From Calcarisporiella thermophila CBS 279.70 (taxonomy: Eukaryota > Fungi > Calcarisporiellomycota), in contig NW_027192195.1 of the NCBI RefSeq assembly GCF_041956535.1, positions 283,807 to 347,806 of the forward strand: a stretch of DNA of 64,000 bases, given 5' to 3'. Position 1 is the first letter of the stretch. Every line of letters begins with the position of its first letter. A program made the position numbers and the translations under genes. The notes beneath the pieces are model-generated. The model worked only from the letters and a program-made list of their open reading frames with translations. It was not told where the DNA came from and searched no databases. This document shows positions 1 to 64,000 of this stretch, one piece after another.

Positions 1-634
1 GCTAGGGCTGTGGGATGTGGCTGTCACTTATGCCTACCCCGTCGAGGGCTCCCCCGATAACGTCGACGCGCGCGGAACATGCTTTTATGTCGAGAATTTC
101 CACTCGGTGAGTATATTCAAAAGACGCAGAACGCCAAGGCTGAAGAGGCCCCCGCTAACCACACAGCTCTCCCCTCGATAGGGCCTGGCCTACCTCTCCA
201 TGGATCTCCTCACCGACTTGTACGTCACCACCAGCATTTCCATCCGCCTGTTCCAACACCACCGCCACATGAAGCAGTCCGGGGTCGGAGCAAACTCCCT
301 CTACAGCGCCATCATCTCCTCTAACCTGCTGCGCACCGTGATCCTCCTTATGATCAACATCGTCAGCATCGTGCTAATTGCAATACCCAACTTGCACACG
401 GGGAGCGTGTTTGTATGGAGCTTCGCTAATATAGCCTATGTGATCACCGTCGTGTACGACTCCGATATGGTGCGCTTCTGCCAGCAACTGCAGGCGGAGG
501 TGATGGGGATTCGTTCCTCACGGCTGAACTCCAAGGGCGGAAGCCGGGTCGAGCACCACAGCGGCGAGGGTGCGTACGCCACCAAGGAGTCGCTTGCGGA
601 GAAGCTCAGCGAGGATATGCTCGATAGGGTTTAG
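1..634 (+). CDS. 3' part of a multi-pass membrane protein (GPCR/7TM-like), truncated by the window edge
   Basis: Frame 2 is open from position 2. An intron at 107-181 (GTGAGT..GCTAAC..TAG) joins it in frame to ORF 200..634. Several hydrophobic helices are followed by a polar tail. Confidence 0.6.
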
Positions 635-995
635 CCCCCGCACCTCTCCCCAGTATATTTAATATGTTTATTATCAACGTATATACGCTGTAATTGTTCG
701 CTAGTGCTGTATTTAATCGTCCATTCCTTTATTTAAATCCTCTTGCCCGCCATGACACTCTATCTTACTATTCACCAGTTGGGGAATGGGAATATTTGGT
801 TTCAACTAGAACGTAATAAATCCGAGTTTGTATGTGAATGGGTCAGTTTGTGGGGGGGTGGAATCGGGGTCCCCCTCCTCCCCCCCCCCCCCAATTCTCG
901 GGAAGAAGACTGGAAGATTCGGATCACAAAATTTTATGTATATGCAGGTATAAAATAAAAAGGGTCACACCAAACCACTCCTAGCAGAGATCCCC

Positions 996-2765
996 CTAGT
1001 ATGCGTCGAACTGCATGAGGTACCTTTATGAAAGGGAGCAAAGGGGTAAAATAAGCATCTGCTGCCGGTGTAGGCGGGGATAGATAGGCACTTACTTTTT
1101 ATACACGCACATCACCTTGGCGACGAATGCCTCCAAATGAAAAATGGCCTTTTGACCGCATTGCAGCTTGTGCTCCTATTATTTTTTTTTTATAAAAAAA
1201 ACATTGGATCAGAAAGGGGATCAGTTGCCACGGATAGACTAAACCAGAGCATACGTAGGCAGCCGCTTGTTTTGTAATTTCTCCCTTGAGCTCCGTGTCT
1301 ACTGTTGCTATGAGCTCAAAAGCCAGTGTCTAAGAAATCGACGGGAGGGAATTAGCTATTCGATCAAGATAAACAAGTGGTCTAACGAGGTGTACCTTTA
1401 AAATGATATTGGGAGGTATGCAATGGCACAATAATTCGTATAATTTTGCTCGCACCTGTGCTAGGCTATCAAACAAACAAACATTCATCAACATGATCGT
1501 ATAGAGGGCTACTTTCAGGTTTCACTCACCGTGTTGGGGACTGCTCTTTCACAATCATCTGTGCAATTTGCTTCACAAACTCTTCCCAGTCGTAGGGAGG
1601 GATCTCAGACCCGGGCTGGAGAACGCCGCTATATCGAATAATAAGTCATCGTTAGAGTGAGCGGCGAAGTACGGGGCAAAATCGAGGGCATAAGCAAACA
1701 CATACTGTTGCACTTTGGCAGCCTCCAGTGTCAGAATGGCCCGTCTTAAATTACGATCCGAAGTCTCTGCGATTTTATGGGCCACCTCACTGGGTAGTTT
1801 GAACCCCTCCTTCTTCGCCACTTGCTCGAGTACGGCCACAATCTATTCAAACAAGATAGATACACTGTATTAACAGGCATGTAAAAGAAAGGCTTTGCTT
1901 TAATTTCACTAATTACATCGGGCACTTCGGGGGCCGCCACTCGCACTAGGAGACACCGACTCCGGACCGGAGCAATTATCTTGCTAGTGCTGTTGCAGCA
2001 GAGAATGAGGCGCATATTGTTCATATACTTCTCCATGGTACGGCGAAGACCTGCCTGTGCATCGCGTGACAAACAATCTGCCTCGTTAATGACAACCACT
2101 ATCAAAAAAGTGTAAAATCATCAGCATTCTGATCTGCTGTGTGTGAACAGTGCCAGCTCAGATCTCACCCTTGAATCTCCTTGAGGCACTTGCATCAACT
2201 TGCTGAGTCTGAGCCATTTCCTTGATCAAATCCTGGACTACCACGCGATCATAAATACCAACATCACTAAAAGAAGGAATAATGAGAGTCATTACTATTG
2301 ATTCTAGCACTGGAATCGAAAGAAAAATCTACCTCGGGTTGACTTCCAAGTGATAATTGCTGGTCACGATATTCAAGTTAAGCTTTTTGTTGGAAGGGGT
2401 CACGAACACTCGTTGCTCTACTTTTAACTAAGAACAAACGATGTCATGTTAAACAATTCATTCTCTATTATGAGAAAACAATGCAAACCTTTTCCGCACC
2501 GGGTCCAAATATTTCACGTAAAATGCATGTGATGCGCGTCTTTTTACCTGCACCGGAGGGGCCGTACACAAGCATATGCGGGAAATCCCCGGATGCTGCC
2601 TATATATCGTCAACATCACTCTATTAAATGCCCTACACACGATGGAGATCGTGATCAAATCAAGAGGGATAGGCTTACCAATCTCTCCAAGTGCTCGGAG
2701 AGATGCTTATGGTAGTTAAGATCCTTTAATTTTGTCGGACGGTATTTGTCTACCCAGAGACTCAT
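996..2765 (-). CDS. RFC5: Replication factor C small subunit (yeast Rfc5 / human RFC3), multi-exon
   Basis: [11 protein letters not shown]-terminus; [16 protein letters not shown]-loop; [24 protein letters not shown]; SRC motif; RNLRRAIL; C-terminal [20 protein letters not shown]; GT-AG introns. Confidence 0.95.
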
Positions 2766-2774
2766 TGCAATGGA

Positions 2775-2890
2775 TCGCGCCGAAAAAGACAAAATAGAGC
2801 GCGAAATTTTAGCGAAGCCGCTGGACGCGTCTTTTTCCTTTTTCCTTTTTCCTCATACAAATTAAGCCACTAAAGTAGAATCGCGACATA
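2775..2890. promoter_or_regulatory. Cluster of G1/S cell-cycle elements (MCB/SCB/E2F-like) upstream of RFC5
   Basis: ACGCGT at 2825-2830; GCGCGAAA (reverse complement TTTCGCGC) at 2799-2806; further CGCG cores near 2776 and 2882. All lie within about 120 bp of the RFC5 ATG. Confidence 0.55.
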
Positions 2891-3723
2891 AATCATAGGC
2901 CAAAATATTACCACAGATGCTTTAGAAGACCTAAACTTGGATAAATCCAATGGTATGTTTCTATAAACCAAAAGTTATCCGCATATGCATGTTATGTATA
3001 TATATATATATATACGCATCCATAAGATGTCTATATTCAAAATATTGCAACCGCAAACACTATGTGGATTGAATGTGCATTATATTCACCTATCGATGCG
3101 ATGAGGAAATAAAACAACATGCTTATTATTTGGAGGAACAAGTGCCTAATAATAACTCTCTTATTTTGAGATGGACAGATATATACAGAGAAAGATCTCA
3201 TATGACTCTATGATAATGATTTAACCGGTGGTATTCAAAATGAACTCTGTTCGACCCACTTTAGGCTCCAACTCTTCATTTGAAGCATGTCACCCCAAGA
3301 AAACTTGGTGCTAATGAAGAAAAGCTTCGCCAAGACCTCAAGATGACTAGAGTTTATTGAAAGTTAAAGGCAAATAAATTGGGTCGGATTTAATGTTAAG
3401 TTAGTACTCTTGTGTCTTTTCATCTCATGACTGTGCAGTTGTCGGGAGCTTTGTTCACAAAGTTACCAAAAAACACATGCTAAATATAGACTATTTTCAT
3501 CACGCTTAGCAGCTTAATTATACCGGAATGGGGGATGAATACGAATATTACTTTTTATAGATTGGCCGGTATCTCTGGTGTTGATTCCTCTCCTCCATTT
3601 CCGCCTTGAATCGAAGCCGGTCTAATTAAAATAGATTGGTTTGGAAATAAACCAAAATAGAACTGTGCTATTACAAAAATACAAACAATGGCTCAACAAG
3701 GGTATTGTGGTATAGGTGTACAA

Positions 3724-5147
3724 CTATTTCTCTAAAAGGCATGCATCCAAGTGTTCGTTCATAATTACAATAGGCACCTGCTTCTCGCATACCGGGCATG
3801 CGCCAGTTTTCTCTTCTTTCTTTACGTTCTCTCCTTTCTTTACGTTCTCTCCTAAGTTCACCACATCTGTCCTTGAATCCTCCAGCACTCTTTTACCTTG
3901 CCCTTTAAACTCCTCCTCGTCCTTCTTGTTTATTTTTACCCTCCCTATTAAATATTTTTCCAGTGGCCCTACTCTCGAATTAGAGGGCAAAGAAGCTGCC
4001 GTGGGCGGATCTTTGCGTTTCTTGTTCTGTAAAGCAAGTGTTTTATCCGGTCCCGAGATTTTATGAAAATTGCCGCCACACGCGCTTTGATGTTCCGCAT
4101 ACCAGGAATCGGCTGGTTGCGGCGGACGATTCATGGAGCGCTTGCAGATACCATAGTATGGTGGCTTGTTCCTACACGGTCCGTCGCACTTCCAAACGTG
4201 AACACGGTAATGATCCACCTCATCATGAAAGCTAAATGAAGGCTAAGATCACTGTTCTTCTAACCAGGTGACAACGGTCTGCTTCAACTTACTTATGATG
4301 GACGGTAATATTGACGCCTGCCTACATTTCAACCATCAGTTAATAAAGATACGGTTAAAAATTGGCAGTAACAATTCGGGCTTAGAGAATTATATCTACT
4401 GCTTTATTGATACGCTCGGCATGCCTAAGAAATTCGGGCCCATGTGAATCTAGAAGGTAAAGTTATCGCAATTCATTAAGTGGTTTTTGAAGATGGTTTA
4501 AGAGGGTCGGTGTACCATGATCTGCGTCGTTGCGCGTTACAAAGAGAAACGCGTGAATCATCTCATGCAAGAGCGTTTCAATCATATCGATCCTGCTACG
4601 GAATTTTAGAAGGGGCTCCGAGAGCCTGATCGAACAGTAGCCACCAGACTGGTAGTAGCATTTGCCGGCACTAGAGATGTGGTAAGCGCGATCAAAAATG
4701 CGGATATAAGAGAAAGCTGCTGGAAAATAAAATTTACCAAAGTGTCATTTTATTGGACCAGCGTACTTCTATGCTGTCTAGTAATCCATCGAAATAGAGT
4801 CGGTTGAAATACAGGAAAAGCTCATGAAGATCTGGGTTAGGATCAGCCAATTCTAGGTCAGGGGCTTGAAAATGTTATTTAGACCAACAGCACATGGGTT
4901 AAAAAACAAGAAAAATACCAAAAGAGTTGACGGGAATGGGATCTTTCGTAGATTCTACTAGCTCTTTCATTTGAAGTTTCCGGGCTAGGTCTTCATCCAT
5001 ATGCTTCTGGTCTCGAAAGGGGAACTCGACGGGGAGCTGGGGTAGAGTGGAATTAGCGGAAAAATTGCTGCTTTCCCCCATGTTTTTCGATTCTTCTCCC
5101 TGTAAAAGCTGAGCTAATTTTTCATCATCGCTTATCGAAGTGTGCAT
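3724..5147 (-). CDS. SPRTN: SprT-like (Spartan/DVC1) DNA-protein crosslink metalloprotease with C-terminal UBZ zinc finger
   Basis: Spliced exons give DPNPDLHELFLYFNRLYF, VRWSNKMTL, HEMIH (HExxH), HVWKCDGPC..PPYYG..KRSMNRPP..W...H...CGG and CPVC..MNEHLDACL. Confidence 0.9.
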
Positions 5148-5340
5148 TCCGTTTTAAATTAATCGAGAGATTCAGAATAAAAGTTAAATCTCATATAGAA
5201 ATCGGAATGTTATTTCGCCACCACCTGTGACTTTCAAACCAATTTAACAGTGCAACAGTACAAAGTCGTTAGGAACTGGAAAAAAAAATACAGTCCAAAC
5301 TTGATGGGGTTTCATTGAACATTAAAATTGGGTACAGGGT

Positions 5341-6528
5341 TCATCTACTCAAAGAAAACACACTTTCACTCACGCGGACATAGTAGACTATTTCTCGAAA
5401 ATCGATCCAATGTACTGCGAACTTGTCATTGCTTACATGAATTACTAACAAAAATAAAGTCAGCACTGGCTCAACCTCTTATAATCTACTCTAAAGAACT
5501 TGTTTGAACCTACCCTCAATATTCAAAAAGCATTCATCGATAAAATGAGGTTCCGCACATTGCCCTCGGCCTTCATACACATTCATCCCCTCAAATTCTT
5601 TCTCACTTGCAACTCGAAGCGGTTTGTGCATGAAGGCTATCCAGCTGACTTCCCCACGAGGTACGTTGATATCCCCAGTGATCTTTGAGGCGTAGAGTTT
5701 CTTGCTACCCTCATAGTAAGTCATCAATAAAAATTCCATTCCGTGGCCATCGTAATCTCCTACAAACAGGCCTTGAAACATGCAGTCGGGTTGGGGAAGT
5801 AATCGTTTGAGATCTAATCGGGCATATCGTTCGTGTCGGACAAATGATTGTCTTGGCGATCGTATGGACAAGGCGAAGCAATCATTAATAGGTTGCTTGT
5901 CGCTACCCTCATCGCACAGTTCGTATTCGTCCCTAGCTGAGTAAGACTCTCGGCTAATCCATAATTCGGTTTCTATGTTTGAGTAGAATTTCGCTCGCCG
6001 AATAGCCACATTGCCCTCTTGTTCAAGCATTGGACGTGTATTGCAAACAATCTGACCCGTAAGCGGGTGTAATCGGAGAAAAAATCGAGGTAATTGTCCA
6101 TACTGGACATCCACGTGCCTAATTCTGACGCCTGGATCCAAAGACCATGGCGTGGATCCATGGACTTCATTATTGGCAACTAATCTCATCCCGGTAATAG
6201 CACCTTTCGTCATGTCCCACACGACAAATAAAAATTCACCTCGGTATTTTAAGTCGCCACACCAATGACCAATTAAAGAGCCGTATCTATGCAACAGCTT
6301 GGCGTAGAACTCTCGAAAACATTGGAAAGGAGGCCCAAGAGTGTTGAGAGTGGGGTGCAATTTCTTACACAGCTCAGCCCAGAGTGTGTCTGTGCGAGTG
6401 AGGTAAGAGAGATGGCGACACGTACTTGACATTTGAACTAGAGAGGAAGCATCGAGGAGCGTGAGAATATGATAAATAATCTCTTCCGGAAGACATAGTA
6501 AATTCTTTTTTATATCTGACGTTTCCAT
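5341..6528 (-). CDS. F-box protein (FBXO31-like, with a DUF3506/cyclin-D1-binding-like C-terminal domain)
   Basis: F-box LLCLPEEIIYHILTLLDASSLVQMSSTCR; C-terminal GLFVGDYDGHGMEFL..KITGDINVPRGEVSW. One intron near 5446-5514; last exon ends SR*. Confidence 0.8.
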
Positions 6529-6706
6529 TAACAAATGTCGAGGTGGAGGACTCTCGTGGGGGAAAGAAAGCCGGAATCCATTTTGGTAGAAAATATTCAA
6601 AATGGAATTGCTAAGCCACCTAATGTCGTCTTATTTACACTCTTGGTTTTCATTTGATTCAGCATTGAAGTCTTCCGAGTAGATCTTGGCCAAGTTTGAA
6701 TCCAGC

Positions 6707-7118
6707 ATGGTTGTTCGCATCCGTTTTGCTCGAATTGGTGGACGCCGGAATCTACCTCATTTTAATATTGTAGTAGCCAATAATCGCGCACGTCGCGATG
6801 CAAAACCTCTGGAGACCCTAGGATCGTATAGCCCCGTGCCCGATCAACAAGGAATAAAGCACGTTCGACTAAATATGGATCGCACGCGCTACTGGGTGTC
6901 CGTTGGAGCACAGCCTAGCGAAAGTGTTGCGCGCCTGCTGGCAAAAGTAATTTCGAAAGCCCTTTTCTCATTCACATTTGTACTGTATGGCTTATTCATC
7001 TGCCATTTTGGCTTCATTTTTTTTCTTTTTCCTTTAGGCTGGTATTCTGCCCACTCCACCTCGCGCGACTGCTCCAACTCCCTCTCGCTCCACATCAGAA
7101 CAACCAAATTCGACATAA
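6707..7118 (+). CDS. MRPS16: Mitochondrial ribosomal protein S16
   Basis: [50 protein letters not shown]; intron 6947-7037; exon 2 starts AGILP. Confidence 0.93.
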
Positions 7119-8654
7119 ATTGGCTTGCTGTTTTATATCTTCATTTCAGTTGTTTCTCCTAATTCCTGAACAATATTTCTTTTTATTTTTTCCTATGTAT
7201 CTTTAATGGTTATATAAAACATGATTATAGACTCTATTTTTATGTGAGAAGAGAGGATGCAGCCGAATGCGCGCAAGGGTTCTGTTAGGGCTAGATATGG
7301 ATTCGACATTGTGTCGATAATGAAAATGAAAATTATATCTGCAATAACTCATGGGAAGAGATTCTCTTCAACAATAAAAAAGTAACAAGAGCAATTACAA
7401 TCGGGGAGCACCTCAAAGTCGTTTATTTTGAACCGGGATCGAAATATGGATGAATATTATGCATTTTTTTTTTTGATCGAGATTTGGTAGAGTTATATGA
7501 AAAAAAAATTTTTTTTGCAGATTTTGATGGTGAATATGCTAAAATAATATTTGGAATAAATATTATTATAGGCCAAGCCGCTTCATTTCTACAGGGATTT
7601 TCTTCTAGCATTCTTATTCACTTATTGCAAAAATGAAGCAAAACACACTACATAGTAGATATAATGGATTTGGTAGGGAAAAAAAAAACTGTCCGGAATG
7701 ATGATGCGTTCTTAGACGGTGATCTTAACGTGGGGAAAATGGAAAATTTGCTCGTGCGAGCCGATCCCTGACCTTCTATGGACCCAAAGTTCCATTCCGG
7801 TTGCTAATGAAAAAAAACAGTCTAAAACTTTGATTTTGGGCTAGAATGATAGCGCGGATAGAGAAGCATAGCCGGAGTCATATAAGCAAAGAATGCATGT
7901 AAATTGTAATCTCAACAAATATCCTCTCCATAGCATCTAGGCCACGCTTATTCCTAAAGCTGTCATGCGATAATCCTTTTCATGTTGGCATATTTCAAAA
8001 AAAGGATACCCTGAAATCATTCCCGTACTTTTTGGGATACATTTTTATATAAAACCTCTTGTCTTGGTCACTTTTTTTTTCTGTTTTTCCTCCTTCTGCT
8101 CTCTCTATTTTATATCGCCATCGAACGTTGTAATTATTATTATAATCACTCTCCTAGGTGTTAAGGGTGCCGTATCGCTATACATTGTGTTCCCCCCCGC
8201 TCCTCCCTCTTCACCTATCTGAACCAACGCGCTCCTCCCTGGTTCATATTAATTCTCATCCTCCCTACCTATTATCGTTGCAGATGGCCATCGTGTTTAT
8301 TTTATCATAGGATATTTTATTTCTTAATACTCTAATTATTTTTTCTTATTTCTTTAAATTTCAAAAGGGCACTCCCAAGTTTTTTTTTTTTTTACTATTA
8401 TATACCCTCAAACAGCATACCCTCACTTCGTTTTTGAGCATTGATTATCCAAGGTATACACATCTTATATATATATACTTTTTCTTTTGTTTATTTTTAG
8501 AGCATATCTTTACTCATTATATAGAGTTTTTTTTATACACATTTTCATAAAAACCTCTCTAGAACCTCTATCATATTCGTTTTCTTTTTTTTACATACCC
8601 CCTCCCCCTTAAGTGTATCTTTTCAAGACGGAACAACTTCGAGAAAAAAGATTC

Positions 8655-11600
8655 ATGCTTGGCGCAGTCGGACACCCACAGCGACTTACCGCTGACCACT
8701 CGCACCAGCAGCAACAAGGAGCCAAACCTCCCTACATCAAAAGCTCAAATCCGTCTGCACCCCTCTTCGGCGACTCCATCTCTACTTGCAAGGATTCTCT
8801 TCTACGCCACCGCTCATCCTTCCCCGATCTTAGTGGCAAACCGCCTCCACAGCCGCAGCAACCGCAATCCATGGAATGCCTTCCTCCCCCGCCGCAACAG
8901 CAACCAAACCGACGATCCATTGACGTCGATCCCTACGCATTTTCCCTTCTGCCCAGCCCCGTCGTGGGCGATGAACAATACTCGCCTTTGTTCACAAGTG
9001 AATCGTTCTCACGCTCTCCAGCCGCAACCCCCTCTACCCCCACTCTTCCCACCTCTGCTGACCAAATGGTTCATCCCCTGCAGTCCCATAATCATCCAGA
9101 GTCCACCAAGCCTCCACTCTCCAAACATCTGAGTCTCCTTCCACGAGTGGATCCCGAGACCATTGTCAACAGTCTCGGAATTGCCACCCAGGAGGGGATT
9201 CTAGGGATAGGACGCCGTCGAAGTGCCGACTCCTTCCGGTCATTCTACTCCAACGAAAGCAGTGGAGCCAACAATGGAGGCATGGGTAGTGGAGCTTTTG
9301 GGGCAAGTCCGAGTAGCAGATCCCCCTCCGTATCCTATTTTCCATACATGGCCAGCACGCAGGGATCCACTGAGCCATCGACTCCCAATCTAGATTGTGG
9401 TGATTTTGATACCCTACCCCCCAATGTTGCTCGGATGAAGCTGGTGGAGAGCATGAATACGGTAACACAGTTGCGTTGGCAACTCAACACCGTCAATGTC
9501 GAGTTGGAAAGGGTAAATATTTTTCTGTCTCGAGCTACTCTTTGATCAATCTCAGTTATCAAACTAATCTATCCTTTGTGTTTTAATAAACCATCGTAGT
9601 ATCGCCAGGGATGCTCCACATTGAACCAAACTCTGCACTCCAAAGAAATGGAACTGCGTGACCTTCAGGCTCAATTTGTGATCGCCCAACAACGTCACGA
9701 GAAAAATACTTCCCTTCTCACCTTTAAGGAGAAGGAGATCACAGTATTACAAAAGCTGCTGGAGAAGAGTCTCTCCCGTAACAAGGGTGGTGAGAATACC
9801 CAAACACCAGCAGATGATGAGCTGGAGGTGGAAGAAACGGAAGCCATTCGGCAGCTGCGCCAGTTATTAGGAGAGATGAGCAACATTGATGCAGCAAGGA
9901 ATGATTCTGAGTTGGAGCGAGAGATCACGCGGTTGAGACAGGAACTAGCAGATATGGGAAAGCGAGCAGGAGCTCAGACTGCTGAAATTGAGGAAATGAG
10001 AACTAAACTTGCGCGAGCAATGCAAGAAGTGGGGATGCGCGAAAGAGAGGTAGAGCAGCTTCGAGCAGAGCTGAGCCGAAGAGGAAGTGCTCCGACTCAA
10101 TCCTCGTCAGTTTCCTCTGTCCCGACTCCTGTAGGTAGAGGAATGAACACATTGAGCACAATCGGAAGATCAGTTAGCGATTTTGGAGAAATGGACACAT
10201 TTGCCGAGCCAGAAGTGCTCACGCGCTCAAAAAGCGGACGGTCGGCATCTACAATCAGCACTGAAGAGGTAAGTTTCAACATACATAGAATTTCGGCAGG
10301 TGTCTAATTTTTGTTGGATCTACAGCTCTCTACAAATCGATTGTCCGGTCCGATTTCTGCTTGTCAACAAGAGCGAGGTCACTTCCGTAAGGCGCTGGAC
10401 AAGCATACTAACGCGGACTGGCAGGTAATATTTTCTGTTCTGTTGTGACGAGGCAATGTTCAAGCGCTTATACTTTCTTCTCCCATATTCTCACATGTCC
10501 AGTTATGCGTTGACCGCATCATCAATCAAACTGACCAGCAAGCGTCCATCTTTCTTCAGCAGAAGCTCAAGTGTGTTCATGGAGAACAGAAGCAAGCCAT
10601 TTTTGATGCTATTCTTTCTCAGGCATATGGTCTAATGACGAATCGGTTTGGGAACTTCCTGGTGCAGCGCTGTTTCGAGTTCGGCAATGAGCAGCAGGTT
10701 CATGCAGTTGCCAATTCGATGCGTGGCAATATTCTCTCTCTCGCATGCGATCCATTTGGATGTCATGTTGTGCAAAAGGCCTTAGACAATGTGGATGAAG
10801 CAACGAAAACTAGCATGGTGACTGAAATGTTCCGCAAGATCCCTGAGACCATTACGCATAAGTACGCAAGTCATGTGTGGCAAAAAATATTTGAAATTCG
10901 GTGGTCTTCGTCGCCACCAGCCGTCATGACCTACGTGAATAATGCGATAGCAGGTTCTTGGCATAAGGTCGCGTTGGACGAGACGGGGAGTTTGGTTGTT
11001 CAGAACATTTTCGAAAACTGCTCCGAGCAAGACAAGGTAGGCAGTGCATCTGACTATTCATATCGAGATGATTTTTGATTTACCCCAATATGTCTCTTTC
11101 TATAAGCGCTCTGTCATTCATGAGGTCCTTAATCACATTGTTTCGATTTCTAAAGGCCAATGGGGCAATTGGGTTATCCAGCACATCATCGAGCACGGGG
11201 CAAATCAAGATCGAGAGAAGGTGATGCAGACCATCCTGGAGCAAGTTGTCTCGCTTAGCATGGACCAGTATGCAAGCAAGGTGGTCGAGAAAGCGCTCAA
11301 GACCGGGAGTGAGAGCGTGATGGAAAGCTTTATCCAAGAGGTATTGCGCCCTTCACCAGACCGGTAAGTCTACACTCTAATACCATCTTGCTGCAATCGA
11401 ATACTCAAACGTTTCATCTATTCTTGCCAGTCCGCGTATTCCCCTCATAGATATTGCCTCCGACCAATACGGCAATTACATTGTGCAGTTTATCCTCAAC
11501 AACGCCAATGAGCGCCAGCGTGAAGTGTGCGTGCAGCAAATTCGGAAACATATGGTCAGTTTACGTGGAAGCAAATATGGCCAGAAGGTTGCATTTGTCG

Positions 11601-11668
11601 TTGAAAAGCTACGACAGATGGGGCAACAATTGCCCAGTGGTGCAAGGACACCAAGTGATAATGTTTAG
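8655..11668 (+). CDS. Pumilio/PUF-family RNA-binding protein with a low-complexity and coiled-coil N-terminus
   Basis: PUF repeats DQQASIFLQQKL, NRFGNFLVQRCFE, DPFGCHVVQKAL, HKYASHVWQK, DETGSLVVQN, GQWGNWVIQH, DQYASKVVEK, DQYGNYIVQF; 5 GT-AG introns. Confidence 0.9.
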
Positions 11669-12138
11669 AGTATGCCCAGTAGTTAACCTTTATTTTCCTT
11701 TCAGCTCTTTTTTTTTTTAAGGCTTCACTAATTTTGCTGGATCTCTTTCTTCTATTGCTTTTTTTTATCATTGATTTTTGCAATACCTAAATTTATTATT
11801 TTTTTCGTTTTCTCTTGCTTTTAATCAATAATTTTATCCTAGTTTTTTTCTCTATTTTTTTTCTTTATTCAAACATTTTTTTCTTCATTTTATTCTTTAT
11901 TTTTTGAATTTTATTTTCCATTGTGTTTGAAGGAGAAGAAAAAAGAGGAGCTCTATTGAAATAAAATAAAGGTGTTTTTTAATATGCAGTTTATTGGCTA
12001 TATCTGATGGCACAAGATTTGGGGAAAAGCGAGTTGCCCGATTTTTCCGAGTGTCATTTTTACTCAACAAATATCGAATAGTATTTCACTTCATGGCGAA
12101 TTCTCAAAAGTTTTAATAGAACCACTCATTGGATAATC

Positions 12139-14281
12139 ATGCTTCTCATTCCCAAAATTTATCAACGCATTTCGCCCCACAGTGCAACTGCACATTTCTT
12201 TAGGAGTACTGGCCGTCATTTTAACACTCGTAGTTCTAGAGTACTTGCGCAATCCACGTATGAGATACTCGATAAGGGCTCGGGTGAGGATGGGATAAGA
12301 AATTCAAAAAACATTTGTCCATCACCTTTTTACAACCAAGGTAAAGACCTAGCGCCGTCTCCTGGCGTGTTTCCCCCGAGAATAGAAAATTTCATATCGT
12401 TATATCTTATCACTTTCTGAGTTGTATTAATAATATCTTTAATTCGCGTTGATTTTTTTTAGGCACCGCCACTCCCATCCACTTGCGGTCCCACTTTCGA
12501 CTTCATGGACACCTCACTTCAAAAATTGAATCCCCCGCTCTTCAAAAGGAACGTGCCCGAGAATTTCTCAGAACAAAACCTACGGCACTAGAAAAATACG
12601 TATTTCTCTCGTGGCTTCGCAATACTAATACGCATCTTTTCTATCAGTTGCTACTCGAGAATTTCGAGGAATTGCTGCCAATTGTCTATACTCCAACAGT
12701 GGGAGAGGCTTGCTTGGAATTCTCACGCGTTGGACCTTTTTTGGCCCCACCAGGAGTGCCCGATGGCCTATTTCTCTCGCTCAAAGATTTACCAAACCTC
12801 CGGGAAATAATACGAAATTACGCACCGTTTCCCCCAGATCCATCTCTCACACCCCAGATTGCTGTGATAACGGACGGTTCGCGTATCCTCGGTCTAGGCG
12901 ACCTGGGCGCTAATGGAATGGGGATCGCCGTAGGAAAACTTCAGCTTTATGTTGCAGCAGCGGGAATCGACCCTAGACGGTGTCTACCCATTTGTATTGA
13001 TGTCGGGACGGATAATGAAAAATACTTAGCCGATCCTCTGTATCTTGGGCTTCGTCAGAAAAGGTAGACTAGCTCAGCAATGCTATTTGTTTATTTTTGA
13101 AATCACTAACATATCTACTATTATTAGGCCAAATGATAAAACCTTCCATCATTTCGTTGATCAAGTATTGAATGAAATCTACGCGGCATATCCTAATATC
13201 TTAGTGCAATTCGAAGACTTTTCCTCTGAACACGTAAGTCTCCTTTATATGTTTAACCCCCACCTTTGATTTCCCATTTTCGACGCATTTTCTACTTCTC
13301 TAGGCATTCTCCCTTCTTGAAAGTTATCAACACAAACACCTCTGTTTCAACGACGACATCCAGGGAACTGGCGCAGTCATCCTTGCAGGGTTTTTCAACG
13401 CCGTTCAAAACGTTGCCTCGCACGTTTCCCCAAAAGATCATCGTATTCTCTTCTTCGGAGCCGGCTCAGCAGGAGTGGGCGTCGCAAAACAACTTCTCAC
13501 CATCTTTGAAAGCCAGGGAATGTCAGAACAAGAAGCACGTGAACGCATCTGGCTCGTCGACTCCAAGGGGCTGGTTACAGTGGAACGTGGAGACAAGCTT
13601 GCGGCTCATAAAACCTATTTTGCAAGGAGAGAGAGCATCGGAAAGCAGGTGCGTAGCTTGTTGGAGGCTGTGGACTATGTCAAACCCACAGCGTTGATAG
13701 GCCTCTCGGCGGTGCGCGGTGCTTTCGACAAAAGCATACTGCGACGCATGGGAGAATTAAATGAGAAGCCGATCATCTTTCCCCTGTCAAATCCACTTGA
13801 ACGTGCCGAATGCACCTTCGAGGAAGCCATGAAATATACAGATAACCGAGCCGTGTTCGCATCAGGTACCAAATTCCCACCCTATCGGGTCCCAGACACA
13901 AAGCAGGAGCTCATCGGGGGTCAAGGCAATAACCTGTACCTCTTCCCCGGCTTGGGACTTGGGGCCATCCTGTCCAAGTCGGTCCACATCTCCGATGGAA
14001 TGATTAATGTCGCGGCAAAGGGCCTAGCACAGTCGTTGACACCTGAGGAAAGGTACCAGAAGGTCTTGTTCCCCTCCCTCACCCGAATCCGCAGAGTCTC
14101 TGCCGAGGTTGCCGCTGCAACCTGTATTGAATCGGTTCGCGCAGGTTTGGCGAGAGATCCAGAGATACACCGCCGTGTGCAGGGGTTGCTGGAGCGTCAT
14201 ACCGAGGCGGCGTGGAATAGCCTAGTAGAGTTTGTAGAATCAAAAATGTGGAATCCATGGGACGGATATGGGATGAATTAA
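12139..14281 (+). CDS. Malic enzyme (NAD(P)-dependent), with a probable mitochondrial presequence
   Basis: LPIVYTPTVGEAC, VITDGSRILGLGDLG, QFEDF, FNDDIQGTG, FGAGSAGVG, FPLSNP..AECT, QGNNLYLFPGLGLG; 3 introns. Confidence 0.95.
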
Positions 14282-14381
14282 GTGTGTGAGCAACCAAAAG
14301 AATGGGGCTCAAATTTAAATTCAAGATATAATTCAATATGTAATTAAAAGAATTAAAATAAGATTTTTCATCAAAATGAAC

Positions 14382-14455
14382 TGCTCGTGACAGGGATCGA
14401 ACCTGTGACCTTGGCGTTATTAGCGCCACGCTATAACCAACTTAGCTACACGAGC
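14382..14455 (-). tRNA. tRNA-Ile(AAT)
   Basis: Reverse complement GCTCGTG-TA-GCTAAGTTGGTTATAGC-GTGGCG-CTAATAA-CGCCA-AGGTC-ACAGG-TTCGATC-CCTGT-CACGAGC-A folds into a full cloverleaf. Confidence 0.95.
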
Positions 14456-14495
14456 TCGTATCATATTACTTGTTGAAGGAAGTTTAGTATAATAT

Positions 14496-14690
14496 GGATC
14501 AATGGCGCAGTTTGGGGATGGCTTGGATTTAGTGGCTTACGCGTCCTTGAATAGCATAGTTAAGAGCTCCGGAGCTTAACCATTGTGTGTTGGGATCGAT
14601 TCCCGGTGACGGCACCCGTCCATGAGAGTTTGCCGGGTTTTTCTCAGGACTCAACCGCTAGGCTATAATGTTGCCTAGAGTTGTGGTAAC
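14496..14690 (+). other. Degenerate tRNA-derived / SINE-like structured element
   Basis: A-box-like TGGCGCAGTTTGG, B-box-like GGGATCGATTCCCGG followed by TGACGGCA, and several hairpins. It does not fold into a proper cloverleaf. Confidence 0.3.
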
Positions 14691-17180
14691 GATATATCAT
14701 ATTAGTTACTTATCTGATGGGCCAAATACTGTCCAATAACGTGGTAGATCTAAATTTCTTCTCTATGCAATCCCTAATTTCCACAAAAATTCCCTCCGTC
14801 TTTGTTCAAGTGGTAATGAAATTGGGAGGCATAAAATGCGAATGTACATTCCGTTGCTACATGCAATATCGATAGTCCAAGTCGCCTCCTAGTCTTTCCT
14901 GAATTAGCAATACTAATGGATAATGGACAATAACAAACCTACAAATGCGATATGTTGGAACCCAAATCCGGCTAATAAAATAGATTGACATATACTTGAA
15001 GACAATCGAAATCGTCAGCCCATCAATACCGTTTGAATATCTGCTTCGAATTATACATTGAATAATTCCTCTGTTTAACAGCTGTTGAAATAATTCCTCT
15101 CCCATCTAAAATACTCATAAATGGTAAATTGATCCCATCCGTTCCCAGATTTCGAAAAGGGATATGATGTCGGCATCTGGCACACTTTAATTGGAAACCA
15201 TCATCTTAGCAAATTGAACATTATTTATTGACTAGCACTTCTGGGCCGGAAAAGCAGGCGCACAGAATTGAATAAAAAGAGTCTGAAAATAACAAAAAAT
15301 AAAAAATAGTCGGATATTTCTAACGAGTAGTGAACGTGTAATTCATTTTATGATGTTAGGAAGAAAACACAGATTGTCATAAGTTCTCGTAAGATCTTAT
15401 GATATGGACATGATATTAATAAAAACCCCTATGTAATGTATTAATTTGCTTTGTTTTTAATATATACTTATCGAATTCGGATCGATGGCGCTGTTGCAGC
15501 AGTTAGCTTGGAGCAGGAACATACATTTCAGATGCAAAAAAAAAGTATGTACAATAAATTAAAAGAGTAAAGCGCATTTTGTCAGTGATGAATGCGCCTT
15601 AATGTGGATGCTTGAAATACAACCTAGTGACTGAAAGAATGAAAATGAACTCATATGAGAAATCACACTTCTTCGGTGGCTCGCATACAATTGAATATGA
15701 AGCCTAGAAAAAATGGCTCTGATTCAGCCGCTCAGCTTTTTAATCAGAGGAATACCTAGGCCGTGTAATCTTCACATGATAACATCAGCATTCTATTATC
15801 ACGAGAGATCAACATAATTTTTTTCTAGCACTTTTGCCTATGAATATACGTAAGGAGCTTGACTGAACATCCCAGATCATCTCAGTCAGCGCCTCATCCA
15901 TCAAACTTATCACCAAAACATATCAAGTGGCCAGATTTGTGTCCTGATAGCCAACATTGCTCTAATTGTGTTTAGAAGCACTTTTTGTCACTCCAGATAT
16001 CACCAGCTTCGATTCTTCCCCTATAATTCGGTAGGAAACAGAATCGCAGAGATTGACTCAATAGAACTGATCTAGATACGTTATATGCTTGTTGGATTCT
16101 AAATCCTCTATTTTCATTCAACTTGGTAGATTGCATCCATTTCTATAATAAATGACCTAAAGATATTCTTTTAAATAGATATTGAGGCTATCAGTAAAAA
16201 TGTCGATTTTCAATTAATGGGGTACAGACTGAATTGAAAATAGTCGCCATTAGCAGCTGAGCCAACGCTAGCCTCTCGCCTAGAGTTGGCCAATTAACAA
16301 TGGACAAAATTAGATATATTTTGTCCAATGTAATTCATCTGCCTTCTACAATAGGATAGCTCTATTACTGGAAGATCCTGTGTCCATGCGCATTCTCGAT
16401 CTAATGAAGGATACAAGTGCACGCCGATCCTCTTTTTTCTAAGCTTGATGCACAGTCATTTTCATTCACTTAAACTGGAGCAAATATGGAATGAGGCAAT
16501 CCAAGTTTCATTTCGAAAAAAAAAGGTGGCGGAGAGAAAGAAAATGTACAAAAGAGATGTTATGATCAGCTAGGTTTAACACTTCTCCTGGATGTAACCC
16601 TGGTAAGAATATGAAAGACAATAATAATAAAAAGAAGGCTGCGAGCATTTCTTCGTACTAAGTCATCATTCTAGCAAGGTTTTGGTACTAGGAACATTTT
16701 GTGTATTCTGAAAGTATAAAGAAAAGCCCGGGAGATTGAGCCTCTTCATCGCTATAATAGCAAACTTAATGCAGACATATTATAGGCTATCCTTTAGCCA
16801 ACTTAGATAGAGACCCGATGGCAAAGGTTCGCTATCTATTAGCAACAGTGACACTAGCCCTATAAACAAAGGATGCAGAGAGCTTGTCAGGGCTTCAAGT
16901 AGTATGGCTGGTTTAAAGGATGATCTAATAGGCATGATTAATACGGATTGGGTCCCCTGGTGGCGAGTGGCCTAGTTTCAAAATTTACCCCATAGTAACC
17001 GACCATGCTAAGCCACAGTAAAAGTACGCGTTTATCCAATCGAAACCTGACACACAAAAAAAAAATATCAGCGAAAATAGAGTCTTTAGGATCGTGTTTT
17101 AAAACAACATCCTTTAACTCCATTCTTTTCTATAACTTGTGGGCAACGATCCACTCTTTTTCAATTTCAACTACGTGGAA

Positions 17181-18600
17181 ATGGACAAACCCGGTATATT
17201 CGTGGCCTATAGTGCCCTGGGTATAATGGCCGTTGCGCCAATCTACTACGGATCCCTCTATGCGCTTAGGAAGGCGAAGGTCTGAGCTGAGCTTTGAGTA
17301 GCGTTAGTCATTGGCTTCTTACTAAATTCTCCCTTTTCTCTTGCAGCTTCCGAAGGGCGTGAAGGCACCTAAACCCGCGTCCGATTCCGAGGATGAAGAT
17401 GTCACCCCTGAGTCGCTCTCCTCCTCTGACGCTTATTTGTTCCCAGTGTTCGGATCCATCGCGCTCTTCACGCTCTTCCTCGTGTTCAAATATCTTGATC
17501 GCTACTATGTTAACCTGCTTTTGACCGCATACTTTGCCGTGCTCGGTATTGCCTCGGTTACCCATGTTGGCGCGCGTTTTATCCGTGGAGTTACTGGCTT
17601 GCGCCTTTCGCCCTATAAGCTCTCCCTAGTACACAAACACAAGGTGCTGTATGCGAGCCGCTTCACGGAGCTCCACTTTGTTGCGGGAGCCGCCTCGCTC
17701 CTGTTGACGGTGTATTACGCCTGGACTAAGAACTGGATTGCCTCTAATGTCTTTGGAATCTGCTTTGCCATGAACGCAATTGAACTGCTTTCTCTCGACT
17801 CATTCAAGACGGGCATCATCTTGCTGTCGGGCTTGTTTGTCTATGACATCTTCTGGGTGTTCGGTACGACGGTCATGGTCAGCGTTGCCACGAATTTCGA
17901 GGCGCCCATCAAGGTAGTTTTCCCCAAGGACTTGCCTGCTCTGATTGCCGGTGAGGCCCCCGGATTCACTCTGCTAGGCTTGGGAGATATCGTCATCCCT
18001 GGAATTTTCGTTGCTCTGTGCCTGCGATTCGACTACCACTTGGCGGCGCACAAGGACCCCAGCAAAGCGGTGGGCTACCGCCGAAACGCCGGGTTTATCA
18101 AGCCCTATTTCACCTCGTGCTTTGTGGCTTATGTGCTCGGCTTGGTGACCACTATTACGGTTATGCACGTTTTCAAGGCTGCCCAGCCCGCACTGCTCTA
18201 CCTTTCGCCCGCCTGTATTCTTGCCGCTGTGGGGACGGCCGCGGTCCGCGGGGAGCTGAAGGAGCTCTTCAAATACACGACGGAGGAGGAGGACGAGGAG
18301 GCCAAGAAGAAGGCAAAGGGGAAGAAGTCTTCGGGCAAGAAGGGCAAGAAGGAGGATGGTGACGTGGAGAGGGAGCACACGCCCGAGCCCGACGCTACCA
18401 GGTCCGCTGAGCCTCAGACCCCCTACAACCTGCGCCGTCGCCAAGCTTCAAAGGAACCCGAGGTCGAGGCCGAAGATGAGGAGGACACCCCCACAGCCGG
18501 AGATGAGGACGAGGGCGAGAAAACCGCCAAGAGCGCCAGTAAGAAAGGAAGAAAGAAGAAGAATGGGGGACGAAAGAAGACCGGCTCTCCCTCGCCTTAA
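17181..18600 (+). CDS. Signal peptide peptidase (presenilin-like A22B intramembrane aspartyl protease)
   Basis: GLFVYDIFWVF (YD), LLGLGDIVIPG (GxGD) and QPALLYL motifs; one intron ~17280-17346; Lys/Glu-rich tail. Confidence 0.95.
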
Positions 18601-20787
18601 GTAGAAAACATCTTTTCAGTGTTTTTGTTCTTCATTCTTCCCCTAGTATATTTCTTTTTTATATTATCATGGATTTACGGATTTTTTTTTTTTGTTCGCT
18701 ACTGTCCTGTAACGTGTGAATTTGTTTACTTTTTTTTTCGCTTCCTCGGGCAATCCTTTATTTTAATGTGATTTTTCCTCATTTTACTTTTTTTTTCTCC
18801 CCTCCCCCTCCCCTGTTACTTTCCGTGTCTGTTCTATAGAAACATGAAGCGATCAGTATGTTTCGGAGCGATACACTGGAATTTCCTTGGGCAAAGGATC
18901 CTCCTGATCTACCGTCGGCAGCCAGATTTCATCCTGCATAAGACATTATTAACATGAAAAAAGAAAACACATACAAAAAATATAAAGCCAAGTAGGCCGA
19001 GGCCACAAGGAGCGAGGCCGCCGCTTTCCTACCCGTTTCTTCTTGAGATCCATGTCAGCAGAGATCGTAGCCGCATTGTGGATTTCCCTTTTCATTTATG
19101 GTTTTCATATAACTCTAAGTGACTGCAACGTGCCATAAATAGGGATAAGGTCATGCGCCCGGTATGGTTAGCGGTTGCAGCAACGCCTTGATTTGGAAAG
19201 TATTTCTCTGGGAAAAGTCTTGGGTGCACGAGCATCGACTCCCTCCTCTCACCTCGTCTTTGTTCATGATCTTGCATCTGCCGCCTAATGATTGATGTAT
19301 CGGGTGATTCATCTTAGTGACCCGTCCTTGTTCAAGCCAAAAAAAGGAGGCAAGCGAGAAAGAGGGGCTGCATAGGTCTCATTATTTTTTCTTCACCTTG
19401 AAGTCACAGGCGGGTGAACGATAGAGCGAACCCACTTTTCTGCTTTGGCTGCGGGTGAGGAAGATTGGGGAAGGGGGAGGGGGGGAGCCTAGAACAGTGG
19501 TGCAGGGAAAAATAGAAAGAGGAGCGAGAAGGAGGGCGCGGATGGAAGAAAATCCAGTTGCTCGTCCTGGACAAATCCTCGTCCCGCACGGCTGGAACGG
19601 GCAGTTGGGAACAGGGGGGTGTTCGCCAGTTTAACCTTAAGGTCTTTATTTTTGATTAAATTCGACTGTGATCTCCCATTGCCGTTCATGAAACTCTAAA
19701 GAGAGTTTCGTCATCCAACCTTTTCAAAGTGACAATCCGGTCTTCATTATTACCGCCTACTCTGCTTACGCTTCCGTATCAGCAGTCTTTCCTTATTCGG
19801 CCGCATTCCAAACTCTGGATCTCAGCCCGACCGTTAGGCAGCAGCGGGTGGCTTGCAGCGGCAGAACTGAGCATGAGAAGGCCAAAGGGGAGAGAGGCAG
19901 GGGGAGAAAAAGGCAAGAGGCAGCGCGCGGCCCAATTTATTTTTTTTTTTTCCATATTGCTCTGCTGAGTATATTGGCCTTGGTACTCGTGCAGCCAGCC
20001 ACCTTTTTGCTGCTTGCGCAATTTCTCTTTTTCTGAGGAAACCCTAACTGGGCCCCTCTTCCTTTCCTTCTCATTTTCCTTATTTTGCCGGTGGTCTTCA
20101 CAGATGCATGGAGCACTATGCACGATGGCGACAAAACCAGGACCTCCTACTTTGCATTGTGACGTTCGGGCCATCCCCAGACGTTTATCCTTTCAAGTTG
20201 TTTTTCTTTTGGGCCCACTTTCTTTTACATGCTGTACGCTCCGACGAATGAGTGGGATCGTAGAGGGGAGCGCCTTATAAATACCGTCCTCACTTAGGAC
20301 GCGTCTCACCTCCCTCGATCGATTTCTCTCGGCTATGGTCTAACCGCTTTCTGGGCTCTCCACATATTTGCGCATCTGTGTTTCTCCCCCTCCTCTCTTC
20401 CCCCTTCTGGTGCTCGTCCGCTTTCTGTTTATCTTTTATTTCATATCATTTTTTTTTCCCAGCCAACTGCTCCCCCCCTTGCAATAGGAAACTTTTTTTT
20501 GGGTCTCGCATTTATTGACGTTTATTTTTTTACAAAATCGTATTTATATTCCTTGCTTGGGCCGATTTTTTCTTTGCATATCCCCTCTCCCCTTCCCTCC
20601 TCCCCTCCTCTTTATCTCTTCTTGGCTCTCCTCTAGCTCTCCCATCCGTTATATTGTGGACTGTCGTTCCTCCCTCCTCCCACCCCCCCCCCCCTCGCGC
20701 CTAATATATCCAACCCATTAATTATACCCGCTAGCCTATTTATATGTCGTTTAGCTTGTATCTCATTTGTTTTTGAAAAAAATTATA

Positions 20788-22031
20788 ATGCTTTGTGAAG
20801 CTATTGCTCCCGCCTTCTTATCTACCTGGTCTTCTTTCGAACAGCCTTCCTTTGAGGATATTATCGCCGTGAAACACACCCCTTCCATGGACTATCCCAC
20901 GTCTACTGCTGACCTACCGAGTGCACCCGTTTTGGAGAGTTGGGGCGGGGATTATACAGAGGGGCCGCCGATGCCGCCAGAAGGTTTTCTGGCCACCACA
21001 TCCAGTGAACGGGCGGACCAGGCAACGTATGGTGCGGGAGGAGACCTGTGGTCCATGCAAATGCCATGCTTGCCCTATTCTGTGCCAGTATCACACTATG
21101 CCGCAGGCACCTATCCATCCACTCAGCCAGCCTCGTTCAGGCAGATGATGGAAACACCCGACGGTGGTATAAGCGATCTCCCCTCAACTCCCCAAGACTC
21201 TCTCTCGCCCATCCAAAGCCTACAGCAGCAGCAGCATCGGCAGCCACAGCCGCAACACCCCCCAACCAGCGATCACACTCTTCTTGAAGATGTTCCTACC
21301 GTGCCGAGCACACCTTCCTCCACCAGCTCCTGGGCCCCTCCTTTGGTTCCATCCCAAATAACTCCACCCTCCCAGGTCACCCCTCCCGCCCATCCACATC
21401 TCTTCGATCCTTCTCAGCCCCCCATCACTCCGACCCGCACTGAATCCGATCCATTCACCGGAGGCCCCGACCCATCCCCCTACCTTACCCCCCCGACCCC
21501 TTGGACGCTTGCACCCCCTCCCTCCTTCTCTCCTTTCCCGGCCGCCCCCTTTCAGCCCCCACCAAGCTGGGATTCGCCCGCCCTTGGGTACGGGATCGCG
21601 TTCGGACCGCTAAGCGGGTCACCATTTCCTATGCCACTGGCATATCACTACCGAATCCCCGTGGTGGAGCGCCCGTTCAAGTGTGACCGCTGCCTTCAGA
21701 GTTTCCATCGAAACCACGACCTGAAGCGCCATGAGAAGATCCATCTCTCGGTCAAACCCTTTAACTGTGATGTGTGTCGAAAGCAGTTCTCTCGAAAGGT
21801 AAGCTAGGATGCCACGTCCCAGCATCAAGCTACTTGTTCCCCCGTCACCAAAGGAGCTGACCCTTATTAATTTACTTTTAGGATGCGCTTAAGCGCCATC
21901 TAATGGTGAAAAAGTGCGGACGGACACCTGCAAGTTCGCCCAAAGAGGTGGAAACCCCTGCAAAACAGGTGGAGAAGAAAAAAGTGGACGCGGAGGTCAA
22001 GGAGGAGAAGCCAAAAGACGTTGAAGAGTAA
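20788..22031 (+). CDS. C2H2 zinc-finger transcription factor with a Pro/Gln-rich N-terminus
   Basis: RPFKCDRCLQSFHRNHDLKRHEKIH and KPFNCDVCRKQFSRK|DALKRHLMVKKC; intron 21799-21881. Confidence 0.9.
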
Positions 22032-22798
22032 AAAAAAAAAAGAAAACATATCAGTATATATCTGTCTATATCTATACAAATATCTACACATATCTATTTT
22101 CTATGCGACTCATTTCTATTGTTGCTATCCTATTCCCCCCCCCTCCTTTTGTGCTGGCCACATCGTTTTGATGTAGAACTCTTTTACCCCTCTTATGTTT
22201 CTTTCTCGTTAGGATTGTTCGTGAGCGGAGGGTGTGAGATAGTCGTATACCTTATCTAATTTGAACTTTTGGCGTTCTTATTTACTATGTATGAATATTA
22301 TGTTTTATTGCTGTATTATAGCTTTAAAAAGCATCCTACATCCTTAATGTTTCGCTTTTTTTTTTTCCCCCCAATAAACCAGGCTATTCAATCTACCTGG
22401 AAGCAGGCTGTCGAAACCGGATGACGTGAATATGAGAATCAATACATCTCGATGGGCCGAATAGGACTCGCCACACGCTCCGCGCCAGCTTCCATCCAGG
22501 ATATTAACGGATTCCCATATGAGTTAAATTTAGCTCTCGGGGGAGGGCAAGAGAGAAGACGCCCGAGATGCTGCAGAGGAGGGTTAAAGAGGTAGAGAAC
22601 AAAAACAGAATATACTTTTCCCTGCCTTACTAGTGCGTGCACATCAATCTTTGGGATTTCTCCATTTACCCGCATAAGGTTGAATCCGCGATGGTTAAGC
22701 CACACGCGAATTTCAGCAATAATGGGGTGGCATATATGGAAGGTGGAGGAAACTTTAGTGTCGGTGCCCTTCACACCCAACAAGTCCTCTCTCAAGCC

Positions 22799-24041
22799 AT
22801 GAGTAACCGAATCCTGCTGATCGGTGACAGTGACATTGACAAGCTCGTGCTTGTCCAAGGTATGCGACTGATTTTTATTCCTTGCGCCCGAGAGTGTGCG
22901 ATTCAACTGAATTCGAATTTGATGTAGACGTTCTCCGGAGAAGCAACCAACCCGCCCCCGATTCCTTGGATGCACCAGTGGGATGGCATATCGATACCAA
23001 GTACTATACTGCACAAGTCTTCTTTTCCTCCGCATCTTCCGCAGACGACACGCTCGATGGCGACGCAGTCGTATTCGTGTACAATAAGCAGCGATCGGGG
23101 GCATTCAAGCAGCTGGAGGAATGGATGGAGAGGATTGAGCAGCTGGAGCCATCCATTCAACTGTGCGTGGCAATGGGCGAGGGAGATTCAGAGGGCCATG
23201 AGGATTGGTGTTTGGACCACGGGTTTGATTTCGTTGATCTGAGCACAGCAGCAGATGGTATGTTACCCCCTCCCTCTTCTCTCTCCTCATTTCAATTGGC
23301 AAAAGAATCCATTCAAAGAAGAGAGTTCATTGATGGAAACCTCCTTTTCACCAGAGGATAGAAAAGAGGAGCGCGTGGCAGTGGAGCGGGTCATCGAAGT
23401 CCTAGAGGCAAACATGTGGGAGTCAATGGAGCGGAAGCAAGATCCGCGAGAGCAGGATTCTGCACAAAAAGGTAAGGCACGGCTTTCTTTTCACAGACGA
23501 AGGATTTGGCTGACCCTCTTTCTCTTAAATTCCTGGCCAAATCGAAGGGGAGTTAAGAGGGACGAATGAGCAGGCTGGGAAGCGCGACGAGAGCAAAGAG
23601 GGTGAGCATGGGGAGAAAGACGACCCAGAAAACGACGATCCCCTAGGAGAGGAAGCCGACATGCAGCGGCTTTTATTGAATGATCAAGGCAAGCGTTTTT
23701 CCTCTATGATCTACTCTGCCTTTTTGTTTTGTTTTCCTCCTCCTTTTCCATTCTGATCCCAAAGCATGCACATGAACAGACATGCCAAACAACGAAGAGG
23801 TCCAAGCTCTACGACAGGAGATCTTCGGGGACCTAGACGAGGAGGACGGATTCGACAATGCACTGGAGAAGCTGCGCGGCTTAAAAGGTATCTACTCCAT
23901 CTTCTCTCCTCTCCAACCCCCTTTCTAACTCTCCTTATTGCTTCTCTCCTCGCCTATGCAGCCAAGGCCCAGACGCTGTCGGACGACGAGAGACGTAAAC
24001 TGGCCGCCAAGGTCGCATTGAGCTTTTTCATGGAAATGTAA
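22799..24041 (+). CDS. IRC6: Alpha/gamma-adaptin-binding protein p34 (Irc6/AAGAB family)
   Basis: WHIDTKYYTAQV motif; WCLDHGFDFV; ERVIEVLEANMW; C-terminal LSDDERRKLAAKVALSF; multi-exon. Confidence 0.85.
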
Positions 24042-24677
24042 TATACACATCACGTTTAGCTTATTCACACAAACATATTATTATGACCCCACGCGAAATC
24101 ACATAGCATTCACTATAAAATATAAGTTCGATACACGATTACGAGTGAAAAAGGGGGAGGGGTATCCATGAATCAAAAGGAGTTCATCCTATTTACAAAA
24201 ATAAACGAAAAAAAATAAGCATGGGTTTTTGAAAAGGGGGACTGAGGGAATAGGGGGAGAGAGAGGGAGAGGGGGAGAGAGGGAGGGAAGAGAAGAGTAG
24301 GCAGGGGGAGAGGAATAAAAGTACGTACAAAAGCGTTAACAAACGGGATAAAAATAGACAAAAAAAAAAAGAATGTACATGTACAAAAGGGGGTCGTAGG
24401 AGAGAGGGAGAGAGGAGGTGGGGGGAAGGGGAACTCGGGCTGGGTGGGAGGTGGAGGGGGACACAAAGGAGAGGAATGGGGAACGAAAAATAAAACAGAT
24501 AGAAAACAGAAATAGTCGCCTAAATATAATTATAAAAAAATTGAACATCGAACAGGGTAGGGGTTAAAGCAAAATCACAGGCCAAACTCACTTCAATGTT
24601 ATTGAAAATAGAATATAGAATATAGAATATAGATATATATATATATATATAAACATCGATATTGATGGGGTAAGGTG

Positions 24678-26697
24678 TCATTCTTTCGATCCAACCGAGG
24701 ATTTTTTCGCATGTAACGACTTAGGCTTGCTGTAAACGTGGCATCGATGGGCGTGCCGATACCACAGCACCGAGTTGCGGCGTTTCGCGTTCTGGATGGC
24801 AATCCACTGCTGGCATTGGTGGCAATAGCCCTCTACGATGTCACCGTCGACGATTCGTCGCTCCAGGGGCTCTGTGAAGTGCTGGCCAGACACGGAGGAG
24901 ATTCCGTGATAGAATCTAAGCATGTCAGAGAGCAAGATTGGGCGTTAGTTTGGAGGGGAAACCGTCAGAGAGGAGAGGAGAGGAGAGGAGAGGAGAGGAG
25001 AGGAGAGGAGGGGGGGAATAGTTACTGCTTGTGGTACCAGTAGGCGCTGTTCTTCAGCTGCAGCCATTTTCCGGGATGACAGGTATCACAGTAGCCCTCC
25101 TTCAGCGGGCCAGAAAAGCGCACCCAGCTCGGGGTATACAGGTCCTCGGGGTATCGGAGTTTCTGCCGCCGCGGCTTGGCCTCTGGATCCTGGGCGGCCC
25201 GTGCGATGTCCTCCGGGGTCATATCCAGCGGAGGGGCGTCGCCGTCCTCGCCCTCGCTGGAGCGGGAGGAGCGGGAGCCCAAGTCGAACGACTTGGTGCG
25301 CTTTCGGTCGGCGACCATGCCGATGGAGGCGTCGAAGGGTTTGGCGGGGGGGGAGGTCGAGTCGAGCATCACAAGCGAGTCGCGTTTGCGGTGGAAGGGG
25401 CGGTGGGGTGGGGTGGGCATGGAGGAGGCGACAGCGGACGACGAGGGGCCGGAGGGCATGGAAAAGGGCGGGAGCGAAGAGGGGGCCGACGAGGACATGG
25501 GGGAGGTGGACAGGTATGGGGAGGCGGAGGGGCGGGCCGAGGGGAGGAACGAGCTGTAGGGCTGCCCTGCCGCGGCCGCGGCCGCCGCGTAGTAGCTCTG
25601 GCCCATGGGGTACATGCCCTGGCTGTACACGCTCTGGGGAGTCGACGAGGAGGGGGGGGTGGAGTCGAGGGCTGCTTCGTTCTGCGACCAGGAAAGCCGG
25701 ATCATCGCGCCGGGCGAATTCGACATGTTCCCCCGCATTTCGTCCGCGTAGTCGACCGACCGCTGGGAGGGGGGGTAGGTGGAGGGTTCGAGGTAGGCGG
25801 GGAGAGGCGACAGCCCGCCCGATGCATGATAGCCCATCCCCCCGGTGCCCCCGTTCCCGCTGACCGGCCCGCCGAGAGTCGCGCCGTGGCTGTTGGGCGC
25901 ACCCGTGAACTCGAAGTTGGACCCTGCCCCGAACCGGTATGAGGACTGGTGGGAGGGCTGCGAGAGCGAGTAGGGAGAGGGGAGCGAGACCAGCGGGTGG
26001 ACCTGCTGGAGGGGTTGTTGCTGTTGCTGTGGTGGCTGCGGCTGCGACTGTTGGTGCGGCGGTGGCGGGGGCTGTGGCGGCTGGGGGGTCTGGTGGGGGG
26101 GCTGGTGGTGCGGGTCGTGGGGGTGGTTCGAATGCTGGTCCCACTGCCGCCATGACTCGTGGCCAAAGTCGCCGGCGGGGGCCGGGCGTCGGAATTGCGA
26201 ATGGTCGAGCGAATCGTGCAGGAGAAACCCGGGCTGCCGGGTGGATCCATGCTGCGACGGCTGGAGCGAAGCAGGCATAGGCTCTGCGAGGGGAAGGACG
26301 CAGGGGCAGAGGAAAAGGCAAAAGGGAAAAGAGAGCAACGAGATGAGTTCTTGATCTGTTGATCCCGCTCCTAGCAACAATAGAAAGGGTTACCTCGCTC
26401 AACCCCGCCCGGCAGCCCGTGATCCTCGTCGTTTTTGACGGCGACGGGGCGGGGCTCCAGAGCGGCCAGTAGAATGTCCAGTGAGTTTGAGTCGTTGGCT
26501 GGGGCGGGGGCGTCCGCCGGGGCGGCGGCAGGGTAGGCGCCATAGAACCGGGCAGGGCTGCTGTAGCGTTTGGGGAGGGAGGTGTTGGCGAGCGGCTGGT
26601 AGTGCCGGTGGGAGGCTGAGTCCTGGAGCTGGGGCGGCGGCTCAGCAGCATTGGAGGAGGCGTTTTTTCCGGAGCGGCCTGAAGGTTGGGCAATCAT
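24678..26697 (-). CDS. Rua1/Meu26-like transcription regulator (DUF4451 C-terminal Cys/His domain) with a Gln/Pro/Ser-rich N-terminus
   Basis: DLYTPSWVR..KEGYCDTC..GKWLQLKNSAYWYHKQ|FYHGISSVSG..F..P..VEGYCHQCQQW..WYRHAHRCH; 2 introns. The start codon at 26697 is less certain. Confidence 0.8.
24967..25010. repeat. (GAGAG)n pentanucleotide microsatellite in an intron
   Basis: About 8 tandem GAGAG units. Confidence 0.85.
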
Positions 26698-29423
26698 GTG
26701 CCTGTATTCGGGAGTTTGGAGAGAGCCGAGAATAGTGGTCTATTTGTGTTCACTCTAATGCCGAATATCCAATTTGAGGGGAGGAAGGGGAGGGGGGGGG
26801 ATATGTCAAAATAGAGGGGGGGATGGAGAGGGGGACAGAGGGATAGGCAGGCAGGGCGAGCGCAGAGGAGGACTTAGCCGGTGATAGCGTTGGGGGAGGG
26901 GAGAAAAGATCCACGCTTGGAATGCGAGCTTGCCGGAGGCGATGTTAGCACTTGGGCGGGCCACAGCAATGGGCTTACACAATCGAACTGAGCTTCCTGA
27001 GAAAGGGCGGCGAAAGAATGGCGGAAATGGAGGCGGAGGGCGCGGCAGTGGCAGCGGCAGAATGCGCAGGGCGGAGACGGCGGGTAGGCGAATGGAACAG
27101 AGACAATTCTACAGGAAAAAGCAAATGCATTGGGCGAGAGGCCGGCATTAGCAATGCGAAAATGGGGGCGCCTCCGGGCTGGGGCGGGGGGGGGGGGGGC
27201 GTGGGCGGGCATACCTTGCAGAGAATCGCGATCAGAGGAGTTCAGGCAGCGCCGAGCGGGCGGAGGGCTAGTTTGTGCAGCAAGAGCAAGGGGAGAGAGA
27301 AAAGGCAGAGCGGGCACGGGTCAAAGGCATAAACACCGTATATTAAAAAAAGTCGCAATACGAGGTGCAGTGAGAGGCGGTGCGGGTGAGCAATAATCAA
27401 GGAGGTCACACATTACGACTTTTTGGGTTCGCGAGCTCACTTGTCATCCTCCCCTTCTTCTATTTTAACCTCGCGCCCAAATTGGCAAGAGTGGACGGGC
27501 AGGCAGGGCGGCCAATCCGCGAGCCGCGCGGTCCATTGGGGGGGCCGCCAACCACCTGCCCTCTTGCAACCCCACAGCCTCTGCCCTGCTGCCCTCGCCC
27601 CTCGCCCCCCGGCCCTTGCACAATCTCTCCTCTCGCAAACAATCCGATCCGACTCTCGCGATGGCGCACCGGATTCACCCGCGGGAATGGTCGACTTTAG
27701 GGTTTAAGCTTCCTCATCGTGCACCAGCTTAAGCCAAAAAAGCTCGCAACCCCGCCTGCGGCTCCCCTCCCCGCCCCGCCCGGCCGCACCCTCGCGCCCG
27801 CCGCCGCCCCACCCCGCCGCCCCCGCCCGGCTCGCCTCGCCTCGCCTCGCCTCGCCGATGCCGCGCCCTCCCCCTCTCTCCTGGTCGCAGGCCGCAGCCC
27901 TTCGGCTGAGTATAATTTTGCTCGTGACAACCGGGCCCTCCTCTTGTTGCTCCTCTGTCACGCGCTACCCGCCGCTCCAAACCATTTCCCTCCCCTCCCC
28001 CTACTAATCGAGAAAAGACTCATTTTAGAGTTCTGGTGGCTTGATCCGCCCTCATATACGCGAATCAGACACGGCGAATCCTGTTTTGTCTGCTGTTCTA
28101 GGAAAGGAAGCTTATCCGCCGTCGATGAGTGGAATGCAAAAGCCTAACCACGATAACCATAGCTGCTGCCGCTGCTGCCGCCGCTCACCATCCCACGAGC
28201 AGAGATAAGCGCATGATCTTAGCAAAACCGAGCAGCCCGCCGCGTAAGAACCGTGACGGCATTAGATAATCCGCGATATGACACCGCCGATACGCAAGAA
28301 TGGCACATTCCGCTGAAAAGCTAAAAGGCTGTGGCTGCGAGCTACCGCGTTGACAAGCCATGCCTCTCGCACACCCCTCCCCCCCCGCCCCTCTCCGCAA
28401 ATTTCCTGTGTCGCTATCCCAGACATCCAGAAAACTCCGGCCTGCAACCGATAATTTAAATTCGGAACAGTTACGCGCGTCTGTTTCTGCCCTGTTTCTG
28501 CCGGGCCGTGGTGCCTTGAACGCAGACCCCCCTTGGTCGCCGGCAAGGACCTCTCTTCGGCCCCCAGGCACTCGCCATTTTGAGTCGTTCCCAAATCATT
28601 TGCAGAATGCCGGCCCCTCATGCTAGAACCTCATTTCCACCCTAAACCCGATTCTCGGAGACGTGTAACCAGCGGGATCTCCCAGAGAGGATCTCCCGCC
28701 ATCTGATGATGCCGTATTTTTGCTCTCATTTAGACTTGAGGAAACAGAGTTCCCTAAACCTACGAAGGCGTGGGAAATTCATTCCTCACGACTCGAAATC
28801 GGCTGGGAATGCTAAGCGGCGGCTTGCATGCCTTCCATCGCGCTTGGCGCGCCGGGAACGGCGGCGGTCGTCGTTGCTGGCCGAGCCTGCGGCCGGCCGC
28901 TTTTGACACAAGTCCCCCGTCAGGGCCGACACGTCTCTGTGTTGCATAGCAGACGTCATGGGATGCCACCGTTGAACGGCCTGCCATTGGCTCCCTTAAA
29001 AGGGAAGGGGAAAACCTTCACTGCATTGGGCCCGGGGGGTCGAATGAGAGGGGCTGCTGATCTAGGTGGGAACGCAGCGGGGGAAGGGTGGTTCTGCCGT
29101 GGCGGGAGTACTGGAGAATAAAGTCAGGCGTAGGCAGGAGGGGCGAATATGCCGATTTGAAACTGACACCGGCTAATAGGGTGCTGCATTAGTCCTTGCT
29201 TTATTTTACTGTACTTTAATTCCATATGCATCTGTGCGGTGGCCGCTGTGAATGGCCACCATGATCATGACATAAATATAGGTGGATGTATATAAAACAA
29301 TATAAATAGTTCATGGTGGAAACGGGCACACAATGCCTACTCTCAACCGCCGAGCCATTGAATGCAGCCATCCCCCTCCTAATAGATACAACAAAATTCT
29401 TGGTGAAATAAAAGAAGGCGCCC

Positions 29424-30273
29424 CTATTCAGCTTCGCTCTCTCCGCTGTTCCTGGAGGTCTCCGCCTCTTCTGGCGGCCGTTTCTCCAGCCAGCTCGTAC
29501 AAAACCGGCACCGTATTGCAGACACGGGAATGTCGGCGCGGCAATACTTGCATTTCTTCTGGCGCTTAATGATCTCGTCGTGTTGAAACACTTGAAAGAC
29601 TATGATCGAAGAGGGTGGTATTGGAGAAGGAAGTGAGGTTAATTCCCATTGGAGCACGGAGGTGGGGACTCCAGAGTTCCATCACTCACATTGAATGATC
29701 CAGAATAACGCCGCACTGACGATGAAGAAGTTGATTCCGATCTGCGTAAATCTCCCGAGATTCCACGTCACCGCCCCGTCCGCTGTTTCCCATGGATGCA
29801 GAATGCGTCAAGATGTCGGAGCACATATCACACTGCATTTGAACATTCACTGACCTTGAGCCTGTTGGATAGTTTCATAATGCGCGGTCGCATTGGCCCC
29901 CATTCTTAGCACCACGAACAAATTGTCGAAATTGCTCCCCCCCAGCAGTAGACCAATCGGAGGCGTCATGACATCCTCGACCAGCGAGCGCGTGAGCGAC
30001 TGAAAAGCCGCTCCGGACACCAGACCAACGCCTATGGCCAGCACATTGCCGTTATCGATGAAGTCCTAGGGGACGGGGGCGAAAAGCCAAGAGGAGTAAT
30101 GGGTTCATGCATTCCGATGAGACCAAGATGATGATGATGATGAAGAAAAAAGGATGGTGCTTGCTCACCCAAAATCCGTCCCAAAGCGTCTTGCCACGCC
30201 TCACAATTCCATTTTCCAAAAGACTGCTGTGCTCGGAGTAGGTGTGCATATCTCTGGTGCGTAGGAAATTCAT
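29424..30273 (-). CDS. mscL: Large-conductance mechanosensitive channel (MscL family) with a C-terminal double CxxC zinc ribbon; 194 aa, 4 exons
   Basis: Exons 30273-30169, 30065-29855, 29782-29690 and 29599-29424 splice in frame: FWDFIDNGNVLAIGVGLVSGAAFQSLTRSLVEDVMTPPIG..GAVTWNLGRF..INFFIV..KKCKYCRADIPVSAIRCRFCTSWL. Confidence 0.88.
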
Positions 30274-30893
30274 GAAGTGGGAGAAAAATAAAAGGGATCC
30301 CTAAGTCTTATCCAAGAGAAACAGAGGAAATAGAAATCGAGGGAATGAAAACTTGGGATCCTTGTCGAGAGGGTGGCAAATGTGGCTTGGAATCATGCAG
30401 GTTAGGTTTTATAATGAGGGGGCGATCCAACCTCTGAGGCTAAGAAGATTCAAAGCATGCAAGCGAGGCTGGCTTTTCGGATTTCATACCCAGACTATTT
30501 GGGAAATAAGAGGAGGAAAAATCAAATAGATTAACAAAGGAATATTTACAAAAATGCACAAAACAAGGAGAGGAGCGGAAAAGAGAGAGGGAGCAGAGGT
30601 AAGAAAAACCAAGAACACAAAGTCGAATCATCCGGTGGAGATTAGGAAACCAGAAAAGCGAAAAACAAAAAAAAATACATATCGGTAATAGAGAGGAAAG
30701 TAAAAACCAACCGTGAAAATAAACATATCTGGCGTATGATCGTATTAGATAAAAAAAAAATGCAAAAGAAGAGAGCTTAGAAAAGAGGGCGGGAGAGGAG
30801 GAGAGGGGAGGAGAAGGGGGGGGGGGGGGAATTAAGACAATAATCAAACCAGATAATAACAAAACTTTTACAACAATGAAAAAGCTGGTACCC

Positions 30894-31573
30894 TCATTTT
30901 CGAATGATATGGCTGTAATGGCCTGGCACCCTCAGACGGCACTTTTCACAATCCCCGCGATATCCCATCAAAAATATTCTTGTTCCACTCTCCTTAAGCC
31001 CGGCGCTGCTTGTGTTCTTGGGAGCGGCTTCTCTGAGCTCACCAGCGTCCTCAAGATCACTCTCCGGAGTAGGCGTGGGCGGCTATTCCATATTCCAAAA
31101 ACAGGCAGACATACCAATCATGAGCCCATCCATTCTCTGGATGCAGAGCAAAGCATGGGTACTGACCTTGTCGTACATGATGACATCATCTACTTCTGAA
31201 TAGACATGGGTGGGCAGCGTGGTGGAATCAGGCAGCGCAGTGGGACTGAGAGCAGTGGGCGAGGGAGGAGCCTCGATGGGCAGATTACATGATTGCGGAT
31301 GCACCAGATTCACCGTGATCCCAGGAGGATCGTAACGTGGGTGAACTAGATGGGATGAGAGCTGAAGTCTCTGCACATGAGAATGCGGGTGGAGAAACAG
31401 TCATGGGTCAGCAAATGGTGGCTCATTCCCTCTACACAGCTATGAAAATGCTATGGATCATCTTGCTTCCTCACCTTGGCTCGATCGCACCCCTTCCCCC
31501 CGCTAAAGGAGTAGGCCCGTTTTCGACTTAAGGGCGTATGTAAGTCGGGGGATTCCACGCGGGGCATGTTCAT
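30894..31573 (-). CDS. Small fungal protein (163 aa, 3 exons) ending in an MGYRGDCEKCRLRVPGHYSH putative zinc-binding motif
   Basis: Exons 31573-31475, 31370-31167 and 31082-30894 with GT-AG phase-0 introns give one open frame. N-terminal RKR motif; C-terminal CxxC..H..H. Confidence 0.78.
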
Positions 31574-31740
31574 GGTGATTGGTTTTTATTTGTTAATTGC
31601 TTTGAATGGGACGAAATAGGGAAACCAGAAAAGCACGTATAGGAAGAGAGAAGCAAAATATGGAGGGCCGTTTGCAATAATTTTTATTCCAAATCATGAT
31701 CTGAATCACCCAATCATGGGTATGTAGGAATCTACAGCGC

Positions 31741-33199
31741 CTACTTGTGCTTGAAATCGGCCTTTCTCTTCTCGACAAAAGCGCCCATTCCTTCCTTTTG
31801 ATCCGCCTACGAGGAGAAGGGGGAGGGGAGCAGATGAGGTAAGACGATTGGTCTAAAATAGAGGCACACTATCTATAGAACACTTGCCGTGCCGAAGGTG
31901 CTCTGGAATAGGCGGCGTTCAAACAACAAGCCCGCGCTCAACGGAATCTCAAAGGCTAAAGCGGAAGGCTAGGAGGTTAAACACCATACATTGAAACTTT
32001 CTGTCCCAAAAGAATGTGTCTTACATTGGTTGATAGCCTCTTTGATCATCATGACTGCAGGCTATGGCAAGAAAAAAGACAACGATTACAGACTGAAGAG
32101 AGATGGTTGAAGAAGCAATTCACCCCACCAGAGATTGGTTCGCAATCACCTCAGCGGTCTTAAGGGCCTCCTCCAATAGCTTGTCGGGCGAAACAACCTT
32201 GCTAACCAGGCCTGTTATATCAGAGATCCCCGCTTAGATTTACTGGAGTTGGGGGAAAAAATGTCCTCCATCACGAGTTTACCTAGACTCTTCGCCTCGT
32301 GTGCATCGAGATTGACATTTCCCGCCAGGCACATCTCCATCGCCTTAGATTTCCCAACCGCCTTGACGAGTCGTTGCGTACCTCCCGCCCCTAAAAGTGA
32401 CCACAACAATATTAAGATAGGAGGAAGAGTGGATACGCGATATCGTGCCGAATTACCTGGAATGGTACCAAGCTTGATCTCAGGTTGGCCAAAGACAGCC
32501 TTTTCACCAGCATAGATAATCTATTGGGAAATAAACACGAGAAGGACTTAGCGAAACACGTAAGCAGTAAAGAGAATTGGGCGGACTTACATCGCACATC
32601 ATGGCCAACTCGCATCCTCCTCCGAGCTACGTAAAAAAAAAGAGGCACAACAGGAATTAAATCGAAAAACATTCGCAAACCAGCAACTGAAATAGTGTAC
32701 CGCAAAGCCGTTCACAGCCGCGATGATAGGCTTTCTCATGGTGGTGATTTTGGTCCAATGTCCCAAGAAATTCTGCTTGAAGCAATCAACTGCATTCTGG
32801 TCCTTCATTTCCTTAATATCTGCACCCGCTGCAAATGCCCTCTCACTCCCAGTGAGCACAATGGCACCAATGCCGTCGTCGCGATCAAACGATTCAAGGG
32901 CATCATTCAACTCGTGAAAGAGATCGCTGCAAAGCGCGTTGAGGGCCTTGGGGCGATTTAACGTGATAAGCGCCACTCTCCCTTTTGTTTCCGTCTTGAT
33001 AAACTCATAGGTGGAGGTGGAAGTGGGCGTGGCATCTGCAAAGAAATAAAATAAGTATTCGATTGTAGTAGTATGAAAAATCGCCTATAAAATAATTCTA
33101 GCTACTTTGAAGAGCTGCCGTGGTCGAGAGCCTGGCAATAGGCTTGTACATGGGCTGTTGTGAGAGTGGGCGGACAAGGGATGCGAGGAGATGTCTCAT
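31741..33199 (-). CDS. ECHS1: Mitochondrial short-chain enoyl-CoA hydratase (crotonase), multi-exon, last intron GC-AG
   Basis: [39 protein letters not shown]|[25 protein letters not shown]|[24 protein letters not shown]. Confidence 0.95.
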
Positions 33200-34663
33200 T
33201 TTGTTTCGTGTTGGGGTTGCTTGACAAGAGAGCTGTTCTGTAATGAATTCGGAAGCACTCTTATATATCGCGTGAAAAAATTTACCGTGAAGCGTGAGAA
33301 GAGAATGAAGCTAGGTTAGGGGAGTTTTAATTTTCGGGATATCGAAATTACAAGTGCTGGCCACACTAAGGTGGGATGAAAAGCGTTACAGACCAAGGTA
33401 GTGCTTGATTTTTGCTGTGAGTTGTAAAAAGCACGGCTTATAAACACTATGAGATTGAAACACGTATGCTTCCCTTAAGCATCCTTTGTTTTTCCAAGTG
33501 ACACTTTCGATATTTGCGCTATTAGGCTCGAATCTACGGCTAAATATTTCAAATTCTATGGAGAGCAGCGCTGGGTAGAAAGGATTAAACGAGCATATGA
33601 ATAATGGTCAGTGATATAGCCTATAGCTTGTGAGGTAGATGATACAGGTTAACCTGAGCGGTTTCTGGTGAACTATAAACTAATATAAAACTCGGTCGCC
33701 TTAGGTTAACCAAAGAAACTTAGATCTCTGGAAACTCATAGTTTTCTTTTTCTCCCTCTTGAAGGACTATACATTGTCTTGGAGTATGAGGGTAAAGATT
33801 GTCCGTGTATTCTAGATAGTATGAAAAAACAACAGCACCTCCGTTCTGTGAATGAAAAAATATTAAACCCTATCCAGCTGTTCTATCTATGCAAGAGAAG
33901 ATGAAGTATATAAAATCGTATGTGCTCATTCCTCTTTGGAGAATTTGGCAAAGACTCAGACTCCAAACTAGGAAATAAAACAGGGGATGGAGGAGGGTGG
34001 AAACAGTGCTTGACCTCGAAACATTAGTACCAGAAGCTACTATCAATAAACTACAGTCTAAATGCAGCTAGTCCTGTTAAACTCGTTTTTAACTGGCAAG
34101 GTTGAGATTTTGCATTATATATCTGAAAAATGCCCGACTAAAACATTACCATCGAGGATCCGCTGGGACAGATAAAATAGGCTTCATACTCTACATTGTT
34201 AATGAAGCTCGGAAAAGAGATGGGTCAGTGAAGTGTATCCCTCAAGGTTAAAAAAAATGATTTAAAATAATACGAAAATGACTTGTGTGATGAATAGGTC
34301 TTGCCCAACTAAGAGATTGTAAGGCAAAGGTATATCTCCGCAGTAAATGGAAGATTTTGTAAAGGCTAAAATACCATTTACAAAAAGTAGCCAATGTCAA
34401 CAGTGGGACTGATTTACTTGAACAATTCAAAGGTAGTGAACCCAAAATCAAAGAAGACTGGATGGCTCTCTCAATATGTCAATTATCTCTGAGGAATTAA
34501 AAGGAAATGCACAGCAATCCTCTGAGGTTGCGCGATATCTAATCTGTAGCACTCTACAATGTGTTCCGATATCATCTCTACTGTCTTGGAAAAGGCTTAC
34601 ATGAATTTCGCTGAGGAAAATAGCATAATATTTTTTTGGTACCAAGGCAATGGGTAGCACATA

Positions 34664-34714
34664 TAGTAAATTAATAACGAAAAGGAAATTTCTCTTTTCG
34701 TTATTAACTTACTA
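34664..34714. repeat. 51-bp near-perfect inverted repeat
   Basis: TAGTAAATTAATAACGAAAAG-gaaatttct-CTTTTCGTTATTAACTTACTA; 21-bp arms with 1 mismatch. Confidence 0.85.
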
Positions 34715-36251
34715 CAAGAGCATGAATGCATTTTGGAAGGTTTGTAATGCCTATAATTGCTTCTGAAATAGTTTTATTGCGAGAAAAATTCGAATAAAAT
34801 AGTATATTCTATAGAACTATCAATAGCTTTCTTTCCTCCATGTTATATTTTTGGCTAGTCAATATAATTTTGTTTTTTTTTTTTGTTTTTGTTTTTCTAG
34901 AAACTGAAGGCCATGAAGTTGACTCGCATATTCGCGTCCTAACAATTGTACATGAATAAAGCTTCACGCCTGAATGAAAAACCAGAGCACGCCAGAGTTA
35001 AATTCGAGGAGCTGCCCAGAAATTATCCAAAGAATGGAGATGGCGGTACTGTTCCTCTAATATAGCTTAGACTGAGTACAGCAAATTTCAAGCCGTTTTG
35101 CAGAGATATCTATGAGAGTATTGCCAAGAAGACAGGGGGAAGAAATATAAAACTTAATTCCTACCGGTGAGAACGCAATTTACTATTTTTGATAATAAGT
35201 ACAGCATATACTATCAAATTAATCCATAATTGGGAGTTAGGTATTCCTTGTGACGAAAGCTGTGGTAAAGGTGTAGAAGTTTTACCTATTGGCTAATTCC
35301 AAAAAGTTTGAGGCTGAGAAAACTTACATTGGGAATACCTAGAAACCATAATATATTACAAGAGGATATTTTTCTCTTAATAAATGAAGAGTTAGTGCGC
35401 TATTCGATATCTATCTAATTTCGAGTAACAAATGGTGCAATAAAGCGATGAACTATTCTTCGTACACAAAAGAATCGAAGAGTTAAAATCAACCTCACGA
35501 AAATTATAGATTGGTAATTAATATAGATAAACAGCCCATGGATTGTATCTCCATTGATGATAAAAAAAGGAAATATAGAAACAAACAAACAAAACATAAA
35601 AAAGCCAACATTGGTAACTGGCCCTGATTGTAGCCGGTTTTTAAGGGTTGTGCAGGGTCTTGATTTTCGGTAGCCCACCGTTTCCTGTGATGATATGGAA
35701 CAGCCAATAAGTAGAAAGATCCAAAGTGTTGGTATCATATAAGTATAGCCAGTGAATTCTTTATCTGGGCTATATTGAAACTTAATGATAATAAATAACC
35801 TTCGGGTAGTCGATATATGCGATCATTTTCGGAAATGTGCCATAATGGGAGCCAACTTCAGTGTAGATTTGAGCCGGCTTAAAGCATAGAAATACTTCAA
35901 CCAAAGCGAAAGGAGATTGTCACAATGGTGATGGAAAGGATTTAAGGGATAATTCATGTAGCATACCTGCTTAATTACTACCTTCTCCGTTCGAAATTAT
36001 GTGAATTTGCGATATATCCTTTCATGATAGGTTAGATCTTATATGTAGGATGTTATCAGGAGGTAATGTGTAACCAAGCGCAGATGCATGTCCGCTCTCG
36101 AAATAATTATTTAAAGTTTTACGATTGATTTGATTATTATATAACGCCGACGTTACTATACTCATCTTTGCACCCCTTATTAAAGCATGAAATATCAGTA
36201 TTTGACGAGAAAAAAAACTTTCACATACGAGTGTAATCCTTATTATTGAAA

Positions 36252-39200
36252 ATGACTATTGACGCGGTTATTTGTAACAAGAAAGCAAGGGAATTCTGGA
36301 TGAAAGCTCTCAAGGGCCAAGTTCCCTTCGCTCCAAAAGTGATGCAAAGGAATTGCCATCTGAATTCTCAAGCTCATTCCGTTCTACAGCACCAATTGTC
36401 AATTACCATGAGTGAATTTGACAATGCCTGCATCAATAAAGGAATGTCGAAGCCAGTTCTTATTCAAGTTGTCTGGGCTTTATTATTGTCTCAATACTTT
36501 AAGGAAAATCAATCGACGTTTGCTTTTGTAAGTGACGATGAGATTGAAGGGTAAGGTTCATTGACAGGATTATCAATCTAAAATCATGATTATGCTAACT
36601 TTCTTCTGTCCACTAGTAGCTACATGACGTATTCGACCAGGATAATTCGCCCTAACGTTGACATGAATCAGAAAATAACTACTATGATGAAGGAATTGCA
36701 AACTTTTCACCAGATATCAGCCCCATTTGCGAATATCGGATTCCAGGGAATCAAGAGATGCTTAGGAGTGACTGACGATGCGGTGCTATTTCGTACATTG
36801 ATTGAATTTCGTTCGCTCGATTCTATTTGGCCCGATTATAGTGCGGCGGAGTTGGAAAATGTTCAGATGTTAATTATACACGAGGGAAACTCGATTAAGA
36901 TCAAATTTGATAACTCTCACCGCTCGATTAAGGATGTTAAGAATATGTTTTCCCACTTTGATTACTTACTGAAACAAATTTTGTTGGATGATCCGTATAA
37001 TCCGAGCTTGATATCCGAATTTCGCGTGCAAGAACCATATCAGTGGGCACTCTTTCAAGAATTCTGTAAGGGCGAATTTAGGCCAATTCCATTTGAATGC
37101 CTTCATCATGGCTTTGAGGCAATGGCTCAGCTCCAGCCAGAAGCTATTGCTGTTGAGAAAGGCAATAAAACCATCAGCTATAAGGACCTGGATGAGCGTG
37201 CCAATATGCTTGCTCACGCTCTACGTCGACGAGGAGTCACTCCTGGAGTATGTGTTGGTCTTGTGATCTCACGATCCATTGAGATGGTAATCGGGATCCT
37301 TGCTATCCTTAAGGCTGGTGGTGCCTATGTTCCTATTGATGCAGCATTCCCTTGCGAACGGATTGCTTCCATCTTGGATGATGTGGCCAGCCCTGTGTTG
37401 TTAACGACAACAATTGATCAAAAGGCTGTTCCCTTAGAGTACTACGAAGAGGTTATGCTCATTGATGGGCAAGATTGTTCATCGGGAGATACTCTCAAAC
37501 CAGAGGAATTAGCCAGAGGAGACGATTTGGCATACATTATGTACGTCTATTCTAATTTGATTTTTTTTTCTCTTTCATTGCTAATGCTTATTATAATAGA
37601 TTCACCTCGGGTACAACGGGCAAGCCAAAGGGGGTCATGCTTGCCCACAAGGGCGTTGCCAGCAATATCATGATGCATCCTATTACATCTCTCCTAGGCC
37701 CCGGGACTCGCGTCGGTCAGTTTTCAGCAATAGCATTCGATTCATCAGTGGCAGACATATTTTCGACGCTATCAAAGGGAGCCACCCTCGTCCTACAAGG
37801 AGCGGATTTCTTTGCCACAGTTGCAAGCGTAGATGTCGTCACTCTGACCCCGACGGGACTCCAACACCTACACCCCAATGATTATAGGAATATTAAAGTT
37901 ATTAACGCGATTGGTGAAGCTTGTCCCAACAGTCTAGTTGATCGATGGGGCGACAAGGTTAAATTCTACACAGATTATGGGCCAACGGAAGCTTCAATTT
38001 ATTGCACATGTTCGGAGCCGCTTCGACCAGGAATGACAGCAACAATGGGGAAAATACTTCCCAATATGCGGGCTTATATCCTAGACAATAATCGTAGACC
38101 ACTTCCGATCGGGGCTAAAGGACAGCTATACATTGGCGGCATTGGGGTTGCATTGGGTTACCTCAATCAGCCTGAGTTAACTTCCGAAAAGTTTGTAGAG
38201 GATCCGTTTGGATTGCCTGGAAGCAGGATGTATGCGTCTGGCGATTTTGCTCGCTGGTTACCTACGGGTCATCTTGAGTTTTGTGGCAGAAAGGATGATC
38301 AAATCAAATTGAGTGGTTATCGAATTGAGTTGGAAGAAATTGCTAGAGCAATCAACCAGTATTCATCGGTTGAGTTAGCAGCAGTATTAGTCAATGAAAA
38401 CAGACTCATAGGTTATGTTACCCCCTCCAGTGTGGAGGTAGAATCCCTTCGCAGCTGGCTATTTAGTATATTCCCAGATTATATGGTACCAACAGCAATC
38501 GTACCATTGGAGTCATTTCCTATGACAGCTAATGGAAAGATAGACAAAGCGGTATTAAAACAGACACCGCTTCAACAGAGTCGCAAGGAAAGGCTTGCTC
38601 CGGTTACCGATAAAGAGAAGCTTATAGTCAAGTTAATGGCATCAGTTCTTAATGTCGATGAGGGTTCGATTGACCTCAACGCATCTTTCTTTGCACTCGG
38701 CGGCGATTCCATCTCAACCATCTCTTTGGTGTCTGCATTCCGAAGAAACGGTTTACACATCAATGTGGCGCAGATATTCAAGGCACCTACTCCAGTTAGA
38801 CTGGCTGCCGCTGCTCAAGAAAGACAGGATAAACCCGTACAGAGCTCAGATACCGTGGTAGGGAATCTCCCACTTACACCGATACAACGATGGTTCCTCG
38901 ATTCAAACAGAGCCAACCTCAACCATTACAACCAAGGATGGGTTCTTACTCCACGAGAATTTATTGATTTCAAAAACTTCAAACAGGCCATTGTTTTACT
39001 TGTGGCCCACCATGATATGCTCAGGGCACGCTATTCCAAATATGACGGTGGCGAATGGGAGCAGTCAATTGTAGACGTTAACTCGTGCCGGGCTAATGTT
39101 CGATTGCTTACTTGCAAAGATGAGCAAGATTTCCAGAATAATATCAAGGCAATGGCTTCATCATTAAATATAGAGGAGGGAATAATGCACTGCGCTGCAT

Positions 39201-42200
39201 TGATCAATGTAAATGTTCGCTTGCATATTTCTATAAAATTTGAAATTTCGTAGCTATGGCTAATAATCATTTTATAATTTCCAACCTGTAGCTTGGTGAC
39301 GAGCAAAGAATTTATTTCACCATCCATCATCTCGCTGTTGATCTCGTGGCTTGGAGAATTCTTTTGGAGGATCTTGAGTTGTTACTTAAGGGAGGGAAAC
39401 TAGAAGAAAAGACTACCTCGTTCAGAGATTGGGCTATATCTCTGAAACAACAGGCATTATTATTTGATCCTTCACCGTGGAAGCGGTACATAAATACAAC
39501 TGAAATGGATATGCTAATAAAGGGCGATAGTGTCGAGTAAGATGGCAATAATTGTAGTTGTGAATGCAATCGTTTTTAACATTATCTTAATTTGTTTAGA
39601 GCTACTTGCACCGGAAACCAGCTTCTGATAAATAAGATCAATTTCAAAGCGTCCAGGCTGTTGGATGAGGCAAACAAAGCATATAGAACCAGTACACAAG
39701 ATTTGATCCTTGTAGCTCTTCTACAAAGCTTCCATATGATTACCGGGGAATCGAATCTATCACTCTTTCTTGAGGGTCATGGCCGCGAGCCTTGGAAGAG
39801 TGAACTAGATGTCTCACGGACAGTAGGATGGTTCACCACGGTATACCCTGTCGCTCTGTCCATTGCAGATAAAGAGCCTCTTAGCATTTTAATCGAGAAG
39901 GTTAAGGGCACTCTTCGAGCAGTTCCTGACAACGGCCTCTCCTATGGTGCTATCAAATACCTCGCACCATCCACTGAGGCGACGGACCCAATCAAGAGAC
40001 ACAAAATGACCCCGATAACCTTCAACTATTTCGGGCACTTCCACAATTTTGAAAAGACGGCTGCATTTTTTCGTCCTGACGAACGCTATATTGGCGATGA
40101 TAGCGCAGACGACGAAATTTTCACTGAAATAGAGATGAATTGCTACTTTGATGTTAACGGGTGTCTACAACTGAACATTGAATTCAATTCTTCTTTATTC
40201 CAGTTCGAGATCCTGTCCTCATGGGGATCGAAATGGGCCGAGACAATGGAAAGGATTATTGACCACTGCTGTGACTCCAATATTCCAGGCGGTTTCATAG
40301 CATCAGATTTCACTCTTCTATCAGATCCGGCATTAGTTTCAGAGTTTGAAAAGGAGCATTTACCGGCGCTACGGCTCAAGCCTCGTGACGTGGAAGACAT
40401 CTACCCCACAACACCCTTACAGGCGAGTTTCATCTCTGCGCTTGCTCGGGATCCTCAAGCATATGTGGTGCAATCGGTGTATGAAATCGAAGGAGATTTT
40501 GATATCTCCTTGCTGAAGGCAGCCTGGACCCATGTTGCCTCTGCTAATGCTATCTTGCGAACTGCATTTGTCTCCACACATGAAGGCATTTTCCAGGTTG
40601 TGCTCAAATCTCCCCCAGATGTGTTTGAAGAAACATTGGAGTGGAGTGAAGGAGAGGTAGAGGAGCTCCAAGCTGGCTACTTAATGACGGATCGTCGCCG
40701 CGGTTTTCGATTAGATAATATTACGTTTGCAAGGATAACAGTAGTCCATATCAAAGATACTAATCGCTACCGACTCTTTTGGACCTTGCATCATTCTATA
40801 ATTGATGCATGGTCTGAGTCGATATTAATCAGTGATATATTGAAAGCATATTCAAATGGATGTGTTGATTCTCGGCCATCATTCAAGGAACACGTGGAAA
40901 CAGTACTTTCAATCAACTTAGATGAAGCCAAAGAGTATTGGAAGTCGGTGTTTGCAGGAGCAAATGTACCCGATAAATTGGATATTTTAGACTCCATAAC
41001 CAATTCAGAGCAAAGTGGGCCTATTACAAAGTCATATAGCCTGGATGTCCCAGTCGATGCAATTATGAGATACTGCAAACTCTCCGGTGTAACTATGTCC
41101 AACTTCCTTCAAGCAATATGGGCAATTGTTCTGAGACATTATACTCGATGTGATGATGTGATCTTTGGATGCGTTGTGATGGGGCGTGATGAAAGAGTGT
41201 ATGATGTTACAAGGTACGTTCAAATTTTTTTAACTGCACCTGTAATTCCTATGATAACACCTAGAAATACTAATACTAATTGAATTGTATATATAAATAT
41301 AATAATATTTATAGAATAATCGGTGCGTTTATAAATACTATACCAACTCGGATTATGATGAAGGATTCGATGACTATAGCCGAGCTTCTAAAAGCAGTGC
41401 AAGACTACAATGTGGCTTCGCTTCCTTACAACCATGTTCCTCTTACCGATATCAAGCGATGGACAGACCTACCTTGGACTCGGGAGATGTTCACGTCTCT
41501 CTTTTCATATCAGAACATTAGTTCTCAACTAGATACCGTCAAAAATGTGCCAAGTGGACTTAAAATGACTGAGATCGAGCAATTCGAGGCCACTGAATAT
41601 CCTATTGCTCTTACGATTAGCTCGACGGAACACTCTCTGTTTGCTGACGCTTTAATCAACACTGCATTGATTGGACATGGAGCTGTGGATAGGATGATAT
41701 CTAAATTCAACGAAGTTTTGCTGATTCTACTTAATGCTTCTCCCGAGCGCCTTCCAACTCTACGTGAGCTTGACTCACTATCATCTGAAGATAGCTCATT
41801 TATCGCGGAAATAAGCCATGGAAAGCAAGCCCCGCTTTTGTATCCCTGCTTGCACCATGGCTTCGAACATAATGCTGCGATACAAGCTAATACCCTAGCT
41901 GTGGAGGAGCCACAAGGAAGGAGTATTACATATGGTGAGCTGGATGCTCGCGCTAATGGTCTTGCACATATCCTTCGTGACCAAGGTGTGGCTCCAGGAC
42001 ACAGCGTTGGACTAGTAATCAAGCGTTCGATTGAGATGATTGTTGGAATCCTCGCAATTCTCAAGGCTGGTGGAGCTTATGTGCCGATAGACGCCGCTTT
42101 ACCGAAGAACCGTATCGACTATATGTTAAAAGACTCGTCATGTACTGTTATAGTGGCAACCCAAGCGGATTTCTTATCTGTACACATGCATGAGAACTAT

Positions 42201-45200
42201 GGAGTCGTCATTATTGACGAGTTCATGCAATCATTCCCGGAGCGCAGGTCCAAACCGGTAGAGCTGTCATCCAGTTCGGATAATGCATACGTGGTGTACA
42301 CATCTGGTACAACTGGTAAGCCAAAAGGAGTATCAATCAGTCATGGAGGTGCAATGAATTGCATTCAAGAGCTTCTTCAGAAAAATGGTTCAGGCCCGGG
42401 AGTATATCAATCACAATTCATGGGGATAGGTTTTGATGGTGCGGTTGCAGAAATATTTACCTGCTTTACTCACGGTGGAACCTTAGTTCTTCGCTCAGAT
42501 AGTGATCTATTTGAATCGCTGAGGAACGTCGAGGCGTTATTTATAACACCGACTGGTCTTCAACATCTGAAGCTCGAGCATGTTCCCAAATTAAGAGTTA
42601 TGACTGTTGGAGCCGAGGCAGTTCCTCAATCTCTGGTAGACGTGTGGACACAGCACGTCGAGCTGTTTAATGTATATGGCCCAACCGAGACAAGTATAAT
42701 ATCCAGTATGCAGAAGCTTAATGCAAATGAGAGAATTGGTGTTGGCCGACCTTTCAATAATGCTTCATATTATGTTCTTGACCAAGCTCTTAAAATGGTT
42801 CCATTGGGCGTCGCTGGTCAACTTTATATCGCAGGTGCTGGGGTATCAAAAGGCTATATCAATGAGCAGAAGTTGACCTCAGTAAGTTTTATCGACAATC
42901 CCTTCGTTCCAGGAACATTGATGTACAGGACTGGTGATATGGCGCGTTGGAATATGCAAGGCAATTTGGAAATCATAGGACGAGTTGATGATCAAGTGAA
43001 AGTTAAGGGATATCGAGTAGAGCTTAGTGAAGTTGCGACTGCCATAAATTCACTCAAAGGGGTAGAAGCAGCCGTTGCCATAGTCAAGGATAATACACTG
43101 TATGGTTTTGTTACGCCTTTCATTAAGAATGTCGATGCGATTCATGACTCTTTATTCGATTTACTGCCTGGATACATGGTGCCAGCTAAAATTGTGGCAT
43201 TGGACAAGTTCCCTCAGACATGCAATGGAAAGGTCGATAAGTCTAAGCTAATGGATATGTTACTTCAGCCTGCAATGGATAAGCAGCTCCCTGTTACCGA
43301 TAAACAAAAACTAGTTATCGATTTGATGGCATCAGTTCTCGACATCGATGTGAGCCAGATCAATCTCAATACATCATTCTTCGCCCTCGGAGGTGATTCC
43401 ATCTCGGCAATTGCTCTGGTATCTGCATTCCGGAGACACGGTCTAATCATCAGTGTAGCACAGATTTTCAAGGCACCTACTCCTGCTAGAATGGTAGCAG
43501 TTGCTCAAGAGAGGCGCGATAAACTAACATACAGCTTGGATTCTGATGGAAGAGACCTCCAATTAACCCCCATCCAATGCTGGCTCCTTGGTACAATGAG
43601 ACATGACCCCAACCATTTCAACCGAGGATGGGTCCTTACTCCACGAGTCTATATTGATTCTGATAAGTTTATCCAATCCATTGCTTCCCTTGTTGCCCAC
43701 CACGATATGCTCCGAGCTCGCTACAGAAAAAATGATAGTGGAGAGTGGAAACAGACAATTGTAGAGAACAGCTTGTGCAAGAGTAACATTAGAATACTTA
43801 CTTGCAAGGATGAACAAGAGTTACAGGATAATATCAAGGCAATTGCTACATCATTGGATATCGAGAAAGGGATCATGTATTGTGCAACCCTACTAAATGT
43901 AAGTATCGCTTTGCATAATCTAATCTCTATTGATGTCTGATCATTATATATATTTTGCATCTTCAATTGACAAGGTGGGTAATGCGCAAAGAATATATTT
44001 CACAGCCCACCCCCTTGTTGTAGACAATGTCTCGTGGGAAAATATTCTCAGAGACCTTGAACAACTGTTGAAAGGAGGGAAACTACGGGAAAGGACTTCA
44101 TCTTTTCAGGAATGGGTCATTTCACAGGAACATCAGACTTCGATATTTGATTCTACTCTCTGGGAGAAATACTTCAACACAGCAAGCATGAACGTTCTTT
44201 TTATGGAGAACGGCATTGAGTAAGTAATTTACATTGGCTCTCTAAAGCCTCATCATAATGCTAATGCACTTCTAAATATTAAAAGAATCGCAAGTAGTAA
44301 TAACCAGCAAATTGTAAACAAACTCAGTGCTACTGTATCATCACTTCTTGATGCAGCAAACGAAGCATATAGTACAGACATTCAGGATTTGATCCTTGTT
44401 GCACTTCTTCTTAGCCTCCATGAGATAACCGGGGCAACAGATTTATCATTTATGATTATCGCCAATTCGCGTGAGTTTATACAAAACCATCTAGATTTGT
44501 CGCGAACAGTTGGGTGTTTCACCAATATTTACCCAGTCACATTGTCGACATCTCCTGCAGCTTCTCTTAGCACCGTGATTAAAGGAGTTAAAAGCACTCT
44601 ACGGAAAATTCCTAAAGAGAGATTCTCACACGGTGCCATCAAATATCTTGCGCCATCTTTCGAAGCAACAAAATCCATCAAGGACCACAGCATTTCACCA
44701 ATAGCCTTCAGCTATCACAGACGTTTCCAATTTTTCGAAAAATCTGACTCTTTTTTCACTCCTGATATCAAAGTTGATGCCTGTGAAATTCCTGAGGATG
44801 AGATTTTCAATGGGATTAAAATCAGGTGCTCGTTTGATGCTAGCGGATGTTTACAGCTGAGCTTTGTATTCAATGCCTCGTTGTTCCATACCGACATACT
44901 ATCCTCCTGGGGATCAAAATGGACCGAAACGATGGAGAGGATTGTAGAACACTGCTCTAATCCCAATACGCCGGGCGGCTTCATTGATTTGGATTTCTCG
45001 CTACTCTCAGATCACGCACTTATATCGGAGATTGAAACTAAGCATTTACCAGCATTGAAACTTCTGCCCCGTGATATTGAAGACATCTACCCAGCTACCC
45101 CCTTGCAAACGAGCTTCATCTCTGATCTCATTCGAGATGCTTCATCAAATGTGGTACAATTGGCATATAAGGTTGAAGGAATATTCAATGAAAACCGTCT

Positions 45201-48200
45201 GAGATATGCTTGGTATAAGGTTGCAATGGCAAACACTATCCTTCGTACTGCCTTTGTCTCAACACAAGCAGGTGTTTTTCAGCTCCTGCTTAAGACTCCT
45301 CCAAAAGTATTTGAAAATTCTCTGACATGGTACCCAGAAGAAGCAGACGAACTTCAAAAGGAGTTCCTGGCAGCCGACCGCCATCGTGGCTTTAATTTGG
45401 AAGATATCTCCTTTGCTAGGATTACAATTGTTCATATCGAAGGAACTAATTGTTATCGACTCTTCTGGATCATGCATCACTCTATCATAGATGGATGGTC
45501 TATTTCACTTCTACTTGATGATATGTTGAAGGCATATCGTAATGTCGAAGTGGAGGCTCGACCTCCATTCAAGAATCACGTTGAGGCAATTTTATCTGCT
45601 GACGTTGAGAATGCTAAAGAATACTGGAGATCTGTGTTTGAGGGTGCAACTCTGCCAGAGCCTCTTAAGCTGACTGATGGCAATACTGATCCCGAAACCG
45701 CTGAGCCAATCACTCGGGCGTATGACTTGGGGATTACGCTGAATGAACTTCACGCCTATTGCAAGGATATCGGAGTGACTCCTTCCAACTTCCTTCGATC
45801 TCTTTGGGCCGTCATTCTTCGGCACTATACCCGATGTGAGGATGTAACCTTTGGATGTGTAACCATTGGTCGGGATGAAAGCGTTGAGGGCATTACTAGG
45901 TATGTTGGATTTCGTATTTGAATAGAAGTGTTGGTCTACATTTTTTGGTTATAAATTTGATTGCAAATTTTTCTAACAATCGTTATCAATGCGTTATAGA
46001 ATGATAGGAGCGCTGATCAATACCATCCCGATTCGAGTCGTGTTGAAAGATTCGATGACTTTCAACGAGCTCCTCCAAGCAGTACAAGATTTCCATGTCA
46101 TTTCTCATCCCCACAGCCACGTTGCACTTAGCGATATTAGACGTTGGACTGGTCTTCCTTGGACACAGAAGATGTTCCCAACCATATTCTCTTTTCTCAA
46201 TTTTGGGCTACCACAATCATTTATTGGAGGGATAGAAGTTGGCTTTAGAATGACTGAAATTGAAGATCTCGAAGAGAACAATGTACGCTCAACCCAAAAC
46301 CAACATAAGCAATACAGTGGGATTGACTACCCATTGATTATCACAATTGATGCTGCAGGAGACAATATCAAGGCAATTTTAACTTTCAACCCTAGCATGG
46401 TTGGGATCAAAGTATTAAATAGGATGATGGCTAAATACCAGGATATTATACGAATGACCTTGTGCCATTCAACGGAAACCCCACAATTATTGGTTGACCT
46501 AGATCGGCTAAACAATAATGAAGAATCAGATCTTCAAAAATTTAGCGTTGGGGAAAATTATACCGTTCCATTTGAATGCTTACACCACGGCTTTGAAGAA
46601 ATGGCACAGCACTATCCAGAAGCTATTGCTGTCGAAGATGACGATAGAGCTATTAGTTACTTGAACCTCGATAAACGCGCTAATATAATTGCTCGCACTC
46701 TGCGACAACAAGGAGTCATTCCTGGAGTAACCGTTGGTCTTGTGATCTCGCGTTCCATTGAGATGATAATTGGGATCCTAGGTATCCTAAAGGCTGGTGG
46801 TGTCTACGTGCCAATCGATGCAGCATTTCCTTGCAAACGCATTGCATCCATCTTAGAACATGCATCCTGCTCGGTCTGTTTGACAACGACAAAAGACAAG
46901 AATGCAATTCCTCCAGAGTATTCACATAGGATCATATTCATCGATGGACAAAATTGGTTATCTGAGGATGCCAGCAAACCTGTAGAATTAACGAAAGGAG
47001 AGGATCTTGCATACATTATGTAAGTGAAATGTTATGTTCTTACTGTATATATTTTTACACTATGGCTGACATATTTAAATATAGCTTCACGTCGGGTACA
47101 ACAGGTAGATCGAAGGGGGTCATGATTCGTCATAATGGTGTGATTAGCAATATCATGGTACACCCTATTACTTCACTCCTTGGTCCTGGAACTCGAGTCG
47201 GTCAGTTTACAGCAATAGCATTTGACTCTGCTGTTGCAGACATATTTTCAACTCTGTCCACTGGGGCCACACTTGTTCTTCAAGGATCAGATTTCTTTAC
47301 CACATTAGCAAATGTGGATGTGGCAACTTTGACTCCGACTGGACTACAGCACTTGGATCCAAACGACTATAGAAACATTAAGATTGTTAACGCGATCGGA
47401 GAAACTTGTCCTTCCAGTTTGGTTGATCGTTGGGGAGATAGGGTCAAATTCTTCTCAGATTATGGTCCCACCGAGATATCTATTTATTGTTCTTGCTCAG
47501 ACCCACTTCGTCCAGGCACGCCAGTTACTATGGGGAAAGTACTACCAAATATGAGAGTATACGTATTAGATAATTATCTTAAACCAGTTCCCATTGGAGT
47601 CAAAGGACAAATATATGTTGGTGGTATTGGGGTTGCACTGGGATACCTTAACCTGCCTGAACTCACCTCGGAGAAATTCCTTGAAGATCCATATGGACCA
47701 TCCGGGAGTAGGATGTATGCCACTGATGATTATGCTCGTTGGCTACCCACTGGAGAGTTGGAATTCTGCGGCCGAAAAGACGATCATGTTAAACTGAGAG
47801 GATACCGTGTCGAACTCCAAGAGATTATGATTGCAATGAATCAGTACCCATCAGTTGAAAACTCGGTGGCAATAACTAAAGATAATGGTATCTTTGGCTT
47901 TGTTACTCCTATACACACTGACACCAACACTCTACGAGAATTTTTGTTCGATATTCTGCCCGAATATATGGTCCCCAGTACTATCATTGCATTAGAACAA
48001 TTTCCGACTACTGCAAATGGTAAAATAGACAAGTCCAAACTTTGTGAAATAGTAGCACAGCGAACAGATACACCACGACATCCGATCACCGAAAACCATA
48101 AATTAAATGAGGTCAATAAGCTTCTCTTACGGCACCCGCATATTTGTGATATCGTAAGTACCGTTTATCACAACGTGCATCAAGAAGAAACAATAGTAGC

Positions 48201-50186
48201 CTACTTTGTTCCTGAAACCAACGCGTGTATCGATGGTTTATTTTTCTCGACGAAATGTGAGCACGGAAAAGAAACCGAATTTCTATTGGAGAGTGGATGC
48301 GAAGATAGCGTACATTTATTTACTACGGTATTCAAAAAATACTTAAAGTCAAATCTGCCAAATCATCCTATTCCCTCTGGTGAGTTAAATACTTTGTCCT
48401 GAGTATGATTCGATTTAATTATATTTTAACCTTATATCTAGTGTTTATACCTCTGAAGAAGATACCGCTTACTCCTCAAGGGAAAATTGACCAAGATGCA
48501 CTTCCCCTCCCTGATACTTTGTCCCCTATTTCAGTGTCAATTGTTCCTGCAATTCAAGAAATGTCACTGACAGAGCAGATCATCCACGATATTTGGGTTC
48601 ACCTGCTTCCAAATCCTCCCAGACCATATATATCTCCAGACCTAAATTTCTTTGATTTAGGAGGGGATTCGATCCTTGCGACCCGATTAATCCTAGAACT
48701 AAGAAAGTCACACTTCAAAAATGCGCCCCTGAATTTAATACTTCGTGAACCAACTATATCTGGAATGGCAAAAAAGCTAGAGAAACTAAATGATGCTGGC
48801 TCTGGATGTGTGGAAAATGGAAGTAAAGCCATCGCCGCTGCAACAACTTCAATAGACGAAGGATTTAGTGACCATCTGGCCAGAAATAGACCATTTACTG
48901 CGGAATATGACTATGCATCTGAAATACCTGCCTTGATTAAAAGATATTTGCCAACATGTATCCCATTCCCTGAATCAGAAAAATCGTACGGGAAGACCTA
49001 TTTTCTTACCGGAGTAACAGGCTTTCTTGGTATTTTCATTTTAGAAACACTTCTCAAGCTGGACCCTTCAAGTCGCGTCATATGCCTTGTGCGCTCTAAA
49101 ACTCGAGAGGCTGCCATGGAACGTATAATTCAGGCGGCACAATCGCACCTAGTCTGGGAAAAAGAAGAATTCACTGCGCGTGTTGAAGCCGTGTGTGGAG
49201 ATCTAGGATCAAAAAAACTCGGTCTTTCAGACACAGAGTGGCAACACCTTTCACGAGATGTTGATGCAATAGTACACAATGGTGCACTCGTCCATTGGGC
49301 TTATACATATAACCAACTTTATCCTGCGAATGTTGAGGGAACAATGTGGTGCCTAAAGCTTGCTCTGACTTGCCGAACAAAAACATTTACCTTTGTAAGC
49401 TCAACATCAATGCTTGACACTGAATTTTATATGCAGCTCAGCGAAGAAATTATTAAAAGAGGTGGGCGCGGAATTAGTGAGAAAGACGATTTGGAGGGAA
49501 GCCGAGTGGGTTTAAAGAGTGGCTATGGTCAAACAAAATGGGTTGCTGAAAAACTAATTATGGAAGCTTGTGCTCGTGGAATGCCCGCAGCAATAGTAAG
49601 ACCAGGCTATGTACTTGGAAATTCGAAGACCGGAGTCTGCAATACCGACAACTTTATCTGGCGTCTAGTAAAAGGTTGCGTAGAGCTGGGTGCTGTACCA
49701 GATATACCAGAAGCAGTAAATATGTGCCCGGTTGACTATGTGGTAAAATGTATCGCGAAAGTCGCCATACGACCTGCACACGAGTTTAAACCGGATGAAG
49801 TAGTATTTCAAGTTACTCACCCAGCGCCATCGTTTACATTCAATGATCTTTTTGACTTTCTTCCTCTCTACGGATATGAGGTAGAACAGCATGACTATGA
49901 TAAGTGGCGTAATATACTCTTGGAATATACCTTGCGATCAAAGGAAAATGCTTTGTTCCCTTTGTTACCGGTATTACTCGATGAATCTCGTTCAGCTAAC
50001 AAATCTCCTGAGATCGACAACACCAATACATACCGACTTCTTCAAGGGGAAAATTCGCCTCGGATGACCGTAGACCTTGTGGGATTATATTTGGCCTATA
50101 TGGTGAGAATAGGATATATGTCAAAGCCCAGTAAAAGCGGTCTTAAATGCCTTCCAGAATTACCAGAGATATATACATTGATGTAA
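36252..50186 (+). CDS. Trimodular nonribosomal peptide synthetase: C(half)-A-T-E-C-A-T-E(inactive)-C-A-[Lys2-like Asub]-T-R; 11 exons, ~4,397 aa
   Basis: Introns at 36551-36616, 37541-37599, 39209-39291, 39537-39599, 41214-41314, 43899-43974, 44220-44285, 45900-45999, 47020-47084 and 48380-48441 join the ORFs in frame (13,194 nt). Motifs: three TSGTTG/YGPTE/NGK(I/V)D sets; three LGGDS; E1 HHLAVD, EGHGRE, RTVGWFT; C domains HHSIID(A/G)W; R domain GVTGFLG and GYGQTKWVAE. Confidence 0.93.
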
Positions 50187-50434
50187 TTGGCTATATTATA
50201 TTTAACGAAGGGGTGGAAATTCAATATTGTCAAGTGTCTTGATATACATATTATATTTGTCTTCTATGGTATTCATTTTGCCTACATTTTTCAATTTGGA
50301 GCAAAAGATAAATGACAATAGAATGACAACTATACGAATAACTAGATTTCTTGTTAATATATCTCTCACGCATTTGAAATTTTTAACCCTATAAAAGTCA
50401 TTGTGAGAAAAATATGCATTAGATGTGTGCTTTA

Positions 50435-50725
50435 ACCACTAGGGAGATTTCCGACGTATTTGGGATAAGCGACGACACTTTTTATAAATATTGTAGTCAG
50501 TAAGCACCCCGTTCTTCCATACCAAAAACAGGGCGACCATTCATTCTCACCGAGGGAGAAGAAAAAGACCTTGTTCGAAAGTTCAAACCTGGCATGTATG
50601 AGGATGTGGTCGGTGGTCTACGAAGATTCAAAGAGGTGTGCAACATATTCTTGTCTGGAATAGAAAAAGTTTTCAAGTGTGATAAGTGCACTACTAAAGA
50701 TGCGAGAATGACCTTATTATATAAA
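50435..50725 (+). mobile_element. Degenerate Tc1/mariner-like transposase N-terminal fragment
   Basis: One frame reads TTREISDVFGISDDTFYKYCSQ*APRSSIPKTGRPFILTEGEEKDLVRK: an HTH, then a GRP linker, then L(T)xxEExxLVR, typical of Tc1 DNA-binding domains. It has an internal stop and no DDE domain is seen. Confidence 0.55.
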
Positions 50726-51258
50726 GTGCATCAGTTGGTCGAGCGAGATCAAGAATTAAGTTAGGTAAAAAGAAATACTATTACATAATTCCCAGAGATT
50801 AAACGCGGAATTATCATTTCCAAAGATTAATCAAAATGCGGCAATGGTTCAGATGTGGTGAGGATGTGCGTCACTTCCCAGAAAATTAGTTTACGTGATG
50901 CATCGTTAAGGGATTGTAAGTAATGGGTACCATATTAGAAAATAATCCTCAGATGATTGGAGCTGGAAATTAAGCGTGTATGCGGGTAGGGAAAGAATTC
51001 ATGTCGTGTCCCACTTAGGCTGAATAGAAAAGCAAATGTTACAATACTAGAATGTTAGATCTTAATTCTACGATGTTTATTTTGAGTAATGAATACACAA
51101 ACGCAACTAGAATCCAACCAATACCCAGAATTTGGTTGAGCTATTGGAGGGGATCAAACTGAAAGGTATTATGAAAAGAACAGAGACTACATCAAAATAT
51201 AAATAGGATATAATAAAAGCAGTTTGACATACCAATTGTTATTAAAATGGGGAAAATT

Positions 51259-51287
51259 TTGGAAACAGCATAATATGCTGTTTCCAA
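51259..51287. repeat. 29-bp perfect palindrome
   Basis: TTGGAAACAGCATA-A-TATGCTGTTTCCAA; 14-bp arms. Confidence 0.85.
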
Positions 51288-52389
51288 TATAGCTTTTCTT
51301 CTATATTATAGAGCTTTATTTAATAAGTATCTAATGGGCTTATCTTTCAAGCCACCTATTAAATATTTCATATAATGGATTTTTTTACGCCTCAAAAAAG
51401 AAGGCAAATTATGTTCAGTTCCAGTCCCGATACAAGTGGTACCGATCTAGGGGAAATACAGCAGCTCCTTTGACACAGCCCACGTTGCTACAGAAAAAAC
51501 ATTCTAAGGGTGTTAGAAGCTCTTTCACCCTAATATTAACCATCCTCCGCATGTTCCTTAAACCTAAGCATCCTTACCATCGGTTTGATGATAATCAATG
51601 AAGAGCACTAACTCCTTCCTTAGAGGCCCAGTTCTATTGGGATTCTGAGTCAGAGGGCACCTTACTTATCTCATTATATTGTAATGATATTGAATACTAC
51701 AGTATTTGCGTCCATTGAAACAACCTATTGCATGGTATATATATATATGCAAAACTGTGTATGACTAATTAACTACTGGTATCTTGCACAGCATATCAAC
51801 GATGCCGATGTTATTGATGGAAACTGTGTCTACTTACAGATAGAGGTATATACTGTATATATAAAAGTTCGCCATTAAAATGGTCCAATCATTCAACCTT
51901 TTTCAGCTAGGTTTTGGCGAGGAATACATTTCCCATCTAAAACTACCGATATTTCGGCTAAGCAATTAAAATAGGATGCGCTCTAAATGTTTTGATTGCT
52001 GCGTTTCATTTCTTTTTCTTAGTCATCAATTAATTCTCACTATTGTCATTGAAAGAGAAAGAAGATGACAATGGATAAGTGATATGGAGACATAACTCTG
52101 TGAATATCTTCCAAGGACAATTTACCAGAATATCTATGTATATACTGATATTAGTGATGGTGTGATCTGTTTTTGCACCAACAAAGATTTGTAATGAAAA
52201 AGTTTTACCAATGATGTCAATTCCCGTCATACGATTTTCAATAAACCCAACCGGGAAAATCTTGGTGTTTAATTATTATTACTAAACTCTATTGGAAAAT
52301 CTCTATATATACAATGTTCCTGCGAAAAAGTCAAAATATTTTTCCTTTCCGTTTTGTCTTCCCCTCTTTCTACTGCAAGCAAAATCAAA

Positions 52390-53480
52390 ATGGACCTTGT
52401 TCTCGAGGCATTCGACGAGTACGTCCTGGATTCAGTGTACGCGCGTATTTTCCCTTTGACACTCGGGAATACGACCACAATTTCCTCGGAGCTGCTTCCC
52501 GTCATTAGCAGTGTTCCGAGAAACAACTTACTCAGACAATTCGCCTCGCTTTACCTAATTGTGACATTAGGTGGTTACTTCTTCTACTTCTTCTTTGCCA
52601 GCATCTCCTACTTCTTCTTCTATGATCATTCACTGAAGAAGCATCCAAAATTCCTCAAAAACCAAATGCAAAAGGAAATAAAACTCGCCTGTTCCTCTAT
52701 CCCAGTAATGTCACTCTACACAGTTCCGTGGTTTCTCTTTGAAGTGCGTGGATATTCTCGGCTCTACAACAGCGTAACTGAATATGGATTGTTTTACCTC
52801 TTCTTCACGATATTTGAGTTCCTCTTGTTCACCGACTTTGGAATTTACTGGATCCACCGCGCGTTGCACCACCGGCTTCTCTACGCTCGTCTTCATAAGC
52901 CTCATCACCGCTGGATAGGTAAGTGAAATCAAAACCGTTTGCGAATGTCGTAAGCTCTAGCGTTAAGCTTTTCATTTTGTTTGTTTTTCTAAATAGTGCC
53001 AACTCCCTTTGCTTCACACGCCTTCCATCCCCTTGACGGCTACCTGCAATCTCTCCCCTATCATATATTCGTATATATATTTCCCATGCACCGCCTACTC
53101 TATCTTGGCATGTTTATCTTCGTCAACTTTTGGACCATTATGATTCACGATGGTGAGAATGCTCGCTCTCTTTCTCTGGAGGTAGTAACAGTTCAGCTTA
53201 CTAACCTGTTATCTTACATATATTAGGTGAAATGTTAACGAATAACCCAGTCATCAACTCCAGCGCCCACCACACTATCCACCATCTCTACTTCAACTAT
53301 AACTATGGTCAATATAGTACTCTCTGGGATCGCGTCGGAAAGAGCCACCGTCTGCCTGCATATAAACAGACCGAGCGCCAAATTCTAGACGTGTGGGCAG
53401 ATCAGGTGAAAGGCATAGAGGCCAGCACTGAGTATGATCCTTCTGAGGAATACATAGAGAATACCAAAAAGATGGATTGA
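52390..53480 (+). CDS. ERG3: C-5 sterol desaturase
   Basis: [14 protein letters not shown] start; HPKFLKNQ; His boxes [46 protein letters not shown]; 2 introns. Confidence 0.96.
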
Positions 53481-54058
53481 GCGTCAGACACGCATTATTT
53501 CCCCTGTTTAGATACTTATAGCTATTGGCCTATTTAATATTTCTGCCTGATATTTTGTATTATTTATAGATCTTTCATCCGTTGTTGTCTTATTTATCTA
53601 TTTCTCTACCCCTTTTCTATTTTTGTAAATAATCTCCATCTTTGAAAACGAAATGCCGTCAAAGATGGGCAAATTTATTTTTTGAATTTTCAAATTTCGA
53701 AACTGGGGGGGTTTGAACTTGGATTTTATTTTTTTTCTTTTTTCGTCCAAACCCTTTTTCAAGATTCCAGCGGGAGATTCGGTTCGAGCGCGTTATTAGA
53801 AATCTATTGCAAGAGCCCTTTTAACCTAATCACTCAGTCTAACTAATACACGCAAAGTGTGCACATAAAAAAGTCTCCTCGTTTAAACCCCAATCGTCAT
53901 TGAGTTGATCCCTAAATAGATTCGGATTCACCATTTGGCGAATATCTCTGCGATTTTGTTGCAGTGATCTCTTATTCCTTTTTTCTTCATTTCTCTTCTA
54001 TTTATTCTACTTCCATTTTCCCGCTACAATTACTCCATCGCCTACTTTATAAAAAGCC

Positions 54059-56822
54059 ATGTCGGCATCTTACATATATACAGCTGTGTATTCGGGGGTA
54101 CCAGTCTATGAAATGATGGTTCGTGGGATCGCGGTCATGCGAAGACGATCGGACAGTTATCTTAACGCCACACAGATATTAAAGGTATAATGCTTGCTAA
54201 ATGGTGATGTTTTGTGAAAATGTATACTTTAGCATTGTTCTTCTTATAATCAGGTTGCAGGTATTGAAAAGGGAAGAAGGACAAAAATTCTAGAACGAGA
54301 GGTGCTGACTGGGGAGCATGAGAAGGTACAAGGGGGTTATGGGAAATATCAAGGAACATGGTAAATAAAAGAGAAGCTTAACTGTTGAGTGTTTTTTATT
54401 AACCCATTGACTGGCATCTGCATCCAGGATTCCCTACAAGCGGGGCCAGGAACTTGCCCAGAAGTACGGGGTACTCGATTTTCTTCGGCCCATTCTTGAG
54501 TACAATCCCTCCAATAGTACGCTAGCTGATCGCACACCCACCAAGGAAGAAGCCCTCCTTGCACAACGTAAGGCAATGTCTTTTTCAGTTTTAAACAATC
54601 AGTCTCAAAAATCCTTGCAGCCCCTGCTCCCTTCTTCTGGTATAACCGCAGTTTTGGATCAAGAACATATTTTTCATTGACCTCTCTAAATACTTCGTTG
54701 AACCTCTAGGTGCTGCGGCCCCAGCCTCGTCTCCCCTTAATTCCGCCCTGACTACGCCTGTGAACATGAACACTAACAAGTCGATCAACATGAACCGGTC
54801 GGGAGAGCCTCCACGTAAACGGTTCAAGGCCTCTATGGGAGGGGGCGATTTAGGGCCTTTTGGAGCCTCTCCGTCGGGAAAAGGAGGATCAGGGTTGAGT
54901 CATGGCATTGAACCCTCCGGGTTTTCCATTGATGAACCCGCCGCGACGAGTATCCAAGACCACCGTAGCCTGCTCATGAGCTTTTTCCTTAATGAGGACC
55001 CAAACCACGTACCCGCCCTTTTAACTGGCCTTCCTCCCTCCCTAGATATCAACCTCGTCATCGATGACCAGGGGCACACCGCAGTGCATTGGGCGGCCGC
55101 TTTGGCACGCCTCAAAATCCTGCAGATGCTCATCGACAGGGGTGCGAATTGGCATGTTGGAAACTACGCTGGGGAAACGCCCCTCATGCGTGCAGTCCTT
55201 GTGAGCAATAATTATGACATGCAGACGTTTGAGCAATTATTGCATATGCTGCAGGACACGGTTGCTATGACCGATCGCAGCAAACGCACCGTGCTGCATC
55301 ACATTGCCCTGACCGCTGCCATGAAGCAGCGCACCCAAGCGGCTCGCTACTATCTGCAGTGCCTGCTCCTCTGGCTCGGTCAGCAGAACAATCCCGAACT
55401 TTCGGATTTCGTTAATTTGCAGGACGAAAATGGAGACACAGCCCTCAATATTGCGGCGCGCTTTGGGGATTCCAATATTATCCAGCAGTTACTTGATGCA
55501 GGGGCTAACCGAATGATTGAGAATGGTTTTGGGATTAGGCCCATTGATTTCGGGGTCGGCGAGGACGAGAAGGACAAGGGAGAATCGGCTACTAGGGCTG
55601 ATGTAACCACCAAAGAGGGTGGTGCGAACGCGAAGGTAAGCGCCTCTTTAGACATTTCTCACTTATTATTTCTGAATTAACTCACTGGCGTTTCTGTTCC
55701 TTTCTTTTTCAGATCGAGGATACAAACGATGATGTGTTTTTAGCCTCTCAAAAGAAGGAACAGCCCACTCATTCCCAGTCTCCGCCTCTTCCGGCTTCGC
55801 AGGCCGATTCGATTGCAACTGAACTGATCACTCAACCCAGTTTCGACAACGATGTCAAACCAGCGGACGCAAGTCAAGAAGTAGGGGAGTCCGAACTACC
55901 CAGCACTGCTAAAAAGGCAAAGGAAGTAATGCAAGGTATGATATTTTCCAGCACTCTCTGCAATGATCCTCAACTCTAATAATGAAATCTTCGGTGATAC
56001 TAATACATTTTCCGCTCTACAATATTAGCACTCCAAGAAATCTTCGAGAATGTGGATCTCCAATTCACAGAAGAGATTAAATCACGTCAAACGGAACTCC
56101 AGAAGACCCAGGCAGAGCTACGACTTGCCACCAAGGAGCTAGCCGAGTCCCGTCGTCTCGTCCAGCAGCAAAGACAGGAGGTCGAGGAGCTTGATGCGGC
56201 ACAGCAACGCATCGTGAATTTGGAGCGGGCCATCGAAGAGGAAGGGGGCATTGTGCCTCCTCCCTATGGCTCCGTGGGAGGCGAGGAGGGAAACGCCGAG
56301 TTTGGATCAATGGTGGTAGGCCTGGAGAGTGCGGAGGACAAGGAGTGGAAGGATGAGGATCTGGATAAAGAGTTTTGGGTGCCAGCACGCGCCCCTGAAG
56401 ATGTCGAGATGCCGGACGCACGCGCTCCAACCTCTTCAACGGCCACCGCTACTTCCAGCGTCTTGGTGCCGAACAACACTTCGGGAGTGGATGTGAACGC
56501 GCGCATCGCTCAGCTGGAGCACGAGCTCTCCCAGCTTATAGCCCATGTTGCAGCGTATGAAACAATCAATGCCGAACTGGATTCTCAGGTGCTGCGATTG
56601 CAGCAACAGAACTCGGAGCGGGAGTTGAGGTGCCGCCGTTTGATTGCAGCTTGTTGCAATGTACGGATAGAGCAGGTTGATGATATGCTGCAGTCTCTAC
56701 TGCAAGCGGTGGAAAGCGATGGTGCCGAGCTAGACCTTGGAAGGGTGACCGGTTTCATGAGTAGAATGAAACAGCGGGACGTTTCATTCGTGGTTGGCGA
56801 GGGTATGCTAATGCAATCATGA
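54059..56822 (+). CDS. MBF/SBF transcription factor subunit (Swi6/Cdc10/Res family): APSES/KilA-N, ankyrin repeats and coiled coil
   Basis: [36 protein letters not shown]|[18 protein letters not shown]; ankyrins [39 protein letters not shown]; C-terminal [16 protein letters not shown]. Confidence 0.93.
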
Positions 56823-57660
56823 AAAAAAATGCATCCCTGGCCTTGCTTCTTCAATCATACTAGCAATTTCGTTTTATCATTTCATTTTTTTTTTTTAAAG
56901 GCTTTTCAATTTGCTTTTCTGTGTACACTTGTTTTATTTTCTGAAAAGATATTCACGACTTCTCATTCTTCACCTCTCCCTCACCTACTCCTTTCTTTTT
57001 CAAAATCTAACTGTTGTAGTTTTTTTTTCCTTGTTAGTTTTTATGATTTTCTGTATGGTTGTTTTTTTTTCTTATTAAAATTACTATTCAAAATCTGTCA
57101 ACGCTATTTTCAAATGTTTAATTCAACAATCGAGCGCGATACAAACCGAACCAATCTCGTGATTGGACCAGCTTTTTACGGCTTTATGAAATTGGATCCT
57201 TGAAAGTAGTACGAAGCTCCTTAAGTTTTAATATTATTCATTAAAACACGCCTGGGTAACGACTTGAAAAAGGCAGGCCGAACTCATTTAAGTCTCCGTG
57301 GGTATAGTTCAGTAGTCATGGTGGCGGTCGGTTTTTGATCACCCGCTGGAATGACCCTCTTTGCTATGTGGCTCTCGAAGATCAGGGGGAAACTTGCTAA
57401 GTTTGTACTTGAATCCTTTTCTAGAGTCAAGAGAGATAGGCGATGATTTACTCAATTGGATAGTGAAGGTAAGATGCCCTGCTCTTGCGAAATTTAGTAA
57501 ATAATTGAATACCTACAATGAATGATAAAAAAATTGGTTTGGATACATGCTAAATAAAGAGGGGTCGAGGACAAAAGAGGATCCAAAATGCTTCTGAGGA
57601 GTATACATAGAGATATAGAAAATAAAGAGGAACGGGCTATTCTAGAGAAGGTTGGCTCCT

Positions 57661-58018
57661 TTAATTTCTGCCCTGTCTTCTCCCCCCACCTTGTCTCTGA
57701 GCCACACCTTGTTGTCGTTGGGCTCCCTGTACTTGACGCCCGCGTCCAGCTTGCCCTTGCTGCCTCTGTGCACCTTGCTGCTGTTGCCTCTGTGCACCTT
57801 GCTGCTGTTGCCTCTGTGCACCTTGCTGCTGTTGCCTCTGTGCACCTTGCTGCTGTTGCCTCTGTGCACCTTGTTGCTGTTGCCTCTGTGCACCTTGTTG
57901 CTGTTGCCTCTGTGCACCCTGCTGCTGTTGCCTCTGTCCATTTTGCTGCTGCTGTCTCTGACCCTGTTCACCCTGACGGCCATTGCCTCCACCCTGTCGC
58001 TGCCTTTGTCTTCCCTGC

Positions 58019-58069
<51 letters not shown>

Positions 58070-58677
58070 CTTTGTACCCCCTGTTGTTGCTGCCTCTGAT
58101 CCTGTCTACCCTGACGGCCATTACCCTGCCTTCCATTGCCTCCGCCTTGCCTTTGATTGCCTCCTCCTTGTTGCCCATTGCCCCCTCCTTGTTGTCCATT
58201 GCCCACGATTCGGACATCAGCGCAATTGAGGTAGGGCTTTGCCGGCAACTCTGCAAGCCACCTGAAGCGCATAGTGCAACGCTCGCACGTTACACCCTGA
58301 GGCAGCTGCAGTTGGCGATTAAAGGTGCCGGTGGTCTTGGCGCAATCTTGCACCTGCAGTAGCGGCTGGAATTGGCCGTTGTCGCCGTTGGGGGAAAGCT
58401 CGAAGAAACACGGCCCATCGTGGGCAATCGTGATACGCCAGCTTACATCGAGTTGTTGACCTGCCTGCAGGGTGGTTTTGATCTGGCCGGGAGCAGTGCC
58501 TCCGCAGGGGAAGTCTTCCGTGGGACCCTCCGTGTTGATGAAATCGTTGGCCTCGCTGTCGCCCGGCTTAATACGAATCTCCGGGCTAAGCATGCGCCCG
58601 TGTGCGGAGACAAGGGAGGGGGCCAGCCCCAAGAAGAAAAGTGCGGCTGCAGATACAATCGAGCCCTTAGCAACCAT
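57661..58677 (-). CDS. Secreted LPMO-like copper protein (AA11/AA15/AA16-like fold) with a Gln/Gly/Arg-rich repetitive tail
   Basis: Signal peptide ..SLVSA followed by His1 (HGRMLSP); FPCGG; second His in AHDGPC; CERCTMRFRW; YLNCADV; intronless. Confidence 0.8.
57755..57945 (-). repeat. 24-bp coding tandem repeat (GAQRQQQQ, about 7-8 units), with an adjacent CAG/CAA polyQ tract
   Basis: Repeated CCTTG(C/T)TGCTGTTGCCTCTGTGCA on the + strand; polyQ tract at ~58015-58065. Confidence 0.9.
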
Positions 58678-59745
58678 GTTGGATATATTGGAAATAAATA
58701 AAGCGATAAAGTAGTGAGGGTGAGGAGTGCCGAGGTTTAATGTGCACGAGGTCTGCTGTGCTAGTGTGAGGAATCAGAAGAGAGCTTTCTATGCGGAAGC
58801 CCCACTATAGTGAAAGAGAAGAGAGTCAGTAGAAGCGTGACGTTGGGGGAAACGGAAGGAGGGGGCTCTCGGGCGGCAATTCCTTTATATAATGGCCCAC
58901 GTTCGATTCAATTTTCCATCACCCTTCAATTTTTTTTGCCTCTGCCCGTCACCCATTAGAATTTCGGTTCTTTGACAGTCCGCGATCTCTCCCCCTCTAA
59001 GAATCCACGAGGCTCGCGGACATTTTTCTTTGTTTGCAGTTTAGTCAGAGCGTGCCCGGTATCCATTTACAAAAGCTTCGTAATTAGTCTCCACGCCTGC
59101 CATTTGACGGCCAGCCGCGATCCAAGGAGCATTGCCCTATTAAGCCAGTGCCCCTACCCTCTCCCCTCCCTTGTGCTCTCTTCTGTAACCCAAACACATG
59201 CGCATGGACCGGTTTTCGGCCGGCTATCATTGGAAAGGTTCCGCCATCTCGAGATCCTTGTTTTATTTTTGTCCTTGCTCTTGATGGATTTCATCAACAC
59301 GCTCCGAGCTTTTTTAGCCATTCCCTGGGAAGATGCAATCGAAGAAACTCCATGCCCAGGTCTTAATTGATTAGTCTAAAAAACAGTATACTTTGTATTC
59401 AGTGGAGGAGGCAGTAGTGAGAAGTGATAATAAAAGAATAAAGCGATCGGAAATAAGAACACGAGAGAGAAAAAATTTTTGTTAAACGATAGCAAAAATA
59501 CCAAACAAGGAACTGTGTAAGCACTTTTAGCTCCAGTTTCTTGGTTATAGTTATATGTATAATAAGACCATAGAGAAGATTCCAATTAAAAGTTCGTGCG
59601 TTTGTTCTCACAAGATATTTTGAAATATAATCGAACAAATTCTATTGAAGCGGGAAGAGGGAAGAGGAGGGGGGAGGAGAGGGTGGAGGACGAGAAGGGG
59701 AGAGAGGAGAACGAGAAAGATAACGAAAACAAAAACAGCCAAATA

Positions 59746-61336
59746 CTACCAACAGTTCCACATATGTCCATTTGTGATGATCCCGAGGTCACAAATATAG
59801 TCATTTGGAGGCTTCATTCCTTTACGTTTGTTCTCCTTCATGCGCCTCTCAGCCAGCGTTTCCAAACCCTGCAGATGAGTCGGGTCGCCGTAGACGAGAT
59901 AGGAAACGCGCAATACTTTATAGAATTCTTCAATATCAAAGCCCTTAATGTTCTTGTACGGCCAGCCCTCGCCCTCCGTGAGCGCGTAGGGTAGCAGGTA
60001 GTCGACCGCCTTCTTGATAGACTCCCCGTTCGGCCCTTCGTAGTTCCACAAATCCACCTGAACTAACTTCGCTTGTTGTGCCAGTAGCATCAACCCCTGC
60101 AAGTTGAAAGCGCTGTAGAACCATCCCGTGGGACGCTCCGTCTCCCCAGGTTGCCACCCATTGGGCTTCACCTGTCTTAAGATCCTCTTTGTTTTAGCCT
60201 CTTCCGCGACGGCCCGTGCCTCCTCAACGCGACCAAGGAAGCGAAGCAGTGCGATGTGCTGAACATCGTAGTAGGTTCCATGGTTATTGTGTGCGTTTCG
60301 CTCCAGCTTTCCCTGCTTACTGTTGTAGAACCAATCGTAGTACTCGATGAACCAATTCTGTAGGCCCTCGTGCAACTCCTTAGTATAGTATTCCGAAGCT
60401 TGAAGATATTTGATCCCGTCAAACATACTAAGTACCCAATAGCGGGGGCGGGTTAAGAGAAGGAACAAAAGACTCAAGTTCAATACCATTCATGGATTTA
60501 TGGCACAATTCATATGCTCACCGGTACACCTGCATGAGGTCCAATACACCCGTGCGACGACCCTCCTCAGTGCCTTTCCTGAAGCTTGCATACTTGAGGT
60601 TGGGGTTCATCTTGGTCTCTGGATGCAAGAACCACTCATTCAGTCGGTAACATGCCTTTTTTGCGTACTTGGCATCGCCAGTCCAGAAGTATGCCTGGCC
60701 CATCACGCCCACTTCGCGCATCATTTGACGAAGTAAACGGTAATCACGGACAGTCTCTACTTCGGGATTAATATGCCCATCTCTACCGATATAGGGAAGT
60801 CCATCTTGCTTTGAAGGGTCTGGCCAGAAATACTTGGCAAGTGAGAGATAGTCGTGCTTGTCGCCAGATGGAGCTGTTTGCTGCTTGAGCGTGACAGAGT
60901 ATACTGACTCATTACGCACAGCAATATCTGCATCGTGAATAACTAGCATCTTAGCACGTTGTCGTTCTTCATTCCACTTGCGCAATGCGAGAAATTCGAG
61001 ATTGGTAGCGGGCTGGACTGCTTGGAAGGTCTCATCATGCTGCCCGTTCGCAGCCGGCATCGCTGGACAAGGAGGGCAGGCGAAGGAGAGATCAGGGATC
61101 TTGGTGGGTATCTGGCGGAGCGAGGTAGGGCCTGGGAGATCACCATGCGGGAAATCAGCCCCCTGCTGCGGAGCTTGCTCAGGCGCTGCAGATTGTTTGA
61201 GCAAAGATAGCCAGTCTTGAGGCTTTTGTTGTTCTTCTCCAGATCGGAAGGCACTCCATAGAACAATACAGAAAACGAAGAAAATGAGAAGCAGGGTAAG
61301 GTCCTTTACTCTTAAAGAACGCCAAGGATTGGCCAT
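59746..61336 (-). CDS. Alginate-lyase-domain (PL5-like / PF05426-type) protein with an N-terminal membrane anchor, 2 exons
   Basis: APSGDKHDYLSLAKYFWPDP..GLPYIGRDGHINPE; WFLHPETKMNPNLKYA; NNHGTYYD; YSAFNL; TM segment LTLLLIFFVFCIVLW; intron ~60428-60521. Confidence 0.85.
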
Positions 61337-63218
61337 TGTGTCGCGCTGTTTTATTTGGCTATCTTTCCTCCCTTGATTAATGTTGCTTCTCCAGTTTCTG
61401 TAGGATTATTATTATTTTTAGAAAGAAAGAAATGTAGGGAGTACACAATAAATTTTCTCCCTGAGCCATCTTGATCTGTGGGGGCTTAGCATTTATCAAA
61501 GTGAAAACCCACAAACCAGCACGAGCGCTTTCCTTTCGGGGACGGGCCTGAAGAATGAGAATTAGACAAATCCAGCCTGCAAATTAAACTGGAGGACGGG
61601 CACGAAGCATTGAGTAGGTGCATGGAGTATTTTATTGCGTGTGTCTGATTGAATACAATGGATAAATGGGAACTAACTTTAGAAATACAAAACAAAGATA
61701 TTTTTAGCTGCAAGAACTATTCTGAACACTTCCCCAGTCAGGGGGAAGTTGACAAGGCGGGGAGAATGCCGCTTTAGTCTGTATAGGTGGGATGAGCAGG
61801 ATCCGGGATGGGCATTCCTAAAATCGTCCTCTCCAATGGTTGCGGTGGCGTGTAGTCGTATGAGGATGCTTGCGAGATCGCATTCGGGCCAGTGCTTTAT
61901 AGATCCCGAGCTTAGCCATAATATATACAAAAGGGTTGGTATTCTTGGTATTGTGTTTTGGGTAGTTGATGTTGCGTCTTACATGGCAAAGATTAGTCAA
62001 ATAGTATTGAGGCAACAGATCGGGAAAAAGAGCACCAAAACTACCTGTGGCGGAATAGGCGCCATCCCCCGCGATGGTTGCGGCGATTAAAATATCCGCG
62101 ATCTCTCTGGGGTCTCATTGTTATTGTGATTCCAACCTTGAGTAATAATTGTTTTTGAGCAGTTTTCAGGTGCGGTCTTTTAGGTGTGAGAGAGGGGAAA
62201 GGGCATATTTATCTCGATTTGATGGGCGCCTAAGATATTCCAAAGTGGAGTCGCTACGCCCAAACCAATTCCGACTTTATCTTCTAGAATGCCTAATGTA
62301 AGGTTTTCCCAACCCTCCAGTAAAAAAAGGGCCGTGCATGATGCAAAATCTCAGGATCTCTTCGATCCATCGGATCTATTCCTCTACTCCATACTTGCGT
62401 AGCATCAGGTCTAAATCTGATCAGACATGCAGAGCATTTTTTCAGATCCTTCTGCAGTCTATTAAGGTGATAAGTTTTCGAAAAATAAAAGTTACCACCT
62501 TTTCCACTCTACTCAGCCTAGTAGAGTGGAACTTAATCCAATTTGAGTTATGTTATATGCTGGATAATCCCTGCCTGTATCACGCCATTATCCCTTTTCA
62601 CCTTATTCATTATGTTTCTAATTGAGCTCTCGTTACCTGCCAACTCCTCTACACCGAAGGTCAGGTGAAATTTTTGACAGAGTAATAAACCCTGTCACCT
62701 CTAGAATATAAAGTGTTGCCGTCAATTACCTCGCCTCTCAACTCTTCACTATTGCATACATTGTGCAACTGCTTCAAGAGGGGGGGGGAGGAAGGCACAT
62801 ACGACAATTGTCATATGATCGGCCTTTATAAAAAAGTTCCAAAGCAACTTGACAAGTGATAAAGATAGTGGACTTGTATCCACATTTTTCTACACCAAAT
62901 CTTCCTGATATCTTCTGCTTTAACCTCTGTGAACGCGGTGATTCTTTTCTTTTTAACATAAGGTCTTTATTGAAAAGTAACCTATCCTTTTAAAAAAATT
63001 AGCTAGATTCTACGTCAAAATCACCCCAATAAATGCTCCTGACGTACCTTGAAGGAAAAGGAAGAAGAAAGAAGGAAAAAACGGATATAATAAGGGGAAA
63101 GGGAGAGGATAAAAGGTAAAGTGGATGCAGTGGCTCCCCAAAACGCCTTGAAATTAACATAATATAGTATATATGTTTACAGAGAACTTCTAAGTCAAGC
63201 AAGTGTTCCACCTAAGTA

Positions 63219-63290
63219 TCCGAATTGGTCCAGTGGTTAGGATTTCCCGCTCTCACCGGGACGGCCGGGGTTCGATTCCCCGATTCGGAG
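63219..63290 (+). tRNA. tRNA-Glu(CTC)
   Basis: TCCGAAT-TG-GTCCAGTGGTTAGGAT-T-TCCCG-CTCTCAC-CGGGA-CGGC-CGGGG-TTCGATT-CCCCG-ATTCGGA-G, followed by a T6 Pol III terminator. Confidence 0.96.
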
Positions 63291-64000
63291 TAGTTTTTTG
63301 CGTTTTTCTCATTATTTTTTGATGTTTTTCTCCTTTTGAAGGGCATAGGGACGTTCCCCTCGTCGAGAGGAACCGATTGATACCCTTTTTGTAGGGAGTT
63401 TCTGCAATTTTTGCGGAAACATCGAAGATGATGGGAAAATCGACGCTGATGATGGCGATGGTGACTCCGCCAAAACAACTCCAAATGTCACGGGAACGGT
63501 TCAACAGGGACCACTGATGGGTCCTGACCTCGTGGGGACAGGGTCTCTCCGCCATCTGAGCTGTATGCGGTTCGTCTGAGGCTCGGAGACATGGGGCCCT
63601 CATTCACTTGATGAGGCATCTAGCGACGCCGAACCAGACCAGAGAGCACCACAGGCGCTGCGCCAAGTTCAGAATCTCCCGCCCTTAAACGTAGGATTCA
63701 AAGGCAGTCGAGCCAGGATGCTAGCGAAGGCTTATTTACGACACAACTGTTTACGAACTACAACTAGCGATTCCCCAGACAATCCGATGTTCGAAGTACC
63801 GTCTACTTAGTCGGAAAAAATTAGTACGGCCATAATGGTAGAGGGATTTTTCGTGATAGCAATATGACTTTGTTGCACCCTTTGTTATACGTTCGACCTC
63901 GAGATCTTGACCAACCATTAGCTATCTTCGCCAAGCCGACAAAGCGCACTCATGAGTTCCCGGAAAGCAGACTTCCTCTTCACTGTTGTCCATCTACCCC

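Follow-up and report, generated by a model that had tools for sequence, protein, structure and literature searches.

Among the described NRPSs of early-diverging fungi, MpcA and MpbA of Mortierella alpina are encoded by intron-bearing genes, consist of bacterial-looking modules and make D-amino acids on the assembly line (bioRxiv 10.1101/2020.08.21.262279). The gene analyzed here resembles them in these respects, the D-amino acid being a prediction, but MpcA and MpbA employ dual E/C domains and a TE cyclase to yield cyclic pentapeptides, in place of separate epimerization (E) domains, D-donor-type condensation (C) domains and a reductase. Among solved structures, the adenylation (A), carrier (T) and E parts match best those of the Brevibacillus/Aneurinibacillus synthetases GrsA/GrsB, TycA-C and LgrA (LgrA, E = 1e-172 to 1e-174; also TycA and GrsA, 1AMU), which share the succession of an E domain and a D-donor C domain; however, the identity is only about 35-45%, the present gene is eukaryotic, with spliceosomal introns, 9 residues present in GrsA between motif A4 and position 278 are deleted, and a reductase takes the place of the TE. 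Release through a terminal T-R unit by NAD(P)H-dependent thioester reduction is also found in bacterial NRPSs whose products are peptide aldehydes or imines, such as nostocyclopeptide NcpB and Xenorhabdus ATRed, but the R domains of these belong to another lineage (NcpB matches the release region with 29% identity), the genes are organized in operons with partner genes, and the peptides have other lengths. Closest in the release region is Lys2 (TIGR03443): the last ∼700 residues, comprising a partial A-subdomain, T and R, align to profile positions ∼770-1370. Both the carrier motif (GGxSILATR) and the reductase motifs (TGxTGFLG and YxxxK) are common to the two, as is the position of an intron. 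Unlike Lys2, the protein contains only the C-terminal 40% of that enzyme, with three NRPS modules replacing the adenylation core, shows a GC3 of 0.34, compared with 0.73 in LYS2, and is predicted to act on a tripeptidyl rather than an aminoadipyl thioester.

The window analyzed is a stretch of 64,000 nt from Calcarisporiella thermophila CBS 279.70 (GCF_041956535.1, NW_027192195.1, positions 283,807-347,806, forward strand), and all coordinates below refer to it. The host is a thermophilic, early-diverging fungus, and the literature searched contained no paper on Calcarisporiella NRPSs. The locus at 36252-50186 (+ strand, as are all features of the gene) is a real, intact, intron-bearing three-module NRPS gene of 11 exons, the open pieces of which are joined via 10 introns with canonical GT..AG borders, each 59-101 nt long (36551-36616, 37541-37599, 39209-39291, 39537-39599, 41214-41314, 43899-43974, 44220-44285, 45900-45999, 47020-47084 and 48380-48441). 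The spliced coding sequence of 13,194 nt is a 4397-codon frame without an internal stop, and its final 4345 residues are identical, letter for letter, to XP_069254113.1 (P0002) of C. thermophila, a protein publicly named ‘uncharacterized protein'; the sole difference is the start codon, the public start being the Met at 36408. The domain order is a truncated C, A1-T1-E1-C2-A2-T2-E2 (dead)-C3-A3, a vestigial Lys2 A-subdomain fragment and T3-R, with Pfam and NCBIfam matches on single exons to three AMP-binding, three PP-binding and five Condensation-fold domains (two of these of the E type) and to NAD_binding_4/thioester reductase. These are the hallmarks of a modular (type I) NRPS: A domains with core motifs and D235/K517, GGxS carriers, and HHxxxDG C domains between the modules. 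The domain and motif matches thus bear out the three modules and the reductive-release domain claimed in an earlier note on this DNA and, as detailed below, its intact E1, dead E2 and intact R domain. The GC3 of the gene, 0.34-0.43 compared with 0.52-0.73 in housekeeping genes, points either to low expression or to a mutational regime of its own.

The three A domains (A1, 37071-38548; A2, 41826-43241; A3, 46550-48033) all retain D235 and K517 as well as core motifs A3, A4, A5, A8 and A10, and all match TIGR01733. HMMER alignment of the pocket segment of A1 to its top match, GrsA-PheA (1AMU), gives the pocket D235 S236 A239 T278 N299 I301 D322 I330 Y331 and hence the code DSATNIDIYK, whereas for A3 and A2, MAFFT and profile alignments agree on the same code as in A1 and on DGAFTGVIIK, respectively; these confirm the codes that the note had given as approximate. 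The pipeline is validated by the textbook codes (Thr, Ser, Val, Pro, Asn, Orn and others) that it returned on 1216 other A domains. Between A1 and A3, the code agrees in all 10 positions, although the domains themselves are only 70% identical, and A3, which has its own A10 motif (NGKID), shows two altered core motifs, with a P-to-S change in the P-loop (GRSKG) and a G-to-D change in motif A7 (YATDD). The aliphatic-like A2 code is closest to the curated Leu(43) code of GrsB/TycC, DGAYTGEVVK (six identical positions and three conservative changes), so that residue 2 is most likely Leu. For the A1/A3 code, DSATTAEVWK and DSATIAEVWK come closest among the non-paralog codes of the 1216 domains; the nearest specificity type appears to be that of the curated His codes (DSALIAEVWK, DSELTAEVCK, DSPLIAEVWK and DSQFIGQVVK; 5/10 identities), a weak lead to the identity of the substrate, X. 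Because Asp322 is also common in related chytrid A domains, it may be a lineage legacy and not a determinant of specificity.

The phosphopantetheine-attachment serine is kept in all three carriers, including T1 (38600-38857; GGDSIS, Ser codon 38708-38710) and T2 (43290-43547; GGDSIS, Ser codon 43398-43400), but the two E domains that follow these carriers differ sharply. In E1 (38873-40386), the HHxxxD motif with its second His (IHHLAVD, 39322-39342) and the Glu of EGHGRE (39772-39789) are present, whereas in E2 (43563-45072), the corresponding AHPLVVD (44005-44025) and IANSRE (44458-44475) have lost both residues, and FSYHR replaces FNYFG. Mutagenesis of the GrsA E domain reportedly showed that the second His of HHxxxD and the Glu of EGHGRE are essential. 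With a TIGR01720 cutoff of 74.2 bits, E1 scores above (83.7) and E2 below (55.9). Judging by the motifs, E1 is live and E2 is catalytically dead. The evolutionary rate of the latter is about double that of its sister (branch lengths of 0.61 and 0.28, respectively), but the two align over the full length of 456 aa without an indel and are 55% identical, comparable with the 51% identity between C2 and C3, which fits retention of E2 as a scaffold.

The N-terminal C domain (36252-37070) consists of the C-terminal lobe only: it lacks HHxxxDG, with no HHxxxD remnant upstream, produces a weak Pfam Condensation match on exon 1, aligns to C2 and C3 from the AKEYW motif onward, is collinear with the C-lobe of C2 in BLASTP, and contains intron 1 in the same position as introns 5 (in C2) and 8 (in C3). 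By similarity, the complete C domains, C2 (40387-41825; HHSIIDA, 40789-40806) and C3 (45073-46549; HHSIIDG, 45475-45492), group as D-donor (DCL) domains. For each of the two, all 8 of the nearest non-self C domains are located directly behind an E domain, compared with 144/1134 (13%) as the base rate, and the best PDB matches are the BacC E-C didomain, PvdL, McyB, TycB1 and SrfA-C. The placement of a C3 that is D-donor type by descent behind the dead E2 creates a tension, because a domain that groups with those following E domains may disfavor an L-configured donor.

Downstream of A3, the gene changes in character. A vestigial C-terminal subdomain of a Lys2 adenylation domain (48064-48494), with a second A10-like motif (PQGKID) and split by intron 10, puts ∼120 residues between the A10 motif of A3 and T3 and could impair carrier shuttling; it is followed by a Lys2-type T3 (48546-48788; GGDSILATR, Ser codon 48669-48671) and a Lys2-type thioester reductase (48966-50183). 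The reductase motifs are intact (Rossmann TGxxGxxG as TGVTGFLG, 49008-49031; FVSSTS; YxxxK as YGQTK, 49524-49538), and the domain scores 348 bits against TIGR01746 (cutoff 213) and 261 bits against PF07993. T3-R matches TIGR03443 positions 803-1370 with 578.7 bits and shares about 60-61% identity with the full-length LYS2 of the same genome (located on another contig, C10, and covering positions 1-1375), whereas the A-subdomain fragment, which aligns to the segment of LYS2 immediately preceding T-R, is 29% identical; intron 10 occupies the same position in LYS2, splitting the same codon after P-S-G. Judging from these comparisons, T3-R was copied from the 3′ portion of a fungal LYS2. The gene as a whole was considered as a Lys2 (TIGR03443 equivalog) and rejected, given that its score falls below the cutoff of 1030 and only the above positions match. 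The ∼60% identity kept in T3-R, compared with only 29% in the redundant neighboring fragment, speaks for a T3-R that is in use. Among long proteins, those closest to the A-subdomain-T-R part are the four-module Mortierella NRPSs P0152, P0153 and P0154 (∼4400-4600 aa; 37-43% identity, 86-97% coverage), which share a GGHSILATR-type carrier and a terminal NAD_binding_4 domain but have four A domains, ordinary C domains (HHIISDGWS), no E domains and unrelated module sequences; the LYS2 of C. thermophila itself is closer to the R domain than they are, and they were rejected as orthologs.

The modules themselves have closer relatives in the same genome. Two paralogs, XP_069245482.1 (P0001, 5540 aa) and XP_069256332.1 (P0127, 2756 aa), contain modules of the same family (48-66% identity to the exon-6 unit), with the same style of introns within modules and with Asp at pocket position 322 in the A1/A3-type domains; in P0001, the first E is likewise live and the later ones are dead. 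These paralogs differ in pocket codes (DAAKNVDIHK, DGGKDIDIFK and others), in the fourth module of P0001 and in their terminal domain, an FSH1-type serine hydrolase in place of the reductase. A complete scenario, in which the gene was built from bacterial-type modules, T-E-C was duplicated within it, the second epimerase was silenced, the FSH1 hydrolase was swapped for the LYS2 carrier-reductase tail, intron included, and the resulting working enzyme releases an aldehyde of the D-His-Leu-His-al type, is unlikely to be right in every part.

The flanks of the gene carry only housekeeping-type genes. As the note had stated, an enoyl-CoA hydratase (32.6-33.1 kb, − strand) lies on one side; the ‘ERG3' named on the other (52.3-53.5 kb, + strand) can be assigned only to the fatty-acid-hydroxylase superfamily and is ERG3-like at that level. 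The long open stretches of the window include no transporter, P450, methyltransferase or adjacent regulator, in agreement with the claim that the NRPS has no tailoring, transporter or regulator partners beside it.

Under the collinearity rule, this architecture predicts a reductively released scaffold of a D-residue, an aliphatic residue and then the same residue as the first. We consider it somewhat probable (roughly 0.55) that the gene encodes a functional linear three-module NRPS making a D-X-L-Leu(like)-L-X aldehyde. Module 1 (the non-catalytic C remnant and A1-T1-E1) would load the alpha-amino acid X and epimerize it on the carrier, and C2 would couple D-X to the aliphatic residue, most likely Leu, loaded by A2. 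With E2 a structural relic, residue 2 would stay L, C3 would condense the dipeptide with another X, supplied by A3, and T3-R would use NADPH to free the tripeptidyl thioester, in the manner of Lys2 acting on aminoadipate. The resulting tripeptide would have a free amino terminus, with X a polar and perhaps His-like residue. The earlier proposal, D-X-(Ile/Val/Leu)-X-al or -ol, is thus plausible as a whole: its scaffold follows from collinearity, of its two end groups the aldehyde is favored, and Leu is the best choice among its aliphatic residues. The comparison with leupeptin that accompanied it concerns a chemical likeness, and protease inhibition by such a product is speculative.

One challenge to this reading concerns the aldehyde end state. 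A working line might yield something other than the free peptide aldehyde, either an alcohol, through four-electron reduction by R or through cellular reductases, or a product of imine or hemiaminal formation or of transamination. Peptide aldehydes with a free N-terminus are reactive, and there is no acylating starter C domain to cap it; furthermore, the best solved relative of R, with which it aligns end to end over 379 residues, is the alcohol-forming reductase MxaA. The MxaA match, however, amounts to 226 bits, so that R is far nearer to the two-electron, aldehyde-forming Lys2 in both profile score and identity, and this ancestry favors the aldehyde over the alcohol; we regard a different end product as improbable. 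The release of aldehydes by terminal R domains via two-electron reduction is established (PMC7586950). Some R domains, for example, MxaA, carry the reduction on to the alcohol.

Likewise improbable, in our judgment, is an enzyme that is expressed but crippled or stalled, with module 3 or the release step inefficient, that is, a recently failed or failing line making little or no tripeptide. The D-donor-type C3 behind a dead E2, the insert between A3 and T3, the altered motifs of A3, the low GC3 and the location of the gene in AT-rich, gene-poor flanks would all fit such decay. Against it, the entire frame is open and all catalytic motifs of the A, T, C and R domains have survived, although divergence has reached 30-50% among the duplicated units and 39% relative to LYS2, the constraint on T3-R and on the redundant fragment is unequal, and the succession of a dead E and a C domain is also kept in P0001. 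Non-collinear use of the modules (skipping or iteration), or supply of residue 2 in the D form, so that the product is not a simple D-L-L tripeptide, is very improbable: a D-residue 2 would satisfy C3, and fungal NRPSs sometimes load D-amino acids from separate racemases (bioRxiv 10.1101/2020.08.21.262279), but no racemase gene occurs in any long open stretch of the window, the A-T pair is complete in every module, and the domain order is canonical linear.

Early-diverging fungi have yielded few known non-ribosomal peptides. The gene represents a natural swap of release domains, with the FSH1 hydrolase in the sister genes and the LYS2-derived T-R in this one, and the junction is still visible in the leftover A-subdomain fragment and the inherited intron, which makes it useful for the engineering of NRPS termini; the dead but retained E2 ahead of a D-donor-type C3 is a natural test of the strictness of D-donor C domains. 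Should the complete scenario above hold, the gene would document the recruitment of a primary-metabolism reductase for the release of a multi-residue non-ribosomal peptide, and its product would be the first to be characterized for the Calcarisporiella NRPS module family. A D-capped tripeptide aldehyde of thermophilic origin, if that is what the enzyme makes, could, speculatively, provide a new protease-inhibitor scaffold.

Judged from its sequence, the enzyme encoded at window positions 36252-50186 (+) is a reductase-releasing NRPS of a known kind, with an unusual release module whose origin is traceable. Between 36.2 and 50.2 kb, the forward strand holds eleven consecutive long open stretches, with the reading frame shifting between them and one canonical fungal intron at each junction (59-101 nt; donors of the GTAAGT/GTACGT type, branch sites resembling CTAAC, YAG acceptors). 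The spliced model is a single 13,194-nt frame with one stop, at its end. Exons 4 and 7 are 245 nt each and exons 5 and 8 are 1614 nt each, which shows that part of the gene was duplicated internally. A protein search with exon 6 alone as the query against 1.84 billion representative proteins returned XP_069254113.1, named 'uncharacterized protein VTP21DRAFT_9225' of Calcarisporiella thermophila, with no other public annotation. Over exons 6 and 11 the identity to this protein is 100%, and the entire public sequence is an exact suffix of the independently built spliced model. The sole difference is the start codon: the public Met is at 36408, whereas the model obtained here, like the earlier note, starts from the ATG at 36252. 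The N-terminus thereby gains 52 residues, which align with the C2/C3 condensation segment near the AKEYW motif, so that the longer start is plausible. No ortholog outside C. thermophila was found among the 1.84 billion representative proteins, and a literature search found no paper on Calcarisporiella NRPSs or on XP_069254113.1.

The domain order, established with Pfam and NCBIfam on single exons plus motif scans, with motif coordinates checked by translation, is a truncated C, followed by A1-T1-E1, C2-A2-T2-E2, C3-A3, a fragment of about 120 residues and T3-R. The N-terminal ∼270 residues correspond to the condensation C-terminal lobe only, starting about 40 residues past the expected HHxxxDG site. 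The missing N-lobe does not appear upstream of 36252, where tblastn gave no match at E ≤ 1 and HHxxxD is absent from every plus-strand frame. The position of intron 1 in this remnant is the same as those of introns 5 and 8 in C2 and C3. A similarly truncated starter C domain lacking the HH motif is described for MpcA/MpbA of Mortierella alpina (bioRxiv 10.1101/2020.08.21.262279).

The release end of the enzyme is unusual. Beyond the A10 motif of A3 (NGKID), there is a partial second A-subdomain with an A10-like PQGKID, then T3 (GGDSILATR) and R. Exon 11 (48444-50183) matches positions 803-1370 of the Lys2 equivalog profile TIGR03443 with 578.7 bits and also passes the thioester-reductase model. 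C. thermophila has its own full-length LYS2 on another contig (C10), which covers TIGR03443 positions 1-1375; the T-R exon shares 61% identity with this LYS2 in the genome search and 60% by tblastn. Intron 10 of the NRPS gene splits the same codon as a LYS2 intron, after Pro-Ser-Gly. The sequence identity together with the common intron position indicates that the T3-R tail originated, at the DNA level, in a fungal LYS2. The leftover A-subdomain fragment shows only 29% identity to LYS2, compared with about 60% for T-R, which indicates constraint on the useful part and drift of the redundant one. The GC3 of exon 11 is 0.34, compared with 0.73 in the matched LYS2 3′ exon (L007:3056-4822); the whole NRPS gene has GC3 values of 0.34-0.43, and the neighboring housekeeping genes 0.52-0.70. 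The low GC3 could result from an old fusion followed by drift to the local composition, from RIP-like AT bias, or from origin of the tail, along with the gene, in a more AT-rich fungus.

The best solved relative of the R domain is MxaA, an alcohol-forming reductase, so that the product may instead be an alcohol. However, the Lys2 reaction ends at the aldehyde. Given this end point and the known release of aldehydes by terminal NRPS R domains via 2-electron reduction (PMC7586950), an aldehyde is more likely than an alcohol as the first product. Among long proteins, the A-subdomain-T-R region is closest to four-module NRPS-R enzymes of Mortierella antarctica and M. alpina (P0152, P0153 and P0154; 37-43% identity), with mis-fused Lys2 gene models also nearby at about 40%. 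The Mortierella enzymes (∼4400-4600 aa, A-T-C-A-T-C-A-T-C-A-T-R) end in a reductase and have a carrier that resembles Lys2 in its GGHSILATR motif. They are not orthologs: unlike the Calcarisporiella enzyme, they have four modules, unrelated to those found here, with ordinary C domains and no E domains. The peptide Ro 09-1679 possibly has the sequence Arg-Leu-Arg-al. It is a thrombin-inhibiting peptide reported from M. alpina, and L-Arg-al is defined in the legend to Figure 1 of the Mortierella paper (bioRxiv 10.1101/2020.08.21.262279).

The pocket codes of the adenylation domains given in the earlier note were reproduced exactly by three alignments: that of A1 to its best solved relative across motifs A4-A5, GrsA-PheA (1AMU), and, for all three domains, a MAFFT alignment and a profile alignment of 1216 A domains. 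In the 1AMU alignment, the A1 residues are D235→D, A236→S, W239→A, T278→T, I299→N, A301→I, A322→D, I330→I and C331→Y; MAFFT and the profile alignment give DSATNIDIYK for both A1 and A3, and DGAFTGVIIK for A2. The same pipeline yields well-known codes from other proteins (DFWNIGMVHK, DVWHFSLVDK, DAFWLGGTFK, DVGEIGSIDK and DLTKVGHIGK), which shows that the mapping of the pocket columns is sound. Compared with GrsA/TycA, all three A domains (37601-38000, 41316-43898 and 47086-47500) are about nine residues shorter from motif A4 to pocket position 278; in the 1AMU alignment of A1 the deletion is 9 residues. Past position 301, the sequence (GEACPNSLVDRW) shows unusually high similarity to the A domain in PDB 8G95/8G97, entries described as a 'dimodular nonribosomal peptide synthase'. 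Identity between A1 and A3 is 70% over 473 residues but 10/10 in the pocket code, which fits selection for a common substrate.

For A2, the closest reference is the Leu(43) signature DGAYTGEVVK, listed for GrsB and TycC among 508 curated signatures from bacteria tabulated in the supplement of PMC12283262, to which the A2 code is identical in 6 positions and conservatively different in 3 more (F/Y, I/V and I/V). Six positions are also shared with the Ile code DGFFLGVVYK. Thus, an aliphatic residue, with Leu as the foremost candidate, is a reasonable call for A2, in line with the aliphatic assignment made previously and with the general resemblance of the modules to those of Brevibacillus. The amino acid predicted for A1 and A3, denoted X, is harder to specify. 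Outside the paralogs, the closest codes among the 1216 A domains are DSATTAEVWK and DSATIAEVWK, with five identities each plus the D/E, I/V and Y/W replacements. The curated His signatures in the same supplement (DSALIAEVWK, DSELTAEVCK, DSPLIAEVWK and DSQFIGQVVK; PMC12283262) all start with DS (4/4), and some of the Trp signatures there are acidic at 322 and also aromatic at 331. The A1/A3 pocket is polar (S236, T278, N299, D322 and Y331), which weakly favors a His-like residue, followed by other polar or N-heteroaromatic residues. A basic residue ranks lower because the canonical Arg, Orn, Lys and Dab pockets have an acidic residue at 331 or 278, whereas A1 and A3 have Asp322 and Tyr331. Asp322 is frequent also in the related chytrid A domains, so that part of the A1/A3 code may be a lineage legacy.

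The two epimerase domains differ sharply in their motifs. E1 has IHHLAVD, EGHGRE, RTVGWFT and FNYFG, whereas E2, in the same columns, has AHPLVVD, IANSRE, RTVGCFT and FSYHR, and only E1 scores above the TIGR01720 cutoff. In view of GrsA mutagenesis, loss of both the second His and the Glu of EGHGRE should abolish epimerization. These patterns bear out the previous assignment of E1 as intact and E2 as dead, the latter being predicted to be catalytically inactive. Inheritance of a dead E2 in common with P0001 (XP_069245482.1), a paralogous four-module NRPS encoded elsewhere in the genome, is rejected by the maximum-likelihood tree, in which E1 and E2 of the present gene are sisters (support 93/93). 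P0001 has, independently, a similar pattern, with E1 live and the subsequent E2 (AHCLAVD) and E3 (ANSLAVD) dead. Nor does E2 look like a decaying pseudodomain. Although its branch is longer than that of E1 (0.61 vs 0.28), that is, its evolution has been about twofold faster, E2 and E1 align across 456 residues without a single indel, and their 55% identity is on par with that of C2 and C3 (51%), as expected of a retained scaffold.

Both C2 and C3 retain HHSIID, and the solved structures closest to them are the BacC E-C didomain, McyB, PvdL, TycB1 and SrfA-C. In a set of 1134 C domains of other organisms, where the base rate for a position after an E domain is 13%, 8/8 nearest neighbors of C2 and 8/8 of C3 sit there. 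By descent, C3 is a putative D-donor-type condensation domain, although its expected donor is an L-residue, a tension that the earlier note does not mention. Either the donor preference of C3 is relaxed, a possibility suggested by the parallel arrangement of P0001, or the assembly line would be slow at the C3 step.

The gene is flanked by AT-rich segments (33.3-36.2 kb and 50.2-52.2 kb; ∼35% GC) with no recognizable genes and no Pfam match in their open stretches, compared with 54-63% GC at 24-30 kb. The neighbors are an enoyl-CoA hydratase (32.6-33.1 kb, -), a fatty-acid-hydroxylase-superfamily gene (52.3-53.5 kb, +) and an ankyrin-repeat protein (54.6-55.7 kb, +). Farther out are an F-box protein, a PUF protein, malic enzyme, signal peptide peptidase and an LPMO-like protein; a C2H2 zinc-finger protein is encoded about 15 kb upstream. 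Among the long open stretches of the window, no tailoring enzyme, transporter or dedicated regulator was seen, and to this extent the description of the NRPS as stand-alone holds. Between 24000 and 28000 the GC content is high (56-63%), GC skew and AT skew are both strong, and numerous open frames overlap on the two strands; one of these, a 535-aa stretch at 25089-26693 (-), has no Pfam match.

Every checkable detail of the earlier note on this gene was confirmed, and its collinear interpretation, under which the product would be D-X, an aliphatic residue and X released by reduction, is the natural one. This product is a prediction, supported by the descent of R from LYS2, the Leu-like code of A2, the identical codes of A1 and A3 and the E-domain pattern of P0001. 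The C-termini of P0001 and of the second paralog, P0127 (XP_069256332.1), consist of a Pfam FSH1 serine-hydrolase domain rather than TE, R or a terminal C. Outside Calcarisporiella, the nearest relatives of the modules (35-38% identity) are giant NRPSs from the chytrids Irineochytrium, Dinochytrium and Polyrhizophydium and from one oomycete, Aphanomyces (P0003, P0004, P0007, P0010 and P0068), a distribution suggesting that bacterial-looking NRPS modules with E domains form a clade that spans the eukaryotes.
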